Shown in pieces: positions 1 to 64,000 of a stretch of DNA of 64,000 nucleotides (positions are counted from its first letter, which is position 1; every line of letters starts with the position of its first letter). The position numbers were made by a program, and so were the translations under genes. The notes beneath the pieces are model-generated. The model had not been told where the DNA came from. It saw only the letters and a list, made by a program, of their open reading frames with translations, and made no database searches. The stretch lies in NCBI GenBank assembly GCA_964106645.2, contig OZ067051.1. The stretch is one strand, 5' to 3'. This DNA comes from Podarcis pityusensis (taxonomy: Eukaryota).

Positions 1-111
1 CTGAAAGCTTGGTTTAAAATCCTTGCATGGCCAGAAAGCTTCATTGGGTAGCCTTGGGCAAGTCAAGTCTCATCCTAACCCCTGTCACAGGGTCCCCCTG
101 ACATCATTAGA

Positions 112-250
112 AGGGTACAGCTCAGAAGCAGAGCATATCCTCTGAATGGCAAAGGTGCTGGGTCCAATCCCCAGCAACCCTAGTGTGAGATCTTCAAAAG
201 CCGCTGCCAGTCAGTAGACTGTATTGGTCTACACTGACTAATAGTCCAAT
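112..250 (+). mobile_element. Decayed tRNA-derived SINE (Squam3-like); related copy on the minus strand at ~3155-3295
   Basis: AGCTCAG..AGAGCAT...GGGTCCAATCCCCAGC...GCCGCTGCCAGTCAGT. Confidence 0.5.
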
Positions 251-1083
251 ATTGTTTTCAAATTGTCTAAGACCTTGGATAGCTGCTGCCAATTAGATTA
301 GGATTGTTGTTGGACTCAAACTCCCATCAGCCCCAGTCGAATGATGGAAGTTGTAATCCAGCAACATCTGGAGGAGATAGCATCTAACCCTTGCTAGAGC
401 AGAGATGGAGAAATATTTTTGGACTCCAAATCCCTTCGGCCCCAGTCAGCATGGCTGATGGTCTGGAATGATCAGAACTGGAGTCCAAAACATCTGGAGG
501 GCCATGAATTTTCTGTCCAGAAGTAGAGACTATTCACCTAGGTGGGGCCAGTGGTTTGACTTGATATAAGGGTGCCTCCATATGGAGGAAGGTTAGAAAT
601 ACACAAGCATCAAAACTTATTGGCAGTCCTGTTTGCTCCAGACTTTCAAATGTGAGCTGCTAATGAAGTCCTGTGTAACTTCTTTGCATGAGGGAGAAGA
701 ATAAAATTGTCACATTTTAAAATAATTTATGAAATCAAATATTAGACTGTTAAGATAATGTTTTCAAAATCAGCATTTCATTCTGAAGCTTTATACAAAG
801 TTTGGGTTTCAATGCCTGACACAAAATCACATACAGACTCTCAGTTCTTTGGCCCAGCTATTGCTTGGAACTTGGAACTGGTAGTGTCAGAAGTTTCTGG
901 GGTGCATCTCGAAAGATATTGTGGTGCATCTTTGATAAGACTGTTGAAAAATTGAAGAGGACTCTATATTTCATCAAAACAACAACAACAAGAAAATCAA
1001 GAAAAGACTACAATACTTAAAAAAACCAAAAAGATGGGGTGTTCGATTTAACAGCAGATTGTTGTGTTCTCTTTTTGGTGCAG

Positions 1084-34298
<33,215 letters not shown>

Positions 34299-34729
34299 CT
34301 CTGTGGACAAAAATCATCTGCCTTTTTCGCCCATGTCAGATTTCAATGTTGACACCATTTTATGGTAACAATAGATGTTTTAGGAACATAAACAGCTGCC
34401 ACCTTTTTAGTTACTCTAAATGTAACAAAACTTAGATGTGTTTATTTTTTTGTGACTGTAAACAAAAAAAAATGCAAAAAGTGAGATCAGTAAGGGTTTT
34501 CTCCCCCTCCGCCTCCCCCCATATTTTTGTTCACTTTTGATAAGTTTGCATGGAGCCTTTCTTGTGCATTTTTGTTGGGAATGGTACATTTTGTAAACCC
34601 TCCCAGTGAACATGAAGAGTTGTACATTGTGTATAATTGTTCATTAGAAAGGACAGTTTTACATGAATATTCATATATTTATTTTTGTTTTAATTTCAAA
34701 TGCCTGTCCAGGGTTCCTTATGCAGAGAA

Positions 34730-34735
34730 AATAAA
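34730..34735 (+). terminator. Probable HERC1 polyadenylation signal AATAAA
   Basis: First canonical AATAAA I found after the HERC1 stop, followed by GU/U-rich TTGTGGTTTTGT. Confidence 0.6.
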
Positions 34736-35705
34736 GCAAATTCAAGAACTGAATTGTGGTTTTGTCAATATTTGACATGGTGCTGACCCAGAACCGTGGC
34801 TTGCCATTTGGGTCTCCAGTTTGTCGTAAGAAGTCTTTAAAAACTAATCTTCCACAGTATATTAATTTCCTTAAATGAGGTTGACAGCCGAAACCGGGAT
34901 GGAGGCTTCTGTAAACTGGCACATGAAAAACTACAGGACTTCCAATGAGAGCTGGAACATCAAAACAGGACATGTGCGTTGTTCGCTCACTTTTGTCTAT
35001 GGCTCAACAATTAGTCCTAATTGTGCAGCTGTGGATGTAATGCTACTTTTTGTTGCAGTCCCAGAGGAGTGGTAATCTGAGAGGGCTTCCAAAGAAAGGT
35101 AGTATAAAAGTAGAGAGTAGTGAAGAATTGCAGTTAATAGATTTACATCATTTGCACTAAGAGACACGGTAGACTTTAAGCCATTGTAAGGTAGCAATTT
35201 CCTTTGTCAGTTTTTGAGGTATTTTTGAGATTCCAGTAAATAAAGCAGCTGTGACCCTCCAACTCACACCAGCCCAAGGCACTATAGTAATGGTCAGGGA
35301 AGAGCTTGGTGTCAAACAGCTGGAGGGACCCAGTTGTTCCCTGCCCAAATGGAGGAAAAAATGCATTCTTACAACATCAAAAGCGGGTTCTTTCTGGATC
35401 TTACTAAGTAATCTTAAAAAATAAAAAAAAGCACAAAAGCCAAAGCACTTTATGAAATTGAACACTTAATGTTCCCAAACCATCAGGAACTGTTCCACAC
35501 ACCCCACACCCCACTTCACAAATTCCTCTGGCTCTGCAAACTTTTCAGTCAGCTGTGAGGTTGCTAGTTCTGAGTACCTAACTCCAGGGCTTTGCCATTC
35601 TCACAATTTAGTGAGTTTGTGCATGAGAACAGCTAGGTGCCTGTATATGCATGGTCACCATCTCACAACAGAAAGAGCACAGAGCCCGGCAGCTTCTCTC
35701 TTGGC

Positions 35706-36051
35706 TTAGTGCCACAGCAGCTTCTTGAACGCTCTTTCTGCAGGCGAGTTGCTGCCTGGCTTTTTGTCTGGGATCATGTCTGCACTTCTCTCTGCTTTTA
35801 GAGAGAGCAATGGCCGATTTTTACGGACTTGCTGCAAACCAGCCTCAGTTATATTCCTGCAGAAGTCCACATGTAAAATTTCTAAAGATGTAGCATAGAA
35901 GATTACAGCTTCCAAAGTCCGGTCAGTTATCTGGACACAGTTTTCAAGTTGGAGTGTGTTCAGACAGGAGCAGCTCATCAGAAGCAGTGTGATACAGTCA
36001 TCTGTGACATGGCCACATCCAGACAGCATCAAAGACAGCAAGTTTGGGCAT
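35706..36051 (-). CDS. FBXL22: FBXL22 coding exon 2 (LRRs, stop)
   Basis: ttctttcag|ATGCCCAAAC...KKLLWH*; ORF 35706-36080. Confidence 0.94.
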
Positions 36052-36382
36052 CTGAAAGAATGAATGCTATAGGTTAGCAAAGTAAAACGTAAGCCACACA
36101 GTGCTAAAGTCCTCTACCCCTCACTCCACTGAAGCCAATTCAAACTCTGGCCCATATCTATATGAAGCAGAAAACATAGCACTATTTCAAATGAGACTTT
36201 ATACTGACCATGTTCTCTAGGAGCAAACAGCCCATAGAATACAGTAATAAATTGCATTAACAATGACCATTAATTTCCCTCTAACGTACAACTTCCCTGT
36301 TTAGGGAAGTTTTTAACACATGATTGGAAGCCGCCCAGAGTGGCCGGGGAAACTCAGCCAGATGGGCAGGGTATAAATAATT

Positions 36383-36428
<46 letters not shown>

Positions 36429-39400
36429 AAAACCCTCTCCAAACCATGTATGTATAGCTATGGATATAACTTAGGATAATGCTTCAAGCATCTAATCAAG
36501 TGGACTTTCTAATTCCAGGGTGGCTAATTTGGGAGCTTCAGTTTGGCTATGATGATGATGATGATGATGATAATTTTTTATTTATACTAACAGCTAGAGA
36601 GCCATGAATTCCCTTTCCCTGCTCCAGAAAGCTCATGCCAGAATAAATTTTAATCCATTAGCTTCCACAAAACTGTTGCGTTTGCAGCATCAGACCAATA
36701 GGGAATATCCCTCTGCAGCATCTCCCAATATTATAATCTAGCTAACCTCAAATTATTTAGAACATATCAAATATAAGCTAGTTAAACATACTGGGAAGGT
36801 TATTCCAACTTAAGTGAGGGAAAGTCATGCAAAGTGAACCTGCTGGATCAGACCAGAGACCTATCATCTTACTGCATTCCCTGCTTGCATTCTGCCCAGC
36901 AAGAGAGCAGAAGCCCTCCTGATGTTTCCTGATAACTGGTAGCTAGAGGCAGAACATAGCCATCACAAGTGCATGGAGGCTACTTCTCTGCCTTGCAGTC
37001 TTAGGAAGACTTCACCATTCAGCAACCTAAGAGGAGGCTACTGAAGCTTTTCTGCTGTTCAATACCAATCTGTGTGAATGGACCCTGTTAATGTAAGGGC
37101 ATCTTATGCCCTAATATTTGTTAGTCTTTCAGCTGCTCCAGGAGTTGGGAGAATTGCTTGATAGACCTCAGACTGGCTGTGTAGAACAATCCATCCTGTG
37201 TAGAACCCCAAACCCAAAGAAGGGCAGTGCCAAAGAATGCTCCAACTACCACACAATTGCACTCATTTCACACGCTAGCAAGGTTATGCTTAAAATTCTA
37301 CAAGGCAGGCTTAAGCAGTATGTGGACTGAGAACTCCCAGAAGTGCAAGCTGGATTTTGAAGGGGCAGAGGAACCAGAGACCAAATTGCAAATGTGCACT
37401 GGATTATGGAGAAAGCTAGAGAGTTCCAGAAAAACACCTACTTCTGCTTCATTGACTACGCAGAAGCATTTGACTGTGTCGACCACAGCAAACAATGGCA
37501 AGTTCTTGAAGAAATGGGAGTGCCTGATCACCTCATCTGTCTCCTGAGAAATCTCTATATGGGACAAGAAGCTACAGTTAGAACTGGATATGGAACAACT
37601 GATTGGTTCAAAATTGGGAAAGGAGTACGGCAAGGCTGTATATTGTCTCCCTGCTTATTTAACTTATATGCAGAATTCATCATGTGAAAGGCTGGGCTGG
37701 ATGAATCCCAAACTGGAATTAAGATTGCCAGAAGAAATATCAACAACCTCAGATATGCAGATGACACAACCTTAACGGCAGAAAGTGAGGAGGAATTAAA
37801 GAACCTTTTAATGAAGGTGAAAGAGGAGAGCGCAAAATATGGTCTGAAGCTCAACATCAAAAAAACAAAGATCATGGCCACTGGTCCCATCACCTCCTGG
37901 CAAATAGAAGGGGAAGAAATGGAGGCAGTGAGAGATTTCACTTTCTTGGGCTCCATGATCACTGCAGATGGTGACAGCAGCCACGAAATTAAAAGACGCC
38001 TGCTCCTTGGGAGAAAAGCAGTGACAAACCTAGACAGCATCTTAAAAAGCAGAGACATCACCTTGCCAACAAAGGTCCATATAGTTAAAGCTATGGTTTT
38101 CCCAGTAATGATGTATGGAAGTGAGAGCTGGACCATCAAGAAGGCTGATCGCTGAAGAATTGATGCTTTTGAATTATGGTGCTGGAGGAGACTCTTGAGA
38201 GTCCCATGGACTGCAAGAAGATCAAACCTAACCATTCTTAAAGAAATCAGCCCTGAGTGCTCACTGGAAGGACAGATCCTGAAGCTGAGGCTCCAAGACT
38301 TTGGCCACCTCATGAGAAGAGAAGACTCCCTGGAAAAGACCCTGATGTTGGGAAAGATGGAGGGCACAAGGAGAAGGGGACGACAGAGGACGAGATGGTT
38401 GGGCAGTGTTCTCGAAGCTACCAGCATGAGTTTGACCAAACTGCGGGAGGCAGTGGAAGACAGGAGTGCCTGGCGTGCTCTGGTCCAGGGGGTCACAAAG
38501 AGTCGGACATGACTAAACAACTAAACAACAACTATGAAGTACATAAAGGCTGCTTCAACCATATGATTAGGAAGTCTACACATGTATGGAGTAGGTACAG
38601 AGACCTGTTAGAAAGAAAGAACCCATGCTGGGTATCCCCAATAGAGGTGGTAGCAATAAAAGATCAATCTGGAGGAAAAATGGGGGACATATAAGGACTT
38701 ACTGGAATTTAAGGATGACACTACCAGACTAAAAAATTGAGAGCTACTAACAGGAGTAGTCACACACTGGTTTCAGTATACTCAAGCAAGATATATAGGA
38801 GAGATAAAGAAAGAGGGTTTGTGGAAGGCGGGTCAGAGTTTGAAAAAAACACTATTAGGAAGCAACAAGAAACTTACCAAGAATATACCAAATCCTATTA
38901 GAATGGGAAACCAAAGATGAGTTAGTGAAGGCAGCAATGATACACTGGGTGTTGGATATTGGACATAATATCGAGCTATCTGCATGGGAAAAACTGGAAG
39001 ACAATAATTTTTTTGGCATGTTTCACAATTAAAGAGAATATCCAAAAAATGACCTTACAGATGGTTTCTGCCGTCCAGTAAAATTGCTAGAATGTACAAG
39101 AAAAGATCCAACTTGTGTTGGAAGTGTTCAGAAATAGAGGATATGCTAATTTATATGTGTGAATTGTAAATGTGTCCAAAAAGGGGGGAGATGGCATATA
39201 ACGAACTCAAAAAAAATCTAAGCTCACATTTCAAAAGAAACCAGAAGCCTTCTTAGAACAAATACCTAGGAAATACCAAACTGTATTCATGTATGCAATA
39301 ACTACTGCGCGAATGTGTATCTATCGAATCTATCAACAAACCCTACATTAAACGTCAACTTCCCTTCCTCCCCTTCCATGGCTCATTCCAATTTCTCCTT

Positions 39401-41225
39401 TACTGTTGCATATTTTAATTACTCCTTATTCTTTCTCTTCCAGTTTTTCCTCCATTTATAATTTTACTGCTAAATATATTCTAATCCTGCTAACATTTTA
39501 AGTTGCTTACAATAATTTTTCAAATACTCCACAATTTTTTTCTAATCTTCTTTAAAGACTTTTTGTTCCTGCTGTTATTCTATCAGTTAGGCTAGCATTA
39601 ATTTCATCTGTCATTCCTCCTTTGTTGGTATTGTGCCCTCCTTTCATTTTTTAGCGTACACCATTCAGGCTTCCGTTGTTGCATACATTAAAATATTTTT
39701 CAGATCACTGGGTATATCTGAACCAATTATTCCTAAAATAACAGCGTCTGGTATTTTTATAAAAGACCTTTTCACCCAAAAAATAATTTCATTATAAATC
39801 ATCTCTCAGAAGCCTTTCACTACTTTACATGTCCACCACATATGGCAGAAGGTACCTCAATTTTCCTTACACTTCCAGCAGTATCTAGTTCTGACTTATA
39901 CATCTTCGGCTACTTACTGGGTGCTAGATACCACCTATATATCATTTTCATACTTTTTAAATTATTTATTATTATTATTAGCCCACCATCCGGCTGGGTT
40001 TCCCCATATAATTCTCTTTTAATGTATAACATGCAGTAAATTTTAGTTCCATAGTTTATCCCATGCACTCAGTTCACTATTATATCATATATCCCTTGCC
40101 TTATGTATCATTCCTGGTTTTACCAGCACATATTTTGTTTCCCAGTCTAATAACAACTTATACATTCTAGAAATCAATTTTTCTGTGTTCTCTATAAGCT
40201 CCCTTTCAAATTGTGAGCTTTGATTCATAAAACCATTTTTTTTATTTTGAACATTTCATTCAATTTTAACTAGTCCCTTCCTGCTTCTGTAATGTCCTCA
40301 TATTTCTTAAGCTTTGCCTCTGTAAAGTTCAAAAACTTTGTGTTGCCAAGTCTCAGTCCATATTTTGTTTTTTTCAAGGAGGTTGCTTCTATGGGTGAAA
40401 GCCATAGGGTGTTTTCCTTTCCAGCAGGTTTTTGTATTTTTCCCACACTCTGGAAGCTGTGGAATTAGTTGTACCTTGTCTTAGGCTATCAATAGTTAAT
40501 CTTCCTACAATGAAATGAAGGAGGGGCCCAAAATTTGTTTGCTTTAGCTGGAGGGCAATAACATCCATTTGAAAACTGCTTGGAATAGCTGGCCAAGGTA
40601 AAGCACATGCTGGAAATTCCAAAGCATAGAAGGCTGCTATGCTTGATTTGATTTTTTACACCTTAAAAGATGTTGGAATGGTCCCATGGGGAGGAAATAA
40701 GGGATAAGAATAGGAAGAACCCTACTAGAAGTATTGTGTTGATTGAAGAGTACTCAAGAAATGCATGTAAACAAAAGTACTGTGATTCTGATGCGAAACC
40801 GAATCAGATCGTACAACTGCAGCCTATGCAACTCCCATCTATCACAGAAGCCACCCGTTTTATGAAGCATTTCACAGCCCAAGAACTTACCTGTTGCAAA
40901 CCTGTTGTAAAAAGTTATTGACTATGTGCTCGTGGGTCTTGCAGATGTTCTGCTGCAAGGTGCTCTTCATCCAGTTCTCAACGTTGCACACTTTGACTTG
41001 GCTGGAATGCCAGCAGATGGAGAGGTGGCGCAAGGCTGGTCCCAGAACAAAGTTGTTCTTGGTCAGTTCTGCAGGAGAATGAAAATGCAGCAGAGGCCAT
41101 AACGAGGGATCCTGAAAGACCCTGAACAACTTAACACAAGTCTGGGCTAAATTTTTCCTGCTCTTTTTATCCAAAAAGGAGAAGATGTGCAGAAGGCATT
41201 CCCAATTCATCTGTGTGATATGCAT
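35706..41225 (-). CDS. FBXL22: F-box and leucine-rich repeat protein 22, complete 2-exon CDS (226 aa)
   Basis: Exon 1 41225-40891 ([20 protein letters not shown]-box) joins exon 2 36051-35706 ([18 protein letters not shown] LRRs) in phase 2; position between HERC1 and USP3 matches vertebrate synteny. Confidence 0.95.
36325..36427 (+). repeat. Retroposon 3' end with (TTA)n microsatellite tail
   Basis: GGAAGCCGCCCAGAGTGG...GGGTATAAATAA followed by about 14 TTA units; inverted short copy at ~39961-40007. Confidence 0.7.
37206..38532 (+). mobile_element. BovB (RTE-clade) LINE, 5'-truncated, covering RT domain to 3' tail
   Basis: One frame encodes [12 protein letters not shown]...[29 protein letters not shown] (37754-37765), ...GVTKSRT; ends in a (CAA)-type tail; five in-frame TGA stops. 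Confidence 0.95.
38534..39325 (+). mobile_element. Decayed L1/Tx1-like LINE ORF2 3' fragment
   Basis: Remnant peptides [49 protein letters not shown]. Confidence 0.7.
39345..40465 (-). mobile_element. Second decayed L1/Tx1-like ORF2 3' fragment, opposite orientation
   Basis: Minus strand gives [41 protein letters not shown]. Confidence 0.7.
40891..41225 (-). CDS. FBXL22: FBXL22 coding exon 1 (F-box)
   Basis: ATG at 41225 in GTGGCAATG context; ends TGCAACAG|gtaagt. Confidence 0.93.
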
Positions 41226-41317
41226 TGCCACTGAGTGGCTGTAGGGAGAAGGTATGGTATGTTTCAGCAGCAAGACAGGAGGCCTGAACGGCTTCCAAGT
41301 CACTTCTGGTCTCTTGC

Positions 41318-41486
41318 ACAAATATGGTGTGGAATGGAAGCTATTTTTGGCTGCCAGCTGGCAAAGGCGTTTCAAAAAAGGGCAAGGATCAAGGGGAGGC
41401 TGGCTGCAGACTCAGTCTCTTCTCCCCGTGGAATGGCTAGAGCAGGAGCAAAATGGCTTAGTTTAGTCAAATCTTGCCTTAAAAGG
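41318..41486 (-). promoter_or_regulatory. Candidate muscle cis-regulatory module upstream of FBXL22 (CArG, MCAT x2, MEF2-like, E-box)
   Basis: CCTTAAAAGG 41477-41486; TGGAATG at 41330 and 41429; CTATTTTTGG 41341-41350; CAGCTG 41355-41360; ACAAATATGG 41318-41327. Confidence 0.55.
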
Positions 41487-43693
41487 ATTTATTTGCCTCC
41501 GAGACTATTCATGTTTAGGAGGTGGTTTCTGCTTGTTTAGAGCGCTTCCCAGCCCACCCATCTGTTTATGTCACATGATGGATAAAGCCACTACTTCCCC
41601 TGTAAAAGGTCTGAAGCTGGGTTCACATCATACCAGGACAGCTCCTGATTTCAAAGAATGGCTGTGCACCAAAGGCAGCCCACATGGGGGAGACAGCCAA
41701 GATTTACACACTATATAAATCCACTGAGATTCTACAATGCAAGTTTAAGACTCTCTGCTTCAAAGCCCTGGATGAGCAGCACCTAGTTTGCTGGACAACA
41801 GCTGGATGCAGTCATTACTTAAAAGTCAGTAGCTCTCAAATGATGGAGTGGTTATTGCTAGCTTGGTGCGGGGGGGAAGGTTCTGTTATTTTTTGTTGTG
41901 AAGGTCTCATCATGTTGCAGAATGGGACACTTCAGCTACATAGTTCACGTATTTGGTTAAACAGAGATGAGAAGTAGAGGAACTTTCCAGAGACTTCCAA
42001 GAAATGATGAGAGCTCTGAGCTTGGTTATGAGTTAAAAGGTTCACCCAGTCATTTGTGAAGTAGTTCTGCCCTCCTACCTTGCTGCCTGCCTGGATGAAA
42101 AACTACAGAACTGAAGCCCACCTTCCCATTGCTTGGGTGTGACGAGCTACTGCCAGCCAGAAGCTGCTTTAAGGCACCTGCTCCAGCACCAAAGGCTCCA
42201 GCTTGGCCTTTGTTATATTTAAACATCTCCAAGGACAGACAGACCCAGCCTGTGAGAAGAAAAGATCTGGGCAAAAATTAATCCATTCAGCTCCTTTGCA
42301 TCTTGAGGGGAGGCAGTCGTATCGTTCCCCGTGTCCTCTTTTGATTCATTATTGCATCTGTATCTCACATTTCCTTCAAGAAACTGTCTTGCCCTCTTTT
42401 TATCCTCACAAGCACCCTGTTTCTATCCAAATATGATTTTGGTTTTAAACGCAGTGTAAGGTAGTCTCTATGGGAGTATATTGTATTTAATTATGGGGTA
42501 TCAGAGTTTTTAGGGGGTTAACCAGGCTGGGATCGCTGGCTTGTTGGTTTTTGAATGTCTGATGTAGATTTTTTCAATTTTGTTGTGCTGTATGGGACAA
42601 TGGCAATAAAGATTATCGTATGGTGATGTAGGTGAAGCCATGGGACGGTGACTAGCCCAGTCACCCAGGGAGCTTCTTAATGAGTGGGGATTTGAACCCT
42701 GGTCACTCAAGGGCTAGTCTGACACACTGACCACACTTGCTCTGCAAATGCCCATCTGGGCTCTTCATGAAGCACAACCCATAGCTCCAAGTGAAACTTA
42801 TTCCCTTAAAAAGGAACAGAAAGTTCAGTGGAGGTACAAGAGAAAGGAAATGAAAGGAAGCTGTTCCTCTTGGAGCCCCTTCCAAGCTCCCCTGCTGGGG
42901 GAATGAGAGGCCGTCATTGACTGGACAGGGGCTGTTCTACAGAAAGGCTCCACACAGCTGTTCTAAATGATCAAGGATGCAAACACACAACAGCTGACTA
43001 AAAGAAATAATGCAATCTTTGTATCGAGTCTGCAAAGGGGAGGAACTTACAAGAAATATTTAGCCAAACATACTCTGCGTACATAGAAATGCCATATGTC
43101 TGGTTTTTCCTGGACACGACCTCTTTTTCATGGTCAAAATTTCTCTCCAGGCAGAATTTATAAATTTGGCAAAATGTCTGGGTTTGGCGGCTGGCTGACT
43201 GGAGCAAGGAGTTGTGCACGCAGCAGGGGAGAAGCGGCAGCAAAAAGGAGCTGTCAAATCCGGGCTCCTGCTGGAGCTGGTGTGCTTTGCCGGGACTTGG
43301 CTGGCAGGCTAGAGCTGCAACGCCAAAGCCACTTCCTCCTCCTCCTCCTCCTCTTCCACACCACCCTCCACCGGTCAGACTTAGGGCAGAGGAAACATCG
43401 GTTGTGTGTGTGGAGCATGGGGAGGCAGGCATATCCCTGGGGGAGAAGAGGGAGGAGAAGCCAGGTTCTGAGGCTGGAAAGGATCTTCCGCTGGAGCGCA
43501 GCTCCTGTAGTTTGGCCTCTCCCCTGCCCCCTTGGCTGCATCGGGCCCTGGGCATGTGGCCTTTCGGTCCCTCCAGTCTCCCTCCTTAACTTAGCAGTGG
43601 TGAAGAGTTTTCTGGAAAATTATCAGTGCTTTAAACTGATTGGAATCTAACATTTTTGGCTTACATTTAGGAAACAAAACTGAAGTATGTCAT

Positions 43694-43825
43694 TTACAGA
43701 TGGGTAGCCGTGTTGGTCTGCCATAGTCGAAATAAAAAAATTCCTTCCTGTAGCACCTTAAAGACCAACTAAGTTAGTTCTTGGTATAAGCTTTCGTGTG
43801 CATGCACACTTCTTCAGATACACAT
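43694..43825 (-). mobile_element. Short Penelope-like (PLE) terminal element with 14-bp TSD
   Basis: GGGTAGCCGTGTTGGTCTG...GCACCTTAAAGACCAAC...AAGCTTTCGTG...CTTCTTCAGATAC; TSD CTGAAGTATGTCAT at 43680-43693 and 43826-43839. Confidence 0.8.
43784..43821 (-). ncRNA. Minimal type-I hammerhead ribozyme motif
   Basis: Minus strand reads GUAU-CUGAAGA-A-GUGUG(CAUG)CACAC-GAAA-GC-UU-AUAC. Confidence 0.75.
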
Positions 43826-46800
43826 CTGAAGTATGTCATGTTCTGCATAATGAACACAAACATTGGAAGATTTCCCAATAACCTAAAAGTATTAGAAATA
43901 ATATTTAGGATTAAAAAATAAAGAAAGCTTACTTAATGTGGTTTAAATGTTATATTCCAACCGTTTCAAAGCATTACTAGGATATTATTTTTCTTTGAGT
44001 AATTGTACATATTTTGATACGTGATTGTGCTATAATAAAATGTTAACCACTTAAATGTATGCAGGTTTCCTTAGGAGGATAACCTAAGGAATGTGTCCTC
44101 TTTTTTTGCTCTTCAAAGTATGGCAATCCTGGTATACAAGTATGATCCAGTTCCGGCCTTGAAAAAAACCTGTTCCATCAGCTTTTACAAAAAGTTCCCT
44201 GCCAGCTTTCCTGGAGCTTTTCCAGGAACTTCTGTCGATTCTTACTTGCCCTGATCAAAAATGTAAATCTAGTTCATTAAAGGGCTCTTCTTCCAGAAGC
44301 TCAGGAAAACTGATTCTCACACAATGAGCACAGAGAGAAAAGACTTTAATGGCAAATCTTTCAGAGGAATATGTTCTATGAAGGAATTTGAATTGTGGCC
44401 AACAATCCCCTTCCGAAATGCTCAACAGTCCTCACCGAGGATTACACACAATATTTTAATGGCAAACAATCACAGCTATGGCACTAGAACCCCGAGGCCC
44501 CTCTCAGGCACGCAGGCACCAAAGGGTATTCAAGATGCAGATCACCACTCCAGTGAGAGCGAGAGAGTGAAAGAGAGAGAACGGGGGGGGGGGGGGGAGA
44601 GAGAAAAGCACCACACTGCCATTTCCAACCAGTCACCACAAGTGCCTGAAAGTCTGACTGCCTCTTACCTTTGTAGTTGGGTCTTAGTTGCCTAATCCTT
44701 TTGTCTGTGGAATGGAAACACTCTGGTCCATCAACAGAACTTCCTAGGCAGAGCACCTTTGGGGTGGTGGACCATTTGTGAAGCAGACAGGCTTCATCTT
44801 GCAGGAAATGGGGTGGGTGGAGGGGGGGTAAGACAGGGCATGGTTCCCAACAACTACACAGGGGAGCAACCTTTAATTGGGAAGTGTTGATAACTAGCGT
44901 GAACTAAGCCAGTGCTTTTTCAGAGAGCATCTCTAGTGCTTACCTATATTACCAGCTGCACATTCCTGCCCATAACTGTCACTGGCTGGCAGTGCTACAC
45001 CTGGCAGCTGAGGGGGCAGAACTGAAAAAGTCCCCCCACCCTCCCCTTTAGACTCAGGTTATACAAACAAGGGTAAAAATAAAATACTAATCCATGCGCA
45101 GTACACACTTTGACTGCTTCAAATCTGTCACTTTGACACGACTCACTGAGTATAATCCAGCGGATAAGGAAATCTCCACCAGGAAGAGAAATAACTTGTG
45201 TTGCCACAACTCACTGATTAGACATTTGCGTTTGCAGGGGTGGGTGGAGCTAAATTAGGAAAAGGCTTCTTTGTCCAAACTGACGTGCCTGAGCCACCAC
45301 ACAGCCGGCTTCAAAAACAGGAACAAGTAAGTGCATTGCATTTCAACTGCCACATTCCAAAAAGAAAGAAGGTCTTCACACAGGGGAAAGATACCATGAC
45401 AAAAAAGGAGGAGGGGAAGAGGGAGGCAAAAGGTGGAAGAGAAAGGGGAGAAATGAGAACCAGACCCAGCTATTTAACATAGCCAATTTTTAAGAAAGGC
45501 ACATTTACATTACTTTCTGAAGCTTCCTCCTTAATTCCAGCAGGAGCTGGTGCTGAGGAAATATAGCACATAGTGTGACCTGATGTTTTCGCTCTGCCTC
45601 CTCACTTAAGCAGATGCTAATTCAGGGTTACAACCCCAGGGAACTTGATCATAACCCTACCATGGACCCTTTGGGCATCACTGAGGTTCATTACAAACTC
45701 CAGCGACCTGATTCTCTTCTCTACTTTGAAACCCTGGGGTGAACATAGCACCACAAAATGGTGCTATAATTTCCTATTGGGTGTGTGAAAAAGCAATCAA
45801 GTATGTGTAAACCACATGGGCACAATCTGAGGGGGCCAGCCTCTCCTCAAAATAGCCAGAGTTGCAAGAGAGCATCCTTCTGTCCATTTGAACTAGTCGG
45901 TGAGAGCCAAAATCCCTGCTGGGCTGGGCTCCTTACAACTGTAAACCAAATCTGCAGCAACAAACCACAAGATGCAGAGCAAAGAAATGCCAACAAGGAA
46001 CCCAGCATTGCAATGCTGCAACAGGGATTATTAATACTAGTGAAGACTATAGTCTCTACATTTGCAGTCACCCAAGACTGCTGCTTCCATGATACAGGGA
46101 TGGCAATTTTACCTATTCCATTCTACCTTCAAGGCATCACAAGACAAAAGGATGCATGATAGTATTACAAGATGGATTATACACACAGTTCTAATCTTAA
46201 TGGAAAGACTAGCAAATCCTGAATTTTCTCAGCTTTTTTATAGCTTAATTGCTGTAGAACACTAATCTTTCCTCTTGCTTTAAAGGAGAAATGAAAAAAT
46301 GGAGCAAATTCCTATTATAAACAATGAAGCCAGCTACTAAAGTACAGAGAATTTTGAAAGAAAGCAGCCTCCAAAGACAAAGAGTAGCAGCGATTACATG
46401 GCCTGTTGAATGAGGCCACAATTCATACACTCCTTTTCTTTTTACAGGCAGCCAAACAACTGTCCACACATAAAGTGTTTGGTACAAGTCCTTGATCTTA
46501 AGAAAAAAAGCCTTCCCAAACAGCTGAAAGCCTCCAGACTATTTCATAATTAGGTACACAAATGTGCTTATTAGAAAGATTCAAGTTTCTTTGATGTAAA
46601 TGTGCCTTCAGAAAGCAAACTCCAACATTGATATACAATGATATACAAAGTCAAACAACTAAAGTAGCTCTTGAAACAATATATATAAATTGGGTTGAAG
46701 TAGCAAATGAGGTGTTGTTTTTTTCCTGGTATGACTAACAACAGTTAGCTTGTGTCCATGTTAACAAATCAAATACTCTACTACTGACAAAATAAAACCA

Positions 46801-46921
46801 GAACCCACAAGAAAAAAAATGAAAAGTGCACAATGAAATCAAGAGTCTTGGATCAAGTATCTGTGGAGGATTGGAAATGTTTTGTCTGATGGACTTGATA
46901 TGCACAGGGCAGGAAGAGGTA

Positions 46922-47087
46922 TTAAAGTTTATCAGATGCTGATTTGGCCTGCCGGTCTACATAGAAGAGGATGTAAGCCTTGGCTTTCACCACCGTCTCC
47001 TCATCAGTCAGCGTCACGGTGCTGTCATTGAAATGGAACCATCGGCCTTCATGAGTCGCATAGGCTGTATAATGTCCAGAGCCAACC
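46922..47087 (-). CDS. USP3: USP3 last coding exon with His box ([22 protein letters not shown]...SASDKL*)
   Basis: cag|GGTT...TAA; ORF 46922-47107. Confidence 0.95.
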
Positions 47088-50000
47088 CTGAGAACATCAA
47101 GAAACATAGCATGAGGGAAATTAACTCACTGCTTTCTATTTTAAAAATAAGGCTAAGAGGTCATGGGGAAGGATCCTGGTTTTAGCTATTTCCTTCACCT
47201 TAAAATACTTGCCATGCCTCAGCTGCCTTTTCCTTCATTGGATACATCCAACGCAAACACTGATATGAAACATTTCCAGAATGCCTTCTAATGTTCAGGA
47301 GCCTTAGGCACATAGCCATGCAAAGATAAACGCAGCCTGTTAGTGGAAGAGGTTCTCTCCTCCTGCTCACTCTCAAGGCTGGGCTTATGCAAGGCTGAAG
47401 CATCCACTGGGAAAAGTCTGCACCCCTTCAGTCCTGCCTGCTCAAGGGCTGGGGCAGCATCCATTGGGCGTGCTCTCCATTAGTTTGGTCTTCACTGCCT
47501 TACTTTTTGACTGGAATACTTCTCTACTTCTATTCCCAGCATTTACTTAGCCAAGGCGGAAAATGACCCGTCTCCTTAAATGTGCCAGCAGTTTAACCCA
47601 TAATCAACCAGCCAGGGTCCCCACAATGCCTGGTGCATGAAGCAAGAGTGGCTACCCCTCCCCATGTCATAGAGAAAATAAATATGACTTATTTAGTTGG
47701 TGCTGTTGGCTTATTCAGGAAGAACCTCAGGCCCTGTTTTTGCCAGAAGCTATTCAGCACTGCATTTTCTTTTTCTGTTGCTACAAGCAGGAGCCCTTTT
47801 GGGGTCATGGGACTTGCCCAGGGCCACATAACAAGTGGAACAGTGGAACCCACATCTCAGGCCCAAGTCTAACAGACCAGCCACTAATCAGCCTACATCA
47901 TTTTTGAGAGTGTAGCCTGGTCAGTTACAGTCAGACCATATAATGTGAAGCCAGCTGGATTGTAATCCATTCAGGGTTTTGGGAAAGAACCAAGATCCCA
48001 CATTTAAATAGTTCTAATTCTGAATTATCTTTTTGTGTGTTAATTTATGTTGACTCCAATCTAGATCAAGAGGCATTTGTCTTCTAGATATGAGAGCTCT
48101 CCTTTTGAAAAAAAATAACAGCTCCTCTGACAACAAGCTGCTTCTCACCTGGATGACTGCACTTTTAAACAAAAAATCAAATGTGACCAGCTACCTCTCA
48201 TGTAGGAATTAAATGTATTTCCATTTCATTTAAGTAACTCAAATAAGATTGTGAAGTATAAAATTTCTATCAGGACCACAGACAATATTTTCAGGCAAAG
48301 CGTTGCATCTCTTTATTGATTTATTAAACTTAAAAGGGGAATTAACAAGATAAGCAAAGCTAACAAGGTCATTCTGCATAGATTAGGTTGACATAGCAAG
48401 GCTCCCTCTCTAGTCACCATTTCCAGTTGTTCCCATGCATTCTTTTTCAATTAATGCCTGGTTCCCAATGGAGTGATGCAGGTTTTACAGCAGAGAAGCC
48501 TTTCAATCATCAACTCAGAAAGGCAAAAGAGCCTTCAGGGTCCAATCATACTCACCCTGAACCGTGGTGCACCACCACAGCTGCAAGGTCATACAGACAG
48601 CTTTCTGGACCACTGTTTTCTGGCTGCAATTGGGAGGGGGACAAGGAAGAGAGACAAGAGAGAAGAGGAATTGAGAATTTCCCAGCAGCATTCCAGGGCC
48701 CCTGACTAGCAGCTCCCCATGACAAGTCACTGTACCTCTAGCAAGTAACATTTCATGTCTAGGCCTCTCAGGGGAAACTCAACATACGTGTCCACTTTGT
48801 TCCTCAGATAAGCTGTCCAGTGAAAGCGTTTTAGATGTAAGCACAGCACCTGTGGAATTAAAAATGGCACATAAGCCGAAGGACATGCCACAAATTCCTT
48901 AATGGAGGAGTACTTTAAAAACAACAGACCTGCCACCTCCTCTGCATGTCAAGAGCATATCATAGCAAAGTAGCTGTCACATTTATACCCACATGATCCT
49001 AGCAGAAACTTCCAAGTTTGCTTAAAGATAAAATTCCAGAAATAAAACATTTCCCCTCCTCCCCCCAAAAGGCCCATATGTAGTAGCAAAAACGACAAAG
49101 TACTGCAGCTCTGAGATACAAGCTATTTTACCGCAGAATGAACACTGAAGCAACATCCCACTTCAGGTTTGGGGTGTGCATTCACTTTGGTCAAAGCGTG
49201 CACTTTCAAAGTGGCTTGTTTTGAAAAGATTTGGCCCTTCTCTGACGCAAATCAGAATCTCTGACGCTTCTTCCAAGGCTTCCAAGGGACAGGCAACAAG
49301 TTTAAACTTTTCTCTACAAGCTCTCCACAATAGAAAAGGCCAGGCATGAAAGAGAAGTTCATTTTGTGACTGACAGCTCTAACTTCCAACCAAAGAATGA
49401 CTTTAGAAGGAATGTCTTCAATCATATAGGAAGGATGATAAAGTAATATGACAGACCTGTGCCACTGTTTTCCATTTCCCTGTGCTAGTTCATTCTCTTA
49501 GCAGCAGTAACACTGGAAGAGTGGTGGCTGGGTTTTTTTTTGGGGGGGGGGGTTTGCTTGTGATATGAATATCTCCTTATGCCAATCAAAATCACTCTCT
49601 CACTAAGACCCTTCCTTTAAAACTCCAGTCCCTTGAATCCTAATTTTTAAATAATTCCTCTTGTCTGAGTCTGTTCTATCTTGAGTGTTGCTTATTATCA
49701 GGTAAGTCGTTTCTGCTCATCTCTAAACCCAGCTGTGCTGGCTGAGGCAAATAGGGAGCTGTAGTCCAAATTATATGGGAGGCACCAGTTTGCAGAAGGC
49801 TGAGATCCATAATCTTTTACAAATTTCAACTCCTAGATCTCACCTTTGGTAGTTTCTGAATCCAAAATTTCTTGGTGGACTTTTGCTTCTTTTTACATTT
49901 GTGGCACATATAGAGCTCTGTTTCATCAAGTTCTTCCAGGTCTGTAAAACTGCGAAGACAATCTAGAACAATTGAATTGACATGATTAAAGTCATTTCCT

Positions 50001-53000
50001 CTGCTTTTTGACCCATCCCTCTAATGATCTAAATAAAAATACTGATGAAAGAGGCAAAAAAGGCAATTGATATATGCAGATGGCAAGGGTTTAAAAAAAC
50101 ACCACCACCTACCTGGTAATGTACACATTGGTCCATTTTCTTGGTTCTTACGTTTATTTCGGAAGTGACTTGGAATATCTAGCGAAAGGTCTAAAGAAGA
50201 CACAGGCAATTTCAAAATTAGTTTCTAATGTCAAAAACATAACATCTGCTCATAAAACTTTTCAAGATGCTTGATTTACCTAGGAATGGATCAAACTTTC
50301 TGGATTCAGTCCCACATATCAAGCAGTTGACTTCATTCTGCAGAATGCCTCCAAAGATGGCTGTGACAACAGTAGACGTGCCATTTCTGAAGATAACATT
50401 ACAAGGAGAAAAGGGTCAGCACTGCACAGCTGGTCACATTCAACTACCACCAAGAGCCCCTAGCCATGCTGAAAACATCCTTTAGGTCATCTAAGTTTCT
50501 TAGAACGGATATGGAGAGGTGCTTACATTCAGAAATGGAGCTACTAATATTGCCCCAAATACAACATAAATGTTATGCTCTGTCCAAGTGGCAAAAAGTA
50601 TCCCCAGATAAATAAATGAAGAAGCACCAGTTGTGGTTGAGAAGGAGTATACTGTACAAAAACATTTTTCTCCCTCTCTCATAACAGCAGAACCCAGGAA
50701 CACCCGATGAAGTTGAATGCTGGGAGATTCAGGACAGAAAAAAGAAAAGTACTTTTTCCACACACAGAATGCATAGTTACGCTATGGAATTAACTCCAGC
50801 AAGATGTGGTGATGGCTACCAACTTGGATGAATTTAAAGGATGATTAAAGAAATTTGTGGAAGGACATAAGGCTACGAATGGCAACTAGTTATTGATGAT
50901 GGCTCTGTTCTACCTCTAGGATCAGGAGAGGGCTGGAGAGGGCTACTGCACCCATGTCCTATACTTTCAAAAGGCTGAACCCTAAAGCTCAGCCTTTATA
51001 CTTCCCTTCACCTATCCCTCAAAGGCAGACACATTGCTGAGGCATGGAAGCACCACTTCAGCAGATGAGGATGCTTCCATTTAACTGGCCACTCTCCCAC
51101 TTCATCTACTTGGCATAAGAGGTCCATGTTTCCAAGGGACATACTCCCCATGTGTCACCTCACTTCCTGGCATACAAAGGGCAATGTGAGGGAACTGGAC
51201 ATGACGCAGAAAAATGCCACATGGTTATTGGGGGGGGGGGGGAGTTGGGATGCCAGGCTACTCTCCAGGAATTTCTGCTTGCCCCACCAATAAAGTGCAT
51301 CAGCTGTAAAAGGTAAATAGACCCCTAACCATTAGGTCCAGTCATGGCCGACTCTGGGGTTGCAGCTCTCATCTCACTTTACTGGCCAAGGGAGCCGGTG
51401 TACAGCTTCCAGGTCATGTGGCCAGCATGACTAAGCCGCTTCTGGCGAACCAGAGCAGCGTACGGAAACACAGTTTACCTTCCCGCTGGAGCGGTACCTA
51501 TTTATCTACTTGCACTTTGACGTGCTTTTGAACTGCTAGGTTGGCAGGAGGCATCAGCTGTGATGGGAAATAATTATCCATTGAAGATAACATGTCAGCT
51601 CCCAGGAGTCTGCCTTCAGCATGATCAGAGGCTGCAAGCCAAAGCCAGCTGCTAACATGCTGGCTCCCAACCTCTGTGAGCATTTTTCTGACAAACTTCT
51701 GCCAAAGGCCACTCCCAATCTTTGTTGTCTAGAAACTACATAATTTGCATTTTCTGCCCTACAATTCAGATCTTATGGTTTGAGGAAACCAGATTAAAAA
51801 CCTCTCTTCTTACATGCAGCATCTACTGCCACCAGAAAGACCCGAATTCTCTTGCAAGATGACTGAGCGGGAAACACCATTGAAGCCTCCTTGGAGTTCC
51901 AAGTGCAGATGGTCCAAAAGGTAACGCATGAATTCATGGGCATCTTGCTGCTGGTAGCCCCTTAACACAAACATATCAATGAATATACAGACTGCTTACT
52001 TACATTGGTACATAATTCACATTACATGGCATGGCTTACAAATCAGGAAATTTCAATTACATTGGATGTATCACTTTATAATAAAAAAAGGCTCAGAGTG
52101 ATCATTCTTGCCACTGTGACAACAGATATATGGCCCTGTAGTTCTACAACCAAACAAAAGGCCAACAAGCTTCCCTACAATAGCTCAAATGCAAAACTTA
52201 TTCGGAGCTGAAAGAAAATCCAGCAACGCGAAACACATTTTGAAATATGCCAATGTGGTAAGGTTGTGAAGGCGGTGGGAGTTTTGTACTTGTAGTGCAA
52301 TTTACTTTACCTAGATGGTTTATTTTCAAGACAGAGGAAGGGACATTTATATATTTTAAAAACCCTGTGAAAACAACTCTAAAATGAACACACTGCAGGC
52401 ATTGCAAATGTTCTGCAATATGAACTTATATTGTACTGTAGCCCTAACACATGGGAACGTATTTTATTTCAAAAGTAAACCAAGCACACACTGAAGTTGG
52501 GGAATGAGATCTGGCTACCACCAGCACCCCATCGCAACAGCTGCCACTTTAGGAATCCACCTATTCATGGATCTCCTGCCTGCTTCTCCAGGACCAACAG
52601 CAATGTTTCTTCATGAAAGTGCCCAGGCTGACAAGTGTGCCCACACAGGGTGCCTTTTTGTCACCTCCCTCAGAGATGGCACCCGGGGCAGACCGCCCCC
52701 TGCTCCCCTTCCTACACCCCTGTGCCCATGCACATTAATGTAAGAAAACATGGCAGCCAGCTCTGTAGCACCCATAACCAGCATGAGCCGAAAAAGGACT
52801 GACAGGAAGAAATAGGGAGAGCGGTTCAGTGGGTGTGCTATGGGGCCTGTGGGTTGCCCGACTGAGATATAGGAAAACAAAACAAAAAATAATCAACTGA
52901 ATGGTGTACATCCCCTGTATGTGGACATTTGCTGTGGCATCTACCTGCCTATAATAGTAATATCCTTACTGCTCTCTTGCCTCTTGTGTGCTCTAACTAC

Positions 53001-56000
53001 AACTGGATGCCATTTCATGGCTGCTGCTGTAATCATGCAGCAAAACTGGGGTTATGCTTTCAGCACAGTATCCAGTGCATCCACCCAATTCCAGAGAATG
53101 CTTGCTACTTATTGTGTGTCCCATTCCCAGCATTCAGTGGGAAAATTAATGCACTTATGGAGTCAGAACAGCACCACCAGACACAAAACAGGGACGTATC
53201 AGTACATTTTGGAGTATCCCCAAGGTTGGCAGAAGTACCACAAAACAAAACAAAACAAAAAACAGAACAGCAAAATGAGGACTGACTTGGGGGAAGGAGA
53301 AAAAGACACTGAAACCTAGGTAGGAGAAGGAATGGAAAATAAAATAAATGTGTTGATAAAAATGTGTAGAGAAGCCTCTCATTGTCTAGATGGGTCATTT
53401 CCTGGTGCACAATATGAATCCATTTTTAAATTTACCCAGGGATACAAGAAACCAATAGAGAAAACAAAAAAATTACCGTTTAGCTTTCTAATCACAGCAA
53501 ATATATAATTACATTTTTAGACTGCATTGCTCAGCATTTTATTTCAGGGTTTTGACTGGATTTTTATTGACAGCATGTATTTCATTTTACTTTCTTTTGT
53601 AGTCTTTTGATTTTATAACTTCTACTTTGTAAAACTACTTAGAAGCTTTTAAATATATATATTAGACAGTCTATAAATTGGTTAAACAAACAAATGGCAC
53701 ACCAGATTCGCCTGAAATTTGTACAAAACCAAAGCTTCTAAGCAATGTCAGTGTTTACAGTCCACTACAGGATTTTATACAATTATATTTCTTGGCAAAG
53801 AAGGTATTATATGTGCTATTAAGTACACAAAATTATCTGGAATCGATAACATTCCTAATCAAGACAATCTCACTAAGGATTTTATAGTTTTCCTCCGAGT
53901 TCTTTTTTTCAGACTGGGAAGCGAGGCTAGAGGACAGTGAAACCTGGGCCCGAGCTGGATCCACCCACAGTTTGAAAAATGGGAAACAAACTTAAAACTG
54001 TTCACGAAAAGCCTTCCAAGCATACACTTTCTCAAATGAGTATGCCAAACAAAGCCACCTGAAAAGGTTTGGTCCATATTGTTCATATTTTCTCAACAGG
54101 GAAATATTTGTAAAGTCTCCAAGAAAGAAACAGCCTTTCTCTCAGCCTAACTCAAGGCGGGTTCAAGCACAGAGCATCTAATGATGACTTGCACATGTTA
54201 AGAATACTGTTGGGGGCGGGAGGAAGAGACAGAATTGTAGATCCATCACTATACAAGCAGAGCCCTTCTCTGAGATTGCTTCAGAAACAAGACTCTTCAG
54301 TGCAGTCACATGCTTGAATCAGCATAGGGCTGGAGCAACAGCAACACTCTTTTAGAAAGGGGGAGCTATGTTAGTCTATCAGAGCAAAAATGAAGTCTCA
54401 TGGCGCCTTAAAGATGTAACAGACGTGAGAGTCCAGCTCCTCAGATGCGTGAAGTAATAGTCTCAGTTGGCAATGAGTGCAAAGAACAAACAAGAGACCG
54501 GAGGGAAACAAGATGCAAAAAAGACAGACTATGGCAGGGTGTCCCCCCCCCCCCATATTATATTAGCTTAGCAATGCCAAAATGCTTTATGAATATTGGT
54601 TATTTTTCACACATTTAAACTTTATGTAATTGTCCATGTATGTATTTTTTCAAATTCTTTCCCCTCTGATCTCACTGTCTACTTTTTTCACTCTCTGATT
54701 CCCTTAGGTATACATATACCTGCAATGCCAACCAAGGATAACATTTCCTCCATCTGATGAAATGCATTCGAGTGCCATAATATATTTATTGTCATTAACA
54801 TCCCTTTCTGTTAAAAGCAAACAAACCCACAGTGCTGAAAATCTGCTGGAGCCAACTTAGGGAGCAGAGCTCTTGCTTTGACTTCAAACAACTGTTGAGG
54901 AGGATAACTGGCCAAAAGTATTGTAGGAAGCACGATTATGACTTTTGCCCATTGCCTGAAACTACTGGTGCTAAACTTCCTTGATTCTCATCAGCCAGGG
55001 ATAGACAGACAGTTACTGGAAGAGGGAAAGGAATGGCCTGGGCTTCTCACTTCACAGGCTCTGGTTGTGCATTCAGAGCATCTTTTCAGCACTGCTAGAG
55101 GCATTAATACATCAACAGAACATCTTTACTACCTGAAAATATGGAGCAACTTACCTTCTGCACAATTAATCCTAATAGGGTTCAGTGCTCCTTTGAAAGA
55201 GGTTCAGGGGCCAGGACAGGGAGACCTTGGAGAGGAATGACACTTGGATTTACTTGTGTGAACTGTTCTTTTTGACAGCCTGGGTGCAAAATGCCTATTG
55301 CACATAGATTTATTCTCTTTGCAGCACTTATTTATAACTACAATGACAGAAACGAATTCAATATTGAGAGAATCAAGGAAGTTTTGCCCAGTATGTTTGC
55401 TTGAACCTGCTAGAGCTGTACATTTTTAAGCACAGTCCTTGCCAAAAGCAAAGGTTTGGGTTCTGTCAGGTACTTAAGCCATGTTGCACAGACTAAGAAC
55501 TTGGAATGACTTAGCCCTGCTAGACCTCAAATACAACAAAAACACTCAAAAACCACTAACACTGCTTCCTCTGTATACTGGAAGAATAAGAGCCTGCTGG
55601 CACACGGTGGGCATCATTCCTACAGAGCTAGAAGCTCTCAAGAGCAAGGTAACACTGCATTCAGGGACAACAAAATGCCATCGTTCTGGAGAGTCACTGA
55701 GTTGCTAACAGCACTCCTCCTTTTCTTATAGGACTTACCTAAAGTTTGGCATGATTTTCCAAACAACATAAAACAATGATTCAGGGCTGAACGCTGTTTG
55801 ACTCCCTTGCCACAAAGCACACAGAGTCTTCCGAAACTCTTCTACCAATGAACTGTGGAAGAAAATTGAAAAGTTTTTAATAGATGCATTGCCACTCAAC
55901 CCCACCCCCACTCACCATGGCCCCCTCCCCCTTTCCCCCTTTTCTTCCTAATGTAACACTAATGTCTCAACAAATGAAACTGATCTGTAGAAAAGGTAAC

Positions 56001-59000
56001 TTGAAAAAAGAGACATTGCACATACTTTTGTAAACCAAGAAATCTTTAATAAAAATGTTTTAAATGGGTTAAAAAATACCTGATGGTATTGTAATCAATC
56101 TGTAACATGGCTCCTTACATTTTCTATTGATTAGGTCATTCCCCCCCTGTAAAGTGTGCACTGTCTATCCATATTAATTCTCTTAATTTTAATAGACTCG
56201 ATAGGAGATGGCCATAAAAGTGTTTTCCTTTCCAGCAGATTTTTATATTTCTCCCAAACTCTATACAGATTCTTCCTAAGAATATGGTTCATAAAACTTT
56301 TATAAATTTTCACCTTCCCATACTAAAAACATGCATGCCAGCCGAATTTTAAGTCATGACCTACAAACAAAGTAGTGTTATTCTCAATTCACAGATGGAA
56401 AAATGAGACTACGAATGTGATTTGCCTGAGGCTTTTCAGGGCTCGAATCTCTTCTGGAGAGAAAGTTAGCTAACAAACCAGGCTGTATCATGTTTAGCTG
56501 AATGTAGGGCTTTCCTGACCATCTCAGGTTACTGGGTAGAATGGGGAATTTTCAATCAGGTGGCAAGAGAGAGAGAGACCACATCTATAGACACCACTTT
56601 CTGCTCCTCAGTGGTGAGGGCAGCAGCTCACATTTCCTGGCACTGTGGGAAGACATTCCTAACCCCACAGAGATTATTAGACTCCTCTAAGACCATTCAT
56701 GATAGCTGTGGATTACATGAAATTCTTCTTGTAATCCAATCCAAATAACTTTATCGTTCTAGCATTGGCCATAACAAATCTGAATCAAAAATAAATACAC
56801 AAATAAAAGGATGATTCACCACAAATAATAGTCTCTGCTTAGATCTCTCTGTCACCCTTACAGTTCAATGCTATATTGTCCAGGGTCTTCTTTCTGCTCT
56901 TTTTGGCCACCAGAGCAAAAAGGGCAACTTTGCAAGTCACTGAAGTGTTTGCATCACTAAGAAGCTGTAGAAGGGGGAGACAGCTTTCTTGTACAGGTGG
57001 TTGGGTGAGAAATCACCTCCTAGGACCAGTGTATAGCGGGCAATATAGTAAATAGTGCAAGATGTTGTCCACCTGCAGTTGCCCACATATAGAGTCTGTC
57101 TTTGTACAGTATACCCTGTGGTATTGTCCATCCAAGATGGTGAAGGGCATAGCTTGAAAATGCAGCTCGATAAAAGTGATTCTTAGTGAGGCTGGCCGGA
57201 GATTCAGCAGGGGACTGGCTCTAAAAGGGACTGTTTTTAGAAGGGGGAATCAGGGAGAACATTTAGAGGATTTGATCACTTGCAGATTGCGTAGTGATTC
57301 TGTCCAATGACACCAATCCCTTAATTGACGTTTGTCTGTGGATATAATCTCCTCTAGCTCATGGAAATAATAAGAATTCAAGTTACATTGGTTGTTAGAT
57401 TTCCACCATTGGCTGTTCTCCAATTCCACATAGTACAAGGCTGGCAAGCACTCGCATGGCATGGAGGAGTTTTTTCAGGTAATTAAATCTGGTACAGTCC
57501 GCTCTTGCACTTAACGTTGTCCATCCAGCTTCTGTACATAAGAGTGCAACTGCTGTTCCCTTGAGCAGGGAAAATAATCTCTTGAGAAATTGGTTTTGTA
57601 CCGTTTCTAACCCCTTAATAGCACTCTCATCCTCACCCCAGTTTTTGACTCCATAAAGCATTTGAGGGATCACTTTACTGCCAAATACTTTCAGCGTGGG
57701 ATCAAACTGTTTCCTGCCCTTTATGAAGTAAAACTTCTTCAGAGCCCTGGTCACTCTCTACATTCTGATTTTCATCACCTTGGTGTGCCACCTCCAAGTC
57801 ACTGTTTCACTGAAAAAGACTCCAATATATTTGAAAACACAGGTTTTCTCTAGTTCATGGTGCTCAAGGGTCCATTTATATCGGATGTGAGGGTGATCTG
57901 GCTAAGACATCTGTCACCCCATTGATTGCCAGGGTTGACTCGGTTGTTCTGGTTGGCTAGGCAGGTGTCCCTCACCACTCCATGTGCGTCCCTCCCGAAA
58001 CTGCACACCCAGTGGAAGAGGATGATCATCCCAGATAGAAGAAGCGTACCGTTCTTCTTGTAATTTGCCCTTAAATCTTTCCACCACAGCTAGATTAATC
58101 TGCATGAGAAGGGTTCTCTTTTTGCTGGTTTGGGTTGAATTTCCAGTGCCAGGAATACACAGTGAACCATCTTCCTCTCCAAGGGTGCCAACTCCTGGGG
58201 ACCCAATCCTTTTGGACACCCCAATATTTTTGGGGGTGCCCCCCAATGTTCTGAAAAATCAAGGCCAAGCACGGCGTACCTTCAGTGGCCAGCTCCTTCT
58301 CCTCCTGCTGCCACAGAGGGGAAGGAGAGGAGAAGCAGCTCCGAGACAGTGGTGGCAGAAGGAGGAGGAGTCAGCAGCCATTGATGCCGTGCTGCCGCCG
58401 CATTCCTACCTCCTCCAGCATCATGAATCGATCCCACACACAACCTTGGCCCACCACCTCCCTCACAAGTTGGCACCTCTGTTGCTCCCCCTTGCTCCAT
58501 GTTATGTGTTTTGTTTTTTCCTATATTTAACTAGCCACCCAATCCCATATGTTCTCTGAGAAGTCCACCATCTAGAAGATCTCTATGTTCTTTTTTGAAA
58601 CTCCACATAAATGGCTTGTCATGTGTCCCAAATTCAAATTAGATGCTGATACAAGTTTTTGGCTCTTGAGTGAAATCATGCAGAATTAACAGTGCCAATT
58701 TCACAGGGCAGCAACACCATGAACTGTATTCTATACACCAGAAAATATTAACAACCAAGAGTATAAATAACTGATGAGGATACAGACTGCTCACTGGGTC
58801 TAGAGGTGGGCAAGGTTTGGGGCCTGGCGCCCGGCCCCGCCATCCTCTCAAAGCCCCACCGCCCCACCCCTTGGTCACCACGGTACTTGCTGGGTTTCCG
58901 CCAAATTCAAATTTGCCCTATCTGCAGCGGCTTGGGGGGCAGGGGAGGAGGAGAGGACTGCATCTGAGCAGTCCAAAAGTAGAAAAGGGGATTGGAACTG

Positions 59001-62000
59001 ATACCAGCAGCGCAGTTGTCCCCAGAGCGTCATCGGAAGAAGACTAAGAAGACACAGCGAGAGGAGCGTCATGGGACAATTGGGTAAAAGCACTGGAGTC
59101 AGAGGAGACCCCCAAGTGCAGAGGAGCACTGGCAGCAAGGCACAGCTCATCCGAGCCAAGCACTGGAGTCAGCTGAAGTTCCCAGGTGTGGCGGAGCACC
59201 GGAGTCCTTTAACCCTTGGAAGGGTTGGAAGTGCACAGGGACACGCCAGCGCTTTAGCCCGCAGTTGGTCACATTTTCGGAGGAGCGCCCAGGCAACGGG
59301 CCCGATCGCTGGAGTTGCCCCTCTCAAGCTTTGCTGCTCGCACGTGGCAGGCGCCATTTTGCGTGCATGTGGCCACACTGCTGGATCTTGGTTGGGGGGG
59401 GGGTAAGTACAGAACCATATTATGACTAGTGCTTTCTGTAATGCCAGCAGTAGGTCTGCCCTAGTTGTGGAAGCACTTGTGCCCGATTCTCAAAATGCTC
59501 CATCTGTGTGGCTGCCTGTAGATCTCAGATTTGGAATTTCAGGGTTTACATTTTGTCTGCCATGTTTTGAAGCAGCATCTCATGGGACTCTTAAGGCCCT
59601 GGATGCACGTATGGTTGGTAACGTCTGATTCTCAGCATGAGTGGAGTTTGCATGTATTTATTAGTATATTGGGTCTATAGGTGAAGTTCACGTGAGCCTT
59701 TTAAGAAATGCTGGGGCCTTTAAGACATGGGATGCATGCGTAGTTAAAACGTTTGCATTTAAGCGTGAATAGGGCCTGCATGAGTTTATGCGCTGGTATA
59801 GAAGGCGCTCCCTTTAGTCAGCATAGCTCACTGGACAAAGCCAGGTGTGCTGATTTATTCCCTGCATGGGGCTTGGGACTTGGAGCAGTGGCGGATCCCC
59901 GGATGGTGATAGCACGTGTGGCTGGATAGCTCAGTCAGCATCGTATGAGACTCTTAGTCTCAGGGTTGTGGGTTCAAGTCCCACATTGAGCAAAAAGTTG
60001 TTTGTTGGGTGTAGTGAAGGGTTAACCTTCTGTGCCTCAAGCCTGAGAGGAGGCGCGTACAAGGGAAGTACGCCAGGACGTGACAAAAGCAGCTTGGAAT
60101 GCTGTGAGCTGAGTGAAAAGCGGAAGCAGTTTGTTGCGTAGCTGCAAACAGAGGGAGAAGATGCAGCTTGAATCTAATGGCTGTTATTGATTGTAAATAT
60201 GCTACTTTTGAGCAAATAAAGGGATATTAGGACAGAAGAAACGTGTGGGACTTGTTTACTGCTCTTTCGACACACACCGCTGTGTAATTCTGCTAATTGC
60301 TTTACGACCGCTCGAAAGCCACACTGCGTAAACAGAAGCTACAGAGGCTCGCAGGGGAAGCGTGGCTGGGCGCCGAACAGTAAAGCAATAAATCTACCGA
60401 ACATTGTTTCCTGCATAGCAGGGGATTAGACCAGATGACCCTTGTGGTCCCTTCCAACTCTACAATTCTAGGATCCTTTGCAAGATGCAGATGGAACAAC
60501 CATATGGAACAACCACACACCCCAGCATTACAGGCTGGATAGCTCAGTGGTTAGAGCATGGTACTTATTATGCCAATACACAGGGTATTACTGATACCCA
60601 CATAGTATAATGTCTCACTTCCTGTGCTACAGGTGGAAATAGCTTAGTAGTTAGGGCGTGCTGCTATTAATACCAGGCTGCAGGTTTTGATCCCCATTTT
60701 GATCCCCAGCACATATTCTTGTGTGCTGGGTGGTTGAGCTAGATGACCCGGGGTCCCTTCCAACTCTATAGTTTTATGGAAGGATACAGATAAACTATGT
60801 GTGCTGTTTGTATATATATGTATATAGGCATACATGCTGTGTTTAGACTTACATGCTGTTATCCCCTTGGCTTCGAGTATGGTAAGTTCTCCGGCCTGCA
60901 GTCTTCCCATTCCGAAGCTCCACAGCCGGCAATTCTTTGAAGTAGCAACAGAACTGCTGAATGTTACTGTTGAAAGAAAGAGATGTGAACCAGAAATATG
61001 TACCAAGAGGGACAGAAAAGAAACCAAAGGATTTAACTGTTTTCTTTGTAACCCAGCAATGAATAGCTGTAGGGCAGCTATAAAGCGCACACACAGATGT
61101 AACTTGAACATTCTACAATTGCCTCTCAAATACCTGCATGTTAACACACTTGAAATTAAACTGCGCAGTAAGAGGTCGGTCTTACGGATCCTCTTTTCAA
61201 ACATCACAGGAAGTTTTATTTGCAAATATATTACAGGGTTTTGTCAGTTTTAGATATGCCACTGGTGGGAATGCAAACTGACATAAATGGAGCTGCAAAA
61301 CTTGCTCTTATGGGTGTAGAGAGACCCTTCAGATGCACATATTTTAGCCTCAGTGAAATGTCCTACTCTCTCAATACATCACAGGGTGCACAACAACACT
61401 TAGCCTAGAAGCCAATTACAGAAGTGGGATTTTTAAAAATAAAGCAATGAGTACCTGAGTGACTGAAGAATCGCATTCATGAAACATGTGTTACCCAGAT
61501 TCCGAAGGCCTGTAGCACACAGGGCTGTGGTGCTTCCCTGTGAACCAGAGACATCAAGGCAAACGAGTCATCTTACAATAGGCTATACATAATCTTCCAT
61601 CCACCTGCTTTCTTTGAAACAGAGGGCTACATGCCTACATCAAGTTTTAAAAGTATTACATATAAATACTCTCATCCAATGAGAGTATGCCACACAGAAT
61701 TCAGAACACACAGAATGATAGATTCGAGCCAAACCCACAAAGCTTTAACACAGCTTGTGAAAGGGCTGTCACAAATTGCACAAGTGGAACAGCTGTGTGC
61801 CCACCAGAGGAACAAAGCACCCAAATTTTCACACCTAATTCTGGCTGGGCTGAGACCACCAGTGACCCAGATAATAAATAAATAAGATAATACATAATAT
61901 AATAAATTAATAATAATACTTCTCTTATTAGGTCCACTTTGCAAGCAAAATAGTATTTATTCTTTATTAATATTTTCGATTCTGCATGTAACGTAGGCTA

Positions 62001-63142
62001 GGCTGAGAGCAGGATATGCTGTTCAAGGTCACATGGGGGAGCTTTATGCTAAAAGCATGGAATTATTTTATTTGTTATTTGTCTTGTCATTTGATCTCTT
62101 AGCTAGCTTGGGTTCCTTTAGGAAATTATGCAGGGCAGAATTTTAGAATGAATGAGTGAATAGATGCTGAACCCAGCTTTCCTCCAGGCCATGTCTGGGA
62201 AACTTGCAGCCAGGTTGCAACCAGTCCAAAGGGCTCTCCAGGCTTTATCAGACACCACAGCCTGCTCTAGCCTCCCTGAGCAGGCAGAGGCACAGTGCCC
62301 AATTGCACAAGCAAGTGCTAGGCCCAGCAAGGAAGCCACGACAGCGACAGCAGCAGTGAGAAGATACTGTAATGGTTCTTGCATTCCCTTCCCCTTATCA
62401 GCAGGATCACATGCACTTGGTGTTTCTACTGCTTTTGCAAGCAGCTGGGACAAGAAAGCTGTTCCCTCTTTTCTCCGTGACTAGCAAGAAGGAGGCAGTG
62501 CATGAAGGATTTCATCTGCCCTGTTTGGGCAAGTATGAGCACCAGCAAAGACATGAAGACTGCCACAGTTCTACTCTAGCCTGCAGCATTAAGAAATCTT
62601 GGAGTTGGGAGGGAGGGAGGGAGGGAGGGAGACAGACTTTAAAAAGACCCCCACAGGTCATTAATTCACAAGAAAAAAATCAACTGGGGTCTCTGGTAAT
62701 TGACTGGCCACCTGGTGAGTCAATGACCTTTGATAGAAAAAAGATTGTCATCCTTGTCTCCACATGCCCAGAACAGAATGGTAGCTCAAGATCAGATACC
62801 CTAAAGAATAAGACTTGCTTCAAATTAAAAATATTTTGGGCAGTCAGAATAGTGACCTCTTTGGAGGCTTTGGTATTTAAAACTAGACAAGGTAATGAGC
62901 CTATTTCAATACACAATTGTGTGTGCACCACCAACACTGGAGTGTCACTCAAGAACCAGCAGGCAAGAGTATATTAGAAAGGTATGCTAACAGCCCAAGA
63001 CATTTACTAAATGAGCTCCACTGATTAATGAAATCTGCTCCAAAATTATGTTGTACCTACATTTATTTTTAACAATTTGCTGTTTAGGGAAGAGTCTTCC
63101 AGAAGTTTTCTTTTCCTCTGTCGGTCTGCCGCAAAAGCTGAA
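46922..63142 (-). CDS. USP3: Ubiquitin-specific peptidase 3, 3' portion (11 coding exons; ZnF-UBP exons lie beyond window end)
   Basis: Cys box [23 protein letters not shown], His box [14 protein letters not shown]...WFHFNDS, C-terminus [10 protein letters not shown]; exons join in phase. Confidence 0.97.
48556..48623 (-). CDS. USP3: USP3 exon ([22 protein letters not shown])
   Basis: cag|CCAG...CAGG|gtgag. Confidence 0.94.
48736..48849 (-). CDS. USP3: USP3 exon ([11 protein letters not shown]...KCYLLE)
   Basis: cag|GTGC...AGAG|gtac. Confidence 0.95.
49844..49962 (-). CDS. USP3: USP3 exon ([22 protein letters not shown]...QKLPK)
   Basis: tag|ATTG...AAAG|gtgag. Confidence 0.94.
50113..50190 (-). 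CDS. USP3: USP3 exon ([25 protein letters not shown])
   Basis: tag|ACCT...CCAG|gtagg. Confidence 0.93.
50280..50386 (-). CDS. USP3: USP3 exon ([13 protein letters not shown]...KFDPFL)
   Basis: cag|AAAT...CTAG|gtaa. Confidence 0.94.
50660..50960 (+). mobile_element. CR1 LINE 3' fragment
   Basis: ATGAAGTTGAATGCTGGGAGATTCAGGACAG...GATGTGGTGATGGCTACCAACTTGGATG; homologous to 5760-5920. Confidence 0.65.
51308..51550 (-). mobile_element. Sauria SINE, 5'-truncated, with 11-bp TSD
   Basis: ACCTTT-type tail and BovB-like 3' segment; TSD GCATCAGCTGT at 51297-51307 and 51551-51561. Confidence 0.88.
51814..51960 (-). CDS. USP3: USP3 exon ([19 protein letters not shown]...RCC)
   Basis: aag|GGGC...GCAT|gtaag. 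Confidence 0.94.
55739..55852 (-). CDS. USP3: USP3 exon ([16 protein letters not shown]...KIMPNF)
   Basis: cag|TTCA...TTAG|gtaag. Confidence 0.94.
56080..56375 (-). mobile_element. Third fragment of the same L1-like family
   Basis: ORF 56131-56313 [31 protein letters not shown] shares motifs with the two copies above. Confidence 0.65.
56850..57900 (-). mobile_element. Decayed non-LTR retrotransposon ORF2 3' part (RTE-X-like; clade uncertain)
   Basis: [22 protein letters not shown]...[13 protein letters not shown]...TEAG, then CGQ...HYLLYCPLY remnant. Confidence 0.65.
58180..58481. mobile_element. MITE-like element
   Basis: Inverted ends AGGGTGCCAACT / AGTTGGCACCT. Confidence 0.5.
59920..60470 (+). 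mobile_element. tRNA-Lys-derived, CR1-tailed SINE split by the solo LTR
   Basis: Head GGCTGGATAGCTCAGTC...GAGACTCTTAGTCTCAGGGTTGTGGGTTCAAGTCCCAC (59920-59997); tail TCCTGCATAGCAGGGG...GGTCCCTTCCAACTCTACAATTCTA (60409-60470). Confidence 0.8.
60003..60403. mobile_element. Solo LTR (401 bp) with 5-bp TSD
   Basis: TGTTGGGT...ACCGAACA ends, TSD TTGTT at 59998-60002 and 60404-60408, internal AATAAA at 60215-60220. Confidence 0.8.
60533..60780 (+). mobile_element. Two decayed tRNA-Ile-like SINE heads, the second with a CR1-type tail
   Basis: GGCTGGATAGCTCAGTGGTTAGAGCATGGT; ATAGCTTAGTAGTTAGGGCGTG...GGTTTTGATCCCC...GGTCCCTTCCAACTCTA. Confidence 0.6.
60853..60966 (-). CDS. USP3: USP3 exon ([21 protein letters not shown]...QGDNS)
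   Basis: cag|TAAC...GCAT|gtaag. Confidence 0.94.
61455..61537 (-). CDS. USP3: USP3 exon with catalytic Cys box ([27 protein letters not shown])
   Basis: cag|GGAAG...CTCAG|gtac. Confidence 0.95.
63061..63142 (-). CDS. USP3: USP3 exon ([27 protein letters not shown])
   Basis: cag|TTCAGC...ATAAAT|gtagg. Confidence 0.88.
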
Positions 63143-64000
63143 CTGTAGTAATGAATAAATTGGTTAAGACATATTAAGAAATCTAAAGAAAACATACCAA
63201 AGATAATCTTGGCCACAATGTCTTGACAACTGCATAGTCACATTTGCAATGATTCCTTTACATACAACAGTGAGACTGATCATTGGTTATAGAAGTTATA
63301 ATACAAAATAGTCATCTTAAAATAATTTCAGAGCACACACTCAAATCTATTCTATTTTCAATAGCATGCAATTATAAAATACCCAAATTAATCTGATTAG
63401 GTTATGCTACAGCAAACACCCTTGAGTATGCCCTAATTAGAACTAAAATTTATGATCTAAAATAACGAACTCCACTTTCTTGATCAAAGGCTACTTGGTA
63501 GAGTATCCCCACAAGAGTCCATCTCTGCTCATACAAGCATTGTTCTAAACATGAAACTTAAGCTTGCCAAAGTAGACAACTGAAAGTATGCTACATCTGG
63601 AACCAACAGACTTCCATCAATGGACTCCAGGCCAGCAGCAGGCTTTTGCAGTTTAAGCCCATTGTGGTGACAGGTGTTTGGCATCACTAATGCAGCACAG
63701 GGGAGGGCCAACCCACGTATGGATACAGTACACCAGGAAGTTCTGCTATGCAAGTCTCACAGAAATAAACAGCAACTATACAAAACCACAGTGTGCTCTT
63801 GCACAGCTCCTATTTATTACAGTGAAGCCTACACAGGAGAATTTCCCAGTGGATTTTGTTCCATGTCAATTAGCGTGCCTCTAGATTTTCAGCATGCACC
63901 CATGCTGTCCTTTCACATACAAAGGACAAACTACTAAAAAGGAATGGCATCACAATGCTAAATGAGCAACATCCACTTTCAGAAAGACACATATAAGTAT

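Follow-up and report, generated by a model that had tools for sequence, protein, structure and literature searches.

Cervera & De la Pena (2014, PMC4209133) described minimal type-I hammerhead motifs (min-HHRs) in the pLTRs of metazoan Penelope-like elements (PLEs), with examples from turtle, snakes, and the Neptune and Poseidon elements of fish. In the experiments described in that paper, a single Schistosoma min-HHR did not cleave, and eight of nine Xenopus dimers failed to do so in those described in 10.64898/2026.07.22.740005. In vitro work on a PLE, as described in PMC11167929, found that two internal RT starts bound the tail and that both strands are cut and extended, while hammerhead cleavage was dispensable and none occurred without protein. 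The literature already covers the hammerheads, tails, and inverted copies of PLEs, and it describes the one-sided tail as occurring "often."

In this study, a 132-bp insert was analyzed in a 64-kb window (the whole stretch of DNA under study). It is very probably a PLE stub belonging to a set of some 2,000 nearly identical copies in this genome, absent from this site in the other samples examined and likely inert. The position, strand, and flanking 14-bp repeats given for it by a sequence-only reading were reproduced (Table 1). Four 14-bp repeats with a spacing of 50 to 400 exist in the window, so the repeat by itself is weak evidence. Contigs of X1, X2, and X15, however, run from 43679 directly to 43826, with 146 bases absent (the spacing of the repeats) and 14 letters that fit either side; the repeat is single on this empty allele and hence a true target-site duplication (TSD). 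X1 and X2 are the two closest-matching DNA runs examined and come from organism A, which ranks first by shared words (0.91 and 0.84) but may not be conspecific. Since Logan contigs can drop alleles, these two runs demonstrate an empty allele and not the absence of the filled one. With the site empty in X1, X2, and X15, the fixation or conservation of the orthologous site that would indicate domestication was not found.

The insert lies between a UCH-domain gene and an F-box gene, both on its own strand. These are probably USP3 and FBXL22, the names used in the earlier reading; the test made here covers their Pfam domains. From the stop codon in the last USP3 exon (46922-46924, minus strand) to the insert there are 3,097 bp, in line with the earlier estimate of about 3.1 kb. 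The FBXL22 ATG (41225, minus strand), placed at 2.6 kb in the earlier reading, is separated by 2,469 bp from the closer end of the insert and by 2,600 bp from its farther end.

Table 1. Features at the insertion site (positions within the 64-kb window)
Feature	Position	Strand	Basis
F-box gene (FBXL22), first coding exon	40890..41225	-	PF12937, E 3.7e-8; X15 contig 40891-41727
TSD copy, element 3' end	43680..43693		Direct repeat CTGAAGTATGTCAT; single in empty allele, which skips 146
PLE stub, parent positions +2..+131 (43823-43694) plus 2 junction bases	43694..43825	-	blastn of L063 against the window
PLE ORF codons 1-10 (MADQHGYPSV; ATG at +101)	43694..43724	-	Translation; L061 ORFs share the N terminus
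Minimal type-I hammerhead motif	43784..43821	-	Sequence, descriptor scan, fold of insert alone
Predicted 8-bp hairpin, 43831-43824 with 43819-43812	43812..43831	-	ViennaRNA
TSD copy, element 5' end	43826..43839		Direct repeat CTGAAGTATGTCAT, empty allele; fold prediction
UCH gene (USP3), stop codon and main 3' UTR	44408..46924	-	RNA of a relative; ATTAAA signals at 44460 and 44350

The hammerhead sequence previously read on the minus strand is present as described. Stem I (GUAU/AUAC, 4 bp) pairs 43821-43818 with 43787-43784 and encloses the core CUGAAGA (43817-43811), a bulged A, stem II (43809-43796; 5 bp and a 4-nt loop), GAAA (43795-43792), GC, and UU (U16.1/U17, 43789-43788), with the cut predicted at 43788/43787, i.e., parent position +37/+38. 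The insert thereby has the CUGANGA and GAAA core, the UH site, and helices I and II of a minimal type-I hammerhead, and it was the sole match to a minimal-hammerhead descriptor on both strands of the 64 kb, in which no second motif was found as a dimer partner. A weak blastn match at 10761-10780 was rejected as a 20-nt chance match without a hammerhead core. Rfam models, proposed earlier as a check, gave eight weak matches in 40000-48000 at E <= 10, none of them to a hammerhead model and none on the insert.

The motif shares with the metazoan PLE min-HHRs described in PMC4209133 the unpaired nucleotide at A9/G10.1, the G10.1-C11.1 pair, the 4-bp helix I, and a palindromic remnant of helix III; in both cases, the motifs number in the thousands per genome, lie mostly singly, and come from truncated PLEs. 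It differs in helix II, which has 5 bp here compared to 7 to 8 bp in the Schistosoma families of that paper, and in belonging to a very uniform (young) subfamily with U17, whereas the larger sister group has C. Across genomic copies, H17 is C in 7,089 and U in 3,061. Hammerheads with U17 cleave more slowly than those with C17; a ranking of NUH triplets was not found in the literature searched. In the first 100 of 8,432 genome matches to a looser core pattern, which itself fixed the outer stem pairs, variation was mostly confined to loop II, the family being too young for compensatory changes in the helices to be visible.

An exact 28-mer from the insert had 1,995 matches in the genome, and neither this 28-mer nor the looser pattern had any in the control. 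The stub matches the junction of pLTR and ORF start of an element in the same genome that encodes RT and GIY-YIG, which confirms the Penelope origin named by the sequence-only reading and replaces its suggestion of a non-autonomous ribozyme retroelement. Parent numbering follows L063, whose Inr-like TTCAGT has its A at +1 (L063:4916), with TATATAG 30 nt upstream of this A. A blastn alignment of L063:4917-5049 to the window covers 133 nt at 99.2%, three TSD bases included. The insert thus reaches from just below the TATA/Inr-like motif of the pLTR to codon 10 of the ORF, while its junction bases 43825-43824 are absent from the parent.

Self-alignments of L063 and L061 revealed pLTR-ORF-pLTR arrays. 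Their ORFs match RVT_1 (E 1e-12 and 2.4e-12) and, C-terminally, GIY-YIG (E 3.1e-5 and 6.4e-5), all above Pfam cut-offs, and the L061 ORF stays open for 874 aa, where the retrieved sequence ends. The parent family shows the features of EN+ PLEs: one ORF coding for RT and, at its C terminus, for GIY-YIG; tandem or partial-tandem pLTRs and an inverted 5' copy (24 of 74 loci are head-to-head); an optional 30- to 40-bp tail at one end; and a variable TSD. EN+ PLE insertions described in PMC8557442 and PMC3846280 likewise show an inverted 5'-truncated copy, a one-sided 30- to 40-bp tail, and a TSD, as the sister copies do here, and a pLTR that takes in the first ORF codons; a TATA box with an Inr-like motif was also noted for Adineta Pen2a in these papers. 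Compared to such insertions, the insert is a single-arm minimal form without ORF body or inverted arm. The parent ORF contains the motifs CNKPRCQLC and IVY-CQQC-YIG with downstream histidines. A CX2-5CxxC linker before GIY-YIG plus CCHH is, as given in PMC8557442, common to Neptune and Nematis. Because of its RT, its CX4CX2C linker, and its GIY-YIG with CCHH, the parent fits a Neptune-like PLE as far as motifs can assign a clade, the same traits being found in Nematis; the linker is missing from Penelope and Poseidon as described. A literature search for this PLE family in lizards returned nothing relevant.

The family is very young, as the sequence-only reading had supposed for the insert from its appearance; the empty sites and the identities to L063 given below support this. 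Among 40 scored candidate copies, 14 (insert included) are 100% identical over 132 nt and 27 over 131 nt. To describe its ends, the first 100 of the 1,995 28-mer matches were surveyed (74 loci, all on contig C1). Mean identity to L063 was 99.1%, with 42 of the 100 arms at 100%. The 5' ends lay at -2 to +6 in 60 cases, at +7 to +25 in 11, at -3 to -250 in 11, and beyond in 18, the commonest being +2 (26/100). The 3' ends form two clusters holding 97 of 100, an early one at +85 to +107 (53) and a late one at +126 to +146 (44), with 3 elsewhere; ORF codons 1 to 10 of the insert correspond roughly to the 30- to 40-nt "tail" between them. TSDs of at least 9 nt (9 to 16 nt) were present at 47 of 57 short loci, and the insert, with its 3' end at +131 and 14-bp TSD, falls within this pattern.

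All 24 head-to-head pairs in this survey, which was not picked by ends, join one early and one late 3' end, for which P would be about 5e-8 with independent ends. The same held for 33 of 34 pairs in a second, partly biased set, from which 7 of 60 loci had been removed as duplicates or as the window itself. A check of 38 apparent single-arm loci for an abortive second arm turned up a clear piece of 12 nt at one of them (L072) and, at five others (L114, L117, L133, L139, and L142), a full inverted arm overlooked by the anchor; none was found at the insert locus. The two 3'-end clusters and the uncleaved template (see below) agree with the system described in PMC11167929 (Frangieh et al. 2024), the Anolis Poseidon PAc, which likewise has its hammerhead near the pLTR/ORF junction, an unprocessed RNA template, and two genomic 3'-end sites about 30 to 40 nt apart in the ORF start region. 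It differs in that its ORF starts at stem II, whereas the ATG lies 63 nt downstream of the cut here, and in that the RT starts lie at about +95 and +131 (pLTR numbering) in the present family.

Taken together, these ends suggest the following route. The parent PLE would probably be transcribed from the TATA/Inr motif in its pLTR, with a start inferred at +1/+2, so that its hammerhead would fall in the opening 41 nt of the transcript. Against this, D. virilis Penelope, the one PLE known to have a mapped promoter, uses an internal, TATA-less one as reported in PMC2377424. The PLE nuclease would cut the target with a 14-bp stagger, as the observed duplication implies, and RT would begin within uncleaved RNA at about +131, in ORF codon 10, and run off the RNA 5' end at +2, as the family ends and the in vitro experiments with a different PLE indicate. 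On the other target strand, many sister copies carry an inverted second copy that ends near +95; in the insert, this arm is missing or at most 2 to 8 nt long. We consider it an even bet that the family is a natural record of PLE insertion, in which one protein dimer gives the two cut strands two different RNA starts (about +95 and +131), never the same one, and synthesis of both cDNAs ends by run-off at a TATA-driven 5' end directly above the uncleaved hammerhead, the insert being a one-armed product. Neither a strict one-early/one-late rule nor such a dimer hand-over was found in the literature searched. The stub is probably a dead end for transposition because it has no TATA box, ORF body, or second hammerhead.

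The same origin could be combined with a different cause of the +2 end, namely, a 3' splice site (TTTCAG before +3) or an RT stall or fold-back at a hairpin at -12 to +16, which we regard as unlikely. A D. virilis intron end maps to the helix I 5' end according to PMC4209133, the parent with 100 nt of upstream sequence is predicted to fold a hairpin over the hammerhead core, and PMC3846280 contains the proposal that inverted PLE ends arise by self-priming on palindromes. However, the commonest 5' end precedes the start of the would-be exon by one base, the eight copies starting at +3 share no upstream exon, and no splice joint is listed on the parent in four RNA runs of a relative; fold-back does not account for the consistent difference in end site between the two arms. 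Neither starts nor cleavage could be read from these four runs on L063:4500-7740: no pile-up of starts is listed at +1, the start proposed above, and the nearest listed one is at L063 4904 (13 molecules of depth 45, one of four runs). Reads over the stub region come about equally from both strands, as expected of copies inside host transcripts.

A movement of the insert as a monomer of a non-LTR retrozyme (tandem unit of about 180 nt) via self-cleaved circular RNA is very unlikely. The family does share a PLE-derived type-I hammerhead, long TSDs, and short tandem arrays of about 180 nt with the animal non-LTR retrozymes described in PMC7229834 and 10.64898/2026.07.22.740005; its arrays have units of 178 to 186 nt and up to four of them (L013, L051, L055, and L060), and the PLE-derived reptile consensus lengths in the latter work average 176 bp. 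Active retrozymes need at least two tandem hammerhead units, as stated in these sources, whereas the locus holds one motif in a single 132-bp piece below unit size. Moreover, 1,932 of 2,001 copies of +38 to +80 reach +30 across the cut site and were therefore not copied from self-cleaved RNA, so that starts at the cut are possible for at most 69 of 2,001 (3.4%), and 5' ends cluster at -2 to +6. The unit junctions of the arrays vary in length and lie at +2 to +5, not at +37/+38. The arrays also end at the two sites used by solo stubs and by full-length copies, suggesting that the 5' end of the parent RNA was copied repeatedly.

To assess the ribozyme at this locus, folding was analyzed by secondary-structure prediction only. 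In any RNA coming from the USP3 side, the hairpin at the 5' junction is predicted to mask the catalytic core, with the last six minus-strand bases of the TSD and the two junction bases pairing with it. With five flank lengths, ViennaRNA gave a stem I probability of 0.0 and a P(active-like) of 1e-5 to 1e-10, compared to 0.05 for the 5' end of the insert without flank. The value for this locus (2e-8) was the lowest among 23 solo copies (25 taken, 2 without the exact motif dropped). For the natural tandem copy L013, the MFE structure was no double hammerhead, and stems II paired between units instead.

Transcription around the site was judged from RNA of samples lacking the insert; among the runs listed as holding this stretch, none is recorded as RNA, a blank that carries no weight in either direction. 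The main USP3 RNA of a relative (organism F) ends about 600 nt before the site. An X15 contig covers 44408-47088, including the USP3 3' UTR, at depth 93, compared to a depth of 2 to 12, from RNA or DNA (the "RNA" type of X15 is a software guess), over the empty site; stranded depth in X23 was 6.4 to 35.4 over 44336-47208 and 0.94 to 1.24 over 43894-44335. No pile-up of RNA ends was among those listed at the locus, although these are fragmented reads from a species without the insert. The sequence-only reading proposed a self-cleaving terminator or insulator before FBXL22, in which the hammerhead would cleave RNA read through from USP3; this is extremely improbable, also with help from PLE protein or from trans-dimerization with other copies. 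In its favor, the core is intact, the insert lies on the strand of both genes about 600 nt past the main USP3 3' end, RNA polymerase II runs past poly(A) sites so that nascent RNA would pass there, and the Anolis Poseidon hammerhead cleaves once the protein of the element is added (as described in PMC11167929). Against it, the empty sites in both organism A runs and X15 indicate that the insert is not needed, the flank is predicted to pair with the core, a second motif is absent from the 64 kb, and H17 is the minority U.

If this proposal were true, the two genes would be separated by a new-born ribozyme terminator; the evidence argues against it. The insert had also been named the best candidate for an unannotated functional element, a rank that does not suit one of 1,995 exact 28-mer matches with an empty site elsewhere. 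With about 2,000 copies, empty sites, and a ribozyme predicted to be shut, the insert is probably a recent insertion of an ordinary kind rather than a gene switch. The locus itself is a recent, probably unfixed transposon stub, of use at most as a presence/absence marker. The PLE family is of some use to specialists, since it is very young and offers long open ORFs along with some 2,000 copies that are nearly identical. Its anatomy, as read from the sequences, suggests how such stubs may form, and its ends yield numbers (two RT starts, one 5' end, and a one-early/one-late rule) that are testable by the existing in vitro PLE assay.

Inspection of the sequence bore out the sequence-only reading of a minus-strand hammerhead inside a 132-bp insert between 14-bp direct repeats. 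Nothing else in the 64-kb window matches a minimal hammerhead descriptor, and a scan around the site with Rfam models missed this one. The flanking exons encode a UCH and an F-box domain, both on the minus strand, and it is through these domains that the proposed gene names USP3 and FBXL22 were checked. Contigs of X1 (depth 18.8) and X2 (33.8), the two DNA runs of organism A closest to the window by shared words, and of X15 (3.9), a run of the related organism F, read across the site but lack exactly 146 bases, so the direct repeat is a real target-site duplication. The X1 and X2 contigs demonstrate an empty allele; the filled allele may have been dropped from them. An imperfect repeat elsewhere in the window is a tandem unit rather than a target-site duplication, because its repeat is at least 40 nt long.

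Coordinates of the features in the window and in the loci of parent copies (L061, L063)
Feature	Position	Details
Insert	43694-43825	minus strand
Direct repeats	43680-43693; 43826-43839	
Hammerhead	43821-43784	minus strand; predicted cut 43788/43787 (+37/+38)
Empty-site contig	43367-44126	single and unbroken in X1 and X2, about flank depth
USP3 3' UTR	44408-47088	single X15 contig, depth 93
Depth fall, stranded X23 (organism F)	below 44336	6.4-35.4 to 0.94-1.24, close to ATTAAA at 44460 and 44350
Intergenic contig	42551-43491	954 nt, X15 (RNA by guess), depth 12; partly GC-rich, upstream of F-box gene; nearly nothing in X23
Further high-copy repeats in the USP3-FBXL22 interval	42347-42788; about 44090-44130	depth spikes, DNA runs
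Imperfect direct repeat	29699-29900	154-bp period
Broken RT-like frames	37555-38520	presumably an RTE/BovB LINE fragment
Full-length copies	L061 (G000:C1:104630500-104640000)	near-identical, alternating direct/inverted, 4,686-bp period, assembly gap
Cleavage-site base	L063:4952	
Sequence directly upstream of +1	L063:4904-4931	predicted to pair with parent's hammerhead core
3' half of element's ORF	L063:5808-7660	X23 RNA mainly sense, depth 7.6-50.9; 5' half nearly empty

A 28-mer of the insert has 1,995 exact matches in the genome (control: 0), and a looser hammerhead pattern has 8,432. Among the 40 candidates scored, 41 matches, the insert counted in, were 100% identical over 131-132 nt. Full elements were reached by tracing how the element sequence extends 3' beyond the insert, and by the definitions in excerpts of PMC8557442 the sequence features class the parent as a Neptune/Nematis-type Penelope-like element (PLE). 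The middle ORF of the copy at L063 has an in-frame stop close to its start, and that at L061 is open for at least 874 aa, up to the edge of the stretch examined. TATATAG lies 30 nt above the A (+1) of an Inr-like TTCAGT in the parent. The insert corresponds to parent +2..+131 plus two junction bases and, with the ORF ATG at +101, therefore ends inside codon 10.

The same reading had proposed that the insert could act on USP3 read-through RNA as a self-cleaving terminator. The empty site in both organism-A runs counts against local action. In organism F, the X15 contig and the fall in X23 depth indicate that the main USP3 mRNA stops about 600 nt ahead of the insert position; X15, whose nature as RNA is a guess, gives minor coverage (depth 2-12) across the empty site. 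These RNA data come from a relative without the insert, with 6-12% of each raw run read. In the predicted fold, AUCUGAAG is base-paired to CUUCAG of the flank together with the two junction bases. In five contexts with flank, predicted stem I probability was 0.0 and that of an active-like hammerhead 1e-5 to 1e-10; it was 0.05-0.07 for the insert 5' end alone or parent +1..+60 and +1..+140. With 60-nt flanks the insert had the lowest predicted value (2.1e-8) of 23 solo copies, and the 64 kb held no partner hammerhead motif. Position 17 of the insert is U, which would be expected to cleave more slowly; C is more frequent in the genome (7,089 vs 3,061 copies) and occurs in 523 of 586 X23 reads. 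This cleavage-site base splits two sub-lineages, the near-identical young subfamily being U17, which also extends the palindrome to 6 nt. According to excerpts of the respective papers, a lone Schistosoma min-HHR failed to cleave (PMC4209133), amphibian retrozyme hammerheads require dimers for high rates (PMC7229834), and 8/9 Xenopus dimers showed no cleavage (10.64898/2026.07.22.740005).

The observation itself stands, while its functional interpretation found no support from the empty site, the USP3 mRNA end, the predicted masking or a partner motif, and the insert probably does not act at this locus. It is an ordinary young transposon stub, which works like, and belongs among, the min-HHR-bearing truncated PLE pLTR copies described in part of PMC4209133. 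An active retrozyme and a fixed, domesticated ribozyme were each tried for the insert and rejected.

Copy ends were surveyed at 74 loci within the opening 59 Mb of contig C1, which supply the first 100 of the 1,995 matches; the anchor demanded +25..+52. Mean identity to L063 was 99.1%. Sixty 5' ends fell at -2..+6 (mode +2, 26 copies), 11 at +7..+25, 11 at -3..-250 and 18 further upstream. The 3' ends formed an early cluster (53 at +85-107) and a late one (44 at +126-146), with 3 elsewhere, and 47/57 short loci had a 9-16-nt duplication. Since the anchor leaves out copies starting at the cut, these were tallied separately: +30..+37 was also present in 1,932 of the 2,001 copies holding +38..+80, so at most 3.4% could begin at the cut. 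Short stutter repeats of the element's first 2-12 nt mark 5' junctions (L005, L010, L025, L028, L029, L138 and others), as if the RT re-aligned at the template end, and a non-parental T precedes most copies starting at +2.

All 24 head-to-head pairs in the survey combine one early with one late end (P 4.8e-8 if independent), as do five further pairs spotted by eye plus one abortive 12-nt arm. In a second set (53 loci, half chosen for a late end; wider classes, early up to +110, late +111-150), 33/34 pairs fit, L049 being a true early/early exception. Arrays in which 178-186-nt units repeat in tandem also stop at these two sites. Those in L013, L031-L060 and L064-L066 join the pLTR 3' part to the ORF start in up to four units of retrozyme-like size; the units meet at +2..+5 rather than at the cut, and a 202-codon open frame runs through the L065 array.

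By analogy with Anolis Poseidon, we infer that the pLTR TATA/Inr would drive transcription and place the hammerhead at the RNA 5' end. A nuclease would make a staggered cut, and the RT, starting at either of two internal sites, would copy uncleaved RNA as far as its 5' end and run off; the inverted arm would come from a second cDNA made on the opposite strand. In Poseidon, as excerpts of PMC11167929 describe, the protein cuts and extends both strands, two internal starts bound the tail, hammerhead cleavage is unnecessary and does not occur unless protein is present. At the parent copy L063, four RNA runs of the relative showed no pile-up of starts at +1, no splice joints and no RNA ends at the cut; 13 starts lay 12 nt upstream of +1 in one run. 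Given the upstream pairing in the parent, read-through RNA is predicted to be more masked (P of an active-like hammerhead 0.004) than RNA from +1 (0.066). Excerpts report an internal promoter without TATA for D. virilis Penelope (PMC2377424) and a putative TATA/Inr for Adineta Pen2a (PMC3846280).

One-end tails and inverted 5' copies are already published for PLEs, as parts of PMC8557442 and PMC3846280 show; the strict one-early/one-late rule and the run-off explanation were not found in the literature, searched mainly at listing level. We hold the chances about even that the end statistics reflect such a rule with run-off. It is these family end statistics alone that deserve specialist attention.
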